64,000 nucleotides of DNA from assembly GCF_045603845.1 (NCBI RefSeq), contig NZ_JAZUMY010000072.1:4236-68235 (forward strand). The letters run 5' to 3'. This DNA is from Methanobrevibacter sp. (GTDB lineage Archaea > Methanobacteriota > Methanobacteria > Methanobacteriales > Methanobacteriaceae). This document shows, piece after piece, positions 1 to 64,000 of the stretch (position 1 is the first letter of the stretch; every line of letters begins with the position of its first letter). A model generated the notes under the pieces. That model made no database searches. It was given only the letters and a program-made list of their open reading frames with translations, and was not told where the DNA came from. The translations under genes and the position numbers were made by a program.

Positions 1-135
1 CCTAACTTTCCACATTAAGTTACTTTTAGCTTTGGATTTTTCTTCACGAATAGAAGATATTTCATCTTGTAAAGATTCAACTTTTTCAATTAACTCCTCT
101 TTAGAAGAATTTTCCAAATCATCAAAATCGTTCAT
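1..135 (-). CDS. pan: Proteasome-activating nucleotidase, N-terminal coiled coil (partial, runs off window)
   Basis: Manual translation MNDFDDLENSSKEELIEKVESLQDEISSIREEKSKAKSNLMWKVR; coiled-coil pattern; SD-like GGAGATGA upstream; divergent from aMBF1 as typical in Methanobacteriales. Confidence 0.7.
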   Translation of the reverse strand, partial: MNDFDDLENSSKEELIEKVESLQDEISSIREEKSKAKSNLMWKVR

Positions 136-315
136 GTGAATCATCTCCATATAAATTTCTACAACAAAGTTACTTTTAATAACAATTAGTAATTTTAAAT
201 ATTTAAAGTTATTTATTTTATTTTAATCAAACAAAATTTTTATTTTCAAAAAACAAAATATTTTAATACATATAAAATAAATCATAACATAATAAAATTA
301 AAAAAACTGATTAAT

Positions 316-801
316 ATGGAATGCGAAATTTGTGGTAAACCCGTTAGTGAAACAAATCCTACAAGAGCAAAAATTGAAGGATCAGTTATGGTTGTCTGTA
401 AAGAATGTGCTAAATTAGGAACAATCCAAAAAGCACCTCCAAAACCAAAATTCCAACAGAATAAAAGAGGAAGAAAAACTACACAACCAAAAAGAAATTA
501 CAGAAATGATGACCCTACAGATGAGTTGATTGAAGATTACAATGTCACTGTTAGAAAAGCTAGAGAAGCTAAAAACTGGTCCAGAGAGGATTTAGGAAAA
601 AAAATTAATGAAAGAGTATCTGTCATTAACAGAATAGAATCCGGAAAAATGACTCCTGACAATAAACTAACAAAAAAACTAGAAAACGCTTTGGACATTA
701 CATTAATAGAAAGCGTGAATGATATTGATTTGAATCAATTTATGAGTAATTCTTCAGGAGGAAGAACCCTGGGAAATGTAGTGAAAATTAAAAGGAAATA
801 G
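316..801 (+). CDS. mbf1: Archaeal multiprotein bridging factor 1 (Zn ribbon + HTH)
   Basis: CEICG...CKEC Zn ribbon; C-terminal HTH_3-like (VRKAREAKNWSREDLGKKINERVSVINRIESG); TLGNVVKIK tail. Confidence 0.9.
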   Translation: MECEICGKPVSETNPTRAKIEGSVMVVCKECAKLGTIQKAPPKPKFQQNKRGRKTTQPKRNYRNDDPTDELIEDYNVTVRKAREAKNWSREDLGKKINERVSVINRIESGKMTPDNKLTKKLENALDITLIESVNDIDLNQFMSNSSGGRTLGNVVKIKRK

Positions 802-804
802 CTA

Positions 805-1236
805 TTAATCTATATAGCTATTTAACTTATCATTTTGAATATATCTTTTTTTGCCTTTTACTGAATAATCTATTTTACCTGCATTAAGTGCTCTATTTGA
901 GTGATAACCCTCCATATCATGAGCAATCGTTAATTTTTCTTTAAGCTCATCATGTCCTCTATATTCAGGACTGACAACAACGATATGTGCCGGAGGATGA
1001 ATTTGTTTTATTTTTAAAATACTTAATGTAGTATCTTCTTTTACAAAAAATGCAGTAGCAACATTAGATTTAGTTCTAAGTTTGGATTGTAAAATCTGTT
1101 CAACAAGTGAATCGGCAAATTCTGCACTAATAACTTTTGGATTTGATGACAATGTTAAACTTCCATGTCTCTCCATATCAGAAATAGCGCTAAGCAATTT
1201 TGATTTATTTTCTCCTCTAATTAAAATTAATGCCAT
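805..1236 (-). CDS. Conserved methanogen protein (DUF356-like)
   Basis: MALILIRG start and IHPPAHIVVVS motif typical of DUF356; last gene of the operon. Confidence 0.7.
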   Translation of the reverse strand: MALILIRGENKSKLLSAISDMERHGSLTLSSNPKVISAEFADSLVEQILQSKLRTKSNVATAFFVKEDTTLSILKIKQIHPPAHIVVVSPEYRGHDELKEKLTIAHDMEGYHSNRALNAGKIDYSVKGKKRYIQNDKLNSYID

Positions 1237-1272
1237 AATATCCCCTAAATAAAAAAAGTAAATGGTGAAAAA

Positions 1273-2532
1273 TCACCGATTTTGGAAAGATTTCAATAAT
1301 CTACTTCTGAATATAACCAGCAGAATCAGAACAATACCTACAGCCGTCTGAATACTGCCCAGAATATTTAATATGTTTTCGTCTACAGGCAAATCCCATG
1401 ATGGCGAAGACCTGTCTCCAGGAAGTGCAGTATAATAAACACCAACAGCTTTGGAATCCTGTTTTACATTAATATCCTTAGGCTCAACATAATCAACACC
1501 CATTAAAAGACCGTTATTAATACCTTTATTAATAGATCCTGCAATAGATGATGCGTCATATCCATATTTATTGACAGATGCCTGTACGATTTCTCTTGTA
1601 GTTGAAGCTACACCTGACTTACCACTACCATATACTGAAACACTTACGGAATCAGGACGTACTGTAATGGCATTGCCCAAAGCTTCATAAGCATATACTA
1701 TTTTCAAATCTCCTCCGCAAACAGGGCACTTGTCATAAGCTTCGGCAGCAGGATAACCTACACCCCATCCGCAGTCATCACAAACTTTGGAATATGCCTC
1801 ATCCATAGGATAACCGGTTGAGTTCATTTCAGTTGGAGTGAACATGTCTGAAGTGGATATTCCTGAGACAAGGTTAACTCCACCTCCACCATATTTTTCA
1901 CCGGAATCGCGTGCTACTTCACCCATAGCTTCAGATAGAATTGTGGTAGCTGGATATCCATCCCTAATCATTTTACCAATGTTCATTGCAGTCTCTTTAC
2001 GGACATAATCCGCAGTACCATACATCGGATTTCCATTTGTATTTCTCAAGTGAATAATAGCTCCTTTCTGACCCGGCTGTAAGGTTGCTACACCACTACT
2101 ATAAGGCGTGACAGTAATATCACTATCATTACCATTTACTGTGATTACATAAGCGTCAAATGAACCTCCAATTGCTGCACCCATAAAAGGACCTCCGACA
2201 ACAAGACGAGCTCCATCATAGCTACTTGCAATTGATGCTGCAGAAGCGGCAGATGCATTGTTCTCAAGATTAGCTACAGCAGCTACAATAGAATCTAACC
2301 TAACATCTGAACTACCTGTACCCCCTGACAGGACCGCAAAATGATTATCCTTAGACATTAAAAAAGTGGACTGGAACATGTTCTCTGCAAATGACATACT
2401 TCCAGCAGCCGCACCATTAGGGTCCTCTCCAGTAGGATCAGTAATAATGATAATATTACAAGTAGCTGCAACGCTACTCATAGTCATCAAAAATATAATG
2501 AAAAAAATAATTGGTATTTTTAATCTTTTCAA
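1273..2532 (-). CDS. Exported, C-terminally anchored protein with Ntn-hydrolase-like N-terminus and Zn ribbon
   Basis: Signal peptide ending SVAA then TCNIIIITDPTG; CDDC...CPVC motif; hydrophobic C-terminal anchor followed by basic residues. Confidence 0.6.
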   Translation of the reverse strand: MKRLKIPIIFFIIFLMTMSSVAATCNIIIITDPTGEDPNGAAAGSMSFAENMFQSTFLMSKDNHFAVLSGGTGSSDVRLDSIVAAVANLENNASAASAASIASSYDGARLVVGGPFMGAAIGGSFDAYVITVNGNDSDITVTPYSSGVATLQPGQKGAIIHLRNTNGNPMYGTADYVRKETAMNIGKMIRDGYPATTILSEAMGEVARDSGEKYGGGGVNLVSGISTSDMFTPTEMNSTGYPMDEAYSKVCDDCGWGVGYPAAEAYDKCPVCGGDLKIVYAYEALGNAITVRPDSVSVSVYGSGKSGVASTTREIVQASVNKYGYDASSIAGSINKGINNGLLMGVDYVEPKDINVKQDSKAVGVYYTALPGDRSSPSWDLPVDENILNILGSIQTAVGIVLILLVIFRSRLLKSFQNR

Positions 2533-2549
2533 ATCTTATCCCTCATAAC

Positions 2550-2978
2550 CTATTTATCTTCTAATTCAACAGACGAAAAGTCTTCAATAACTGTTACAGT
2601 AACAATTCCTGTATTTTTATCTACCTGAACATCAGCTGCAGTTATAGGTTCAACTGACGTACCAGGAACTGTCGATTCTTTTGCAAATTCCTGCGCCGTA
2701 TGTATCGCATCCTTCAGCGAAACCTCTCTTTTAGAAGTCTTTAAAATATCACCATAGATAACACTTCCATCCCTGAAACCAGCTTGCATTACATTATATC
2801 TTATAGTGTCTACGGGAACTATATCGTTACCCTTAACAATGATTCCAGAAATTGGTACTCCGTCACTAACCTCATCAGATGAAGCAAATGCGACATATGT
2901 AATTAAACGACCACAGAGAATTAAAATAAATGCTAATAATAAAATTATTAATGTATCTCTTCTAATCTTTATAAACAT
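2550..2978 (-). CDS. Membrane-anchored POTRA-domain (FtsQ/DivIB-like) protein
   Basis: Basic N-terminus + TM helix, then ISGIIVKGNDIVPVDTIR resembling the FtsQ POTRA pattern; inside the cell-wall operon. Confidence 0.6.
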   Translation of the reverse strand: MFIKIRRDTLIILLLAFILILCGRLITYVAFASSDEVSDGVPISGIIVKGNDIVPVDTIRYNVMQAGFRDGSVIYGDILKTSKREVSLKDAIHTAQEFAKESTVPGTSVEPITAADVQVDKNTGIVTVTVIEDFSSVELEDK

Positions 2979-3055
2979 GTTTTATCCTCTTAGATTATAT
3001 TCATGCGAATAAAAAATCTATACAGTATAATCTTTAATTAATATAATATTTAAAT

Positions 3056-4489
3056 TTATAGAATATTTTTAAGTAATGATTCAGCCGGGTCCATACCCTG
3101 AGCACCTATTAATAAAATGACATCATTTTTATCGGCCAAAGAATATACATCAGATAAGCAGTCAGCCAGATTATCAAAATGAGTGTAAGTTATATCATTG
3201 GCGTCCAGAATATCGAAAAATATTTCCCTTTCTTCTGATTCCACATAATTCAAATTGTTGACTACATCATTACTGGAAGATAAAAATAGATTAATATCCT
3301 CGGTTAAAACTTCAACCAAAGCCTCAACATTTAGCTTATTGATTTCAACACCGCGAGATCCTCTGATTGCACATACCACATGCAATTTCTGATTATCATC
3401 CAAAAGCTTAATGGTTTCTCTGATGGTGTTTTTAATGCCATCAGGATTGTGGGCAAAATCATCAATAATCAATGGCTCATCATTTAATTTTGCAAAACGT
3501 CTATTAAGAGCCTTATATGATTTGACTCCATCTTTGATAACTGTTAAATCAATACCCAAATTGATGCAGGCACCTACAGCGGACAATATATTCTGGATAA
3601 AATGACCGCTGGTAAATGGCAAATCCTCTTTTTTAATGATTAACTCACCATCATAATATATTCCATCATTGAAGTATAAATCAACATCACTATTGTTCAT
3701 AGACCAGTAAAAAGAATTTTCAGCCTTGATTTTTCTAACCAATTCATCATCATAATTTAAAATTGTTATGCCATCACCAATAGCTTCAGGAACAGCAGAT
3801 ATTTCATCGAAAACCTCATCAATGGAGTTTACAAGCCCAATATGGTCCATTGCAATATTAGTGATAACCCCCACTTTAGGAGTTAGCGCATTTGACATTA
3901 ATGAAGCATGGTTTTTCATAAGATTTCCCAGCCATCCCTGGACTTCAGACACTTCAATTACCAGATAATCCAATTCTCCGTTGGATTTTACTTCGTCTGA
4001 AATCAATTTGGAAACCATTGGATCAATCAGCGTATTGAACTCTGACTCACTATCAGTATTGGTCAATACATGGTATCCTGCATTTTTTAGAATATGATAA
4101 ATTAAATGGGAAGTGGTTGATTTACCGTTAGTTCCTGTAATGACAACATTGGTTGAATTAGGGGAAAAATTATCAGCCGTCCATTTTAAAGCATAAGCAT
4201 TGGCCAATTCGATTTTATCACAAACAATCAATGGAAAACTTAACTCTTCGGCCTTTTCAGCAGCCCCATCCTTTGGAGTTTGGGTGATTAATGCGGCAAT
4301 ATTTTTTTGTGCAGCAATTTCAATACCTTTTCCATTAATCCAATGCCTAATTACAATGTCTCCTTTTATGGAATCATTTAATAATGTGAATCTCCCAGTA
4401 AAATCCTGATTTAAAAAGAAAGATGTGTTTCCAATGATTTTTCCATTAATGGAATTAGCTAAATCCCGAATATTCATAAATAACACCAA
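3056..4489 (-). CDS. Pseudomurein Mur peptide ligase (MurE/F-like); true start may be the MNIRDL ATG
   Basis: P-loop ITGTNGKSTT, VGVITNIAMDH, IIDDFAHNPDG, LLIGAQG motifs. Confidence 0.9.
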   Translation of the reverse strand: MVLFMNIRDLANSINGKIIGNTSFFLNQDFTGRFTLLNDSIKGDIVIRHWINGKGIEIAAQKNIAALITQTPKDGAAEKAEELSFPLIVCDKIELANAYALKWTADNFSPNSTNVVITGTNGKSTTSHLIYHILKNAGYHVLTNTDSESEFNTLIDPMVSKLISDEVKSNGELDYLVIEVSEVQGWLGNLMKNHASLMSNALTPKVGVITNIAMDHIGLVNSIDEVFDEISAVPEAIGDGITILNYDDELVRKIKAENSFYWSMNNSDVDLYFNDGIYYDGELIIKKEDLPFTSGHFIQNILSAVGACINLGIDLTVIKDGVKSYKALNRRFAKLNDEPLIIDDFAHNPDGIKNTIRETIKLLDDNQKLHVVCAIRGSRGVEINKLNVEALVEVLTEDINLFLSSSNDVVNNLNYVESEEREIFFDILDANDITYTHFDNLADCLSDVYSLADKNDVILLIGAQGMDPAESLLKNIL

Positions 4490-4494
4490 GAAAA

Positions 4495-5574
4495 TTAGAA
4501 TATGTACATTTTAGCGAGAATACCGACAATACATAAGACTACAGTAGACCCCCAGTATGTTAAGACAATTTTGATTTCTGACATGCCGTAATGATTTAAC
4601 GTATGGTGTAGAGGCTCAACAGGCAGCTTGATGATATGTGCTCTATGAAGTAAGCTAACAATGACTGAAATAATAGGAACACCCAATGCCAATACCCCAA
4701 AGTAAGGTATGTCACACAACAATACGGCTGCAGCATAACCGGTACCTAGAACAAATGACCCAGTATCGCCCATAAATATTGATGCCGGATGTTTATTGAA
4801 CACTAAAAATCCCAAACATAATCCTGCCAGAATTAAAAATGGAGGAATGATTGTTAATGGTCCAAACAGATAACCATAGACACAGCAAGCTATAGAAGCA
4901 ATTCCAACAATACCTGCAGCAAGACCATCCATGCCATCAATCAGATTAACTGAATTGATGGATCCTATAACACCAATAATTACAACAGGAATAGCCAAAA
5001 TACCTAACTCAAAACCGCCTAATGTGGTTATAACTCCAGTTAATCCTAAAAATAAACCTATTACAATTTGACAGATAATTTTTTCAAGTTCTCCAGGTTC
5101 TGTTTTGATTGGAACTTCACCGACAACTTCAACTTTACCCTGCTGAAGGAATTTATCAACTTCGGATTTGGCTTTTGGAGTTGCAACTCTCACTTCCTCC
5201 TGAGGCTCAACATCCAATCTGCCTAATGTTATTACCTCATCAGATATATTAACCACAATCTTTTGCACTTCCTTAATTTTAAGTCCGATTAAATCATCAA
5301 CCAAACCTACAATTCCTCCGATGAGCATGATGAATGATAAAATTAAAATTGGAGTGTTCTGATAATAAAGTGATATAATTAATGAAATTGTAAATAAAAA
5401 TGCGATTCCGCCCATTGTAGGCGTTCCACGTTTATGTCTATGTTCACTAACTATAGGACTATCAGCAATCCTTGCTTTAAGCAATATCCTTTTAACATAC
5501 CATGTGAAGAATATTGTTGCGATTAATGTTATTAAAAAAAGAATTAACATTTCTCCATTATTCATTCCAATCAC
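4495..5574 (-). CDS. mraY: MraY-like glycosyltransferase family 4 (pseudomurein)
   Basis: HRHKRGTPTMGG, GLVDD, NSVNLIDGMDGL, IFMGDTGS and PLHH motifs; about 10 TM helices. Confidence 0.9.
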   Translation of the reverse strand: MIGMNNGEMLILFLITLIATIFFTWYVKRILLKARIADSPIVSEHRHKRGTPTMGGIAFLFTISLIISLYYQNTPILILSFIMLIGGIVGLVDDLIGLKIKEVQKIVVNISDEVITLGRLDVEPQEEVRVATPKAKSEVDKFLQQGKVEVVGEVPIKTEPGELEKIICQIVIGLFLGLTGVITTLGGFELGILAIPVVIIGVIGSINSVNLIDGMDGLAAGIVGIASIACCVYGYLFGPLTIIPPFLILAGLCLGFLVFNKHPASIFMGDTGSFVLGTGYAAAVLLCDIPYFGVLALGVPIISVIVSLLHRAHIIKLPVEPLHHTLNHYGMSEIKIVLTYWGSTVVLCIVGILAKMYIF

Positions 5575-5631
5575 TACAAAAATATTTTAAACTAATTATA
5601 TTTTATTAATTTATAGTATATAATTGTATCA

Positions 5632-6726
5632 TTAAGTTAAATCCCTAACTAAGTCCTCAAGCTCTTTTTTTGATTTGGCACGTATGGTAATTCTTTGATA
5701 ACCTTCCGGCCCGTGAACAACAAAATTATTATTGTCAAATGATTTTACGGGTTCATTAGCTTTAGGACCGTTATAATCTCCGATTGGAATTTCAGTAGAA
5801 TAATAATATTCCAAATTATCAAAAACATTCTTTAAGCTGAATTCGCCACAGGCCATATTGACTAATTCACATAACGAATTAATGCCACATGTAGCGGTTG
5901 TCAAATATCTGGTTCCGTTTGGCCTTGTATTAACTTCAATCGCATATAACTGATTGTCTTTATGGGAATACATGAAATCCATTTCAAATATTCCATCGGA
6001 ATTCAAATTGCGGGCCACCTTATATGCAGTCCTTTGAATTAAATTATTGTCCAAACCATCAATTAGACAAGGCCCCAATTTAACCTTATTTAACGGATGT
6101 GTACCTTCAAGAGTCGTTTCACCTTTGTAAATCGGAGGAAGTGCAACAAATTCTCCATTGAATCCCAATACTTCAATTGAAATTTCAGAGCCCTCAATGA
6201 ACTTTTCACATAATGCCTGATTAAACTCTTCAAAGTATTCCTTAACATCATCCAAGTCATGTGCCACTTTAATGTCTTTTCCGCCCTGTCCTTCACCCTG
6301 TTTTAAAACGACAGGAAAATCTAAAGTTAAATCTTCAGGACAATTTAAAATCTGATAATCAGGAGTTGGCACACCTATTTCTGAGTAAAATTTTTTTGTG
6401 TTGATTTTATTGGAAGTTAACTCAACAGCACGAACATCAGCAGCAATTACAGGAATTCCATATTCATCTTCAATCTCTTCCTTCATGTGAGCAACCTGAA
6501 TTAAAGGAGGATCAATTCCTATCAATGGGACAACGGCATCAACATTTTGACTGACAGCAATGTTTTTAGGACCTTCCATTCCCCTGGGAACAATGAATAC
6601 CTGATCAGGCAAATCCAAATTAATTGCTTCCTCGTTTGATTCTGTCAGTATGCTTTCTATGCCTTTTCCTTTAACATAATAATCAATATCATCATATAAA
6701 CGTGAGCCAATAAATAGAATTTTCAT
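5632..6726 (-). CDS. ATP-grasp ligase (Ddl/carbamoyl-phosphate synthase-like) of the pseudomurein cluster
   Basis: PVVLKQGEGQGGKDI, CEKFIEGSEIS, IEVNTRPNG ATP-grasp motifs; adjacent to mraY-like. Confidence 0.85.
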   Translation of the reverse strand: MKILFIGSRLYDDIDYYVKGKGIESILTESNEEAINLDLPDQVFIVPRGMEGPKNIAVSQNVDAVVPLIGIDPPLIQVAHMKEEIEDEYGIPVIAADVRAVELTSNKINTKKFYSEIGVPTPDYQILNCPEDLTLDFPVVLKQGEGQGGKDIKVAHDLDDVKEYFEEFNQALCEKFIEGSEISIEVLGFNGEFVALPPIYKGETTLEGTHPLNKVKLGPCLIDGLDNNLIQRTAYKVARNLNSDGIFEMDFMYSHKDNQLYAIEVNTRPNGTRYLTTATCGINSLCELVNMACGEFSLKNVFDNLEYYYSTEIPIGDYNGPKANEPVKSFDNNNFVVHGPEGYQRITIRAKSKKELEDLVRDLT

Positions 6727-7238
6727 AATATTTCCTCCAATAAGTTAATAATTTCATTTGCACTTCTTTCAACATTTTCAGTTAAACATCCATTGAAATC
6801 CATAAGATCTGCTCCAAGCACACCCAATGAATCCTGATCAATCAATTCTAAAGTTTCAGGTTCGATACCTATAAATAGTATATTATCATGATTCAAAAAT
6901 TTTACAAAATAAGACAAAGACATTGAATGTGTTGAAATTCCAATATTAACGAAATCGTCCTCATTTACAATTTTGAACTCACCGGGACTTAAACCCATTA
7001 AGCAGGCATCAATTATAATAATATGGCTTGGTTTCTCCATTCTGATTTTTCCGGTGAAATTTTCGGGAACAGTCTGAGCATTGATTAATAAAACATCATC
7101 ATTTAAATTTAACTCATTTAATTTAGAAATAATGAATGGACCTACACCATCATCAAATTTAAGCTCATTTCCTATTCCTAAAATGATTAACTTTTCATAA
7201 TCTTTTAAAAAATCAATTAATTCATTTTTAAATGAAAT
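6723..7238 (-). CDS. hycI: Hydrogenase maturation protease; apparent non-canonical ATT start
   Basis: Reading frame extends upstream of the ORF-track ATG (7040) through LGIGNELKFDDGVG and NAQTVPEN; SD AGGTGA 4 nt before ATT at 7238-7236; STHSMSL motif. Confidence 0.85.
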   Translation of the reverse strand: MSFKNELIDFLKDYEKLIILGIGNELKFDDGVGPFIISKLNELNLNDDVLLINAQTVPENFTGKIRMEKPSHIIIIDACLMGLSPGEFKIVNEDDFVNIGISTHSMSLSYFVKFLNHDNILFIGIEPETLELIDQDSLGVLGADLMDFNGCLTENVERSANEIINLLEEIL

Positions 7239-7247
7239 AAAATCACC

Positions 7248-8015
7248 TTACAAAATTTGGGTTTCAATAGTTTCAATACCTTGCCCCATAATATATTTCA
7301 ATTTAACATTAATTAAATCATTGCATTTAACATTCATTTCATCTATCGGAACCAATAATGGTGGGTTAAACATTGGAGTTGGACCGCAGACAATTTCATC
7401 ATTGAGAATTGTTACGCTGGTTATCTTAATTCCATTGGCAATACCTGATTTATTTACATTGAATTCGATATTTTTTTCAAAATCAGGATTTATCTTATCT
7501 TTGAATACTATTTTTGAGTAATCAACAGAATCAGACAATATTTCATATGCCGCATCCTCATCCCAATGAACATAATGCCTCTGCATATTAACAAGCTCAG
7601 CAATATTGATAATTGCCTTCGGAATGATTTCACCATCCTCCTTAAGGAATTTACGTGCATGATTAAGCACCTGAACTTCCTCTTCATCGATTAATGCCGT
7701 ATCCAACATTTCACAGACAATCAAATCCGCTTTTTTAGTGAAATCATATTCTAAAACATCACAATTGATTACTTCAATATTTTCAAATTCATTTAAATTT
7801 AGTGAAGCGCATTCACTGGCTTTTGAATCGATTTCAATAGATATGATTTCATTGAACTTTTTATTTAAAAAATAAGATAGAACTCCGGATCCACAACCCA
7901 AATCGTAAGCCAAATCTGTTTTTTTGGAATAATCATTAATAGCTTCAAAAAAAGCAGACACTCTATCAGTATCTTTCAATAAATCAAAATGATATGATGT
8001 GGTTTGAAATTTCAT
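7248..8015 (-). CDS. Class I SAM-dependent methyltransferase, PRMT-like (COG4076-type)
   Basis: DLGCGSG motif I; IVCEMLDTALIDEE double-Glu-like loop; beta-rich C-terminus. Confidence 0.75.
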   Translation of the reverse strand: MKFQTTSYHFDLLKDTDRVSAFFEAINDYSKKTDLAYDLGCGSGVLSYFLNKKFNEIISIEIDSKASECASLNLNEFENIEVINCDVLEYDFTKKADLIVCEMLDTALIDEEEVQVLNHARKFLKEDGEIIPKAIINIAELVNMQRHYVHWDEDAAYEILSDSVDYSKIVFKDKINPDFEKNIEFNVNKSGIANGIKITSVTILNDEIVCGPTPMFNPPLLVPIDEMNVKCNDLINVKLKYIMGQGIETIETQIL

Positions 8016-8033
8016 GAAAAAATAAAAAAATAT

Positions 8034-8486
8034 TTAGTGATGATGGTAGTGATCATGTGAATGACCATCAGGTTCACAAAACTCTTCTCCATTTGCAGTA
8101 CTTGTTAATTTAACGTGTTCGACACCTTTAAGTCTCATAATCCTTTCTGTTAAATCACGAATCTCAGCAATGTCTCCATTTACAACTACAATTTCCATAC
8201 AATACTTATCAGTCATGTGGATATGCATGCTTGTATTGATTTCATTTCTGAAACTGTGTTGGATTTCTGCCAGGTTTTCCATCACTCCGGTATAATGGTG
8301 GTCGTAAATAATTGTAATAATACCAATCCTTTCCCCTTCCATGGAATTCATCCACTGATAACGAACAATATAATCCTGAAGTGCATCACGAATACCCTTT
8401 GAACGAGACTGGTAACCTCTCTCTTTCAATACTTCATCAAAATCAGATAATAATTTTTTAGGTAATGACATACTTATTCTCATCAT
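8034..8486 (-). CDS. nikR: Nickel-responsive regulator NikR
   Basis: Ribbon-helix-helix RISMSLP...SRSKGIRDA; YDHH, QH, HIH and C Ni ligands; His-rich tail. Confidence 0.95.
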   Translation of the reverse strand: MMRISMSLPKKLLSDFDEVLKERGYQSRSKGIRDALQDYIVRYQWMNSMEGERIGIITIIYDHHYTGVMENLAEIQHSFRNEINTSMHIHMTDKYCMEIVVVNGDIAEIRDLTERIMRLKGVEHVKLTSTANGEEFCEPDGHSHDHYHHH

Positions 8487-8545
8487 AGAAATAACCTTAT
8501 TTATACATTATTATATTATACTTAGATTTTTTACTTATATAAATA

Positions 8546-8573
8546 TTATGATAAAAATAGAAAATGATAATAC
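8546..8573. promoter_or_regulatory. Putative NikR operator upstream of nikR
   Basis: TTATGA-N16-TAATAC, matching the GTATGA-N16-TCATAC NikR box architecture with one mismatch per half. Confidence 0.55.
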
Positions 8574-8601
8574 TCAGATAATAAATTTTAAGTAAAAAAT
8601 A

Positions 8602-9078
8602 TTATTCAACAAGGAGATAATATTCCCCATCTGATTTATGGATATGTTTTAAAAGGCCTTTGTTTTCTAAAGACAATATGATGTGATACATTCTAAAATT
8701 AGTCAGTTTCAAATCCCCATAAAGCAAATTGCCTTCCAGAATATATTTTGAAACTAAATTTTTCTCATTAACAAGAGTTTTAATTAATTCGAAAGATTCT
8801 TTCTCTTTCATATTTAACTCCAACTCTTCCAAATCTTTTTTTGAATTTACAGTATTGACTTCTTTATCTGAACTGATCAAACGTACATTTTCATCCTGAA
8901 ATTCTATTAAACCTTTATTTGAAAGAGAATTCAATACTTGAATCAAATCATATTCATGGAAACTTCCACTAAATAATTCTTTTTTAAGTGCGGAAATTGG
9001 AATTACACCATCATATTCCACATCAAATATTTTTATCTGATTAAAAACAACTTCCTCTTTTCTGGTAATATTAATCAT
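8602..9078 (-). CDS. Hypothetical protein, probably tandem winged-helix
   Basis: Two similar segments (LIQVLNSLSNKGLI / MYHIILSLENKGLL). Confidence 0.55.
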   Translation of the reverse strand: MINITRKEEVVFNQIKIFDVEYDGVIPISALKKELFSGSFHEYDLIQVLNSLSNKGLIEFQDENVRLISSDKEVNTVNSKKDLEELELNMKEKESFELIKTLVNEKNLVSKYILEGNLLYGDLKLTNFRMYHIILSLENKGLLKHIHKSDGEYYLLVE

Positions 9079-9173
9079 ATAATCAGTTCATCTCTTTTTA
9101 TAATTATACTTTGAATATAATAATACTTAAATATTGTCAAAAATTATAAAGTAGAAATTAAATATTATATTAT

Positions 9174-9722
9174 ATGGGAGCTGAAGACATATTAAAAGAA
9201 CTGGAAAAATTAATGGATAATAACAGCATTAGCAAAAATGATTTGATGATTATTTTAAAGAAATATGCTGGAATTATATCCCCATATGATTTAATGATGG
9301 CTACGGCCAGAATGCGAGAAGACGGAAAATATGTACAGTCCCAGTATCGTGAAAAATATCTTGAGATTTATATCAGATATTTCATAATGCGTATGAAAGA
9401 GGTTCGTGATAATAACAATGATATGAGCGAATCAATAGATATGGAAACATTATATAATTCATTCCCATTGCTTAAAACAACATTTGAAAAGGAAAGATTA
9501 AGTGAAAATGATGATAAGTTCCCATTAATATATGTCATAACATCACTATACACCACATTCATCCTAAAAGAACCTATACATCCGGTGGGTAGTGAATTTC
9601 CAGGAAAACTTAAGGTTACACAAGAAAAAGGAATATTTTACTGTCCCGTTAAAGATAACCAAAAGGACAATCCCAATGCAATATGCCACTTATGCCTAGC
9701 GGAACAGACACCAAATATTTAA
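9174..9722 (+). CDS. UPF0305/DUF2115 family protein
   Basis: EPIHPVGSEFPG and FYCPVKD...AICHLC motifs. Confidence 0.8.
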   Translation: MGAEDILKELEKLMDNNSISKNDLMIILKKYAGIISPYDLMMATARMREDGKYVQSQYREKYLEIYIRYFIMRMKEVRDNNNDMSESIDMETLYNSFPLLKTTFEKERLSENDDKFPLIYVITSLYTTFILKEPIHPVGSEFPGKLKVTQEKGIFYCPVKDNQKDNPNAICHLCLAEQTPNI

Positions 9723-9746
9723 TAACAAGATAATAACAATATAATA

Positions 9747-10488
9747 GTGATTAAAATGAAAGTTGACAAATCATTCATATTCATACTAATTACAATGCTC
9801 ATAATTGCCGGAGCGATGGGTACTGCCGTAGCATATACAGGAACAGGATTTTCCCATGAAAAGACAATTTCAGATTACAGTTCACTGTCATTAAATGATA
9901 TTTTATCAAAATATAGTGACACGAACTGCAATTCAGAAGTCAGCGGATTATGTACAAAAGTATCTGATGGAGACACAATAACCGTCGAAGGTGTTGGAAA
10001 AGTCCGTTTAGTAGGTGTTAATACACCCGAAAAAGGAGTTACCGGAGCCGATGCATCAGCATACTTTGTAAAGAAATTATGCTTGAATCGAGAAGTTAGT
10101 CTGGATATTGACGATTCAAAACACAGCGACAGATACGGAAGAACACTGGCTGTTGTTATAGTGGACGGAAAAAACTTAAATGAAATGCTTTTAAAAGAAG
10201 GCCTTGCAGAGATAATGTACATCCCTCCAAGCGAATTTTATCCATATAACTGGGCTGGAGATGCTACACCGGTTGCAAGTACATCTACACATACAGACAC
10301 CGGATCATCCAGTGACACATCATCAAGCGCTGCAGGAACATATATTGGAAATGCCAACACACATAAATTCCATTACCCAACATGCTCATCTGTAGGAAAG
10401 ATATCCGAAAAAAAATAAGGTAACCTTTAGTTCAAGAGATGATGCGATAAATCAGGGCTATGTTCCTTGCAAAAACTGTAACCCTTAA
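9747..10488 (+). CDS. Secreted thermonuclease (SNase) with C-terminal Ada-type metal-binding domain interrupted by a +1 frameshift (ORF stops at 10418)
   Basis: Signal peptide; VSDGDTI, VRLVGVNTPE, DRYGRTLA, LLKEGLA; removing one A from A8 (10408-10415) restores ...EKNKVTFSSRDDAINQGYVPCKNCNP* ending 10488. Confidence 0.85.
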
Positions 10489-10517
10489 AAAAAGAATAAG
10501 AAATGGATTTATTTTAT

Positions 10518-11627
10518 TTATTCAAATAAATCCACAACATCTTTCAATAGCTTCGGAATATCCAATTGCTGCGTACAATAATCAATGCAGGTTCCGCATT
10601 CAGTACATGCAGAAGCAGGAGCATATGTGATGCTCGTAGTCCCATACAATGCATGATTTGATTCCAAAGAATAGATTTTTTCACTGTTATACAGATTGAA
10701 GTAATCCGGAATAGGAATATTGGCCTCACATTCCTTTACGCAATAGTTGCAGAAACTGCAATCGATTGCTGTGGTCTTTTTGATTTCACGAGCCATTTTC
10801 ATCAGGAATCTGTGCTCGTCTCTTGTGATTTCTTCAAAGTCCTTGAATGTTTCGCAGTTTTCCTTCATTTGCTCTAAAGAACCCATTCCGCTTAAAACAA
10901 CAGATACATTTTTTTGTGAACCTGCAAATCTCAATGCCCATTCGGCCATGGAAGTATCGCTGTAATCCTCAAACTGCTGCTTTACACAGTCAGCAACATT
11001 AACTAGAGTTCCTCCTTTAATAGGTTCCATTACAATTACTTCAACGCCATATTTTGTGCATAACTTATTGCACTTGTTGGACTGAATCCTCTGGTCATTC
11101 CAGTCAAGATAGTTTAACTGCAGTTGAACGATATCTATGATGTCACCGTATTTTTCCAAGACCTCTTCGAGCAGATCTGCCTTGTCATGAAAACTGATAC
11201 CTATTTTTAAAGCTTTACCTTCATCTTTTGCTTTTCTTAGGAATTCAAAACTGTTGCTTGATTCAGCCAAGCCCATGAATACCCTGTTAATGTTATGGAT
11301 TAACAGAACATCCAAGTAATCGACACCCAATCTTTCAAGCATTACGTTTAAAAGTCTTTCATTATCTTCTTCTTTTGTCAGAAGCCATGTAGGTATCTTG
11401 TCAGCTATTCTGAATGATTTTCTGGGATATCTTTCGACCAACACTTTTTTCAATGCATCCTCTGACGTTTCCGCATGATAAGCATATGATGTATCAAAGT
11501 AATCAAAACCCTGATCCATATAATAGTCAACCATTTTAGTGAATTCATCTATATCAATGGATGCCGGATTATTATCATCCTTTTGCGGAAGCCTCATTGC
11601 TCCAAAACCTAATATAACATCTTTCAA
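10518..11627 (-). CDS. Aldo/keto reductase with C-terminal 4Fe-4S domain
   Basis: LGFGAMRLP, YFDTSYAYH, VMEPIKGG, VLSGM; CSFCNYC...C and CTECGTCIDYC. Confidence 0.9.
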   Translation of the reverse strand: MKDVILGFGAMRLPQKDDNNPASIDIDEFTKMVDYYMDQGFDYFDTSYAYHAETSEDALKKVLVERYPRKSFRIADKIPTWLLTKEEDNERLLNVMLERLGVDYLDVLLIHNINRVFMGLAESSNSFEFLRKAKDEGKALKIGISFHDKADLLEEVLEKYGDIIDIVQLQLNYLDWNDQRIQSNKCNKLCTKYGVEVIVMEPIKGGTLVNVADCVKQQFEDYSDTSMAEWALRFAGSQKNVSVVLSGMGSLEQMKENCETFKDFEEITRDEHRFLMKMAREIKKTTAIDCSFCNYCVKECEANIPIPDYFNLYNSEKIYSLESNHALYGTTSITYAPASACTECGTCIDYCTQQLDIPKLLKDVVDLFE

Positions 11628-11730
11628 ATTAATCCCTCACAGATATTATGTAATTCATGACATATATAATTGTTGCACAAGTAAACAATTTAAATATATT
11701 CAAATAGATAATTAACCAAAAAATATTATA

Positions 11731-13098
11731 ATGCAGGCCAATGAAAATATCGAATCAATCACTGGAGACCCTAAAAAAGCCATAAACAGATTAGCTATTC
11801 CAACAATACTTTCAATGCTTCTGATGTTTTTAAATAATCTTATAGACAGCTTTTGGGTTTCAGGAATCAATACTGATGCATTGGCAGCCTTAGGATTCAT
11901 TTCACCATTATACCTGGTAATCATAGGAATCGGAAGCGGCATCGGTGCGGGAGGAAACTCACTTATTTCAAGATATGTCAGAGCATCAAGATTTGAAGAT
12001 GCGAATAATGCAGTTATGCATACAATTATTTTGACAGTTGTTGTTTCAGTCATGATTTTAATTGTAGGAATATTCTTTTTGGATGATTTGATAATTTTAT
12101 TCGGTGCAGGTGATGTGTTGACATACTGCCTGGATTATGGAAGAATAATATTTTTACTCAATATTGTATTTTTGATGCCGAATGTAACATCAAGCATCTT
12201 CAGAACGGAAGGTGATGTGAAAAGAGCAACAAAACCCCAGATTCTAACCGCAATACTGAACATGATTCTAGACCCTATTTTCATATATGTCCTGAACTTG
12301 GGAATATTTGGAGCTGCAACAGCCACAATATTATCCTCATCAATAGGATACCTATGGATGCTTTACTGGATTTATATTAAAAAAGACAGCTATTTTAACT
12401 TTAAACTGAAATATTACAAAAGAAAACTCTCAATTTATAAGGAAATACTTGTAGTTTCCCTTCCTGCCAGCTTTGAAGAAATAATATTTTCAATAGTGGC
12501 AATAATTCTAAATTACCTGATTATAGTAACTGCCGGAGTCAATGAAGTGGCATCATTTACGATAGCATGGAGATTCATCTCAATAGCATTCCTGCCGTGC
12601 ATGGCCATAGGAATAGCTACAATAACAGTGTCCGGAATAGCTTATGGTGCGAAAAATGCTAAAAACTTCAATACAACCATCAAATATTCAACAATCCTAA
12701 GTCTGATTTTTACATTGACAATATCTGCAATATTTTTAATCTTCGCATATCCGTTATGCGACCTGTTCAGTTTCACCTCCCAGAATTCTGAATTGGTAAT
12801 GCGGTCAGCAGAAATCCTTCAGATACTGGTTTTCTATAATTTCCTGATTCCATTTGGAGCAACTGCCGCATACACATATCAGGGAATTGGTTCAGGCTTT
12901 AAATCATTGGGACTGACAGTATTAAGAGAACTGATTCTGAGCATGTTTTTTGCATATTTGCTTGGAATAATCCTCAAAATGGGAGTTTTTGGAGTATACC
13001 TTGGAGCAATAATTGGAATGAACATTGGCTCTCTGATTGGATTTATATTCATTATAGTTTACAACAGAAAATTTAAGGAAAAATACCCATTACCCTAG
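11731..13098 (+). CDS. MATE family efflux transporter
   Basis: About 12 TM helices; LAIPTILSM, DSFWVSG, NMILDPIFIY, GAATAT motifs. Confidence 0.9.
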   Translation: MQANENIESITGDPKKAINRLAIPTILSMLLMFLNNLIDSFWVSGINTDALAALGFISPLYLVIIGIGSGIGAGGNSLISRYVRASRFEDANNAVMHTIILTVVVSVMILIVGIFFLDDLIILFGAGDVLTYCLDYGRIIFLLNIVFLMPNVTSSIFRTEGDVKRATKPQILTAILNMILDPIFIYVLNLGIFGAATATILSSSIGYLWMLYWIYIKKDSYFNFKLKYYKRKLSIYKEILVVSLPASFEEIIFSIVAIILNYLIIVTAGVNEVASFTIAWRFISIAFLPCMAIGIATITVSGIAYGAKNAKNFNTTIKYSTILSLIFTLTISAIFLIFAYPLCDLFSFTSQNSELVMRSAEILQILVFYNFLIPFGATAAYTYQGIGSGFKSLGLTVLRELILSMFFAYLLGIILKMGVFGVYLGAIIGMNIGSLIGFIFIIVYNRKFKEKYPLP

Positions 13099-13167
13099 AA
13101 AAGTGACAAAATATTTAAATTAACTTATTGACAATACATTATATAAATAAATATGGAGGAGTAAAAA

Positions 13168-13731
13168 ATGGCTGATAAAAAATCACCTGCAGACGGCTGG
13201 CCAGTTATCAGTGGAGATTACATTGTAGGAGATCCAGAAAGTCCCGTTGCTGTAACAACACTTGCTTCTCACATTGAAGCAGAATTAAGCGGAGCAGCTA
13301 TTGCAGGACCATGTAAAACAGAAAATTTAGGAATTGAAAAAGTAGTGGCTAACATTATTTCCAATCCGAATATTAGATTTTTGATATTGGCTGGAGCTGA
13401 AGTACAGGGCCACATTACCGGACAAAGCTTCTTGGCTTTGCATGAAAACGGAGCAGATCCGGACAAAAAGAAAATTATTGGTGCAACTGGCGCAATTCCT
13501 TTTGTTGAAAACGTGCCTCTTGAAGGTGTTGAAAGATTCCAACAACAACTGGAAATTGTTAACCTGATTGATACCGAAGACGTCGGTGCAATACAATCCA
13601 AAATCAACGAATGTGTTGAAAAGGATTCCGGCGCATACGAAGCTGAACCAATAGTAATGGAAGTCGATGAAGAAAATCAAAGATTAGTAATTGTCGACAA
13701 AAAGAAAGAAGAAAAAGAAGATGAATCTTAG
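13168..13731 (+). CDS. mtrA: Stand-alone tetrahydromethanopterin S-methyltransferase subunit A paralog lacking the membrane anchor
   Basis: [53 protein letters not shown] (corrinoid His); charged C-terminus with no TM helix; no other mtr genes adjacent. Confidence 0.92.
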
Positions 13732-13817
13732 ATAATGAGTGTTTATTCACTCTTTATTTACTTTTTTTGAATATTATTTTTACAAAAGAGAATCTTTCAT
13801 ATTTTGAAAATAGAACA

Positions 13818-14002
13818 ATGTTTATGTTCATATCTTCAATTCTTATCGCATTATTTTTATTAATGATTGTAGTGGATTTTCTTGAGAAAAATATTTACTT
13901 TGGCATAGCTTCCCCAATGCAATGCGTTTGATTATACTTGTTGGAGGCAGTACGGCAATTATTACAGGAATTACTTTATATTTTAAACGAAAAATGGGAT
14001 AA
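13818..14002 (+). pseudogene. Possible small 2-TM membrane protein with a frameshift
   Basis: MFMFISSILIALFLLMIVVDFLEKNIYFGIA... continues in another frame as NAMRLIILVGGSTAIITGITLYFKRKMG*; break near TTCCCC. Confidence 0.3.
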
Positions 14003-14049
14003 GTTTGAACTCCACGTTAACAATTCAAATATCCTTTGATTTCATTTGT

Positions 14050-15024
14050 TTAATGTCCTCCAAAAACAGGAACATCAATATCATCAAGCAAATCCTCAAT
14101 TTCATCTATTGTTGAAGAGGACAGTTTCACATTTCCTGCCTTAAAATTGGATTTCATGTTTTCAACAGAAGTTGTTCCTGGAATCGGAACAATATAATCT
14201 TTTTTATTAATCATCCAGGCCAGTGAAATTTGAGCCATAGTAGCATTTTTATCTTCAGCAACAGAAGTTAATAACTCCATTAACTGCTTAGCGCTTTTAA
14301 AACCTTCTTCACTGTACTGGGGCATGTCATTTCTATAATCAATGTCTTCAAATGTGGAATTTTTATTATATAAACCAGTTAAAAAGCCATTGGCCATTGG
14401 AGAAAATGCAATAAAAGTCACATCAAGCTCTTCACAGACAGGAAAGAGATTTTCATGCCATCTTGCAAGCATGGAATATCTGTTTTGAATTACAGATACT
14501 GGACATACTTCATTAGCTCTTCTCAAGTAGTCCTCTGTTGTTTCTGAAATTCCCCAAGCCTTAATCAGACCGTCATCGATTAATTTCTGCATTTCTCCAG
14601 CCACAACTTCCGGTTCAACATTTGAATCAATTCTGTGCTGATAATACAAATCCAGACAATCAATATCCAACCTTTCAAGAGTCCCTTCGATTGACTTTTG
14701 AATGGCTTCAGGTGATGAATCTGGGACAAGTGAAGTACCATCAATCCTAATTCCGAATTTTGATGCTATTACAACGTCATTTCTCACAGATTTTAATGCT
14801 TCACCAACAAGTTCCTCATTATTGCTGATGTCTCCCGATTTTGTCAATCCGACATAGACTTCAGCCGTGTCAAAAAAATTATATCCCTCATTAAAAGATT
14901 TCTTTAAAAAATCAATTGCATAATCCTTTGAAACAGCACTGCCATAGGCATGAGACAGTCCCATGCATCCCAATCCAATAGGATTCACTTGAAGATTAGT
15001 CTTGGCAATTTTTCTTTGAATCAT
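14050..15024 (-). CDS. Aldo/keto reductase (AKR13-like, bacterial type)
   Basis: IGLGCMGLS, FFDTAEVY, DLYYQHR, FSPMANGFLTG, PIPGTT. Confidence 0.92.
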   Translation of the reverse strand: MIQRKIAKTNLQVNPIGLGCMGLSHAYGSAVSKDYAIDFLKKSFNEGYNFFDTAEVYVGLTKSGDISNNEELVGEALKSVRNDVVIASKFGIRIDGTSLVPDSSPEAIQKSIEGTLERLDIDCLDLYYQHRIDSNVEPEVVAGEMQKLIDDGLIKAWGISETTEDYLRRANEVCPVSVIQNRYSMLARWHENLFPVCEELDVTFIAFSPMANGFLTGLYNKNSTFEDIDYRNDMPQYSEEGFKSAKQLMELLTSVAEDKNATMAQISLAWMINKKDYIVPIPGTTSVENMKSNFKAGNVKLSSSTIDEIEDLLDDIDVPVFGGH

Positions 15025-15052
15025 CTTAAAAACCCATTAAAAAAGAAGAGTT

Positions 15053-16045
15053 CTATAAATTATCATTAAAGAACTCTTCAAGCTTGTCTACAACTTTATC
15101 AATATACTCCTCAACCCAATATGTTTGTATGTGGCTGGCACCTTCAATCAGGAATAATTCTTTATTTTTGGCATTGACTGCCTTTTCGAATGCGGAATCA
15201 GTCATATATTTGGTATCGGCAACATCACCTGCCATCATCAATAATGGCTGAGATATTAAATCCATCCTGTCATCCACATCAAAGGCCAATAACTTAGGCA
15301 GTGATTCTGTTGTGTATCTTGAATTTGCATTAGGATGATAATGAGTGATGCCGTAATATTCAACACCGTCACGATACAATCCTTCAGGAAGACTTTCCAT
15401 CATTTTTCTTAACTCTTCTTCTGTCATTTCAGGATTGTCCCCTTCATATAATATTTCCCCTTCCAAAAGTTTATTTCTTGCATTTGCTCCTTTCTGAAGC
15501 TTTTCTTGAATTAATTCGATTTCTGAATCCAAAAAGCCGTTTCTTCTTATCCTTCCAGTATTGAACATTGAAAGAACTGCAACAGCATTTATTCTTTTGT
15601 CCTGTTGTGCGGCAGCTAGAGTATATCCTGCACCACCGCAGATTCCTAATGAAGCAGTTCTATCATTATTTACATAATCAAGTGAAATCAAATAATCAAT
15701 CATTCCTGAAACATCCTCAATCCTGTTTTCCGGATAATCCCTGTTTCTAGGCTGGCCTTCACTTGCTCCCTGATATCTTGCATCACTTGCCAATGTTACA
15801 TAACCCAATTCCGCTAATTTTTGAGCATATAAACCTGCAACCTGTTCTTTTGATCCGCCATTCGGATGAGCAACACTAATTGCAGCATAGCTGTTATTTT
15901 CATCGAAATCTGGAGGCAAATATAAATTTCCGGCAACTTTAATGCCTGAAACTTCATAAGTTACTGGTTTGACATTTACTTTGCCTGGAATATTTTCACC
16001 AATTGCATTTTCATAAACTAAACCGAATTTGTTCATATAATACAC
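15053..16045 (-). CDS. Alpha/beta hydrolase (YcjY-like)
   Basis: HPNGGSKEQ, GICGGAGY nucleophile elbow (Cys), PLLMMAG, GASHIQTY. Confidence 0.85.
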   Translation of the reverse strand: MYYMNKFGLVYENAIGENIPGKVNVKPVTYEVSGIKVAGNLYLPPDFDENNSYAAISVAHPNGGSKEQVAGLYAQKLAELGYVTLASDARYQGASEGQPRNRDYPENRIEDVSGMIDYLISLDYVNNDRTASLGICGGAGYTLAAAQQDKRINAVAVLSMFNTGRIRRNGFLDSEIELIQEKLQKGANARNKLLEGEILYEGDNPEMTEEELRKMMESLPEGLYRDGVEYYGITHYHPNANSRYTTESLPKLLAFDVDDRMDLISQPLLMMAGDVADTKYMTDSAFEKAVNAKNKELFLIEGASHIQTYWVEEYIDKVVDKLEEFFNDNL

Positions 16046-16113
16046 CTATAACATATATTTAGTTTTTAAAATATAAAAAAGAAAAAGAATTTAAGAAAAA
16101 TTCTTGAAAATAA

Positions 16114-16962
16114 CTATGCAATGCTGCTTAAAACAAATTTAATGAATTCAGGATTGTCCACTTCCACAATAGGAACTCCAGTTTCCAGTTCCTTGATTTT
16201 TTCCATATCATCATCAGATAATTCGAAATCGAATAAATCCGCATTTTCAATCATTCTTGATTCTTTTGTGGATTTAGGGAAAACCACAATTCCTCTTTGA
16301 ATCAGCCATCTCAATATTACCTGTGCTGAGGATTTGCCATATTTTTCACCGATTTCAACTAAAATAGGATTTGTGAAGATTCCGTCTTTTCCTTCAGCTA
16401 ACGGTCCCCATGCCTCTACAACCGCATCGAACTGTTTGTGGAATTCTTCGGTTCCTTCCTGTTGGAAAAACGGATTTACTTCAATCTGGTTTACCATAGG
16501 AGTGATTTCTGAATTCAATGCCAAATCAGTGAAACGTCCTTGGGTAAAATTACATACACCAATAGCTTTGATTTTTCCTTCTTTGTAAAGATCTTCGACT
16601 GCTCTCCAGGTTGAATATACATCCCCCATGCACTGATGGAGCAGGTATAAATCCACATAGTCAGTCTGTAATTTGTCCAAGGATTCCTGAAATGCTTTTT
16701 TAGTTTCTTCGTACCCGTATGATGAAACCCATACTTTGGTTGTTAAAAATAACTCTTCCCTTGCGATTCCTGACTCTTTTATTGCCTCACCAAGTTCTGC
16801 TTCATTGAAATATGCCTGTGCAGTGTCAAAATGTCTGTAACCGAGTTCTATTGCTTTTTTTACTACATCTTTAGTTTCTTCTGGAGGTATTTGAAATACA
16901 CCAAATCCTAATTGTGGTATTTCAACACCGTTTGATAAAGTTATATATTCCATAATTTTCAC
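16114..16962 (-). CDS. Aldo/keto reductase, 2,5-diketo-D-gluconate reductase-like
   Basis: LGFGVFQI, RHFDTAQAY, TTKVW, DLYLLHQ, NQIEVNP, VVFPKS. Confidence 0.92.
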   Translation of the reverse strand: MKIMEYITLSNGVEIPQLGFGVFQIPPEETKDVVKKAIELGYRHFDTAQAYFNEAELGEAIKESGIAREELFLTTKVWVSSYGYEETKKAFQESLDKLQTDYVDLYLLHQCMGDVYSTWRAVEDLYKEGKIKAIGVCNFTQGRFTDLALNSEITPMVNQIEVNPFFQQEGTEEFHKQFDAVVEAWGPLAEGKDGIFTNPILVEIGEKYGKSSAQVILRWLIQRGIVVFPKSTKESRMIENADLFDFELSDDDMEKIKELETGVPIVEVDNPEFIKFVLSSIA

Positions 16963-16997
16963 CTAGATTATAATATATATCTTTCTAAATATAAATG

Positions 16998-17010
16998 TTT
17001 CCTTAGGAAA
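16998..17010. promoter_or_regulatory. Palindrome between the divergent AKR operon and marR, candidate MarR operator
   Basis: TTTCCT-T-AGGAAA perfect inverted repeat. Confidence 0.4.
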
Positions 17011-17040
17011 TAATTATTTTATGAAAAATATTTAAATAAC

Positions 17041-17505
17041 ATGATTAAGAAAATAACTATTATGAGTTTACCAAGTCAGTTTAAAGAAGAAAACTATGAA
17101 AACATACTCATTTACCATTATGTTGAAGAGCTGGTAAAGGATTTCAGCGAATACAGTATTGAAAATTTCACAGATGATGAAATAACCCTAACAGAATTGC
17201 CTTTCCTTTTAAGAATAAGATTTGTGGATAAAAGCACACAGAAGGATTTGGTGACATTATTCAATGTAAGCGACGGCTATACTGCCAAATTACTTAGAAG
17301 ATTTGAGGAAAGAGGATTCATTACGCGACATGAAGATCCTGAAAACAGAAGGCGCAAAATTGTAAAGTTAACCGATAAAGGATGCCAAATAACAGATAAA
17401 ATCCTAGATTACATCAACACATGGGAAGAACTGCGCAGAAGTAATTTAAGTGATGATGAATTCAAGACCCTTAAGAAATTACTATTCAAACTATTGAATG
17501 ATTAA
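17041..17505 (+). CDS. MarR-family regulator
   Basis: TQKDL...TAKLLRRFEERGFITR.EDPENRRRKIVKLTDKG. Confidence 0.88.
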   Translation: MIKKITIMSLPSQFKEENYENILIYHYVEELVKDFSEYSIENFTDDEITLTELPFLLRIRFVDKSTQKDLVTLFNVSDGYTAKLLRRFEERGFITRHEDPENRRRKIVKLTDKGCQITDKILDYINTWEELRRSNLSDDEFKTLKKLLFKLLND

Positions 17506-17767
17506 TATGAAAGCTGAAAGATGTCCGAACTGCAATAAGATAATAAGTCCTCATGAGAGAATCTGCAGCAATTGCGGATACAGACTTAATAACCAGACAA
17601 TCAACAAAATGAACAATATTTACCACAGAAGCAATGTTGCAACATTATGGTTTTTCCTATTTTTCTTATTATGGGCGATAATATTTGTTTTTTCAAATTG
17701 GATTTATGCAACAATAATAACTGCTATTCTAGTGGTTTTACTCATTTATTTCAAAAACCGAAAGTAA
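17498..17767 (+). CDS. Zinc-ribbon membrane protein
   Basis: CPNC...CSNCG followed by two TM helices. Confidence 0.7.
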   Translation: MINMKAERCPNCNKIISPHERICSNCGYRLNNQTINKMNNIYHRSNVATLWFFLFFLLWAIIFVFSNWIYATIITAILVVLLIYFKNRK

Positions 17768-17768
17768 T

Positions 17769-18332
17769 TCATAATTTAATAGCGTGCTTATACATTGCCA
17801 GCTGATTAATGAAATTTACATTATAGATTCTTTTTTCCATATGAACAGTCTGAAGCTCATTGTTTGTATCAATAGTAACTTCAAATCCCATCTTTTTCCA
17901 GAACTGCAAAGCTCCATCCAGAGTCTTATGGGTATGCAGATAAATTTCATTATAATTGGAATTATATGCAAATTTCTCGGCAATGTTAAACATTAATGAT
18001 GCAAGCCCACATCTTCTATACTTTTCATCAACGAAGAGTCTCCAGATACTTGCTGTGGATTCATTAGAGTACATATTTTTAAATTCATCGAAATCCTTAT
18101 CGTATCCTCTCAAACCAATTGTAGCAAGTATTTCACCTGTTTCTTTATTAGTTGCAATGAAAAAATTGTTTCTGGAAGGAAAAATATAATATTCATCCAA
18201 TTTAACAATATCTTCATGGTATTCTGGAATATAACCATAACCAAACTCGTTTTTAATCTGCTTAAACAAGAATTTCTGAAGATTTTTGATTTGATGCGCA
18301 TCATAGGTTAATGCCTTAATTTGAACATTCAT
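17769..18332 (-). CDS. GNAT-family acetyltransferase
   Basis: RLFVDEKYRRCGLAS acetyl-CoA motif A; ALQFWKKMGF motif B. Confidence 0.88.
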   Translation of the reverse strand: MNVQIKALTYDAHQIKNLQKFLFKQIKNEFGYGYIPEYHEDIVKLDEYYIFPSRNNFFIATNKETGEILATIGLRGYDKDFDEFKNMYSNESTASIWRLFVDEKYRRCGLASLMFNIAEKFAYNSNYNEIYLHTHKTLDGALQFWKKMGFEVTIDTNNELQTVHMEKRIYNVNFINQLAMYKHAIKL

Positions 18333-18350
18333 TATTAAACACCATTTAAA

Positions 18351-18453
18351 AAGTATTACTTATTGGTAGAAATTTAATGATTTAGTAATACTTTAATTCG
18401 TAAATAAACGAAGTAATACTTTATTTATAAGATTTAAAGCATTAGTAATACTT
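18351..18453. promoter_or_regulatory. Four copies of AGTAATACTT (one inverted) in the divergent GNAT/NAS promoter
   Basis: AAGTATTACT at 18351-18360; AGTAATACTT at 18384, 18412 and 18444; ATTTAA-N-G-NN-TTAGTAATACTT repeated 60 bp apart. Confidence 0.6.
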
Positions 18454-18530
18454 AAATATTAGTTTAACCAATTATAATATAACTAATAGATTAAATAATA
18501 TATAAAACTTATTATTTTGGATGTGATTAA

Positions 18531-19352
18531 ATGAGTTGTTATAAGTATTGGGGAAAACTGGAAGAGATAGCAGATAAACTATCACAATATGGTGATTTGG
18601 ATAAATATGGAGACTCTGCTCTGGACAATGTCGATATTAATGAGATTATCGAAATATTGGATGAAGTAGAAATCATAGCACATGACAAGACAATAGATTT
18701 CGACTCTGCAAAACATATTCTTGATGACGAAAAGATGAATAAGGCACTGAAACTAATCCGCAAATTCTATGTATATATTGGAGCAAGATTGGAAACCGAA
18801 AATGCATTAAAAATATTGGAATCAGACAATCCTACAGAAACACTGGATTCATTCCATTTTTATGACAGATATATTGGATTGATTGAAAATGAAAGACAAT
18901 TAGCAAAATTCAATGACGAAAAAACATTTGTATTTTTAGGAAGCGGACCTTTACCATTAACATTGATAATGTTCAATAAAGTATTCGGATGCAAATGTAT
19001 TGGAATAGAACAGCTTGAAGATGTGGCGGAGCTTTCCAGAAAAGTGCTGAAAAAATTAGGGCTTGATAAAGACATTGAAATAATTGTCGGTGATGAAAAA
19101 TCCATTGAAAACCTTGATTATGACATATTAATGGTTGCTGCACTGGCTGAACCTAAAGACAGAGTATTTTCAAATATCTGGGAGTTTGTTGATGAAAAAA
19201 CACCAGTAATCTACAGAACCTATACCGGAATGAGAGCAATCTTATACTCACCGGTTCTTGATAAGGATACGAGAGGTTTCCACAAAGAAGTAATGGTGCT
19301 CCCAACAGGAAAAACAAACAATACTTCAGTTTTAATAAGAAAAATCGAATGA
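18531..19352 (+). CDS. Nicotianamine synthase-like protein (thermonicotianamine synthase family)
   Basis: FVFLGSGPLPLT, LMVAALAEPK, YRTYTGMRAILY, VLPTGKTNNTSV motifs of archaeal NAS. Confidence 0.9.
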   Translation: MSCYKYWGKLEEIADKLSQYGDLDKYGDSALDNVDINEIIEILDEVEIIAHDKTIDFDSAKHILDDEKMNKALKLIRKFYVYIGARLETENALKILESDNPTETLDSFHFYDRYIGLIENERQLAKFNDEKTFVFLGSGPLPLTLIMFNKVFGCKCIGIEQLEDVAELSRKVLKKLGLDKDIEIIVGDEKSIENLDYDILMVAALAEPKDRVFSNIWEFVDEKTPVIYRTYTGMRAILYSPVLDKDTRGFHKEVMVLPTGKTNNTSVLIRKIE

Positions 19353-19411
19353 ATATTATCCTAATATTCATTAATTAATTTTTTTACTGAAAAAAAGAAA
19401 AAAGAAAAGAT

Positions 19412-19885
19412 TTAAGCTTTTCTTTGAATAGTGGCTATTGCGCTTTGGGCACCTGATTTTACATAACCGCTTTCATCATCAAGCAATTTTTCAAGTGCTG
19501 GAATAGCTTTTTCATCATTCAGGTTACCTAAAGCCCATGCAGCTGCTCCCCTAACTCTCCAGTCAGGATCATCCAATACCTCAATTAAAGGATCTACCGC
19601 AGCAGGACCCATACGGCTTAAAGATGTTGAAGCTTCTCTTCTGACTAACTTGTTGTTATCCCTTAAAGTTAAGATTAATGGTTTGATAGCCTTTTCATCA
19701 TTTAATGCGCCTAAAAGACTGGCTGCATGTAAACGAACGTTTTTCTTTCTGTGTGATAATGCAGAAATCAATGGATCAACTGCCTCTTCACCTTTTAATT
19801 CCAATGCGCCAATTGCATCTTCAACAATAAAATCATCTTTATCGTTTAACTTTTCAATTAATTCATCTATTTCAGACATTTTCAT
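19412..19885 (-). CDS. HEAT/PBS-lyase repeat protein
   Basis: Repeated VR..AA..LG.L.DEKAI..L...L.D units. Confidence 0.9.
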   Translation of the reverse strand: MKMSEIDELIEKLNDKDDFIVEDAIGALELKGEEAVDPLISALSHRKKNVRLHAASLLGALNDEKAIKPLILTLRDNNKLVRREASTSLSRMGPAAVDPLIEVLDDPDWRVRGAAAWALGNLNDEKAIPALEKLLDDESGYVKSGAQSAIATIQRKA

Positions 19886-19974
19886 CCCTCAAATATAACA
19901 ATTATTAAATAAATATATCTTTATAGTTATATGTATAAAAGTATTTTGATGATACACGAACAAAATGTGAAATA

Positions 19975-20973
19975 ATGTATGATATTGCAATAATAAGTGG
20001 GGACGGAATAGGAAACGAAGTGATGGAAGCCAGCGAATATCTATTGGATAAGCTGGATTTGAATTTCAATTTTAACTATGGTGAAGCGGGTTTTGATTGT
20101 TTCAATAAAAATGGTACGACATTGCCTGAAGAAACCGTTAAAATAGCCAAATCAAGTGACGCAACACTGTTTGGAGCGTCAACTTCAACGCCCGGACAGC
20201 CTAGTCCGATAATCAATTTAAGAAAGGAACTTGATGTATATGCAAATTTAAGGCCTATAAAGTCATACAAAGGAGTTAACTCCATTAAAGACAACATTGA
20301 CTTTATAATAGTGCGTGAAAATACCGAAGGACTCTATAGTCAGATTGAATATGGAGACAGCGAAAAGGTGATTGCAGAAAGAGTAATCACTAGAAAAGCC
20401 AGCGAGAAAATTTCTGAAATAGCCTTTAAATTAGCATCAAGAAGAAAAAAACAGAATAAGGTAACTTGCGTTCACAAAAGCAATGTGCTTAAGAAAACCG
20501 ATGGCGTTTTCAAAGAATCATTCTATAATGTTGCCAAAAACTATCCTCAAATCAATACTGAAGACTTTTATGTTGATGCAACTGCAATGTATCTGATTAC
20601 AAACCCTGAAAACTTTGATGTGATTGTTTCAACTAACCTGTTTGGAGACATACTCTCTGATGAAAGTGCAGGACTGGTTGGGGGATTAGGCCTTGCACCT
20701 TCAGGAAACATCGGAGATGAACATGGATTATTCGAACCGGTTCACGGATCAGCACCAGACATTGCAGGAAAAGGAATAGCCAATCCATGTTCCATGATAT
20801 TATCAACGGCAATGATGTTGGACTACATTGGCGAAAAGGAAATAGCCTTGAAAATAAATAATGCCGTTGAAAGCGTTGTTGCAAAAGGCAAAATATTGAC
20901 CCCTGATTTAGGAGGGAAAGCAAAAACCATGGAAATGGCTGAAGAGATAGTAAGTGAGGTAATTACATGTTAA
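19975..20973 (+). CDS. aksF: Homoisocitrate dehydrogenase AksF (isopropylmalate/isocitrate dehydrogenase family)
   Basis: GDGIGNEV, RENTEGLY, NLFGDILSD, EPVHGSAPDIAG; SPIINLRK resembles AksF more than LeuB (ADVIVKLR type); LeuB not excluded. Confidence 0.65.
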   Translation: MYDIAIISGDGIGNEVMEASEYLLDKLDLNFNFNYGEAGFDCFNKNGTTLPEETVKIAKSSDATLFGASTSTPGQPSPIINLRKELDVYANLRPIKSYKGVNSIKDNIDFIIVRENTEGLYSQIEYGDSEKVIAERVITRKASEKISEIAFKLASRRKKQNKVTCVHKSNVLKKTDGVFKESFYNVAKNYPQINTEDFYVDATAMYLITNPENFDVIVSTNLFGDILSDESAGLVGGLGLAPSGNIGDEHGLFEPVHGSAPDIAGKGIANPCSMILSTAMMLDYIGEKEIALKINNAVESVVAKGKILTPDLGGKAKTMEMAEEIVSEVITC

Positions 20974-22442
20974 ATATCACGACATTTCTAGATGCAAACT
21001 CAAAAAGATTAGATAAAGACGTATTATACAATCCCCGTACTGGAGAAAAATATACTTCAGGAGAAATTTTATCAATAGTTTCTGAAATCGGACGTCAGTT
21101 AAAGTCAAAATATGTTCATGAAGGAGATAGAGTCATTATTTATTTGAATAACTCATGCGAATACCTGTTTTCACTTTTTGCAATATGGAGAATTGGTGCA
21201 ATAGCCATTCCAACAAACAGAGTGTTTACCCATTCGGAGCTTGATTATATCATTCGTGACTCACAGGCAAAATTAGTAATTACCGATGAAAAAGCAACAG
21301 ATTCAATCGACATTCCGACATACATTCCAAGCAACATAGAAGAATATAAAGATTGTGAAGTCCTTGAAGCATTCAATACAGATTGGGATGATTTATGCCA
21401 GCTCCAGTATACTTCAGGCACAACAGGAAAGCCTAAAGGTGCAATGTTAACTCATGGAAATTATTTCACTGCAATACACAATGAATGTGACGTTTTGACA
21501 TTAAAACAGGACGATGTGTTTTTAGGAATTTATCCGATGGCACATGTCGGTCTTTCATGGGCCATAGCTGCATTAAGGGCGGCGGCGTACTATATTCTAA
21601 TTGAAGAATTTAATTTGGATGAATATTTGGAATTATGTGATAAAGAAAAAGTAACTGTATTGACTGGAATGCCACCGGTAATCCATTCACTTACAACAAT
21701 GAACAGGACAAAAGAATTATCCACAGTACGTGAAATCATAAGCGGAGGAGGACCACTCCACAGGAAAATATGGAAAGAATTCCATGAAACATATCAAATT
21801 CCTATAATTAATGCTTATGGGCTGTCTGAAAGTATCGTTATTGGAACTGGAACGGTAATCCGGCCTGAAGATTACCGTGAAGCGGACAGATTCGAAAGTG
21901 TAGGCCATCCGGTTTGTTTTTCAGAAGTTAAAATTGTAGATGAAATCGATCCGACAAAGACGATGGACAAATATGAACAGGGAGAAATTGCTTTAAGAGG
22001 TCCTGCCATTGCAAAAGGATATTGGAGAAGAGAAAAACAGACTATAGAGACATTTCTTGATGACGGTTGGTTTTTAACAGGAGATATTGGTTATTTGGAT
22101 GAAGATAACCGTTTATTCATTACTGACCGTAAAAAAGACATGATTGTAATGAGCGGATGGAAAATCTATCCAACAGAAGTCGAGGAAGTATTGATTAAAT
22201 ACCCGAAACTTAAAGAAATAGCTATTTTCAGTATTAATGATATCCATAGAGGAGAATTGCCTGTTGCAGCAGTAGTCTGGAAGGATAAGCCTGACCATGA
22301 AGGCCTAATTAAATTTGCCCGTGAAAATTTATCCCGTTATAAGGTTCCACGCGAAATTTATGACTTAGATGAACTTCCAAGAGTCAATGGCTGGAAATTA
22401 CTTAGAAGAGAACTGAGAGAAAAATTTAAAATTAGAAATTAA
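20967..22442 (+). CDS. Adenylate-forming (acyl-CoA synthetase, ANL superfamily) enzyme
   Basis: YTSGTTGKPKG, AYGLSE, TGDIG, DRKKDMI, LPRVNGWKLLR; overlaps the aksF stop. Confidence 0.9.
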   Translation: MLNITTFLDANSKRLDKDVLYNPRTGEKYTSGEILSIVSEIGRQLKSKYVHEGDRVIIYLNNSCEYLFSLFAIWRIGAIAIPTNRVFTHSELDYIIRDSQAKLVITDEKATDSIDIPTYIPSNIEEYKDCEVLEAFNTDWDDLCQLQYTSGTTGKPKGAMLTHGNYFTAIHNECDVLTLKQDDVFLGIYPMAHVGLSWAIAALRAAAYYILIEEFNLDEYLELCDKEKVTVLTGMPPVIHSLTTMNRTKELSTVREIISGGGPLHRKIWKEFHETYQIPIINAYGLSESIVIGTGTVIRPEDYREADRFESVGHPVCFSEVKIVDEIDPTKTMDKYEQGEIALRGPAIAKGYWRREKQTIETFLDDGWFLTGDIGYLDEDNRLFITDRKKDMIVMSGWKIYPTEVEEVLIKYPKLKEIAIFSINDIHRGELPVAAVVWKDKPDHEGLIKFARENLSRYKVPREIYDLDELPRVNGWKLLRRELREKFKIRN

Positions 22443-22728
22443 TCTAATTTTAAACTTATTTCTTGTTGTATTACACTTAGTATATATCATTTGATTTTCA
22501 ACAACAGTTTACTCAGTCATGACCTGAAGGAAAAAAATTATCCAAGTAAAATCCATAAAAAACTTATTTTTTAAGAGTTTAAAAAAGCAATACAACATTT
22601 AAATTAAAGATTTTATATAGATAAAGAAACCTTCAAACTAATATTGGATTTAAAAGTATATAAGTTAGATAGAAATTAATCGGGTAAAAATAAGATAAGA
22701 TGAGAAAATTGTTCTCACCGATAAAAAT

Positions 22729-23598
22729 TCACTCGAAAATCATGGTACCGATACCATTTGTAGTGAAGACTTCAAGCAAAAGAGCATGTTTTTTACGTCC
22801 ATCAATGATATGGCATGATTTTACACCGTTTTCAATAGCTTTTACACAGGTTTCGATTTTAGGAATCATTCCTCCGGAAATAATACCCTCTTCAATCAAA
22901 CCTGGAACTTCACTTATTCTGATTTTTTGAATTAATGAACCAGGGTCTGAAGGATCTCTTAAAACACCAGGAACATCAGTTAAAATAATCAATTTTTCAG
23001 CATTGACTGCACTTGCCACCTCACCAGCAGCGGTATCTGCATTCAAATTAAGGCTTGTTCCGTCTTTAGCAATACCTACTGGAGATATCACAGGAATATA
23101 ATCGTTTTCAACAAACAAGTCAAGCAAATCGGTGTTGATTTCATCCACTTCCCCAACCAGACCAAGGTCAACTTCTTCTTCAAAACCTTCAATCTTACGG
23201 GCTCCTTTTTTATGAGCAAAAATCAGACTGGAATCTTTACCGGATAAACTGATTGCTTCACCATCATGTTTAATTAATTCTGAAACGATTTCTGTACTTA
23301 TTTTACCAACAAGAACCATTTCAATAATTTCCATCGTCTCTTCATCAGTAACCCTTAAACCCTGAATGAATTCCGGCTCTTTTCCTAATTTATCCATTGA
23401 ACGTGAAATTTCCGGACCTCCACCATGTACAATAAGAGGTTTCATTCCAACATATTTGAGTAATACAGTATCACGAGCGGTAGATGACATTGCTTCATCA
23501 TCAATCATTGCATGTCCGCCATATTTAATTAAAATTTTCTTATTATGAAACTTTTTAATATAAGGCAAAGCTTCAATTAAAACATCAATATCTTTCAT
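22729..23598 (-). CDS. argB: Acetylglutamate kinase
   Basis: [41 protein letters not shown]. Confidence 0.96.
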
Positions 23599-23671
23599 TA
23601 TATCACTACATTAAATATTTAACTTAATTGTTTATAAGCATTTACCCAATTTTAAGTCAAATGGCATTTCA

Positions 23672-24385
23672 TTGATAAGTTTATATAATTTCTTAAATAT
23701 AACAGAATATATGTCCCAGATGAATAATCTTAAAGCATACCTTAGAAAATTAGGGATAAGCAAAGTGGGATTTGCAGATGTTAACGGTCTTGCAAGTGAA
23801 TTTATAGATTTGCCCAATGGAATCAGTCTAGTTTTAAAACTTCCAAAAGAGGCAATGCACTTTTTAAACGAAGAAGATTATGAATCCTACTGGAAGTGCT
23901 TTCACAGCCAAATAAATAAATTGACCGAAATATCCCTCAAAGGTGAAGAATATATCAAAAATCTCGGTTATGATGCATTCGCATTGACAATGACCCGTAA
24001 TGAATGTGACATGAAAAAATTACTTAGCATTTTACCTTATAAGACAATAGCTACAAAATCAGGGCTTGGATGGATAGGGCGCTCCGCACTGTTTGTCACA
24101 CCGGAATATGGTTCAGCAGTGGCGCTTGGAGGAATTTTAACTGACATGCCCATGGAATTTGGCAAACCCATCACTGATTCGCAGTGCGATGACTGTACGA
24201 ATTGTCAGGACGCATGTCCAGTAAATGCCATAAATCCTCAAAAATGGAATGACAGATTAAACAGAGAGGACATTATTGACATTGAAACCTGTAAAGACTA
24301 CATTATTGAACAGTACAAAGCTGGTCTCGGCTGCACTAAATGCATGAGCGAATGTAAACTCACTCAGGAATACCTAAAAAAATAA
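23672..24385 (+). CDS. QueG/reductive-dehalogenase-like 4Fe-4S protein (start may be a downstream ATG)
   Basis: YKTIATKSGLGWIGRSALFVTPEYGS, LTD, CDDCTNCQDACP, GCTKCMSEC. Confidence 0.75.
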   Translation: MISLYNFLNITEYMSQMNNLKAYLRKLGISKVGFADVNGLASEFIDLPNGISLVLKLPKEAMHFLNEEDYESYWKCFHSQINKLTEISLKGEEYIKNLGYDAFALTMTRNECDMKKLLSILPYKTIATKSGLGWIGRSALFVTPEYGSAVALGGILTDMPMEFGKPITDSQCDDCTNCQDACPVNAINPQKWNDRLNREDIIDIETCKDYIIEQYKAGLGCTKCMSECKLTQEYLKK

Positions 24386-24403
24386 GTGAGGAGTTGAAAA
24401 CTC

Positions 24404-24652
24404 CTATAATCCACATTTGAATTTGAATCTGTACTCTTGATTAACAATTTCCATTCCTTCAAATTTACCTTTCAATATATCTGCGACTTTTTGCAAGTCT
24501 TCAGCAGTTATTTCACTACCGTTACCAATAGGAGAGAAAAAGGTAATTTCATCATCAGTGATAAGGTAGTTCAAAAGTTTTGTATTTTCTTTTTGATATT
24601 TTTCAACAATTGCTAAAATTTCTTCTTCTATAGCTTTGTCAAGGTTTGCCAT
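24404..24652 (-). CDS. Hypothetical protein
   Basis: 82-aa ORF with AGGTGA SD and normal composition. Confidence 0.7.
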   Translation of the reverse strand: MANLDKAIEEEILAIVEKYQKENTKLLNYLITDDEITFFSPIGNGSEITAEDLQKVADILKGKFEGMEIVNQEYRFKFKCGL

Positions 24653-24689
24653 AATATCACCTTTAATGATTAATTAATCAAGGAAGTAT

Positions 24690-25295
24690 TTAAATCTTTT
24701 TTGTAACCAAAAAGGAACCTGTTGCAAAAGACCAGATTATCAGAGTATATACAGACAATCTTTCAAGAACGGGCATGTAAATGCTTTGCATATTGAAAAA
24801 CATTATCCAAAAAGCGATTAGACCAATCAAACCTAAGATTAACGTAATTTTTTGGTAATTTTCAAATTTCTTCATCGATTGGGAAATCAGAACAAGCAAA
24901 ATATTACCGCCCAAAATAGCCATTACCGCACCCAAAGTATGGTAACCTGAAGTTAATGGATTTCCTCCATGAATCAGTGCGACAATTATGACTCCTATTG
25001 ACGTTATTAATGTAAATATGTAAAAAAGAGTTCTATTTTTAATAATATAATCCTTAAATCTATAAAAATTTCCAAATATCAATGTCAGTCCTATTATTAT
25101 AAAAGCTGAGTTCATAACCCAGAATAATGGTGAATTGACATCTGGAATACCCAGTTCTGATATTGTATGAAAAACATAAGTGTTAACTAATGAAGCATTG
25201 AAAAAAGTTGCAGAAATGGCTTCAGCCATCAGATAATATAAACTACCAATAATGAAAACGATTCCGGCAACTTTAGCTTTCAAATTAAACACCAA
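24690..25295 (-). CDS. Membrane protein (DUF998-like)
   Basis: About 5 TM helices; TISELG, HTLGA and ERLSVY motifs; start overlaps the upstream stop. Confidence 0.7.
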   Translation of the reverse strand: MVFNLKAKVAGIVFIIGSLYYLMAEAISATFFNASLVNTYVFHTISELGIPDVNSPLFWVMNSAFIIIGLTLIFGNFYRFKDYIIKNRTLFYIFTLITSIGVIIVALIHGGNPLTSGYHTLGAVMAILGGNILLVLISQSMKKFENYQKITLILGLIGLIAFWIMFFNMQSIYMPVLERLSVYTLIIWSFATGSFLVTKKI

Positions 25296-26163
25296 ACTTT
25301 TTATTGAAGTATTTTTCCCTTACGTCGAAGTTCAATTCTTCAACATCTGCACCTGAAATGGCTTTTTGCAATATTTTATAGCAAGTCTTTTTAGGCACAG
25401 TAATATTGGTTACATGAGATTTTGCCCATATTCTATCAAATCTTTTCTTTAAGCTTCCAAAGTTTAATTTTTCAACAACATTTTTCAAATTCATCACATT
25501 GGCGGCATTAACAACATCATATGAAGCATAAGTTTGAGGATCCATGATAATCGGGTTTAATCCCAAAATGAATCTTTGCAAATCATAATCCAGGAATGAT
25601 TCATAATCTCCGTCATATGCGTAAACATGTGCTTTTGCAGATAATGCATCAATAAATACCAGAAAGAGGTTAGCCATTAATGCTCTTGAAATAATCTGAT
25701 CGCAGAAATTTAAAGCGGTAGTCACATTATCTTCAGTTGATGAAGCAACATAAGTTTCATAATCTTCAAATCTGAATGCTACAAGTGCAAACATGTATAA
25801 ATCTATCCATTCATTTTCTTTAATGAATTCTTTTGCCTTATCAGTCAATTCATAATCATCTGATGAATCTCCACCCAATACAGGCAATACCCTTTCAATC
25901 AGTTCCTGTTTTTTTCCGGAAACTTTTAGACCATTTTCCTTTAAAATTTCTTTTAATTGAGCAACAGTATATTGTTTAGATATGGATTCCGGAGTTGCAA
26001 TATTTCCGTTTCCTTCGAGATAACCGTTTTCAACCAAATAATTAACACAATCATCTCCTGAAGGAAAAGTACCGAAATTCCCCTCGTTTAATATTTCATC
26101 AAGCCCATAACCACTATTTAAAAAATTCAAAACATTAAAAATTTCTAATTTTTGTTCACTCAC
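25285..26163 (-). CDS. SAP-domain protein
   Basis: YTVAQLKEILKENGLKVSGKKQELIERV is a canonical SAP motif; GTG start. Confidence 0.8.
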   Translation of the reverse strand: MSEQKLEIFNVLNFLNSGYGLDEILNEGNFGTFPSGDDCVNYLVENGYLEGNGNIATPESISKQYTVAQLKEILKENGLKVSGKKQELIERVLPVLGGDSSDDYELTDKAKEFIKENEWIDLYMFALVAFRFEDYETYVASSTEDNVTTALNFCDQIISRALMANLFLVFIDALSAKAHVYAYDGDYESFLDYDLQRFILGLNPIIMDPQTYASYDVVNAANVMNLKNVVEKLNFGSLKKRFDRIWAKSHVTNITVPKKTCYKILQKAISGADVEELNFDVREKYFNKKFGV

Positions 26164-26455
26164 TTAAACACCTTTTTACCTTTAAGTAATATTATTAATA
26201 TTTATCCGTTAGTTAATTTAATACTTTTCTTCCTATTATTCTATTATAATAATTGTATATGGCAACATTCACATTTCACCACCATCGTTTTTTATGAGAT
26301 TGCGAAAAATTACCCCATCATTATAATATTGCTTTGAGCTTGTTTTATTGTATAAAGAGGTTATATTGTAGCGATTTATATCATACTAATTTATAAAGCC
26401 CAAAATACAATATTACTATTTACCAAAAAAAAGAATTTGGAAAAGGTGATAAATA

Positions 26456-26998
26456 ATGCATAAAAAAAATTATGATGAAACGGCCCTAACATTGATTGAA
26501 AACATTTTCAATGACAATAGAAATATTGTGGGTCTGGCTGAAGAAAAAATACAAAAGATAGCTGAAAAACACAAGAGAACTGCGGACATATACATAACAG
26601 AAGATGATGAATTGATATCCTATGAAATTATCATGGAAGATATTGATAATGAAGAACTTCAAAGAATAAAGGAATATGGTGAAGAATTATATGAAATGAA
26701 TGGAAAACTAATATGCATTTACCTTTTAGGTTCCCCACACATCAAAATAAAGGCAAAAAAACATATCGAAAGCGACAGCCCATTATTAATTAACATATCC
26801 CTTATGCCGCAATCCGATGCATATGACATTTTAAGGCATCTTCAGGACATGGTTAAAAAAAATAAGAAGTTAAATAAAGAAGATCTGTTTGCACTGAAAA
26901 TGATTCCCCAAATGGGACCGAAAGAAGATAAAAGACAACTTAGAATTGCATGTTTAACATTGTGGAAAGAAGTCAACGAAAAAGGACTGATAAAATGA
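26456..26998 (+). CDS. PD-(D/E)xK/Rpn-like paralog 1 (ExQ motif degenerate)
   Basis: ADIYITEDDELISYEII; C-terminus similar to 28554..29087 (MIPQMGPKEDKRQLRIACL). Confidence 0.55.
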   Translation: MHKKNYDETALTLIENIFNDNRNIVGLAEEKIQKIAEKHKRTADIYITEDDELISYEIIMEDIDNEELQRIKEYGEELYEMNGKLICIYLLGSPHIKIKAKKHIESDSPLLINISLMPQSDAYDILRHLQDMVKKNKKLNKEDLFALKMIPQMGPKEDKRQLRIACLTLWKEVNEKGLIK

Positions 26999-27381
26999 AC
27001 CAAGACGAATTAACATTAATAAGAAAAGCATTTTACGATGAACGTAGAATAATAGAAGAATTACCTGATGACCAAAGAAGAGTAGATGAAGGCATTTATC
27101 AGGGCGGATCTGTTTATAGAACCGAAGATGATGAATTGATAGATTTGGAAATCCAAACAAGAGATTATGATATTGAAGACCACGTTAACTATATGGAATT
27201 TGCGGAACAGCTATATGAAAGACATAAAAAGAAAGTGAATGTTTATGTATACTGTGTTCCATCAGTAAAAGTCAACGTAAAGCTATATGAAATGTTATCT
27301 GATGCAGATTTTAAAATAAGAATTGCACAGTATAAAAATAATTCTTTCATAGACAAAATGAAATTTAAAATAAGGGGATGA
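26995..27381 (+). CDS. PD-(D/E)xK/Rpn-like paralog 2, short (no C-terminal helical domain)
   Basis: ATG overlaps the upstream TGA (ATGA); GGSVYRTEDDELIDLEIQ...YMEFAEQLYE. Confidence 0.55.
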   Translation: MNQDELTLIRKAFYDERRIIEELPDDQRRVDEGIYQGGSVYRTEDDELIDLEIQTRDYDIEDHVNYMEFAEQLYERHKKKVNVYVYCVPSVKVNVKLYEMLSDADFKIRIAQYKNNSFIDKMKFKIRG

Positions 27382-27391
27382 TTTCCCCTTA
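27371..27391 (+). terminator. Stem-loop at the end of the paralog pair
   Basis: TAAGGGGA-tgatt-TCCCCTTA, perfect 8-bp stem overlapping the stop codon. Confidence 0.5.
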
Positions 27392-27675
27392 AAAATTTTG
27401 TTGGAATGGGGATGATTGCTTAATGTCGTGTTTATAAATACAAATAAAGGAAAGATATACAATTGAAACCGAAAAACCATTTCCAACAATTTCGTGTTTT
27501 TCCAAGAGTGTTAAATAAGTTATAAGTGATTAAAAATGTTAAACAATATATTTTTCGTGTTAGCCCAAAAAGGTGTAATATGAACAAAAAAACTACTTTT
27601 CAGCCTCACCCCCATTTTCACGATGTTGCTTTAAACACACTATAAACACATCGCGTAATAGTATATTGTGTTTAA

Positions 27676-28380
27676 ATGGTATATAAATCTTTCGATACAA
27701 CAAGTTATATATCTCTTGATAACAAAATGAATATTATGTTTTGTCAAAATTGTGGAACTGAACTTGCCGATGATGCAAAATTTTGCAGCAAATGCAGTAT
27801 TCAGACAAATACACACCATACACTTAAAAAAGAAAAAAATATGTACCTTGCACTGTTTTTATCATTCATTTTTACAGGTTTAGGCATAATTTATGCGGGA
27901 AATATCAAAAAAGGATTAATCTTAATGGCTTTAAGAATAATAACTGCTTTTATTGGAGGATTCATTTCGATTTTTTCAATAATATCCGTAATAATATGGA
28001 TTTATGGTGTTTACGAGACATACAATGAGGTTAAGATTGCAAATGGTGAGGACAATCCCGACATAATCAAAGACTACAAAAACTGGAACAGCTTCAACAA
28101 AATAATAGCAATACTTTTAATATGCCTAATTTTAATGGTTTCAATTTCCGGAATTATTACTACATTAACACCCAATTACACCAGCTATGACAATTCTCCA
28201 ACATATCATTCATCAAGCAGTAGCAGCGGAGGATATTCATCATCTTCAGGCCACTACGGCGGCGTAGACACTTCTCCTTCAACAATAGCCCGTAATGATC
28301 CGAGTTCATATTACGACTACTATGAAGTGGGAGACAATGATGAAATCGATGAATACCTTGAATCTCAGGGATTTGACTGA
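27676..28380 (+). CDS. Zinc-ribbon / TM2-like membrane protein with Ser/Tyr-rich tail (likely start 27736)
   Basis: MFCQNCG...FCSKC; LALFLSFIFTGLGIIYAG TM2-like; SSSSSSGGYSSSSG low complexity. Confidence 0.7.
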   Translation: MVYKSFDTTSYISLDNKMNIMFCQNCGTELADDAKFCSKCSIQTNTHHTLKKEKNMYLALFLSFIFTGLGIIYAGNIKKGLILMALRIITAFIGGFISIFSIISVIIWIYGVYETYNEVKIANGEDNPDIIKDYKNWNSFNKIIAILLICLILMVSISGIITTLTPNYTSYDNSPTYHSSSSSSGGYSSSSGHYGGVDTSPSTIARNDPSSYYDYYEVGDNDEIDEYLESQGFD

Positions 28381-28553
28381 CGAACACTGAAAACCATCAC
28401 CGGCAACAATAATCATCACCCCCGTTAAAATTATATTCTCTTTTAAAAATTAATATAACGAAGTAAAATTGCTTTAAAAATAAACTGACGAATTTATAAT
28501 CTATTAAATATAATATAAATAATTGTAATTAATTTTTGAGAGGTTTGAATAAA

Positions 28554-29087
28554 ATGAATGAGAATTTAGATTGTGAAGAAATTAGAATAATAAAAGAAGT
28601 ATTTGATGAAACTAGAGAAATAACAGGTTATGCAAGTCCCGAAATGACTGAAGTAAATGAGGACTGTTACAAGGGAGGCGACATATTTATAACAGAGGGA
28701 GGTGAATTAATTGATTTGGAATGTCAGATGAAGGATTTTGATGAAGTAGAACTTGCAAATTATGTAGAACTTGCAGAAAATCTTTATGAGAAAAATAAAG
28801 TTCCAATATCCATATACATACTCTGTCCAAATACAATCCAAGTGACAGCTCCGGAATGCACCATTAAATCAGAAGCCATATTTAATATTAAATTGGCCTG
28901 TTATAACTCAAATCCCGTATATGATGCATTATATCATATCAAAGATAAGGTAAATAGAAATATGAAGCTCAATGATGAAGATATGGAAGTTCTTATTAGA
29001 ATTCCTGTTATGGGTCCTAAAAAAGATAGGAAGAATTTGAGAATAGAATGTTTTAGAATCCTTAAAAAAAGTCTGGAAACGCGTTAA
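28554..29087 (+). CDS. PD-(D/E)xK/Rpn-like paralog 3 (D...ExQ intact)
   Basis: GGDIFITEGGELIDLECQ...YVELAENLYEK; SD GAGAGGT before ATG 28554. Confidence 0.6.
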   Translation: MNENLDCEEIRIIKEVFDETREITGYASPEMTEVNEDCYKGGDIFITEGGELIDLECQMKDFDEVELANYVELAENLYEKNKVPISIYILCPNTIQVTAPECTIKSEAIFNIKLACYNSNPVYDALYHIKDKVNRNMKLNDEDMEVLIRIPVMGPKKDRKNLRIECFRILKKSLETR

Positions 29088-30100
29088 ATTTCCCATTTCA
29101 GGATTGTTTTTCCAAAATTGGAAATGTAATCCTTATCAAAAGCAGATTTTAAATCATCAATTGATTTAATTTCACAAACATTGGTAATTAATTTAGACAG
29201 ATAACTGAAAAGTTGAGGATTTTCTTTAAGAAGGCTTACCACCCCTTCAAAATCCTCCCTTTCGGAACGACTATTACCCTGAAGAGTCAAACCCTTTTCC
29301 AATATCATTCTCGTATTGATTGGAATAGGATATTCGCTAACTCCAAATAAATTAATTGTTCCCTGAGGATTGATTAACTGAATAATCTGATCTATGGCTG
29401 ATTGTGATGCGGCAGAACCCACACATTCAAATGCATGATCAATTTTTAAATCATCAGGAACGTTATGTATCATATAAGCATCATCAACAAAAGAGAATAA
29501 GTTCAAATTTTCAAGATGCTTTCCAAAAACAATTACCCTGCAGTCAGGACAAAGCACTTTTAGAATTAATGAAGTAATATATCCCAAGTTTCCATCACCC
29601 CAAACGCCCAAAACTTTGCAGGATGCTTTTTTGAACTCTCGAAATTTCATTATTCCCTGATAAGCAACAGTCATTAATTCAATGAAAGCAGACACTTCAA
29701 AATCAAAATTATCCGGAAGTTTAACTAACCTGTCATGTGTTAAACTGACCAAATCACTTGTAAAACCATCAAATCCACTTCCCCTAAACTTTGATAATGT
29801 AGAATAATTAGCACGATAACAGTCTTCACCAATTGGAGTATTGGGAATCATTACAACTTTATCTCCTGAATTAAAAATGGATTTGCTGTCATGAACCACT
29901 TCGCCGACGGCTTCGTGAATTAAAGCCATAGGCAATTTTTGTGATAGAATTTCGGGAGGTCGAGATCCCTGATAATACCTTTGATCAGCCTGGCAAATTG
30001 ACAGATAAGTTGGTCTTACAACAACATCATTTAATTCAATGTCATCAATTGCTTCTTCAAAGAATTTAGGGGATTTCAATCTATAAACAATATTAATCAT
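29084..30100 (-). CDS. tarJ: Ribitol-5-phosphate dehydrogenase (TarJ-like)
   Basis: MINIVYRL...VRPTYLSICQADQRYYQG...QKLPMALIHE closely resembles staphylococcal TarJ; WGDGNLG Rossmann motif. Confidence 0.85.
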   Translation of the reverse strand: MINIVYRLKSPKFFEEAIDDIELNDVVVRPTYLSICQADQRYYQGSRPPEILSQKLPMALIHEAVGEVVHDSKSIFNSGDKVVMIPNTPIGEDCYRANYSTLSKFRGSGFDGFTSDLVSLTHDRLVKLPDNFDFEVSAFIELMTVAYQGIMKFREFKKASCKVLGVWGDGNLGYITSLILKVLCPDCRVIVFGKHLENLNLFSFVDDAYMIHNVPDDLKIDHAFECVGSAASQSAIDQIIQLINPQGTINLFGVSEYPIPINTRMILEKGLTLQGNSRSEREDFEGVVSLLKENPQLFSYLSKLITNVCEIKSIDDLKSAFDKDYISNFGKTILKWEI

Positions 30101-30806
30101 GGACAGATTCCTTTAAAATTGTATTTGCTAATTTCAAATCATAGGGATAGGTGATTTTGATATTTGTTATTTCACCATCCACCAAATATACATCTTCATT
30201 TTTAAGAATAAATATTTTGCATGCATCAGTCAAGATTCTGCTTTCATCATCGGACAGGCTATTAATCAGTTCGGATAATTTATTGATTTTAAAACTCTGT
30301 GGAGTCTGACCCTGATAATAATTGTCCCTAATCGGAATATTTTTTATCATTTTAGCATCAACACTCTCCACAATAGTATCTGTAGCCGGGATAACAGTAT
30401 CGCAAGCACCAAATTCTTTTGCAGCTTTAATATTGTCCTCAATTATGCGATGAGTTACAAATGGACGTACAGAATCATGGGTCACAATTATTGAATCATC
30501 ATCAATGTCAAAATTATCATTGACATATTCTATTGCGTTGATAATTGTATCGTTTCTGGTTTTACCTCCCTCTAAAACAATAACATTAGTATCGTCGCCA
30601 AAATATTCATTAATCAAATTATTTGTGTGATTGATGAAATTTTGTGGGCATAAAACAAGAATTTTATCAAATTTGGAATTGATTACAAATTTTTCAACAG
30701 TATGGATAATTACAGGTTTATCTCCCAAATTTAAAAATTGCTTAGGGGTGTCTGTTCCACCCATCCTTGACCCTATTCCGCCTGCCAATATAGCTGCAAA
30801 AATCAT
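30093..30806 (-). CDS. tarI: Ribitol-5-phosphate cytidylyltransferase (TarI/IspD family)
   Basis: ILAGGIGSRMG, PKQFL, THDSVRPF, QGQTPQSF, NIKITYPYDL; overlaps tarJ. Confidence 0.85.
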   Translation of the reverse strand: MIFAAILAGGIGSRMGGTDTPKQFLNLGDKPVIIHTVEKFVINSKFDKILVLCPQNFINHTNNLINEYFGDDTNVIVLEGGKTRNDTIINAIEYVNDNFDIDDDSIIVTHDSVRPFVTHRIIEDNIKAAKEFGACDTVIPATDTIVESVDAKMIKNIPIRDNYYQGQTPQSFKINKLSELINSLSDDESRILTDACKIFILKNEDVYLVDGEITNIKITYPYDLKLANTILKESVHD

Positions 30807-30812
30807 TTTTAA

Positions 30813-31415
30813 TTACTCCTTTTCAAAGACGATGAAGAAATGTGACTTACCCTGAGGAATATCCTCTCCAATCTCTTCATTTAAGTAAGTCATTTTAAGA
30901 TTATGTTTGGCAAACATCTCTTCAAGCTCTTCAGGAGAACTTCTTACTTGAGTTGGAGGTCCTTTAGGAACATCCCATTTTTTATAATCCATAATAGCTA
31001 TTCTACCATCGTTTTTAATTAAACGGGAAAATTCACTTATTGCTTCATCAACTGTTCTTGAAGCAGTAAATCCATGGAAAACATTAACCATCAATATTAC
31101 ATCCAAGGTTTCATCCTCAATTTCTTTGACACCTTTGGTAATATCCGCTTCAATATTAATTAAATTATCTACATTGTTTTCCAATTTATATTTTTCCATA
31201 TCTTCTATGGATGCATCATAAATGTCTACAGCATAAACATTACCTGAATCTATATATTCATCCAGAAGTTTGATTGCAATGTGTCCATCACCGCATCCTG
31301 CATCCATAATATTCTCGCAGCCTTTAAGATCTAATTCATCAATGATTTCGTTTGAATCTAAAAAGAACTCACTTGAAAATCCGTGAGCCCTGTGTCCGTT
31401 TGCGGGCATCATCAT
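30813..31415 (-). CDS. Class I SAM-dependent methyltransferase
   Basis: MDAGCGDG motif I; VYAVDI; DVILMVNVFH; GRIAIMDY. Confidence 0.85.
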   Translation of the reverse strand: MMMPANGHRAHGFSSEFFLDSNEIIDELDLKGCENIMDAGCGDGHIAIKLLDEYIDSGNVYAVDIYDASIEDMEKYKLENNVDNLINIEADITKGVKEIEDETLDVILMVNVFHGFTASRTVDEAISEFSRLIKNDGRIAIMDYKKWDVPKGPPTQVRSSPEELEEMFAKHNLKMTYLNEEIGEDIPQGKSHFFIVFEKE

Positions 31416-31696
31416 ATTATCACCTAATATTAAATCTTTAAAAAATACTATATAATTTTAGTGAAAAACATTTCATTTCGATTGAAATTGAAAATTAATA
31501 TGAGGTTAATCTACATAACACGACAGCATTAACTTGAACTAGAATCTAAAATCAATTAAATAAAAATAGCTATTAAATAAATTAATGGTAAATACAACAA
31601 CATGCAAAATAATTAATCATGAAATCAATTAAACTGCAAGAAAATTGTGTTTGGATAATGGTTAAATTAAATTAAAAAAAGTAGTTTTTAGAGGAT

Positions 31697-31801
31697 TTAT
31701 TTTTTCCAGGTTTGTTTAACTCCTCTTCCTCTTTTACTACCAGGTTTAGTATAACTTCTTTTTTGTCTTGTTCTTCTGTTAGTACCTTTAACTTTTGCCA
31801 T
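31697..31801 (-). CDS. Small, highly basic 34-aa protein (not in ORF track)
   Basis: MAKVKGTNRRTRQKRSYTKPGSKRGRGVKQTWKK*; strong SD GGAGGGT 5 nt upstream; 14/34 K+R, no acidic residues. Confidence 0.7.
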   Translation of the reverse strand: MAKVKGTNRRTRQKRSYTKPGSKRGRGVKQTWKK

Positions 31802-31889
31802 ATCTTACCCTCCTATAAAATTTATAATTACAACATTAGAATTATGTATAACATAAAAATATTTGTTTTTAAAGTATTTATATGTTTTC

Positions 31890-33113
31890 TTATGTGGTGT
31901 ACTCTGCATTGATTTTTACATAGTCATAGGTTAAATCACAACCCCATGCAGTTGCCTCACCATCACCCAGAAACATGTTAATATTAACAACTATGTTTTT
32001 AGACTGCATTATTTTTTCAGCACGCTCCAAATAAGGAGTATCCTCAAAAGCTAGAATTTTTCCTTCACGAACAAGGTCAACATCATCTTCATCATCTGCA
32101 ATTGCAATGGTTACAATGTCCGGATTAAGCTCACAGCCGGAATATCCTATTGCAGAAACAATCCTTCCCCAATTAGGATCCCCACCAAAAACCGCAGATT
32201 TGAATAATGGAGATGTTACAATTGCTTTGGCTGCCAACTTAGCATCTTCAAAAGATTCTGCTCCTTTCACATTTGCTTCAATGAATTTGGATGCTCCTTC
32301 ACCATCACGAGCCATCTTTTTAGCCAAATTAATGCACACATGATTAAGGCCTTCCTGGAAATTTGGATCTATTTCACCATCTTTTTCTACATTGACTCCG
32401 GAAGCACCGTTTGCAAGCATTAAACAGGTATCATTTGTACTTTGATCACCATCAACAACAATCATGTTAAAACTTTTTTCAGCAGCAATCCTTAATGCTT
32501 TTTTAATTGCCTTTTGAGAAATTATTGCATCACTGACAATAAAAGACAGCATTGTTGCCATATTCGGAGCAATCATGCCGCTTCCTTTAGTGATTCCGGC
32601 AATTTTAACAATTTCTCCTGTGGTTAATGTCACTTCACATGCCTCTTCTTTAGGAAAAGTGTCAGTCGTCATTATTGCCTTTGCAGCGGCCAGGGAATTT
32701 TCAGGCTCGCTTCCCAATTTGGAAATGGATTCATATGCAACCTTAGATATTATGTCCATCGGCATTTCACGGCCAATGACACCAGTAGAACAAATTGCAA
32801 TTTCACCGGCAGGAACATTTAAATCCCTAGAGATCAGATTGACCAGTTCTTCACAGTCTTCAATACCCTTTTGGCCAGTGAAACAATTAGCATTACCGCT
32901 GTTTACAACAATTGCTGAGACAATGCCTTTTTTAACAACGTTTTTAGTGTAAGTTACAGGAGCTGCAACAACCTTATTTGATGTAAAAACACCTGAAGCA
33001 GTACTGTTTGGTGCTAAAATTACGCTGACACCATACTTTCCTTCACGAGCACCGGATACCTGAAGATTTTCTATAACTGAAAATCCGCCATCAATATCTC
33101 TAATATAATTCAT
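31890..33113 (-). CDS. argJ: Bifunctional glutamate N-acetyltransferase / ornithine acetyltransferase
   Basis: NSGNANCFTG, AIMTTDT, KGSGMIAPNMATML, DGDQSTNDT, RDGEGA, GGDPNWGRI, YVKINAEYTT. Confidence 0.97.
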   Translation of the reverse strand: MNYIRDIDGGFSVIENLQVSGAREGKYGVSVILAPNSTASGVFTSNKVVAAPVTYTKNVVKKGIVSAIVVNSGNANCFTGQKGIEDCEELVNLISRDLNVPAGEIAICSTGVIGREMPMDIISKVAYESISKLGSEPENSLAAAKAIMTTDTFPKEEACEVTLTTGEIVKIAGITKGSGMIAPNMATMLSFIVSDAIISQKAIKKALRIAAEKSFNMIVVDGDQSTNDTCLMLANGASGVNVEKDGEIDPNFQEGLNHVCINLAKKMARDGEGASKFIEANVKGAESFEDAKLAAKAIVTSPLFKSAVFGGDPNWGRIVSAIGYSGCELNPDIVTIAIADDEDDVDLVREGKILAFEDTPYLERAEKIMQSKNIVVNINMFLGDGEATAWGCDLTYDYVKINAEYTT

Positions 33114-33129
33114 ATTATCACAATAAGAT

Positions 33130-33405
33130 TTAGTAATTTACAGTATACTCTTCTTCAACAGTATAATTTTCATTGAAATCAACCCTATCTGCGTCATAAT
33201 CATAATAAAAATCATCACTATGATTATTGACATTAGACGTCATCTCAAGAGTTACGTTTTCTATATGAGTCGTATTGTTCTGAGGATTCGTCAGATTTTC
33301 ATGTTCCTCTATACTTACTGTAATTCCAATAGCCGAACCTATGACAAAAGCAATTAATGCCAGAATCATGATGAACGCTATTATCCCTTCATTTTTTCGA
33401 GCCAC
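33130..33405 (-). CDS. Small membrane-anchored hypothetical protein
   Basis: GTG start; N-terminal TM helix; acidic extracellular tail with NxT sites. Confidence 0.65.
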   Translation of the reverse strand: MARKNEGIIAFIMILALIAFVIGSAIGITVSIEEHENLTNPQNNTTHIENVTLEMTSNVNNHSDDFYYDYDADRVDFNENYTVEEEYTVNY

Positions 33406-33428
33406 TGTAAATCCCTTTTTTATTCATT

Positions 33429-34631
33429 TTAAGCAACAAAAGCATATATTAATGCTAAAATAATTGTAATAAAACTGAATGCTCCGAGTCCAAGTACACA
33501 TAACAAGTATGTGATAATGAATACAAAGGCAAATACGCCTATTAATTTCTGTTTTTCATTTTCAAACAGATTTATTAAAGTTCTTGTAAATTCAGACGGA
33601 ACATTATAAGCATATAAACCATTAGCAAGTTCAAAAACCACCAATGACAACGGAGATGTTGAACCTAAATTATCCACCAATTGAGCTCTCTCACCGGCTT
33701 CTCTTCTGGATCTGCCAACACCTGCCCTGATTTTTGCGCCATTGTCAAGAGCAAACCATGCCGCATCCAAACCTGCACGAATAGCCAGGTCTTTTGATGG
33801 GAAACGAGCGATGAAATCATCTCCACCTTCACGATAACCTTCAAGCTCACCGCCACATTCGGTTTCAATGAAATATTTGATATTACTCATTAAATCAACC
33901 AGTTGCGTTTTACCATGCTTGCTGGTATAACTTGTTGAATCGATTAAATCAACGAACAGGTAATTCTGCAGCTCAGTAGGTTTTGATTGTGCCAGTTTAA
34001 ATGGACCATCAAAAACCAGAGCGTATTCTCCACCAAGTTTTGTGAAAGCAACACCAGGAAAATTTCCCAGATTTTGCCTATAATTAATAGACCTTTCAAT
34101 TGAAGCAGCACCCGTCATTCCGACAGCAGATATTACTTCAATGCCCCTTTCAAGACCTATTCCAATCAATTCAATAGCTACGCGAATTGCATCATTTTTA
34201 CTTAACATTTTTGCAACGAGTTCTGTTGAACTTTTTTCGACAATTTGACCTTTCTCATTTTCAATAATTTTAACGAAGATATTGATTAGATTTGATGGGT
34301 TAGGAAGTTCAACATAAAAATAACGGTCACTACCCATGACAATATTGCTCACAAGAGCATATTCTTCAATCTTATCTTCAGCAGGTTTGATTTCATAAAA
34401 ATTAAATTCAGAGGGAATATTCTCATTACCAATATCCCTTATAAGATTAGTTTCTATACTATTAGAATTTATTTCAGCTTTCTTTAATTCAAACAATATT
34501 GTTTGAGTATAGTTAAACAGCTCCACATATTCATTTTGTATGGAATCTGTCGGAAAAAATTTAGTCCCTACACTAATGGGTGTGAGACCTGTGGTTAACT
34601 TAATTATCGCTTTAGATAAGCTGTTAACCAT
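33429..34631 (-). CDS. Membrane-anchored protein with tandem nucleotidyl-cyclase/GGDEF-like domains
   Basis: LFVDLIDST and EGGDDF acidic motifs; degenerate N-terminal copy of the same domain; two C-terminal TM helices. Confidence 0.6.
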   Translation of the reverse strand: MVNSLSKAIIKLTTGLTPISVGTKFFPTDSIQNEYVELFNYTQTILFELKKAEINSNSIETNLIRDIGNENIPSEFNFYEIKPAEDKIEEYALVSNIVMGSDRYFYVELPNPSNLINIFVKIIENEKGQIVEKSSTELVAKMLSKNDAIRVAIELIGIGLERGIEVISAVGMTGAASIERSINYRQNLGNFPGVAFTKLGGEYALVFDGPFKLAQSKPTELQNYLFVDLIDSTSYTSKHGKTQLVDLMSNIKYFIETECGGELEGYREGGDDFIARFPSKDLAIRAGLDAAWFALDNGAKIRAGVGRSRREAGERAQLVDNLGSTSPLSLVVFELANGLYAYNVPSEFTRTLINLFENEKQKLIGVFAFVFIITYLLCVLGLGAFSFITIILALIYAFVA

Positions 34632-35649
34632 CTAATTTTCCTCCTTTCTCTAATTCAATTTCAAACTCACCAGGACGTTCCAATAGCATGTCCGGTTTAA
34701 CTGAAACAAATGGAAACTTCCAGGAACCTAATCTGCCGGCAATGGTACTTGCAATATTTCTTGAGTTTTTCTTGATAAATACTTCATCATGAGTACTTAC
34801 ACGTACTAAAACATTATATGGAGCATTTTCAGTTACTTCATCGGCCAGCATGATATTTAATTCAAAAGTGCCAGGTTTAGTGAACAGGTCATTTCTAACA
34901 GCTATTAACGGTTTTTTCTCAAGACCTAATCTGTCAGCTACAGTAACGGAAATGTTTCCCGCATTCTTTACAGCAACCTTATAGTCTTTCGGATGAACCA
35001 GTACAAAAATAACATATGGCGCTGCTATTTCAACATCATCAACCATATCTACAATTTTATTGAACATAGGTATTTTTGAGAATATATTTTCAACTTTGGA
35101 ATTGATATTATTCTCATCATCAATACGTATGATGGCCTGTTTTGCAATATTCAAAGGAGATATTTCCAATCCTTCCTTGCCCGTGTAAACTTCCCATTTC
35201 TTGAAGTTCAGCTGTTTAATAATTTCATCTGAAATGTTCTGCAAAATATTCTTATCATGTTTTGTCTTTTTTGGTCTTCCAAACGTTAATCTATTGTCTT
35301 TTATTATAAATGGAATTCTGAATGAATTAATATTCTTAAATTCAGCAGCATAATCCCTGAATTTATCATTGGATAGGATTTTTGCTTTTTCACTATAAGC
35401 TATCTCCAAAATAAAATGATCAGCATCATTGCCTGCCGGAACTTCTTCTACATTATCGCTTTCCAACAGTTTTAAAAATTCTTCTTTATTATCAATTTCA
35501 TGACGAAGTGATGCATCTGCTATAATAACAAATTCATCTTCACTTTCCTCTAATGCCTTAACCGCAGCTAAAATATTTGCCATTTGAGGCTGTGAGTTTT
35601 CATTTCTTACATGATGTGCAACATTAGAAGCATCTACAACCACTTTCAT
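34624..35649 (-). CDS. NYN/PIN (Regnase/Zc3h12a-like) ribonuclease with C-terminal tandem repeat domain
   Basis: VVVDASNVAH, IIADASLRH, AGNDADHFIL and LSNDKFRDY catalytic Asp motifs. Confidence 0.8.
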   Translation of the reverse strand: MKVVVDASNVAHHVRNENSQPQMANILAAVKALEESEDEFVIIADASLRHEIDNKEEFLKLLESDNVEEVPAGNDADHFILEIAYSEKAKILSNDKFRDYAAEFKNINSFRIPFIIKDNRLTFGRPKKTKHDKNILQNISDEIIKQLNFKKWEVYTGKEGLEISPLNIAKQAIIRIDDENNINSKVENIFSKIPMFNKIVDMVDDVEIAAPYVIFVLVHPKDYKVAVKNAGNISVTVADRLGLEKKPLIAVRNDLFTKPGTFELNIMLADEVTENAPYNVLVRVSTHDEVFIKKNSRNIASTIAGRLGSWKFPFVSVKPDMLLERPGEFEIELEKGGKLDG

Positions 35650-35703
35650 AATATCACCTGATAAATTAGTTCAATCATTTATTATATTAAGTTATATAAA
35701 TAT

Positions 35704-36444
35704 TTAATCTTTTCTTCGATATTTGCCGAATAAAAACTTTTCTCCACCCACGTTATTTAAAAATATCTCAATTGTTTCATCATCGATTATATAAACATTG
35801 TAGGAGTTTCCGATTTTTCCCCTTAACTTATTAGAGCAAAGAGAACCTGCATTAACAATTATAGTCTCATTTATCCTCCAAATGTTTGGAACATGTTTAT
35901 GTCCGGACAATACCAGATCAACTTCATGAGTAGTTAACGTTTTTAAAACATCTCCTGCATCAGACAGGACATTGCGTTCACGGCCGGTATCCGGTATTGG
36001 AATAACGTGATGGTGCAGTGCGACAATTGAAAAGAGGTCATCAATTACGCATTCATCCAATTGATGTTCCATCCATAAATGCTGAGGCAAACCGATGTGA
36101 CCCCTATCTTCATCGGGAGAGCTGCTGTCAAGACCAATTACAGTGAAATCATCATCCTTTGTTAATTTCCAGCTTCTTTCACCAACCAATTCCTCAAAAC
36201 TTTGATAACCCAAGTTACGTGAATCATGATTGCCTGGCACTGCAAATAATGGTGCTTCAAACATGCTTAAATATTTCATTGCCTGCTTGAATTCCATATA
36301 ATAACCATTATTTGTTATATCTCCAGTTAAAATAATCATATCTGGCTGCAAATTATTTATTTCGCTTACGGCCTTCATGAAAACATCTTCATTGAAAGCC
36401 ATGTCGCTTACATGTAAATCTGAAATATGTACAATAACTGTCAT
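35704..36444 (-). CDS. Calcineurin-like metallophosphoesterase (Icc/CpdA-like)
   Basis: SDLH, TGDIT, PGNHD, LHHH, SGHKH motifs. Confidence 0.9.
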   Translation of the reverse strand: MTVIVHISDLHVSDMAFNEDVFMKAVSEINNLQPDMIILTGDITNNGYYMEFKQAMKYLSMFEAPLFAVPGNHDSRNLGYQSFEELVGERSWKLTKDDDFTVIGLDSSSPDEDRGHIGLPQHLWMEHQLDECVIDDLFSIVALHHHVIPIPDTGRERNVLSDAGDVLKTLTTHEVDLVLSGHKHVPNIWRINETIIVNAGSLCSNKLRGKIGNSYNVYIIDDETIEIFLNNVGGEKFLFGKYRRKD

Positions 36445-36450
36445 AATTAT

Positions 36451-36801
36451 CTATTGATTTAATTTCATGATAGCTTCAGCCAAATCTCCTTTGCATTCTT
36501 CCAATGCCTGTCTTGCAGCATCTTCGGAAACATTAGCCTGATTAGCCACCATTTCTACATCTTCATCAGGAATTTCAATCTCATATTCTAGTTCTACTTC
36601 ACGAGCTTTACCGTCAATCTGATAAGTTTCCTGACCCATCACATTCATTAAGCTAACGCTAGGCTCGTCAATAATTAATTCCTTATCTTCAAAACGGATG
36701 ATAACTTCTTTTACGCCGTTAAGATCTTCCATTTTCATTCCCATTTTTTTCATTTGTCTTTCCATCTGTTTCATTTGTTTTTTGTTCATTCCTGGAATCA
36801 T
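36451..36801 (-). CDS. nac: Nascent polypeptide-associated complex protein
   Basis: MIPGMNKKQMKQMERQMKKMG; MGQETYQI; C-terminal UBA (GDLAEAIMKL). Confidence 0.95.
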   Translation of the reverse strand: MIPGMNKKQMKQMERQMKKMGMKMEDLNGVKEVIIRFEDKELIIDEPSVSLMNVMGQETYQIDGKAREVELEYEIEIPDEDVEMVANQANVSEDAARQALEECKGDLAEAIMKLNQ

Positions 36802-36900
36802 AATAATATCCTCGAAAATAATCTAATTATTTATAAATATATTTTTAATAGTATTAAAAGATTGTTTTAAAAAGAGAAAAAAATAATTAAAAAAGAAGGA

Positions 36901-37527
36901 TTAAAGATTCTTTTTAACAATATAACCCAAATAAATACCTAGATAAGATGCTGCAGGAATTAAAAGAATAATTACTACAATATCCAATAGAAAATTGCTT
37001 AAAAGTGTTGAAAAAATGTTCGCATCCGCACCGCCGCTTACAGAACCCGCATCAGCATATCCTGAAGTCAATGGGGAGGATGAAAATACTGAACTCATTG
37101 CGGAGGTAAAAGCCGTCGTAATAGTGAATAGTGAGCCTGCACCGCAAAGAACTGTTGCCGCAATTACTCCAAAATATGTGAGGAAATTGGGAACTATATA
37201 GGAATCATCCATGCAATTGAAGTACCCCATAACGATTCCTCCGAAAAATACGGCTAATATAACCGTCAATAACACATTAGTTGAAAATCCTATCATTCCG
37301 TTGGACGTAAAAAGACCCCAGAAAAACGAACCTATAAACAGGAATAAACCCAGCACAATGAATGAAAATATCAAAGTTGAAAGACTTATTTTCTCATCAA
37401 TCTTATTTAAAAAGCTTTTACTATCGAATTTGAATCCGCACTGATAGCAGAAATCTCCGTCTTCAGTTACGGCACCACATTTCGGACAAATATTTTTAGA
37501 CATATCATCACATCCTAAACATTTCAT
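36901..37527 (-). CDS. Zinc-ribbon membrane protein (likely start 37503)
   Basis: CPKCG...FCYQCG then about 4 TM helices. Confidence 0.7.
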   Translation of the reverse strand: MKCLGCDDMSKNICPKCGAVTEDGDFCYQCGFKFDSKSFLNKIDEKISLSTLIFSFIVLGLFLFIGSFFWGLFTSNGMIGFSTNVLLTVILAVFFGGIVMGYFNCMDDSYIVPNFLTYFGVIAATVLCGAGSLFTITTAFTSAMSSVFSSSPLTSGYADAGSVSGGADANIFSTLLSNFLLDIVVIILLIPAASYLGIYLGYIVKKNL

Positions 37528-39286
37528 TTTCCTTTTGAATTGATTCCATGACCTGACTCATGGAATATGAAATAACCTTATCGTTATTATTCAAATTATC
37601 ATTAACTTTCCCGCCATTATCGATAATGTCAATCAGATTTTCTTTTAGGGAATCTGATATCTGATGTTTATCCAGGTAAGTCAATATAAAGTTGCATGTA
37701 TCTGTGATTTTTCTTTGCAAATCAAACAATTCTTCATTTTTATCTGTAACTTCAATATTTTCACCCACAATATTGCTTACAACTAATAAAGAGGTCTTTT
37801 TAGAAGAAATATTTCCAAGACATTTATCTCTAACCAAATAAACTGATTGTTTATTTAAGCCAAAACGCAATTTTAAATTGTTTTCAGTTTCCTTTTCAAC
37901 AGAATACGGTAGAAACCAGAAATTGATTGCAGTCACTACAACCACAGCAACTCCAACCCACAGTAGTTTCAATTCCATTGCCAAATCCGGTGTAATATAC
38001 ATTAATGAAGTCATGACTGACATTATGGTGGTAAATATTGTCATAATCAGTTTATCTTCAAGATAGTAGACCATACCAATCATACAGACAACCATTACAA
38101 TTAACATCACTGCATTCGGAGAAATTGAAAAATAAGGCAGTATTAAAATGAGTATTGCGAAAACAAATACGCCAAGCAGTGTGCCTCTGAGACGGGACTT
38201 TGCAGTATATGCCAAATCATCAACATATGGCATCATCAATGGAATGGTGGCGAAATATAACCATTTGGTGAAAGGAAGATTGAATACTAATGTTAAAACC
38301 TCCCATAATGTAAGTGTAATTGCCATTTTAAAAGCAAATGTGAATTTGACTGATCTGAATGAAAAATTTCTTTTAATTGAAGGTATGATTAACGGTTTAA
38401 TGAACTCCTTATCCGGAAGAACAGCTTCCTTGCTTAAATTGGCGTTATTGATTTCATCAATGATATTTTCAAAGTTAAGCAAAACAACATTCATCTCTTT
38501 GGTTTCGACTTCAAAATCCTTAAAAACGTCAAAAGATTTGGAATCATCGATATTTGACAATATCTTTTTGATATATTCCAGTTCGTTTCTGGTCAAATCG
38601 TAATCGGCAATGATTGAACCTATATATTGAAATGATTTAACGACATTCAAGACAGATTCCTGAATTGGAGATGAGAAATACTTATATTCAAATTGGGAAA
38701 AAATGCTTGAATAAAATCCGTTTGCTGTCTTGAAACTGTCTTTAGTTACTTCTTTTCCGGATAGCTTCAAATCAACAGCATTGTTTATTTCATCAGTTAA
38801 AGAATCAATTGTCTGTTTTGATAATTTATATTGCTTGTTGCGATTAGCTAAAAGGTTTATACCCACAATAAATACTGCTCCAAAAGCTAATGACAAGAGC
38901 CTTATCGGTAAATCGCTTAAGGAAACAGGTATTGACATCATCATAAAGTAACACATCAGATACGGCAAATAGACATCGGCGCTGAATAAGTGATATGAAG
39001 TCATTGTAGTTCCAAACACAACAACAAAAGTCAAAATACAACCAAAGATTGTTATAGGATTATTCAAATAAGCAACTATCCCCAATATTAAAAGAAGGCT
39101 TAAAACCTTAATGAAAGACAATTTGGGTTTGTAAGACAAATCATTGCGTATATTCATTAATCCCGCCATTGCAATCATGACGCCGATTACTGCATTACTG
39201 CTGCCGAAAACAATCATATAGAAAAACATGAAAAGCAATATGAATCCTATCATGATTATTTTCATTTTCATGGGCATTCTTTTCAT
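37508..39286 (-). CDS. FUSC-family (fusaric acid resistance-like) membrane protein
   Basis: Two TM blocks separated by a soluble domain; RLRGTLLGV signature. Confidence 0.75.
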   Translation of the reverse strand: MKRMPMKMKIIMIGFILLFMFFYMIVFGSSNAVIGVMIAMAGLMNIRNDLSYKPKLSFIKVLSLLLILGIVAYLNNPITIFGCILTFVVVFGTTMTSYHLFSADVYLPYLMCYFMMMSIPVSLSDLPIRLLSLAFGAVFIVGINLLANRNKQYKLSKQTIDSLTDEINNAVDLKLSGKEVTKDSFKTANGFYSSIFSQFEYKYFSSPIQESVLNVVKSFQYIGSIIADYDLTRNELEYIKKILSNIDDSKSFDVFKDFEVETKEMNVVLLNFENIIDEINNANLSKEAVLPDKEFIKPLIIPSIKRNFSFRSVKFTFAFKMAITLTLWEVLTLVFNLPFTKWLYFATIPLMMPYVDDLAYTAKSRLRGTLLGVFVFAILILILPYFSISPNAVMLIVMVVCMIGMVYYLEDKLIMTIFTTIMSVMTSLMYITPDLAMELKLLWVGVAVVVVTAINFWFLPYSVEKETENNLKLRFGLNKQSVYLVRDKCLGNISSKKTSLLVVSNIVGENIEVTDKNEELFDLQRKITDTCNFILTYLDKHQISDSLKENLIDIIDNGGKVNDNLNNNDKVISYSMSQVMESIQKENEMFRM

Positions 39287-39297
39287 GATTTAACCAC

Positions 39298-40440
39298 TTA
39301 ATTTAATAGATCCTGGGCATCCAACATTATATCAACGATTCTGACATTGAACGGACATCTCTCCTCACACTCACCGCAGGCAATACATTCAGTTGCATCA
39401 TAAGTCAAGTTATTATAGTGCTCCTGAACACTTTGGGGAACCTCATCATGAATAACCGCCAGATCATAAAGTTTAATTACCATAGCCACATCAATTCCGG
39501 ATGTACATGGAGCGCAGTGTCCGCAATACATGCATTTCCCTTCGAAGGAATGATTTGGAGCATTGGCCAGAATATCCCTATATTCCTTTTGGGATTCTGA
39601 AGCAGTTTCATATTCCAAGGCAGCATCCAATTCATCAACATTATTAATGCCTACGAAAATGCTTGCCACACCTTTTTGAGATAAAGCGTAATGAATACAT
39701 TGAATCGGAGTTAGGGCAACACCGAATGGAGAATCATTTTCATTGAATAAACGGCTGCTTGCATAACCTTTCATCACAGTGATTGGGATTTCATTATCCT
39801 CACATAACTGGTAAAGCTCAGCCCTTCTCGGGTCAAGTCCGGCCAAATCAGTGTATTTATCCTCATCTGAATAGTCTTCTATAACTTCAGTTGGAGGAAA
39901 CATATCATATGCAGGATTGATACTGAACATGATTAACTCAATTTCAGGATTTCTTGCAGCTAAAAGAGCAATATCCGTGTTGTGAGTACTTAATCCGATA
40001 TGTTTAATGGTTCCGTTTTCTTTCAGTTCACGTACATATTCAATGAATTCACCGTTCATAATGTGATTATAATCTTCCAACTCATCCACATAATGAACCA
40101 TACCAAAATCAAGTGTTTCGATTTGGAACCTTTCCATGAAATCCTCAAAAGCCTCTTTTACCTTATCCATTTCACGGGTTCTTACATACTGATTGTTCTG
40201 CCAGGTGGATCCGATATGTCCCTGAATAATCCATTTGTCTCGGGTGTCTTTGATTGCCTTACCTAGATTTGTCCTGACAGTGGGTTCACTCATCCAGCAG
40301 TCAAGAAAATTGATTCCATTAGCTTCACAATGCTTTACTATCTCTTCAACTTCATCGTATGGTCTTTGCACAAACCATTCCGCACCAAAAGCTATCTCAC
40401 TTGCTTTAAGTCCTGTTTTACCTAAATTTCTGTATTTCAT
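39298..40440 (-). CDS. Aldo/keto reductase with C-terminal 4Fe-4S domain
   Basis: MKYRNLGKTG, NFLDCW, GLSTH, VMKGYA; CMYCGHCAPC and CIACGECEERCP. Confidence 0.9.
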   Translation of the reverse strand: MKYRNLGKTGLKASEIAFGAEWFVQRPYDEVEEIVKHCEANGINFLDCWMSEPTVRTNLGKAIKDTRDKWIIQGHIGSTWQNNQYVRTREMDKVKEAFEDFMERFQIETLDFGMVHYVDELEDYNHIMNGEFIEYVRELKENGTIKHIGLSTHNTDIALLAARNPEIELIMFSINPAYDMFPPTEVIEDYSDEDKYTDLAGLDPRRAELYQLCEDNEIPITVMKGYASSRLFNENDSPFGVALTPIQCIHYALSQKGVASIFVGINNVDELDAALEYETASESQKEYRDILANAPNHSFEGKCMYCGHCAPCTSGIDVAMVIKLYDLAVIHDEVPQSVQEHYNNLTYDATECIACGECEERCPFNVRIVDIMLDAQDLLN

Positions 40441-40470
40441 TTAAATCCCCAATATAGTTAATATTATTTA

Positions 40471-41034
40471 TTGATTTCATCGATAATAATAATTATGAAT
40501 AGAAAAAGATGCGACTGGGTCGAAGGCAAAGAAGACATTTACATAAACTATCATGACGAAGAGTGGGGAATTCCAAAATACGATGATGACATATTATTTG
40601 AAATGCTGATTTTGGAATCATTTCAGGCAGGACTGTCATGGATTACTATCTTGAAAAAACGTGAATCATTTAGAGAAGCTTTCGATAATTTTAACCTGGA
40701 TAAAATCATTGATTATGATGATGCGAAAGTAAGTGAATTGATGGAAAATGAAAAGATTATTCGTAACAGAGGTAAAATTGAAGCAACCATAGCAAACGCC
40801 AAAGTATTTAAGGATATTCAAAAGGAATGCGGAAGTTTTTCAGACTATATTTGGGGTTTTACAGACGGTGAAATCATAAAAGCAGAATATAAAACAAAAT
40901 CAGAGTTGTCTGAAAAGATTTCAAAGGATCTAAAGAAAAAAGGTATGAAATATGTAGGTCCAACTACAATATATTCATACTTAGAATCCATCGGCATAAT
41001 TGACAATCATACCCCGGAATGTTTTATGTTTTAA
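40471..41034 (+). CDS. tag: DNA-3-methyladenine glycosylase I (likely start at MNRKRCDW)
   Basis: YHDEEWG, FEMLILESFQAGLSWITILKKR, IIRNRGKIEA, KYVGPTTIYSY, DNHTPEC. Confidence 0.93.
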   Translation: MISSIIIIMNRKRCDWVEGKEDIYINYHDEEWGIPKYDDDILFEMLILESFQAGLSWITILKKRESFREAFDNFNLDKIIDYDDAKVSELMENEKIIRNRGKIEATIANAKVFKDIQKECGSFSDYIWGFTDGEIIKAEYKTKSELSEKISKDLKKKGMKYVGPTTIYSYLESIGIIDNHTPECFMF

Positions 41035-42938
41035 TTATAATATAATACTACCATTTTTACATGTTGCTGGACGAAATATCCATTATAATATGTTTTTATT
41101 AAATGATACCTATTATCAACCTCAATGCCACCAACAGAAGCTATTCCATCAGCATTTGTTGTTCTTAGATAGTCTTTTCCATCAACATTGAATGTGACGC
41201 TCTGATTGGCATAAGGATTTCCATTACCGTCCAGAATTTTAACAGGATACTCTCTAAAAGAATCATATACAGAATATATGTATGCTTCAGGTGTTTCTTC
41301 CATCCAATCAATATATTCTCCTCTAGCATAGTTTTTAGGCATTAAAATTGTATTTAACACCTTAATCTGATTGGATACAACATATTCGTTATTGCTGGTT
41401 ACAATATCATAATATCCCGGAGACAGATTGATTCTTAATGTAGCAATGCCCTGAGAATTGGTTGTTCTAACATATTTTACTCCATTTATATCGAAAGTAA
41501 TCTGCTGATTAGCTACCGGATTATATGATTCATCAACCAACTTGGCTTCAAATTGAGATTCGTTCTTATAATATTTGACTAAATTCTGAGTGAACAGATA
41601 AGGAGTCACTTTAATGTTATTGCATACAACACAACCATCGTTGAGATTTTCAACTGTGATGATATAATCGCCAGGAATCAAATTAATATTTAATTTGGCT
41701 TTTCCATCAGAATCTGTAGTTCTATTGTACATAACACCATTTATATTCATCCGTAACTTTGCATTAGCCAATGGGGTTCCATTACCACTGATAATATGAA
41801 CAATGAATTGTGAATCATTCTTATAAATTTTTACCAGATCATTGGATAAAATAGAAGGTAAAACAGTTACATTATTGCTTACCTTAAATCCGCCATCAGA
41901 ATTTTCTGAAGTTATGATGTAATCCCCAGGGTGGAGATTGATGTTCAATTTAGCTATGCCGCTGACATTTGTCGTGCGGTTGTAGAAAACACCATTAATA
42001 TTGAACTGAACAGTTTTGTTAACTAAAAGATTGGCTTCACTATCAAAAGCTTTAACCAAAAACTGTGAATCGTTTTTATAAATTTTAACCAAATCATTTG
42101 TTTCCAATGTTGGTAAAATACTTATCGTTGTATTGTTTGAACATCCCGCAATAGTTGCTGACCCATCGAAAACCATTTCCATAAGATATGTGCCGACATT
42201 CAATTTGACAGGCAAAGTAGCCTGACCATTGGAGTCTGTATGTCTGGTATAAACCTGTTTATTTATTCTGAATTTAACAGATTTATCTTTTAAAGGTCTG
42301 TTTAAATCATCAAGAAGAGTAATTGTGAAATTTGTTCCATTATTATTATAATAAACTGTTAAATTTTCCTTTTGAGGTAGAATCTTCGTGTTGAATGAAG
42401 GTATCTTGAATATTATATCTTTATAAGTTCCATTTGCAAATGTTTCATCACCACTATAATAGAAATCAATGGAGTACCTGCCTTTTTCCAAATTATTAAA
42501 GTCATAGCTTAAATATCCATTGGTAAGATTAAATTTTTGATTATCCAAAAATGAAAATACGATAAAACCTGTAGCGTTAGGATTTGAATTTAACAATAAT
42601 GTTGCATTCCCATCACCTGTCCTGTTTATTATGACTATTTTGAAATCTGGATTAGCTTTATCGGGAGCCAAATTGGCAGTTGAATTAATAGATATAGGGT
42701 CGGATAAATTTTCTTCATCCACATTTTTTATTCCATAGTAAAAAACATCAATATTATATCCAACTACCACATGATATGAACTTTCATCTTCAGAGGTATA
42801 AACCGGAGACAATTCCCTGAATTGCAAATCACCATAAATATTATCATTGATTTCGCTTACATTCTCATTAGCCGAAACTTGAGAAATCATGAAAAATGAC
42901 AATAATAGAATTAAAATAATATATTTTTTAGATATCAT
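41031..42938 (-). CDS. Adhesin-like protein with Ig-like repeats
   Basis: Signal peptide (VSA-NE); repeats of ...NDLVKIYKNDSQF...NINGV.YNRTT...G.A.LNINL.PG.Y.I. Confidence 0.9.
   Translation of the reverse strand: MISKKYIILILLLSFFMISQVSANENVSEINDNIYGDLQFRELSPVYTSEDESSYHVVVGYNIDVFYYGIKNVDEENLSDPISINSTANLAPDKANPDFKIVIINRTGDGNATLLLNSNPNATGFIVFSFLDNQKFNLTNGYLSYDFNNLEKGRYSIDFYYSGDETFANGTYKDIIFKIPSFNTKILPQKENLTVYYNNNGTNFTITLLDDLNRPLKDKSVKFRINKQVYTRHTDSNGQATLPVKLNVGTYLMEMVFDGSATIAGCSNNTTISILPTLETNDLVKIYKNDSQFLVKAFDSEANLLVNKTVQFNINGVFYNRTTNVSGIAKLNINLHPGDYIITSENSDGGFKVSNNVTVLPSILSNDLVKIYKNDSQFIVHIISGNGTPLANAKLRMNINGVMYNRTTDSDGKAKLNINLIPGDYIITVENLNDGCVVCNNIKVTPYLFTQNLVKYYKNESQFEAKLVDESYNPVANQQITFDINGVKYVRTTNSQGIATLRINLSPGYYDIVTSNNEYVVSNQIKVLNTILMPKNYARGEYIDWMEETPEAYIYSVYDSFREYPVKILDGNGNPYANQSVTFNVDGKDYLRTTNADGIASVGGIEVDNRYHLIKTYYNGYFVQQHVKMVVLYYN
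41340..42372 (-). repeat. About four Ig-like repeats of about 85 aa (255 nt period) in the adhesin, plus a degenerate fifth near the C-terminus
   Basis: KENLTVYY / TNDLVKIYK / SNDLVKIYK / TQNLVKYYK unit starts; boundaries approximate. Confidence 0.75.
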
Positions 42939-43025
42939 GTAAGATAATTTTAACTTAATGTTATATAAATGTTACTATGAAAAAGGTTAATAAGTCAAAA
43001 ATTAAGAATATAACATGGTGATAAA

Positions 43026-43439
43026 ATGTCCGATATTAAAAAAGTAAGTGATTTTTTAACTGATGCAGGAGTATTTTTCCTTGCAAGCGTAGACGGTGAC
43101 CAGGCAAAATGCAGACCATTAGGTTTCCAGATGCTTGTTGACGACAAAATATACTTTGGCGTAGGCAGCTTTAAGGAAGTATGGAAACAAATTGAAGCCA
43201 ACCCAAAAATAGAAATTGTTGCACTTAACGATGCAAAAGACAAATTCATAAGGTATTACGGTACCGCAAAAGCAGACCCTAACCCAGAACTTGTTGAAAA
43301 GGCCTTTGAAATAATGCCGGAAATAGGTAAAGTTTATGAAGAAAACGGTTGGGAAATGGCAATATTCTATTTAGATGACGCTACAGCCGAATTCAGAAAC
43401 ATGATGGCTGTTGAAGAAACTTTAAAATTTAAATATTAA
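43026..43439 (+). CDS. Pyridoxamine 5'-phosphate oxidase-like FMN-binding protein
   Basis: FFLASVDGDQAKCRP, KEVWKQIEANPKIEI. Confidence 0.8.
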   Translation: MSDIKKVSDFLTDAGVFFLASVDGDQAKCRPLGFQMLVDDKIYFGVGSFKEVWKQIEANPKIEIVALNDAKDKFIRYYGTAKADPNPELVEKAFEIMPEIGKVYEENGWEMAIFYLDDATAEFRNMMAVEETLKFKY

Positions 43440-43450
43440 TGCTTTACGCA

Positions 43451-44137
43451 TTAATATTCATTTATTATCGCCAATGCATTCAGTGTTCTTGGAAAACCGA
43501 TATACGGCAGAAGAATAGTCAATGCATCAATCAATACCTCTTTACTATTACCAACATTCAAGTTACCGAATACATGACCTCTGAGCTGATTTTCACAACC
43601 GCCCAGTGTAGCAAGTACGCAGAATGTAATTAACTCACGGTCCTGGTCGGATAATGCGTCTCTCGTGTAAAAATCACCAAAACAGTATCCTGCCAGAAAG
43701 TCATTGAATCTTTCCTGACCTTCAGGAGCATTATCAATCATAGACTGGATTGCATCTGAACCGAAATATCTTTTTTGAATTTCCAAACCTTTTTCATGTC
43801 TATTTTCTTTATTGACTGTTGATATGCTTTCTAAAGGAAGTTCAACACCATTTTTAGCCAAAACGTCATTTGTTACTTCAAAGAGTTCAAAAGTTTTTCC
43901 AAGACCAACATATGCAACTGACTGATACAATACTTCTTTTATTTCAATCGGACTTAATACTTCCAAAGCGTCACGAACAGCTATTGCATATTTTTCCTTA
44001 GACGTATTTGTTATTAAAGTGGCTAAAGTTACTATAAATCTACTTCTTTTTGATATTGAGACATATTCCAATATTTCCCTGTTATTAAAGCTATTGAATA
44101 TCTCAAAAAAATCAGGATCATTTTTCTTTAACTTCAA
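43451..44137 (-). CDS. Carboxymuconolactone decarboxylase family protein (tandem CMD)
   Basis: EIKEVLYQSVAYVG, FGDFYTRDALS..DRELIT, QLRGHV.GNL, PYIGFPR; TTG start. Confidence 0.88.
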   Translation of the reverse strand: MKLKKNDPDFFEIFNSFNNREILEYVSISKRSRFIVTLATLITNTSKEKYAIAVRDALEVLSPIEIKEVLYQSVAYVGLGKTFELFEVTNDVLAKNGVELPLESISTVNKENRHEKGLEIQKRYFGSDAIQSMIDNAPEGQERFNDFLAGYCFGDFYTRDALSDQDRELITFCVLATLGGCENQLRGHVFGNLNVGNSKEVLIDALTILLPYIGFPRTLNALAIINEY

Positions 44138-44260
44138 AATTATTCCCCCTAAAATTAATTATAATTATATCAAATCCAAATATTATATTTTTAGAAAAAA
44201 AGTAGAAAAATGGCGAAAAAGAAAAAATTAATTTTCTTTTTCATTGATGATAAAATAAGT

Positions 44261-44476
44261 TTATTCTTCAGTGTCTTCTTTTTTGTTGAAGCCTAAAATA
44301 TCTCCAACCATGAAAGCACCTACAAAAAGGCCTTTCATACCTTCATAAGCAAGGGATTCTATAGCGTTTAGCTTCCAAGTCTGTTTTTCTTTAACCAGAA
44401 TTTCATTGTCCTCAATGATTGCAGTTTCTTCAATGTCAATTTCTTTTTTCTTAGCCATAATAACATCTCCTATCAA
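44261..44476 (-). CDS. Hypothetical protein (likely start at MAKKK, 44458)
   Basis: ORF with GGAGATG SD before the second ATG. Confidence 0.55.
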   Translation of the reverse strand: MIGDVIMAKKKEIDIEETAIIEDNEILVKEKQTWKLNAIESLAYEGMKGLFVGAFMVGDILGFNKKEDTEE

Positions 44477-44608
44477 AAAACTTTATTTGTTAAATATAGA
44501 TTATAACAAAAGTAATATTTAAAATTAACTATAAATTATTTAGTTTTGCCAAAAATAATGATAAAAATTTAGTTATATCTAAAAAAAAGTTTTTATAAAC
44601 CTAAAAAT

Positions 44609-45781
44609 TTAATTTTTTAATGCATAAATGCAAATAGGCAATGCCAGAATTGTTATGAATGAAGCTACAAAATACAACGGAGCATAACCTGCACTGGAAG
44701 ATACGAAAAATCCAAGCAATGCCGGTCCAAATCCCATTGTTGCATCACAAAAAATGAAAAATGTGGATAATGAGTAGGAACGACGATTTTTACTTGAGTT
44801 TCTTGTAACAATTGCTGTACATGCTGAGTTCAGTGTTCCGAATCCCAAAGCAAGACAGATTGCACAGATAAAAACAGTAATATCTGAAGGAATCATGGCT
44901 ATTAAAAACAAACCGATACTTTGAGCGACAATTCCCGTTACACAAATTATCATGTCGCCATAATTGTCCTGAATTCTACCGGCCAAAGGCCTGGAAATAA
45001 CAAGACATATTGAATATACTATAAAAAACCATGAAAATGCTTCAACCAAGCCAACATCAACCGCATAAAGGCGATAAAATGACAAAACAGACACATAACC
45101 TAATGCAGTTAATGCAGTAAACAAAGAAACTGGAATAGCTTTGAATTCAAAGATTTTTTCCAAAATACCGTAGCTTTCCTTTTCTAAAACATTTGCATTT
45201 TTTGGCTGATAACTATCAACATCAATGAAAAATAGACTGGTTAATGCAATTCCACTGAAAACGGCCGCCGCCAAAAAACATCCTGATGAACCGGCATTAT
45301 CGTAAAGAAATCCTCCTATGAAAGGACCCAGACCTACAGCTATTGTAGTTCCCAGCATGAAATAACCAAATGCTTCTCCAAAGCGCTTTTGAGGAAGTAT
45401 CACACTGGCAATCGTGACTATTGCATTGGCTGACGCACCAAAACCGATACCATGGATGAATCTGACAAGAATAAGCAGATAGACATTATCCACAAAAAAG
45501 TACAAAAAGCATGAAATGAAATGAATTGTCATGAAGATTAATGCTATCCTTTTCCAGCTGTTTTTTTCAAGGGCATTGCCTGAATAGATTCTTGATATCA
45601 GTCCGCCGAAAATATAAACTCCTGACACTAGCCCTGCAATCATGGCTGTAGAACCCATTGATGTTGCATATTCAGTAACTGTAGACATTAACGCATACAT
45701 TACAAGAGCTGTGAAAAGCAATGCTAGAAAGATTAAAAAAAATGCTTTTGTAAAAATCTTTTCATCGTGATTAACATTCAT
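44609..45781 (-). CDS. MFS transporter
   Basis: 12 TM helices; RFIHGIGFG, RFGEAFGY, GPFIGG, SRPLAGRIQD. Confidence 0.9.
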   Translation of the reverse strand: MNVNHDEKIFTKAFFLIFLALLFTALVMYALMSTVTEYATSMGSTAMIAGLVSGVYIFGGLISRIYSGNALEKNSWKRIALIFMTIHFISCFLYFFVDNVYLLILVRFIHGIGFGASANAIVTIASVILPQKRFGEAFGYFMLGTTIAVGLGPFIGGFLYDNAGSSGCFLAAAVFSGIALTSLFFIDVDSYQPKNANVLEKESYGILEKIFEFKAIPVSLFTALTALGYVSVLSFYRLYAVDVGLVEAFSWFFIVYSICLVISRPLAGRIQDNYGDMIICVTGIVAQSIGLFLIAMIPSDITVFICAICLALGFGTLNSACTAIVTRNSSKNRRSYSLSTFFIFCDATMGFGPALLGFFVSSSAGYAPLYFVASFITILALPICIYALKN

Positions 45782-45845
45782 TAAATATACTATTTAAAGA
45801 ATTGATATTAATATTTTATTAAAAAATAGAAAATGAATAAAGGAT

Positions 45846-45959
45846 TTAATCTCCTTTATTCCAGTTTACGATACCATAAACAATACATAGGAGCGTAGAT
45901 AAGATAATTCCAACATATACTCCCCAAATCCAAGGGTCTTCAATTCCTAAAATTACCAT
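45846..45959 (-). CDS. Small symporter accessory membrane peptide, 37 aa (not in ORF track)
   Basis: MVILGIEDPWIWGVYVGIILSTLLCIVYGIVNWNKGD*; ATG overlaps the SSS stop (TAATG); single TM helix. Confidence 0.8.
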   Translation of the reverse strand: MVILGIEDPWIWGVYVGIILSTLLCIVYGIVNWNKGD

Positions 45960-47566
45960 TATGCATCACCCATATTATCAATGTTTTTGAATGCTTCATC
46001 AATTACCTCAGAAGCAGGAGGTTTGGTAAGTAAACTTACAACAACAGTGAATATTGCTGAAATCGGAACAGCTATCAGCATTACATCAATGAACGGCCAT
46101 GGTGCGGCAGGCAATATTGTTTCCATACCCAATAACGCCATACAGATTCCGAGACCTTTTGCGGTTTTTGCAAATACGAAAATCAACCAGAACAAACTTA
46201 CAAAGGTTCCGGATAAAATACCTGCAATAGCCCCAAGTCTTGTAATTCCTTTCCAGTACAAGGCACCTAAAAATACAGGCAGGAATGCTGCTGCACAGAT
46301 TTCAAAGAACAGGCTTGTTCCTAAAGCAACTACACTTCCAGGAAGTGAGAAAGCCATAATCAATGCCAATATAATAGCTATCAATATACCGATTCTTGAA
46401 ATGGTAACCTGGTCCAATTTCTGTTTAGCCTTATCCCTTATTGTACCGTAAATGTCCACACCGAATGCTGTACCCTGAGTATGAAGCTGTGAAGATATCG
46501 TTGACATTGCAGCTGCAATCAGGGATAACAGGAAGATGTAAACAAACCATTCAGGCAATGCCATTGTGATAAACGTTGGAATGATTTTATCGATGTTTCC
46601 CCCAACGACATCAACTGCAATCTGACCTAACTTGTCATAGAAATAGACATTGGACAATGAACCTACAATGTAAGCAGTTGTTGGCATGATTGCAATGAAA
46701 ATACCGCCAATCAGGACAGATCTGTTTAATTCCTTATCTGATTTTACAGTCATGAACCTTACAATCAATGAAGGTTGGGCAAGTACACCTATACCTACAC
46801 CAATAAGGGTAGATGACACTAAGGACCACCAGAATGGTGTTCCAAACGTCGGGAAGCTCGTCCACCCCGTACCCCCCGTTGCCGTGGCTTCGGCAGGATA
46901 CAAGTTCACCATTCCTGAAAGTGCAGTGTTTGCAGTGTCGACTCCGCCAAGCAACCAATATACAAATACAAGCAGGAACACCATTGCAATAACCATGATT
47001 GTTCCTTGCAATGCATCTGTATACATTACACCACGGATACCACCAAATAATACATAGAATGTAATAATAATGGATAAAATAAGCAATGCAATACTGAAAT
47101 CAATTAAAAGTGAAGATTCTAAAAATCTTGCAGCACCAATCAATACAACAGCTGCATAAAGAGGCATTGCACAGAAAATAATTAATCCTGAAGCATAGTG
47201 AATAAATTTGGAATCAAAACGTTTACCTAAGAACTCAGGAAACGTTAAAGAGCCTAAAGCATGCCCCATTCTACGAGTTCTTTTTCCTAAAAATACAAAT
47301 GCAACGAATATACCTATAATAATATTTAAAAAGGCTAACCATAAAACACTCATACCATACTGACCAGCAACTCCACCGAAACCTACAATAGCTGCCGTCG
47401 AAATAAAAGTAGCACCATAACTCATTGCCATAATAAATGGATGTGTGTCTTTACCAGCTATCATAAAGTCTTCAGAGGAATTGGTTTTTTTGTATGCATA
47501 ATAACCTACAAGAACTAATGCGAAAATGTAGATTATAAATACAATAGTTAAAATCATAACATCCAT
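45959..47566 (-). CDS. Sodium:solute symporter (SSS family)
   Basis: SSEDFMIAG, ATFISTAAIVGFGG, GGIRGVMYTDALQG, AAAMSTISSQL. Confidence 0.93.
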   Translation of the reverse strand: MDVMILTIVFIIYIFALVLVGYYAYKKTNSSEDFMIAGKDTHPFIMAMSYGATFISTAAIVGFGGVAGQYGMSVLWLAFLNIIIGIFVAFVFLGKRTRRMGHALGSLTFPEFLGKRFDSKFIHYASGLIIFCAMPLYAAVVLIGAARFLESSLLIDFSIALLILSIIITFYVLFGGIRGVMYTDALQGTIMVIAMVFLLVFVYWLLGGVDTANTALSGMVNLYPAEATATGGTGWTSFPTFGTPFWWSLVSSTLIGVGIGVLAQPSLIVRFMTVKSDKELNRSVLIGGIFIAIMPTTAYIVGSLSNVYFYDKLGQIAVDVVGGNIDKIIPTFITMALPEWFVYIFLLSLIAAAMSTISSQLHTQGTAFGVDIYGTIRDKAKQKLDQVTISRIGILIAIILALIMAFSLPGSVVALGTSLFFEICAAAFLPVFLGALYWKGITRLGAIAGILSGTFVSLFWLIFVFAKTAKGLGICMALLGMETILPAAPWPFIDVMLIAVPISAIFTVVVSLLTKPPASEVIDEAFKNIDNMGDA

Positions 47567-47641
47567 AAATAAACCTCATAATAAAATTTACATTAGCAAT
47601 CTATTATATATAATCCAATTTATTTAAAGATTATCATTAAA

Positions 47642-47667
47642 AATACATTAATGTACATTAATGTACA
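47642..47667. promoter_or_regulatory. TrpY-type TRP boxes, SSS-proximal
   Basis: AATACA-ttaa-TGTACA-ttaa-TGTACA; includes the perfect 16-bp palindrome TGTACATTAATGTACA (47652-47667). Confidence 0.7.
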
Positions 47668-47731
47668 ACTACACAATTATTAAAAAAGATGAAAAATAAT
47701 ATAATCAGAATTTAAAAGATTGACACTGTAT

Positions 47732-47747
47732 TGTACACATTTGGACA
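47732..47747. promoter_or_regulatory. TrpY-type TRP boxes, paaK-proximal
   Basis: TGTACA-catt-TGGACA immediately upstream of the BRE/TATA-like AAAAAAGCTTTATATT. Confidence 0.6.
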
Positions 47748-47821
47748 ATGAAAAAAGCTTTATATTATATAAAAAACGAAAATATAACACGTATTAAAAA
47801 AATTTTAAAATAGGGATAAAT

Positions 47822-49120
47822 ATGTTTTGGGATGAAAAAACAGAATGTATGACAAAAGAAGAAAAAGAAGAACTTCAGCTGAAAAGATTGCAGGAAACCG
47901 TAAAACTAGCATATGAAAATGTGGAGTTCTATAAAAAAAGATTTGATGAAATAGGACTTAAACCTGAAGACATCAAAACTTTAGAAGACATTGAAAAAAT
48001 TCCATTTACAACAAAAAGTGACCTAAGAGAAGCATATCCTCTAGGATTGCTTGCAGTTCCACGTGATGAAATTGTAGAAATCCACGCATCATCAGGTACA
48101 ACCGGAAAACCTACAGTGACCGGATATACCCAAAACGATTTGGACATATGGGGAGAATGCATTGCACGTGGATTAAAAATGGCTGGTGCTGAAAAAGAAT
48201 ACATTATTCAAAACGCCTACGGATACGGTTTATTTACCGGAGGATTCGGTATTCACCACGGAGGAAACATGATGGGTGCAATAACAATTCCAATTTCAGC
48301 AGGAAATACCCAAAGGCAATTGGACACCATGGTCGACTTCCAAAGTGACATATTGACCTGTACCCCTTCATATGCAATGTATTTAGGAGAATCCCGTGAA
48401 AAAGCAGGAATTCCACTAGAAGACATTAATTTAAAAGCAGGAATTCACGGTGCTGAAATGTGGACAGATGAAATGAGAAAAAGAATTGAAGCATCACTCG
48501 GAATCAAAACATACAACATTTACGGTTTGACCGAAGTAATGGGACCTGGTGTTGCACAGGAATGCAGCGAACAGAACGGAATGCACATCCAGGACGATCA
48601 CTTCTATCCTGAAATAATAAACCCAAAGACAGGAGAAACACTTGACTATGGAGAAAACGGAGAACTCGTATTAACTTCACTTACAAAAACAGGAATGCCT
48701 ATTTTAAGATTTAGAACAAAAGATTTAACTTCATTAATTGCCGATAAATGTGAATGTGGAAGAACTACTGTGAGAATGACCAGAATCACCGGAAGAAGTG
48801 ACGACATGTTAAAAATCAAAGGTGTAATGGTATTCCCATCCCAAATTGAAAAAGCATTGCTTAAAATTGAAGGAATAAGTCCAAACTACATGATACATGT
48901 AACCAGACCGGACATCTTAGATGAAGTGGAAGTTAAAGTAGAGGCTTCCAAGGAATTATTCTCAGATGAAGTAAAAGAAATGGAAAAAGTAGAAAAACAA
49001 ATACAGGCATCAATCAGATCAGAAACCGGACTTAGAGTGGATGTAACATTATGTGAACCGGAATCACTCCCTAGAAGTGAAGGTAAAGCTGTTCGTGTAA
49101 TCGATGAAAGAAATTTATAA
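47822..49120 (+). CDS. paaK: Phenylacetate(aryl-acetate)-CoA ligase
   Basis: [62 protein letters not shown]. Confidence 0.93.
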
Positions 49121-49132
49121 AAAGGTGGAAAA

Positions 49133-49561
49133 ATGGCAGTACAAATTTCAGTTTTTATCGAAAACAAAGAAGGAAGAATTAAAAAAGCAATTGACACATT
49201 AGCTAAAGCAGACGTGAATATTCGTGCATTATCTGTTGGAGATACAACAAAATATGGTATTTTAAGATTAATTGTATCCGACAATAAAAAAGCAATTGAA
49301 GCGTTGGAAGAAGACGGATTTATTGTAAAAGAAAGTGAAGTTGTTGTTGTTGCAGTTCCAGACAAACCAAATGGATTGAATAAAACCTTAGCTATCTTAG
49401 ATGACGCAGACATTAACCTGGAATACATTTATGCATTCGTCAGCAGCCAACCTGAAGAAGCTATTGTTGCAATAAAAGTAGAAAATACTGAAAAGGCAAT
49501 TGAAGCATTTGAAGCAAAAGATGCTAAAATACTCACTGAAGAAGAACTTGAAAAGATTTAA
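49133..49561 (+). CDS. Tandem ACT-domain protein
   Basis: QISVFIENKEGR, VNIRALSV, VPDKPNGL, INLEYIYAF. Confidence 0.9.
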   Translation: MAVQISVFIENKEGRIKKAIDTLAKADVNIRALSVGDTTKYGILRLIVSDNKKAIEALEEDGFIVKESEVVVVAVPDKPNGLNKTLAILDDADINLEYIYAFVSSQPEEAIVAIKVENTEKAIEAFEAKDAKILTEEELEKI

Positions 49562-49621
49562 TTATCTTTTCTCATTATTTTTTTAGAAAAACCGTCATTA
49601 ATAATAAAAAAAGTAAAAGAA

Positions 49622-49900
49622 TTAGAATTCTTTTAATAATTTAGCAATATCTTCCCTGGAATAACCTAATCGTGGAAGCAAACTTTTAACTGGTTCTGAA
49701 TCTGGAATTACACCAAGTTCTCTCCAGCTTTTAAAGTCATTATTTAATATACTGTTAATTAAAAGTTGAATTGTTATCAAATCATCACTTTTAATTGCAA
49801 TGAAAGCATCTTCATCTCGAAAATTGCCTTCAGGATCAATCAATGTTAATTTTCCGGTTCTATCTTTTTTTACGATAGCATTATCTATTTGGTAAGCCAT
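49622..49900 (-). CDS. Hypothetical protein
   Basis: 92-aa ORF with GGGGA SD downstream of iorB. Confidence 0.65.
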   Translation of the reverse strand: MAYQIDNAIVKKDRTGKLTLIDPEGNFRDEDAFIAIKSDDLITIQLLINSILNNDFKSWRELGVIPDSEPVKSLLPRLGYSREDIAKLLKEF

Positions 49901-49955
49901 AATATCCCCACTTTTTTATCTAATTAAAGATTTAATTATAATAATATTTAAATAT

Positions 49956-50534
49956 TTAACCTTTGATTGAATTGTATCCACTTTCAATAGCTTTTAAATT
50001 TAAATCATGGAACCTTTCATGCAAATTATTTTTCATTGCTTCAATAACTGAATCTTTTGATAACGGAAATTTATCATCAGCAGTTACGGCACCTAAAAGA
50101 ACCATATTTAAAGATAAAACGTTTCCCGCTTCCAAAGCCAATTTAGTAGCATCAATAGGCAATACATGAGTAAAATTTTCCTTTAAAGAATTCGTAATGC
50201 TTTCAACACTAGGATAGGCATCATTAGTGGAAGACGGAATAATCGGATGAGTATTATAAACAATCTTACTATCCTTATTTACCTTATGCAAACCCCTTAT
50301 GGTTTCAATCGGCTCGAATGAAAGCAGCATATCTGCAGTAGTGTCAGGTATGATTGAACTGTTGTAATCACCAATCTTTAGTTCAGTTGATACAGATCCT
50401 CCTCTTTGTGACATTCCATGAATTTCACTCATCACAACATCCAAACCCTGGTTCATTGCAGCTTCACCAATGATAACGGAGGTTTTAATGATTCCCTGGC
50501 CTCCTACACCGCAAATGTAAATACTGTAACTCAT
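49956..50534 (-). CDS. iorB: Indolepyruvate:ferredoxin oxidoreductase beta subunit
   Basis: CGVGGQGII, SEIHGMSQRGGSV, NMVLLGA. Confidence 0.95.
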   Translation of the reverse strand: MSYSIYICGVGGQGIIKTSVIIGEAAMNQGLDVVMSEIHGMSQRGGSVSTELKIGDYNSSIIPDTTADMLLSFEPIETIRGLHKVNKDSKIVYNTHPIIPSSTNDAYPSVESITNSLKENFTHVLPIDATKLALEAGNVLSLNMVLLGAVTADDKFPLSKDSVIEAMKNNLHERFHDLNLKAIESGYNSIKG

Positions 50535-52438
50535 TTTCCCACCTCCAATGCACCATATTTACAAACCTGAATACAGACTCCACATCCATCACACATTGAA
50601 GTGTCAATTTCTATTTTTCCGCCAACTTTTGAAATGGCAGGACATGCAAGTTCATTTACACATTTATCACAATTATTACAATTGGATTCAATGAATTTAA
50701 CTGGAGGTTTTTTGGTTAAACCTTTAATCAATGTACATGGTGCTTTTGAAATAATTACTGCAGTGTCATCTCTTTCGAAAGCTTCCTTATATGTTTTGAC
50801 AACCTGTTCCAGATTAAACGGATTGATTACACGCACATAGTCAACGCCACAGGCAAGGGCCAATTTACGGATGGAAATTTCAGGCGCTTCATCACCCATA
50901 CCATCCACAGGAATACCCGGATTTGGCTGACCGCCAGTCATTGCAGTAATCCTGTTATCAAGGACAGTCAAAACAAAATTATGCTTATTGTGAACAGCAT
51001 TGATTAACGGAGAAACACCGCTGTGGAAGAACGTGGAATCCCCAATAAAACTTGCAACCTTCTGGTCTGTTGAAACTGAAAATCCGCAACCGTCACCGAC
51101 ACTGGATCCCATTGACAAGAGGTAATCCGCAGCATTATAAGGAGGATTGATACCTAAAGTGTAACATCCAATATCTGATGCAAAAACAACATCGGAAGGT
51201 TTTAAGCCCAGTTCCTCAATAGCTATATTGATTCCATAATACATTGCCCTGTGAGGACATCCTGCACATAGAACAGGAGCTCTTGATGGTATTTCATCAC
51301 TTAATTTATTTAGACTGTCAGTAAATGTGATGTCCTGTTTATTTATGAAATTCATGACTTTATCGAATCCTTCGCTTACAATATCTGAATTGAATTCATA
51401 ACATTGAGGCAATGTTCCATCCAGTTTACCGTGGACAGTAACATCAAGGTTTTCACGGCCAATAATAGCTAAAACTTCCTTTTCCATAATCGGATCGACT
51501 TCTTCAACAATGAAGACCTCATCCAAATCCTTAATGAAATCAAATACTTTTTTATCTGGGAACGGATAAGAAAATCCGATTTTTAATATGTCCATATCCA
51601 AATCATTGAATTTGATAACATCATAAGCATAATTATATGCGCTTCCTGAAGAAATTACTCCATATTTTTTATTGTCAGAAAAGGATTGTGAAGTGTTGAA
51701 ATCGGATTTGTTGGTTACATCATTTATTTTGCTGATTTTTGCACAAAGCCTTTCATGCATTTTGCCTGCAAATGCCGGAACCGGAACATATTTTGAAGGG
51801 TCCTTATCAAAGTGACCCCTCATCCAGTGATCATCATTATTTGATGAGTTGTCATTAATATCTCCAAATTCAACAACCCCTCTCATGTGAGATACACGAG
51901 TGGTTGTTCTTACAATAACAGGCAACCCATATTCTTCAGACAAATCAAATGCATACTTGACCATATCCTTAACTTCCTGACAATTGGACGGTTCAAGCAC
52001 AGGAACATTTGACAAGCGTGCATAATTACGTGTATCCTGCTCATTTTGAGATGAAAACAATGAAGGATCATCTGCCGTTAAAATAACCATTCCACCATTG
52101 ACACCAGTGTATGCCGTAGTCATGAATGAATCGCTAGCAACATTCATTCCGACATGCTTCATGAATGTAAATGAACGAAGTCCGGATGCCGCTGCTGTTG
52201 CTGCAACTTCCATTGCGACCTTTTCATTTGTTGAAAACTCAAAATAAATGTTTGCATCCTTAGCAAGCACTGATAATATATTTCCTATTTCTGATGAAGG
52301 AGTTCCAGGATAAGTTGCTGCAATGGATATTCCTGCCTCAATCACGCCCCTTACAGCAGCCTCATTTCCAAGCAAAAACTGTTTTTCACCAGATTTTCCA
52401 GTAACTAATTCTTTTAAATTCATTATATTTATCCTCAA
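50531..52438 (-). CDS. iorA: Indolepyruvate:ferredoxin oxidoreductase alpha subunit (likely start at MNLKEL)
   Basis: LLGNEAAVRG, YPGTPSSEI, MKHVGMNVA, LCAGCPHR, SDIGCY, IGDSTFFHSG; C-terminal 2x4Fe-4S. Confidence 0.96.
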   Translation of the reverse strand: MRINIMNLKELVTGKSGEKQFLLGNEAAVRGVIEAGISIAATYPGTPSSEIGNILSVLAKDANIYFEFSTNEKVAMEVAATAAASGLRSFTFMKHVGMNVASDSFMTTAYTGVNGGMVILTADDPSLFSSQNEQDTRNYARLSNVPVLEPSNCQEVKDMVKYAFDLSEEYGLPVIVRTTTRVSHMRGVVEFGDINDNSSNNDDHWMRGHFDKDPSKYVPVPAFAGKMHERLCAKISKINDVTNKSDFNTSQSFSDNKKYGVISSGSAYNYAYDVIKFNDLDMDILKIGFSYPFPDKKVFDFIKDLDEVFIVEEVDPIMEKEVLAIIGRENLDVTVHGKLDGTLPQCYEFNSDIVSEGFDKVMNFINKQDITFTDSLNKLSDEIPSRAPVLCAGCPHRAMYYGINIAIEELGLKPSDVVFASDIGCYTLGINPPYNAADYLLSMGSSVGDGCGFSVSTDQKVASFIGDSTFFHSGVSPLINAVHNKHNFVLTVLDNRITAMTGGQPNPGIPVDGMGDEAPEISIRKLALACGVDYVRVINPFNLEQVVKTYKEAFERDDTAVIISKAPCTLIKGLTKKPPVKFIESNCNNCDKCVNELACPAISKVGGKIEIDTSMCDGCGVCIQVCKYGALEVGK

Positions 52439-52543
52439 AAAATCTTAAAATTATAATATAAATAGATAATTATATTATAATAATAAGTTCAAAATATAAT
52501 ATAAACTTATAGATATTTTGACTAGCTTTATAAAGAGGGAAAA

Positions 52544-54019
52544 GTGATGATTAAAGTTTATGTCTCCAGGTTCAACAAAGAGATTGATGATGAACCACAT
52601 ATGGAGTGTTATGAAATTGAAAAAACTCCACAAATGAAAGTTTTGGATGCTCTTCAAGCAATTAACGACAAGTATGATGCTGATATCAGCTTCAGAAGTT
52701 CTTGTAGAGCAGGACAATGCGGATCTTGTGGAATTTTATTTAACGGTAATGGTGCACTTGCCTGTCAAAAAGAGATTAAGGACAATGCGAGAATAGAACC
52801 ATTACGCTTTCCAGTCATTAAAGACTTAATTGTCGACAGAAGTGAAATAGAAAATAAAGTAAAGGATTTGCAATTGAATCTGCATTCTGAAAATAAAGAT
52901 GAATTGGATACGACATTGAATAAGGAAAATACTGCAGAAACCAAAAAAGTCAGAAGCTGTATCGAATGCTATTCATGCCTTTCAACATGTCCTGTCGTTA
53001 ATTTTGCAACGGCAGAATTCGGCGGACCATATATAATGAGATACCTATCCAAATTCGAATCTGACCCTCGTGAAGATTTTAATCGTATAAAAGAAGGTTT
53101 GGATGAAGGATTATACAACTGTACCAGCTGCGGAAAATGTCTGGCGGTTTGTCCTAAAAACATCAATACCTTTGGCGATGCGATTGAAAAGATGAGAGCT
53201 ATTGCATGCTCCGAAAACTTAGGCCCGTTGCCTGAGCATGTGTCATTCAATGAGAATGTCAAAACAACCGGCAGGTCAGTCAGCTGTGACGGTGAAAGCT
53301 TCATCAGCCAAGTTGACAATTACAATGGCTCTGATGTGGCATTGTTTACAGGATGCATGCTTGACAATAAAATGCAGAAGATAGGACATAGCCTGCTTAA
53401 GGTTCTTGAAGCCAATGACATTAAAATTGACATTCCTGAAGGCCAGGTCTGCTGCGGATCACCTCTTTTGAGAACAGGACAGACCGAACTCGTTCAGAGC
53501 CTGGTTGACAAGAACAAAGAAGTGTTCAAGGATTATGATACTGTAATTACATTATGTTCCGGATGTGGCTCTACACTCAAGAACAATCATCCGCAATTCG
53601 GTTCAAAGCTTAATGTGATGGACATAAGCGAATTTCTGGTTGATAAGCTCGATACTGATAAAATGAAAGAAGTGAATATGAAAGTCACCTATCATGACCC
53701 ATGCCACTTGGGCAGAGGCCAGGGAATTAAAGACCAGCCAAGGGAAATAATTGAGAAAATACCTGGCGTCGAATTTGAAGAGATGCTTTACCCTTGCCAA
53801 TGCTGCGGTGCAGGGGGAGGAATAAAATCCGGAAGACCTGACATAGCAATGGAACTTTCAAAAGCAAAAGCAGACATGATTAAGGATACTGGTGCTGATG
53901 CAGTCATTACAATATGTCCATTCTGTCAACGCAATCTTCAGGACGGACTGAACGACATTGATGAAGAAAACGTTAAAGCTATGCACATTTTAGAATTATT
54001 AGAAAAATCATATGAATAA
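52544..54019 (+). CDS. tfrB: Thiol:fumarate reductase subunit B (FrdB-like Fe-S + CCG domains)
   Basis: SCRAGQCGSC, CIECYSC..TCP, CTSCGKC..VCP, two CCG domains, YHDPCH. Confidence 0.9.
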   Translation: MMIKVYVSRFNKEIDDEPHMECYEIEKTPQMKVLDALQAINDKYDADISFRSSCRAGQCGSCGILFNGNGALACQKEIKDNARIEPLRFPVIKDLIVDRSEIENKVKDLQLNLHSENKDELDTTLNKENTAETKKVRSCIECYSCLSTCPVVNFATAEFGGPYIMRYLSKFESDPREDFNRIKEGLDEGLYNCTSCGKCLAVCPKNINTFGDAIEKMRAIACSENLGPLPEHVSFNENVKTTGRSVSCDGESFISQVDNYNGSDVALFTGCMLDNKMQKIGHSLLKVLEANDIKIDIPEGQVCCGSPLLRTGQTELVQSLVDKNKEVFKDYDTVITLCSGCGSTLKNNHPQFGSKLNVMDISEFLVDKLDTDKMKEVNMKVTYHDPCHLGRGQGIKDQPREIIEKIPGVEFEEMLYPCQCCGAGGGIKSGRPDIAMELSKAKADMIKDTGADAVITICPFCQRNLQDGLNDIDEENVKAMHILELLEKSYE

Positions 54020-54025
54020 AATTAT

Positions 54026-54928
54026 TTGGAGTTGATTAATATAGGAGATACAGCTGTAAGTGAACAGAAAGTTGTCGAAACGGCACCCATCAATTCACCC
54101 AAAGAAGATAAAAAAGCTGAAAAGAAATCAACTTCCACAAAAAAAGCGAAATCAAGAGGTCAATCTTTAGCAATTAAAGATTTGCAGCAGCAGCCCAAGG
54201 AAGAGGAAACAGAACTGGATTTATTCAAGAACAATATTTACATCGTTTTTGTCGAATGTGAAACTCCGGGAAATATTGGATTTCTTGCAAGGACAATGGC
54301 TAACTTCGGATTGAAAAATTTAGTTTTGATAAATCCTCCAACATTAACTCCTGAAGCTTACTATCAGGCAACACACGGCAAATATATTGTTGAAAATGCT
54401 TTGGTTTATCCAAGCCTTGATGAATTTTACCAGTCAAAAAGAATTGATTTTAAAGTTGCATCAACAGGTGTAGCCGGAGGAAGCTACAATTTATCAAGAA
54501 TACCTATAAAACCGGAACAATTGGCTGAAAGCATTAATATTAATAATAAAATCGCAATATTGTTTGGAAGAGAAGGAGACGGCCTTTCAAATAAGGAAAT
54601 AGAAAACTGTGACATTTGCGTTTCCATTCCGACAGACCCCACATATCCTATCTTAAACATTTCCCATGCAGCAGCAATAATATTTTATGAATTGTTTAAA
54701 AATAAGCATGAATACGCTGTAGAGGGACTTGAAGAAAGTAGTGCTCTTGAAAAGGAATACCTAATCAGGGATATGGAGGAAATGATTGATAAACTGGATA
54801 TTCCAGAGCACAAAAAGAAAACCGGATTGAAATCATTTAAAAATATCATAAATAGGGCCTTCATTACAGGGCGCGAAGCACATACATTTAAAGGTATCCT
54901 TAGAAGAATAAAAAATAAAATGGAGTAA
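54026..54928 (+). CDS. trmJ: SPOUT tRNA methyltransferase, TrmJ-like, with long low-complexity N-terminal extension
   Basis: ETPGNIGFLARTMANFG, LFGREGDGL, YPILNISHAAAI; start codon uncertain. Confidence 0.8.
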   Translation: MELINIGDTAVSEQKVVETAPINSPKEDKKAEKKSTSTKKAKSRGQSLAIKDLQQQPKEEETELDLFKNNIYIVFVECETPGNIGFLARTMANFGLKNLVLINPPTLTPEAYYQATHGKYIVENALVYPSLDEFYQSKRIDFKVASTGVAGGSYNLSRIPIKPEQLAESININNKIAILFGREGDGLSNKEIENCDICVSIPTDPTYPILNISHAAAIIFYELFKNKHEYAVEGLEESSALEKEYLIRDMEEMIDKLDIPEHKKKTGLKSFKNIINRAFITGREAHTFKGILRRIKNKME

Positions 54929-54930
54929 GC

Positions 54931-55755
54931 ATGAGAAGAATAAGTTTTGCAGAAGTCATCATATTTGTTGTGAACAGAATATTCAACTGGAGATTCTGGA
55001 TTGCTGGTTTAACGAAAAAATCAAAGATAGCCAAAAAAATAATCAATAAAATGCTATTTGAAAAGGATGAAATCGTTGTTATTCCAAATACAATCAATGT
55101 AAACAAAAAAATTGAGGCTGAAAAATCTGAATTCTTACCGACTCAAGTGATTAAAGAAGTCATAAAACGTTGCGATGATATTGTAATAATGAACAGCTGC
55201 CTATGCAGGACATCCAATGACTGTAAAGACTATCCTCAGGATATCGGCTGCATATTCCTCGGCCCCACAACTAAAAAGATACCAAGAACTATATGTCATG
55301 AAGCAAGCGTTGAAGAAGCACTGAAGCAGGTTGATGAGGCAGATGCTGCAGGATTAAATCATATTATCGGCAGAAATAAGATAGACACAGTTTGGATGAA
55401 TGTAAGGCCTGGCGAAGGATTGCTTACAATTTGTCACTGCTGTCCATGCTGCTGCTTATGGAAAGTATATCCTAATCTGCATAATGACATATCCGATAAA
55501 CTGGAAAAACTGGAAGGAGTTAACTTAAAATATGATTCTGATAAGTGTAAGAGCTGCATGAAATGTTTGAAAGAGGTTTGCATGTTTGATGCAATAAGTG
55601 AAAAAGACGGTAAAATCATCATTGATTCCGATAACTGCAAAGGCTGCGGACAATGTGTAAACAACTGTAAATTTGGAGCTCTTACAATTGATTATACTGA
55701 TAAAACCATTGATAATGTGGTAAATAGAATGGAAAATCTAATAGAAACTGATTAA
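54931..55755 (+). CDS. Cys-rich 4Fe-4S ferredoxin-domain protein
   Basis: CLCR...C, ICHCCPCCC, CKSCMKC...C, CKGCGQCVNNC. Confidence 0.8.
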   Translation: MRRISFAEVIIFVVNRIFNWRFWIAGLTKKSKIAKKIINKMLFEKDEIVVIPNTINVNKKIEAEKSEFLPTQVIKEVIKRCDDIVIMNSCLCRTSNDCKDYPQDIGCIFLGPTTKKIPRTICHEASVEEALKQVDEADAAGLNHIIGRNKIDTVWMNVRPGEGLLTICHCCPCCCLWKVYPNLHNDISDKLEKLEGVNLKYDSDKCKSCMKCLKEVCMFDAISEKDGKIIIDSDNCKGCGQCVNNCKFGALTIDYTDKTIDNVVNRMENLIETD

Positions 55756-55772
55756 ATTTCAAGTGTGATAAA

Positions 55773-56357
55773 ATGGCAATATTAAGTGATAAGACTATTA
55801 AAGAATATTTGGAAGAGGAAAAGATTGTTATTGATCCTCTTTTAGATGAAAAACAGATACAACCATCTTCCGTTGATATGAGATTGGGAGATGAATTTAA
55901 AGTATTTAAAGTAATCAGGAAAGCATATATTGACCCTAAAGATGAGGAAGACATTGCATCTTACATGGAATCAAGTACCGTTAAAGAAGGTGAAGCATTC
56001 ATAATTCACCCCAATGAATTCGCTTTAGCTACGACATTAGAATATGTCAAAGTTCCTGATGACCTTGTAGCCCGTGTGGAAGGCCGTTCCAGTATGGGAA
56101 GACTTGGCGTTACGATGCACGTGACTGCTGGATTTATCGATCCCGGATTTGAAGGTAAGATTACACTTGAAATATCAAATATCGGCGCAATGCCTGTTGC
56201 CCTTTATCCTGGTCAGAGAGTGTGTCAGATTGTTTTTGAAACAATGACAACACCATCAGAGATCCCATACGGACACCCTGATAGAAATAGTAAATATATG
56301 GGACAAGTCAGTCCTGAAAGCAGTAGAGTTAAATTAGATTACGAATTAAAAAAATAA
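55773..56357 (+). CDS. dcd: dCTP deaminase
   Basis: QPSSVDMRL, EGRSSMGRLG, AGFIDPGFEGKITLE, YPGQRVCQ. Confidence 0.96.
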   Translation: MAILSDKTIKEYLEEEKIVIDPLLDEKQIQPSSVDMRLGDEFKVFKVIRKAYIDPKDEEDIASYMESSTVKEGEAFIIHPNEFALATTLEYVKVPDDLVARVEGRSSMGRLGVTMHVTAGFIDPGFEGKITLEISNIGAMPVALYPGQRVCQIVFETMTTPSEIPYGHPDRNSKYMGQVSPESSRVKLDYELKK

Positions 56358-56372
56358 TGGAAGTTAATATTT

Positions 56373-58067
56373 ATGAATCATGACAAAATGACAAACATCA
56401 GTGCAAAAAGAGGATTTTTATGGCCATCATTTGAAATATATTCTGGAGTTTCAGGATTTACCGATTATGGTCCTCTAGGAGCAAGCTTGAAAAACAATAT
56501 TATGCAGAAATGGAGAAAACAATACGTTTCCGGTGAAGGATTCTATGAAATAGAAGGACCTACCGTAATGCCAAAAGAAGTTCTCAAAGCATCAGGCCAC
56601 GTTGACAATTTTACAGACCCTATGACAAAATGTGAAAGCTGTGGAGAAGTTTACAGAGCAGACCACATTATTGAAGAAGCTATCGGACAGGATGTTGAAA
56701 GCCTTGAAAACAGCGAAATGGATAAAATTGTAGCTGAAAACAACATCAAATGTCCTGAATGTGGGGGAGATTTGGCCAATATCTGGGATTATAACTTAAT
56801 GTTTAAAACACAGATTGGAGCTAAAGGAAACAAAGTAGGTTACATGAGACCTGAAACAGCACAGGGAATATTCATTTTATTCAAACGTCTTGAAAGATTC
56901 TTTAGAGGAAAACTTCCATTCGGTGCAGTTCAGCTCGGTAAAGCCTACAGAAATGAGATTTCTCCAAGACAAGGTGTTATCAGGTTAAGGGAATTTACAC
57001 AAGCCGAAGCTGAAATATTTTTAGACCCTAGCGACAAAACTACGCCTAAATTTTCACAGATTGAAGATGAAATTTTAAGGTTGAATTCACAGGAAGTTCA
57101 GGAAAATGACCTGGAACCTTTGGAAATCACTGCACGTGAAGCGCTTGACAAAGGCATTGTTGCTAATGAAATGTTAATCTATCAGTTATATTTAGCACGT
57201 AAATTCTTAAACGAAATCGGAATTCCTAATGACGCTTTAAGATTCCGTCAGCATCTGGCCGGAGAAATGGCTCATTACGCTCTTGACTGCTGGGATGTTG
57301 AAGTCAAAACCGACAAATACGGATGGGTTGAAATAATCGGAATAGCTGACAGAGGAGATTATGACTTATCTTCACACTCAAAATTCAGTAATGATGATTT
57401 ATACGTATTCAAAGAGTATGATGAACCTAAAAAAGTTCAAAAAACCGTAGTTAAACCTAACTTATCCAAATTCGGACCTGTATTTAAAGGAGATTCACCT
57501 AAAGTAAAACAGGCCATTGAAGAGGCAGACCCTCAGGAAATAATTTCCGCATTGGAAAGTGCTGGAAAATACGTTATTGAATTGGACGATACTTATGAAG
57601 TGGATAAGGAATTGCTGATTATTGAAGAGGTGGAGGAAGACGTTACGGGTGAAAAAATCGTTCCTCACGTAATTGAACCTTCATTCGGTATTGACCGTAT
57701 CGTATATTCAGTATTATTGCATTCATTTACAGAAACTGAAGAAAAAGACTACTTCAAATTCGCAAAATCAGTTGCTCCTGTTCAGGTGGGAGTATATCCT
57801 CTTGTTAAAAAAGACGGACTTCCGGAAATTGCAACAGAGTTGAAAAACACTTTAAGAGAAGCAGGATTTACTGTAGAATATGATGAAGGTAATACAATCG
57901 GTAAAAGATATGCAAGAGCTGATGAAATCGGTATTCCTCTTGCAGTGACCGTGGATTATGAAAGTAAAGACGACAATATGGTTACTGTAAGGGATAGGGA
58001 CACTGAAGCTCAGGAAAGAATTCCTATTGATGAATTACAGGAATATTTAGAAAAATATTATAAATGA
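56373..58067 (+). CDS. glyS: Glycyl-tRNA synthetase (alpha2 type)
   Basis: MRPETAQGIF, YRNEISPRQG.IRLREFTQAE, EMAHYA.DCWD, PHVIEPSFGIDR, anticodon-binding domain. Confidence 0.97.
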   Translation: MNHDKMTNISAKRGFLWPSFEIYSGVSGFTDYGPLGASLKNNIMQKWRKQYVSGEGFYEIEGPTVMPKEVLKASGHVDNFTDPMTKCESCGEVYRADHIIEEAIGQDVESLENSEMDKIVAENNIKCPECGGDLANIWDYNLMFKTQIGAKGNKVGYMRPETAQGIFILFKRLERFFRGKLPFGAVQLGKAYRNEISPRQGVIRLREFTQAEAEIFLDPSDKTTPKFSQIEDEILRLNSQEVQENDLEPLEITAREALDKGIVANEMLIYQLYLARKFLNEIGIPNDALRFRQHLAGEMAHYALDCWDVEVKTDKYGWVEIIGIADRGDYDLSSHSKFSNDDLYVFKEYDEPKKVQKTVVKPNLSKFGPVFKGDSPKVKQAIEEADPQEIISALESAGKYVIELDDTYEVDKELLIIEEVEEDVTGEKIVPHVIEPSFGIDRIVYSVLLHSFTETEEKDYFKFAKSVAPVQVGVYPLVKKDGLPEIATELKNTLREAGFTVEYDEGNTIGKRYARADEIGIPLAVTVDYESKDDNMVTVRDRDTEAQERIPIDELQEYLEKYYK

Positions 58068-58069
58068 GT

Positions 58070-58888
58070 TTAATACTCATTTATCCTATTCTCATTTTTA
58101 AAATTTTCAAACAATGAATTTGCCCAAAAAATGCAATTTTTATCAGAAGATATTAAAATTCTATTTAAATCAAAAGCCCCATTATCTCTAAAAAATCCCA
58201 AAATCATTTTCTTGTCAGTGCATATCAAAAGAAAATAATTGAAGCTGTTTCCATTAAAATATTCAAGTTTCAGATTATGATTGGAAGTATCTAAATTTTT
58301 AACTAAAATATCCTTGATATCTGTCGGAGTTATAATATGAACGGACCTGTTTTTTGATAATACATTATTCAGTCCATTATTGAACTCATCATATGAAAAA
58401 GGAAGCATTACCTGTACTTTTTTTACGTTTTTAATGGAGTTTGAAATTAAAGAATATACCATATAGGCATCCACACCATTTGATTCGACCAGATGAATAT
58501 TCTTTAAATAATGGAAGTTGCATAATGAATCTTTCGGGAAAAAATTTACATTATGATTTTGAATAATTGGAAAAAGATCTTCCATCATCAACATTAAATC
58601 TTCCAAATCGAATACATTACCCATGCAGACTTTCATTGTATTGGATAAGAAATAATAATTGTTCTCACGATAAATATAGCCATCCAACTCCAGTTTATGG
58701 ACAATATTCGATATTGCACTATAATTAATCTTAGTCTTATAATTTATTTCTTTCATGTTCATAGGACATTCATATAACGTTTTTAGTATTTTCATCCTCA
58801 TAAGGGATTTCGGCAAAAATTTTAAGTCTTCTGATATTGAATAATAGTTTTTTATTGTTTTTGAAATCTCATTCATAATTTTCACCAC
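58070..58888 (-). CDS. Winged-helix regulator with DUF1724-like C-terminal domain
   Basis: RMKILKTLYE.PMNMKEI...SAISNIVHKL; C-terminal MILGFF..NGAFD. Confidence 0.7.
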   Translation of the reverse strand: MVKIMNEISKTIKNYYSISEDLKFLPKSLMRMKILKTLYECPMNMKEINYKTKINYSAISNIVHKLELDGYIYRENNYYFLSNTMKVCMGNVFDLEDLMLMMEDLFPIIQNHNVNFFPKDSLCNFHYLKNIHLVESNGVDAYMVYSLISNSIKNVKKVQVMLPFSYDEFNNGLNNVLSKNRSVHIITPTDIKDILVKNLDTSNHNLKLEYFNGNSFNYFLLICTDKKMILGFFRDNGAFDLNRILISSDKNCIFWANSLFENFKNENRINEY

Positions 58889-58934
58889 CAGTATTACTTA
58901 TCATATTTTTTATAATACTCCATTATAAAACCTG

Positions 58935-58996
58935 TGTAAGTGCGACTAGTCGCCTAATCGCACTTGCAAAAAATATATAAATCATGACTTCAGTCA
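58935..58996. other. GC-rich inverted-repeat cluster in the regulator/tatD divergent intergenic region
   Basis: TGTAAGTGCGA...TCGCACTTGCA stem; nested palindrome GCGACTAGTCGC; TGACT-tc-AGTCA at 58985-58996. Confidence 0.6.
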
Positions 58997-59050
58997 GGAT
59001 AATTTTTTAATTTAAAAGCAATATACTAATAACTAAGTGAAAATTAAAAA

Positions 59051-59824
59051 GTGATTAAAATGATAGACACACATATACATGCTGATGCAAGAAGCGGTGA
59101 AGATTTCAATGAAATGTATGTATCTGGAATAGACACTGCAGTAACATGCGCTTATTATCCATACATCATAAATAATGATAGCATCCTTTTAAATCATTTG
59201 ATGAGAATCCTGAACTATGATACCAAAAGAGCTGAAGAATACGGACTGGACCTGAAAGTCGCATTGGGCATACACCCGACAAACTCCAATGTTGACGGAG
59301 AACTGATTTATGACAATTTATATAAATGGATAGAAAATAAACAAATCATAGCAATTGGAGAAATCGGACTTGAGGACTTGACTGAAAAGGAATACGAAGT
59401 ATTCAAAAAGCAGCTGGACATAGCCGAAGAGACAAAGACAAATGTTATTATCCATACACCCAGAAAAAACAAGGAAAAAGTGCTTGATGAGATATTGAAT
59501 ATTCTGCCTGAGCACATTTCACCGGAATATGTAGTTATAGACCACATTAATTCAAACGTTGTTGATAAGGTAATTTCAACAGACTACACTTTAGGATTGA
59601 CAGTTCAGCCACAAAAAATGGACAAATCTGAAGCCATTGATATTTTAGATGAATATGGTTTTGACAAATTTCTATTAAACAGTGACATGAGCAATAAGCC
59701 TTCAGATCCGTTATCCGTTCCAAGGACAATACGCGAATTGACAAGACAGGGCTTTAATCAAAAAGAAATTGATAAAATCGCATTCAAAAATGCTGAAAAA
59801 TTCTTTAATTTAAATTCATACTGA
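59051..59824 (+). CDS. TatD-family metal-dependent hydrolase
   Basis: IDTHIH, LGIHP, IGEIGL, IIHTP, VIDH, LLNSD. Confidence 0.9.
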   Translation: MIKMIDTHIHADARSGEDFNEMYVSGIDTAVTCAYYPYIINNDSILLNHLMRILNYDTKRAEEYGLDLKVALGIHPTNSNVDGELIYDNLYKWIENKQIIAIGEIGLEDLTEKEYEVFKKQLDIAEETKTNVIIHTPRKNKEKVLDEILNILPEHISPEYVVIDHINSNVVDKVISTDYTLGLTVQPQKMDKSEAIDILDEYGFDKFLLNSDMSNKPSDPLSVPRTIRELTRQGFNQKEIDKIAFKNAEKFFNLNSY

Positions 59825-59918
59825 AAAGGATGATAAATTTAATCATGAAATCAACCGTTAAAAAATAGTAGAATTAAAAAAATAAATATAAGCAATCAAA
59901 AGATTGCTTATTTTGCTT

Positions 59919-60371
59919 CTATTCGAGATATAATCTTACACCTTGGATGATTAAAGCTACACCTATAAGAATTGCAGCGAAAAGAGGTTGATCGATTGAA
60001 AATCCTCCAAGAGCAAAGGATATTATACCTAAAACTATAATTAATACAGAAGCGAGTTTTCCGATTTGTGTATCTGAAATAAGACCAACAATACCTGCTA
60101 AAACCATTAGGATACCAATGATATAGAATTGTAATCCGAAAATGAATGATAATGCAGTAATATTAAATACGAATACCAGCCCCACTATGATGGCCAGAAT
60201 TCCAACAATAATATTGACTGCTGAAAATCCTGATAGTATTAATGCTATACCAAAGAATACTAAACTCAATCCAATAAGAATGGACAGAAATGCGGTACTA
60301 AAAATAGGACAAATTATAAAAATTAATCCTAAAATTATTGATAATAATCCAGATATTTGATTTGATTCCAT
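59919..60371 (-). CDS. Membrane protein (HdeD/DUF308-like repeats)
   Basis: Six short Gly-rich TM segments in a repeating pattern. Confidence 0.7.
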   Translation of the reverse strand: MESNQISGLLSIILGLIFIICPIFSTAFLSILIGLSLVFFGIALILSGFSAVNIIVGILAIIVGLVFVFNITALSFIFGLQFYIIGILMVLAGIVGLISDTQIGKLASVLIIVLGIISFALGGFSIDQPLFAAILIGVALIIQGVRLYLE

Positions 60372-60427
60372 ATTTTTTCCTCCAAAAATTTGATTATATA
60401 TTAAAAAGGGAAATGAGAGTTAAACTC

Positions 60428-61939
60428 TCATTCTTTTTTCGGCTGCAGCCGCAGCGTTGCAATAAATACAACTGCCAGCAGAATTGCCGTTATTATCATT
60501 ACGAATCCCATAGCTTCCTGAATAATGGTATCTACAGCATTCACAAGAGTACTGTCCTGTGTAATATTTTCAGTACCTGCTGTTTGGAGGAAATTTGCTG
60601 CATCATCAAAGAATTGTGGGTCGTTTGAATGCTCTGGTGCATACATATCGATTGCGGTACTAAGACCTCCCATAACTCCAAGAATTAAAATTACCCCAAT
60701 AATTGCTGTACCCATTGATTCACCTAATGTCTGAGTGGTTGTAAGAACACCGGATGCATTGTTTTCATTTTCCTTAGGAATATTGGTTAATGAAATATCT
60801 GTACTTAGAGACATTACGAAACCAAGTCCAGCACCCAATACAAACAAACCAGGCATTAAATCATACATTGATGTGTTCAATCTGAATTGGAAGCTTAAAA
60901 TAATACATCCAATGATTGCGATTAAAGATCCTAATGCTATTAATTTCTTATGACCAACTTTAGTGGATAAACTTGGAGCTGCTATTGCAAATATAAGCAG
61001 ACCTATAGTCATCGGCAGTGTGGTCAAACCTGTATTTAATGCGTTTAACTGCATTACACTTTGCAGGAACAAGGAAACAGCAAACAATGCTCCTCCCATT
61101 GCAAGACAACCAATTAATCTAATGATTGCTCCTACACGTAAATTTCTGTCTTTGAATAATCCCATATCAAGTAACGGTACTTTACCATTACCTTTTCTTC
61201 TACTTTCAAACCATGCAAATGCTGCTAAGATAATTAAACCTGCAACGATTACCATTATACTGGTTGAAGTATCTTTTGTTAGCATTAAAATACCCCATAC
61301 GAACAATACAAGTCCTATTAATGAAATTATAGCACCAGTAATATCCAAATCGCTTTTAGATTCTGTAGGTTTGAAATCAGGTATTTTACTTTGCATTACT
61401 AAAATGAATATAACAAATATTAATTCAATTGCGAATCCCCATCTCCAACTGAAAAATGTTGTCATGACCCCTCCAAAGAGCGGACCGACAGCTGCAGAAA
61501 TGGAAACCATTACACTTTCAATTGCCAATGCAAATGTACGCTGTTCACCATGATAAATTCCACTTATAAGGGAAACAGTAGCAGGTGTCATTAATGCTCC
61601 TGCAATACCTTCAATCAATGCCCATCCGATAAATAACACTCCTGTACTCCAGCTTATAGCTGCGGTAAATGTACCGACACCATAAAGTACGGTACCAATT
61701 ATGAACAGTTTCTTTTTACCAACTATATCCTGAAGTTTGGTACTCAGCAGCATGAATGCTGCAGTGATGAGTGTATAAAAGGACATGATCAATTGAATGG
61801 TACTAACATCAGTATGCAGGTCAACTACAACCTTAGAAATACTAACATTCATGAATGTAGCATCCAATGTTATAATAAATGAAGCACAAGCCACTAATAC
61901 TAATGGAATCCATGAGTGTTGCTTAACAGTTTCATTCAT
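60428..61939 (-). CDS. MFS drug:H+ antiporter (14-TM, DHA2/EmrB-like)
   Basis: LDATFMNVS, DIVGKKK, GPLFGG..T..SWRW.F, DITGA, PLLDM.LF..RN. Confidence 0.9.
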   Translation of the reverse strand: MNETVKQHSWIPLVLVACASFIITLDATFMNVSISKVVVDLHTDVSTIQLIMSFYTLITAAFMLLSTKLQDIVGKKKLFIIGTVLYGVGTFTAAISWSTGVLFIGWALIEGIAGALMTPATVSLISGIYHGEQRTFALAIESVMVSISAAVGPLFGGVMTTFFSWRWGFAIELIFVIFILVMQSKIPDFKPTESKSDLDITGAIISLIGLVLFVWGILMLTKDTSTSIMVIVAGLIILAAFAWFESRRKGNGKVPLLDMGLFKDRNLRVGAIIRLIGCLAMGGALFAVSLFLQSVMQLNALNTGLTTLPMTIGLLIFAIAAPSLSTKVGHKKLIALGSLIAIIGCIILSFQFRLNTSMYDLMPGLFVLGAGLGFVMSLSTDISLTNIPKENENNASGVLTTTQTLGESMGTAIIGVILILGVMGGLSTAIDMYAPEHSNDPQFFDDAANFLQTAGTENITQDSTLVNAVDTIIQEAMGFVMIITAILLAVVFIATLRLQPKKE

Positions 61940-62111
61940 TTTTTCCTAATCCTCCATATCTATAAAATTTATAAGAAAATATTAACAAATTATGTTTAAT
62001 TTAGATGTTCAATATTATTCTCACTAATATTTATCCATTTATTGTTTTATAAAGTTTTTGTTGTTTAATGAACAAAAAATATGATGTTAGTTGCAATTTT
62101 TCAATATATCC

Positions 62112-62159
62112 GAACATTCGTTCACCATATCAATTTTAGATGTAACAGAACGTTCGTTC
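62112..62159. promoter_or_regulatory. Two TetR-type operator candidates in the MFS/tetR divergent promoter
   Basis: GAACATTCGTTC (62112-62123) and GAACGTTCGTTC (62148-62159; AGAACG-tt-CGTTCT perfect inverted repeat). Confidence 0.65.
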
Positions 62160-62202
62160 TCTATATTATTTAATAATAATAAAAGATAATATTATTAAAT
62201 GT

Positions 62203-62808
62203 ATGAATACAAAAGAATTAATTTTAGCAAAGACTTTAAAATTAATGTTTGAAAAACAGAACTCCCTCGTTTCAATTAGAGAAATTAGTGATATCTCAGG
62301 AATTGCTATTGGAGGAATATACCATTATTTTTCAAGTAAAGAAAAAATATATAATGAAATTACTGAAAGATACTTGATAAATTATATCAAATTCGATATG
62401 GACAAACTCAAGCAGATAAAAGGAAATGCAAAAGAAAAAATCCACGATGCCCTGGCTGAAATGTTTAAAGAAAAGCAAAGCGGAATCGAAATTGAAACGA
62501 TTGATAATGTAGATTATAGGATTATAGTTGATGTTTTAACTGCAAATGTGCTTGCTTATGAAAATTCTCACGAGATTTACCGAAATGTCTTGAAAGAATT
62601 AATGGAACTCTTCACAGAAATTACTGTAGAAGGTCAAAATAACAGAGAAATCAGACAAGACCTCCCAGCCAAAGACATTGCAGAGTCCTTAATTCGCATA
62701 TACTTAGGAATTCAATATAAATGGGAGGTATATTGGATTGATGACATGGTTTCATCCTTTGAAGACAATTTTGACTTGGAATGGGAAAAGATAAGATTCA
62801 AAGAATAA
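62203..62808 (+). CDS. TetR/AcrR family regulator
   Basis: SIREISDISGIAIGGIYHYFSSKEKI. Confidence 0.9.
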   Translation: MNTKELILAKTLKLMFEKQNSLVSIREISDISGIAIGGIYHYFSSKEKIYNEITERYLINYIKFDMDKLKQIKGNAKEKIHDALAEMFKEKQSGIEIETIDNVDYRIIVDVLTANVLAYENSHEIYRNVLKELMELFTEITVEGQNNREIRQDLPAKDIAESLIRIYLGIQYKWEVYWIDDMVSSFEDNFDLEWEKIRFKE

Positions 62809-62840
62809 TAAAATTACAACGAAAAACATGATGTGGTTAG

Positions 62841-63443
62841 ATGAACACTAAAGATATGATTGTTGAGAAAACGCTTAAATTAATATTGGAGAAAAACACA
62901 ATTGACATTTCAATCAGTGAAATTCGAAATGCCACAGGACTGACAACAGGCGGCATATATTATCATTTTTCAGATAAAAGCGATATATTTGAAGCAATTC
63001 TTCAAAAGTATATGGTGGATTATATTAAAATCGATTTTGATCAAATCATTCTTGAAGGTTCATCAAGGGAGAAAATTCATGACGCCTTGTCTTATATTTT
63101 ACATCACTACATAAACGGCGTGGAAATTGAAAACATCAATGAAAACATCAATTATAATGATGTGATACTTCTTTTAACCGCAACAGGATATGCCGAGGAT
63201 GAGGTTAACAGCATAGTTGCACAAACAGGAAAAGATATTAGAATATTTTTAACCGACCTTGTCGAAGATGGCAAAAGGAGAAATGAAATCAGACAGGACT
63301 TCTCAACTGAAAACATTGTCGAAACATTGATTGTAATGTTTATGGGAATTCAATATTCTTGGTTAATTTTTTCAAATGATAATACTGATTCCATTTTTGA
63401 GAAAAACTTTGATATAACCTGGCAGGCCATCAAATGCCAGTAA
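62841..63443 (+). CDS. TetR/AcrR family regulator (paralog of the upstream gene)
   Basis: SISEIRNATGLTTGGIYYHFSDKSDI; shared EKIHDAL and EIRQD motifs. Confidence 0.9.
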   Translation: MNTKDMIVEKTLKLILEKNTIDISISEIRNATGLTTGGIYYHFSDKSDIFEAILQKYMVDYIKIDFDQIILEGSSREKIHDALSYILHHYINGVEIENINENINYNDVILLLTATGYAEDEVNSIVAQTGKDIRIFLTDLVEDGKRRNEIRQDFSTENIVETLIVMFMGIQYSWLIFSNDNTDSIFEKNFDITWQAIKCQ

Positions 63444-63488
63444 AAACTATTTTTTAATCTTTTAAAATTCTTCACAGAAGTGTTATTT

Positions 63489-64000
63489 ATGGACAGAAAA
63501 ATTATTATAATTGGAATAATACTGCTTATCATAGCAGCAGGAGTTATTTTTGTAATGTTAACCACAGTAAACTATGAAAGAATTGATATAACACCAAACG
63601 GAACTACAATAGAAGTTCCCGCCAACGAAACCAAATATGTGAAAAATATTGAGGGAGCCAAAATATGGAATTGGAACAATGGAATACTGGTCACATACAA
63701 CAGTCACGAGGATCCCAATTTTATCCAAGTAACAGAATTAGGATTCACTGCACTAAATGAGCTTATAAAAAGTGGAGAAAAACAGGAGATTGATGGTGTT
63801 ACATGTTATGTCCTAAATGCTGATGAATTATTGGAAATCCACTTATTTGATGTCATTAAAGTGAATTATAACGGTAAATTTTATTGCATTCCATTATCTA
63901 ATGAAACAACCCAAGACAATATTTTAATCCTGTGCAACGACAGGGATATTGCAGTTCACATGGCCAAATCCATAGTGTACAAAAATGTTTATCCGGACAA
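63489..64000 (+). CDS. Membrane-anchored exported hypothetical protein (partial, runs off window)
   Basis: MDRKIIIIGIILLIIAAGVIFVML signal anchor followed by an open frame to the window end. Confidence 0.7.
   Translation, partial: MDRKIIIIGIILLIIAAGVIFVMLTTVNYERIDITPNGTTIEVPANETKYVKNIEGAKIWNWNNGILVTYNSHEDPNFIQVTELGFTALNELIKSGEKQEIDGVTCYVLNADELLEIHLFDVIKVNYNGKFYCIPLSNETTQDNILILCNDRDIAVHMAKSIVYKNVYPD

Follow-up and report, generated by a model that had tools for sequence, protein, structure and literature searches.

A set of TGTACA boxes lying between two divergent genes of a rumen Methanobrevibacter constitutes, judged by its conservation across species, a genuine and clade-specific transcription-factor operator. 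The boxes occupy the 255 bp gap between a gene for an SSS-family Na+/solute symporter and a gene for a PaaK-family aryl-acetate–CoA ligase (paaK), within a 64 kb stretch of DNA (the window). Conservation of the sequences indicates that the widely conserved main target is the symporter promoter, and that the boxes near paaK occur only in a subclade. An earlier note on this DNA had placed boxes at 47642–47667 and 47732–47747, and re-reading of the sequence confirmed both the letters and the coordinates. The host, described there as a gut methanogen, is more exactly a Methanobrevibacter from the rumen, within the thaueri/millerae/gottschalkii clade.

Locus layout and operators

The symporter gene (45959–47566, minus strand, ATG at 47566) encodes a 535 aa protein that matches Pfam SSF (1.6e-60) and scores 212 bits against TIGR00813, over the cutoff of 184. 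Its best specific NCBIfam scores were to PutP (226 bits) and PanF (171 bits), both far under the equivalog cutoffs; the monocarboxylate permease models ActP, also under its cutoff, and MctC matched as well. The Shine-Dalgarno sequence GAGGT (47573–47577, minus strand) was invariant in 60 aligned upstream regions, and the TATA box TTTAAATA (minus-strand sequence, 47621–47628) contained the invariant columns T69, T70, T71, A72 and A76 of alignment A1. On the other side of the gap, paaK (47822–49120, plus strand, ATG at 47822) encodes an AMP-forming ligase of 432 aa with AMP-binding and AMP-binding_C_2 domains, which matched TIGR02155 over its full length with 568 bits, under the equivalog cutoff of 646, and whose nearest solved structures are the phenylacetate-CoA ligases 4R1L and 2Y27 (E ~1e-124). 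Its TATA box TTTATATT (47759–47766, plus strand; T79, T80, A81, T82 and A83 invariant in alignment A2) follows an A-rich BRE region, AAAAAAGC.

Twelve nucleotides beyond paaK lies a gene for a 142 aa ACT-domain pair protein of the ACT_8 type (49133–49561, plus strand; PF19571 1.3e-23, PDB 2F06 2.5e-24), which probably senses a small molecule as a partner of the ligase, and the paaK–ACT junction was spanned by one metatranscriptome contig from a single weak run. Further downstream and separately transcribed are the genes for the beta and alpha subunits of indolepyruvate:ferredoxin oxidoreductase, IorB (49956–50534, minus strand; NF005323 272.8 bits, cutoff 238) and IorA (50531–52438, minus strand; TIGR03336 821.8 bits, cutoff 650.9), both of which score above their equivalog cutoffs. 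The gene calls of the earlier note (SSS, PaaK-family ligase, ACT pair and IorB/IorA) were thus upheld by Pfam and NCBIfam profile matches. Its placing of the module next to iorAB also held as far as adjacency goes; boxes do not accompany iorBA, as no TGTACA pair was found in the iorA promoter gap that is common to tfrB (52439–52543), nor anywhere in the window outside 47652–47747.

Operator O1, on the symporter side, consists of three hexamers, AATACA (47642–47647), TGTACA (47652–47657) and TGTACA (47662–47667), separated by TTAA spacers and therefore phased at 10 bp, in the form (A)ATACA-TTAA-TGTACA-TTAA-TGTACA. It includes a 22 bp perfect palindrome, TACATTAATGT|ACATTAATGTA, at 47644–47665, and lies upstream of the SSS TATA box with its proximal edge about 13 nt away. 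Operator O2 (47732–47747) has two hexamers, TGTACA (47732–47737) and TGGACA (47742–47747), with the spacer CATT, and 11 nt separate its end from the paaK TATA box further downstream.

The earlier note had proposed a scan of orthologous gaps for TGTACA-N4-TGTACA, and among 59 species of the Methanobrevibacter gottschalkii/thaueri/millerae clade we found the arrangement conserved: in 52 of the 59 clade loci a three-box site with a score of at least 14 out of 16 was present 74–96 nt from the SSS start codon and 11–14 nt upstream of the SSS TATA box. The form kept in these 52 species is (A)TACAT-TRA-TGTACA-N4-TGTACA, at a fixed distance to the SSS ATG. The TTRA spacer between boxes 1 and 2 is conserved, whereas the second spacer differs between species, as do the flanks. 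In a MAFFT alignment of SSS upstream regions that was not anchored on the motif, O1 box positions were at least 90% conserved versus a mean column identity of 47%, and conservation was confined to the Shine-Dalgarno sequence, the TATA box and the operator, the last at the level of the other two. In some loci an inserted TPR gene separates SSS from paaK, and there the O1-type site remains with SSS.

The site on the paaK side is more restricted, so that the earlier picture of operators over both divergent genes stands widely for the symporter promoter and only within a subclade for paaK. A (T/A)GTACA-N4-TGTACA site was found 77–92 nt from the paaK ATG in the window and in loci L001, L002, L003, L009, L027, L032, L040, L048, L059 and L065, and an equivalent 101 nt from the ATG in L004 and L006; beyond the window's subclade and these loci it is decayed or absent. 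The TGGACA hexamer of the window is a lineage variant of TGTACA, the reading at orthologous sites, and L059 carries a single two-box site between the SSS and paaK TATA boxes.

The genes themselves are distributed far more broadly. Divergence of SSS and paaK was found in all Methanobrevibacter clades and in one Methanobacterium-like genome, an ACT gene follows paaK at every locus (Methanobacterium included), linkage of SSS|paaK-ACT to iorBA was seen in loci L001–L068 and L084–L086, and the SSS|paaK-ACT...iorBA|tfrB synteny is conserved across the family. The operator was absent from the M. smithii/intestini clade, the ruminantium/olleyae clade and Methanobacterium, all of which have the genes and the synteny. 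Should TrpY occur throughout the family, the operator would be a recent regulon gain.

The regulator reading the operator

By analogy with the TRP box, TrpY is the most likely binder and our leading candidate. The TRP box is, to our knowledge, the sole operator consensus described for an amino-acid regulator in Methanobacteriaceae. At Methanothermobacter trpB2 the boxes are said to lie upstream of the promoter, and repression to take further TrpY assembly. The TRP-box consensus is reportedly TGTACA, as given in the abstract of Xie & Reeve 2005. Parallels with Methanothermobacter thermautotrophicus and its TrpY/TRP-box system (Xie & Reeve 2005; Karr et al. 2008) are the hexamer itself, the presence of several boxes between divergent genes, a host in the same family, Methanobacteriaceae, and targets tied to tryptophan or aromatic amino-acid supply. 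The locus differs from that system in that the targets encode a transporter and an aryl-CoA ligase rather than trp biosynthesis enzymes, that the TTRA spacer is conserved, and that the operator occurs in one Methanobrevibacter clade only. TrpY is described as a repressor that binds "TRP box sequences" (PMC6737238); since the T. kodakarensis TrpY homologue has no role in trp regulation (PMC6737238), orthology is no guarantee of function. No trpY (ORF with an M-W start) was found in the 64 kb window or related loci, and no trp operon or trp genes in the window or in 910 kb of related loci. The regulators encoded in the window are HTH_3, NikR, MarR and FilR1-like proteins and two TetR proteins.

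Under a TrpY-read operator, an oligomerising, dimer-based regulator would fill palindromic hexamers phased at one helical turn and co-control both the uptake (SSS) and the CoA activation (PaaK and its ACT partner) of aryl-acetates. The Methanobrevibacter TrpY orthologue would nucleate on the boxes, and its Trp-bound form may spread across BRE/TATA, as reported for trpB2, shutting salvage off when the amino acid is plentiful; separately transcribed IorAB would reductively carboxylate the aryl-CoA, giving the arylpyruvates from which Phe, Tyr and Trp are made. Taken as a whole, this is our best explanation, and we put it somewhat short of an even chance. Against it stand the lack of boxes at iorBA and, for TrpY itself, the absence of the operator from sister clades that have the genes and synteny. 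The symporter contains nine Trp residues, contrary to the logic of Trp-codon-poor trp operons.

O1 and O2 end 11–14 nt upstream of TATA, abutting BRE and overlapping neither the TATA box nor the TSS, a placement that fits an activator as well as TrpY-style repression by trpB2-type assembly. Because a site upstream of BRE/TATA is typical of activators in archaea, Tar, Ptr2 and TFB-RF1 among them (PMC6737238), the designation of the binder as a repressor, taken from TrpY in the earlier note, is not established. It is accordingly quite possible, if short of probable, that a factor other than TrpY reads the operator, either an activator or a sensor of aryl-acetate or aryl-acetyl-CoA functionally like PaaX/PaaR, which would abut BRE and recruit TFB/TBP to turn uptake and activation on when aryl acids are available. 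Besides the position of both sites, this is favoured by the restriction of the operator to one Methanobrevibacter clade, as expected of a lineage-specific factor, by the absence of any site outside the SSS-paaK locus in 910 kb, and by the conserved TTRA spacer between boxes 1 and 2, because of which recognition cannot be of isolated TGTACA hexamers alone. However, a regulator gene linked to the SSS-paaK locus was present in none of 80 genomes, and the hexamer is identical to the reported TRP-box consensus.

We also compared the sites with the operator of Tar from Thermococcales, which likewise governs an aromatic-amino-acid-related regulon from a hexamer-based site upstream of BRE/TATA and whose half-site equals the window hexamer TGGACA (47742–47747). 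Tar recognises an inverted repeat, TGGACA-N8-TGTCCA, whereas the boxes here are phased TGTACA hexamers with N4 spacers; this inverted repeat was not present, orthologous sites read TGTACA rather than TGGACA, and a Tar-type operator was rejected. Tar homologues are essentially restricted to Thermococcales (PMC6737238).

Proposed aryl-acid salvage and the symporter substrate

The motif, its conservation, its placement relative to the promoters, the gene families and the synteny are shown directly, whereas TrpY as the regulator, the direction in which it acts, the signal it answers to and the substrate of SSS and PaaK are inferred. The module is a probable salvage system of a known kind. The route of aryl-acid activation and Ior carboxylation proposed in the earlier note agrees with the IOR-dependent pathway to aromatic amino acids of Methanococcus maripaludis (Porat et al. 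2004), which, as cited in PMC4162585, converts phenylacetate, indoleacetate or p-hydroxyphenylacetate to CoA thioesters that are then reductively carboxylated. Unlike in M. maripaludis, the ligase, its ACT partner and the candidate importer here form a cluster with iorBA, and a conserved operator accompanies them; we found no transporter or regulator defined for the Methanococcus pathway in the literature. Bacterial paa systems resemble the locus in combining a PaaK-family ligase, an adjacent SSS permease and dedicated transcriptional control, but they are catabolic (ring epoxidation) and the direction here is anabolic via IOR; no paaABCDE genes were present alongside the ligase, and PaaX/PaaR, which are regulators of the GntR/TetR families, are unrelated, as are the operators they bind.

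The symporter, whose gene is the main one under the operator, is the likely aryl-acid importer. Preference for indoleacetate over phenylacetate or 4-hydroxyphenylacetate as the substrate of ligase and importer would be pure conjecture. The symporter might instead carry an amino acid (proline, tryptophan or another), its adjacency to paaK reflecting shared regulation and not a shared pathway, as could be argued from PutP and PanF being the top specific models and from no family assignment naming an aryl-acid substrate. We regard this as unlikely, given that those scores fall far under the equivalog cutoffs, that the divergent pair is kept from Methanobrevibacter to a Methanobacterium-like genome, and that the SSS family takes in monocarboxylate permeases, whose ActP and MctC models match. 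A Pseudomonas phenylacetate permease belongs to the same family (TCDB 2.A.21.7).

Specificity and significance of the operator

Allowing at most one mismatch, TGTACA-N4-TGTACA occurred at two places in 64 kb (O1 and O2) versus 0.13 expected, and one of 100 shuffles attained two pair matches. Lone TGTACA hexamers were not enriched across the window (14 versus 13.5 expected), and three of the 14 lie inside the SSS-paaK gap. Across 910 kb of related DNA the matches (17 strict, 36 relaxed and 39 core) lay without exception in that gap. A metagenome scan for three perfect boxes returned unrelated repeats exclusively; 10 bp tandem repeats containing TGTACA are frequent in unrelated metagenomic DNA. 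Such repeats, together with an exact duplicate of TACATTAATG within the window, might suggest a nonfunctional chance or slippage-derived tandem repeat in an AT-rich spacer, a reading that is refuted as the boxes' origin by their cross-species conservation, at a fixed promoter-relative position despite differing spacers, to the level of the TATA box and Shine-Dalgarno sequence and in the SSS-paaK gap only, and to which we give almost no credence. A site kept in about 50 related species should therefore be a real genetic switch, probably one over the salvage of aromatic amino-acid precursors.

We know of very few cis-regulatory sites defined in methanogens and of none in the dominant rumen Methanobrevibacter; the present operator is a simple sequence with a footprint across some 50 species. 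Rather speculatively, one rumen Methanobrevibacter clade may have evolved a new three-box TGTACA operator and with it brought a candidate importer, and in a subclade the ligase operon too, under a regulon that senses an amino acid, which would be the first case of TrpY, or an archaeal factor of the same hexamer specificity, controlling the scavenging of bacterial aromatic fermentation products and not biosynthesis. If so, the archaeal aryl-acid pathway would gain its first defined transporter and regulator. Should TrpY bind, the sole characterised archaeal Trp regulon would acquire a salvage branch, and the phenylacetate and indoleacetate of rumen bacteria would be tied to methanogen nutrition; should another factor bind, the site can serve as bait for a new archaeal regulator. 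Either way, the operator points to the symporter as the candidate missing importer of the aryl-acid pathway, with relevance to the cross-feeding dependencies of rumen methanogens.

Box sites between the symporter gene and paaK

The 255 bp gap between the divergent genes for a Na+/solute symporter (SSS; 45959-47566, minus strand) and the aryl-acetate–CoA ligase family protein PaaK (47822-49120, plus strand) contains two box sites: a three-box site on the SSS side (47642-47667, AATACA-TTAA-TGTACA-TTAA-TGTACA), which includes a 22 bp perfect palindrome (47644-47665) centred on the middle hexamer, and a two-box site on the paaK side (47732-47747, TGTACA-CATT-TGGACA). With at most one mismatch allowed, TGTACA-N4-TGTACA was matched at these two sites only in the 64 kb window (0.13 matches expected), and two matches were equalled in 1 of 100 shuffles; lone TGTACA hexamers showed no overall enrichment across the same 64 kb. 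Within the gap, no Rfam family match for an RNA element was found. Both sites had been singled out in the earlier note, an observation that the analysis confirms and strengthens, and we consider it very likely that they constitute a genuine operator.

The window comes from a rumen Methanobrevibacter within the thaueri/millerae/gottschalkii clade, whose nearest species representative, the goat MAG RGIG3316, shares just 91% DNA identity. For comparison, loci around paaK were fetched from one genome per species (n = 80). Scanning of the orthologous SSS-paaK gaps revealed conservation of the three-box site in 52 of the 59 loci of this clade, where (A)TACAT-TRA-TGTACA-N4-TGTACA reached a score of 14/16 or higher at a distance of 74-96 nt from the SSS start codon; spacer 1 (TTRA) is conserved, spacer 2 is merely T-rich and the flanks are unconstrained. 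Species bearing the operator include M. thaueri, M. millerae, M. gottschalkii and MAG RGIG3316. A MAFFT alignment of SSS upstream regions, with the SSS start codon as sole anchor and a mean column identity of 47%, exhibited just three conserved islands, namely the operator, the TATA box TTTA(A/T)ATA and the SD sequence GAGGT. Every strict (17/17), relaxed (36/36) and core (39/39) match in 910 kb of Methanobrevibacter DNA fell inside the SSS-paaK gap. The divergent promoter region is split in about 25 species by a gene between SSS and paaK for a poorly conserved TPR-repeat protein of about 270 aa (minus strand in fetched loci L006:4965-5783 and L012:4995-5804); the three-box site nevertheless stays with SSS, which argues that the transporter promoter is its primary target.

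Beside the paaK BRE/TATA (AAAAAAGCTTTATAT), the two-box site persists only within the window's subclade and at two further loci; in L023 and L061 it has degenerated, and L059 has one two-box site positioned between the two TATA boxes. We found no operator in M. intestini/smithii-type loci, L066, the olleyae/ruminantium clade or the Methanobacterium loci, and no boxes in a 1.3 Mb contig of an AT-rich Methanobacterium-like organism. A homologue search seeded with Methanobacterium PaaK gave no Methanothermobacter locus. The olleyae/ruminantium loci (L069-L080, e.g. L073 and L080), which have no TGTACA pairs, carry another conserved block about 120-180 nt upstream of paaK, TGTGCA-N4-TGAACA-N4-ATATAC-N4-TAGACA, consisting of TGnnCA hexamers phased at roughly 10 bp upstream of a promoter-like TTTATTAATGATTAAAAATAAA. 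The sequence ATGCATTTTAGACA is shared with a Methanobacterium, and L081:9795-9830 belongs to this set of positions as well. The block could represent either the same operator in diverged form or the site of another regulator.

The gene module and its neighbourhood

The symporter scored above the TIGR00813 cutoff and far under the respective cutoffs of the PutP, PanF and ActP models. The paaK product is a PaaK-family AMP-forming ligase (TIGR02155, 568 bits, below the cutoff of 646) whose nearest solved structures are the phenylacetate-CoA ligases 4R1L and 2Y27; an exact-match look-up of protein records did not return its sequence. It is followed by an ACT-domain pair (49133-49561, plus strand; PF19571) with 2F06 as nearest solved structure, and by the minus-strand genes for IorB (49956-50534) and IorA (50531-52438), both of which exceed their equivalog cutoffs. 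The RNA data come from a single rumen metatranscriptome, at a low share, available as contigs and carrying no transcript ends for TSS mapping; one of its contigs runs across from paaK into ACT. The longest IorA ORF (MRINIMNLKEL...) begins with TTG at 52438, and because the IOR_alpha match starts at residue 19, the real start may be the ATG six codons downstream. The 395 bp convergent gap between ACT and iorB (49561-49956) holds as its sole ORF one of 92 aa (49622-49900, minus strand) that had no family match; a Roadblock/LC7 gene occupies the corresponding position in the Methanobacterium-like locus (L084:11957-12334).

The order SSS(-)/paaK(+)-ACT(+)...iorB(-)iorA(-)/tfrB(+) is kept across all Methanobrevibacter clades and in one Methanobacterium-like genome, and a second Methanobacterium retains paaK-ACT alone. 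Downstream of iorBA the window encodes TfrB, a SpoU methylase, dCTP deaminase and ProRS, and the tfrB-SpoU-DUF1512-dcd-ProRS tail common to L084 and the window marks this gene neighbourhood as ancient. Two SSS paralogues lie upstream of paaK in L084 (5752-9447), and next to the distal one is a small subunit of 67 aa ('Symport_access'). A contig labelled 'Bacteroidaceae bacterium' (L063, CAVDAS010000021.1) has the full methanogen synteny SSS/paaK-ACT-iorBA-tfrB in a layout near-identical to that of M. intestini L064, and looks like a mis-binned Methanobrevibacter contig. Elsewhere in the window, bacterial Ig-like and CarboxypepD_reg-like domains recur in a 635-aa protein (41031-42938, minus strand) that looks similar to the adhesin-like surface proteins of Methanobrevibacter.

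Candidate binders and promoter geometry

The hexamer of these sites equals TGTACA, reportedly the TRP-box consensus of Xie & Reeve 2005. TrpY is a repressor whose TRP boxes lie in the interval from trpY to trpE (PMC6737238), and the earlier note had proposed it as binder here. We regard that assignment as possible but tentative, and would give roughly the same guarded credence to a factor other than TrpY. A simple TrpY reading fits poorly with an operator limited to one clade, its activator-like position, the conserved first spacer, the Trp-rich SSS protein, the lack of boxes at iorBA, and the TrpH-type precedent of T. kodakarensis, whose TrpY homologue does not regulate trp (PMC6737238). Searches by M-W start and TrpB motifs found neither trpY nor trp genes in the window or any fetched locus, and full-text literature searches for TrpY with TGTACA returned nothing relevant.

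For regulon discovery, metagenome contigs were scanned for three perfect phased boxes, giving at least 120 matches (L087-L206). The matches listed were unrelated 10 bp tandem repeats or iterons, and four AT-rich or promoter-like loci that we inspected (two at ≤32% GC) were phage-like or unassignable. Such TGTACA-bearing repeats, comprising microsatellite-like arrays and iteron-like triplets adjoining phage or plasmid genes, are common in unrelated environmental DNA, and thus phased TGTACA alone is diagnostic of no single regulator.

No regulator could be linked to the locus: the inserted TPR protein was rejected as not a DNA binder, and the regulators in the window are distant and belong to other families. 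In the region 8034-9078 (minus strand), a NikR homologue (8034-8486) adjoins a 158-aa protein that has two apparent winged-helix repeats, a weak TrmB HTH match and no Pfam assignment. Two tandem TetR-family regulators (62203-62808 and 62841-63443) are divergent from an MFS transporter (60428-61939, minus strand), a typical efflux-pump/regulator arrangement (60428-63443).

In both the three-box and the two-box site, the edge nearest the promoter is 11-14 nt away from a TATA box, on its upstream side, so that both sites abut the BRE from upstream. Dimers bound to the palindromic hexamers at 10 bp phasing would all lie on one helix face, a placement that fits cooperative or oligomeric binding. 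This geometry can be read as that of an activator contacting TFB/TBP, since the activators known from archaea have their binding sites upstream of BRE/TATA (PMC6737238). It can also be read as a repressor that nucleates upstream and then spreads over the promoter. Such nucleation and spreading is said to occur for TrpY at trpB2.

A proposed regulated salvage module

Modules of IOR, a PaaK-type ligase and an ACT_8 gene are of an already known kind, and an SSS permease adjoining paaK has a bacterial parallel. Since PaaK is AMP-forming it would run in the activating direction, and we favour a regulator-controlled module in which aryl-acetate uptake and activation would feed IorAB. Methanococcus maripaludis has a documented aryl-acid/IOR route (Porat 2004, cited in PMC4162585). 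The interpretation in the earlier note is partly upheld. The sites are best described as a TRP-box-like operator on a putative salvage module, and may belong to the TrpY regulon. The conserved operator and the regulated importer it implies, itself a candidate, appear to be the new part, no description of either having been found in the literature searched. The pathway itself is otherwise expected, and the operator is a clean regulatory site, open to direct testing, in a group of organisms that is important but has received little study.
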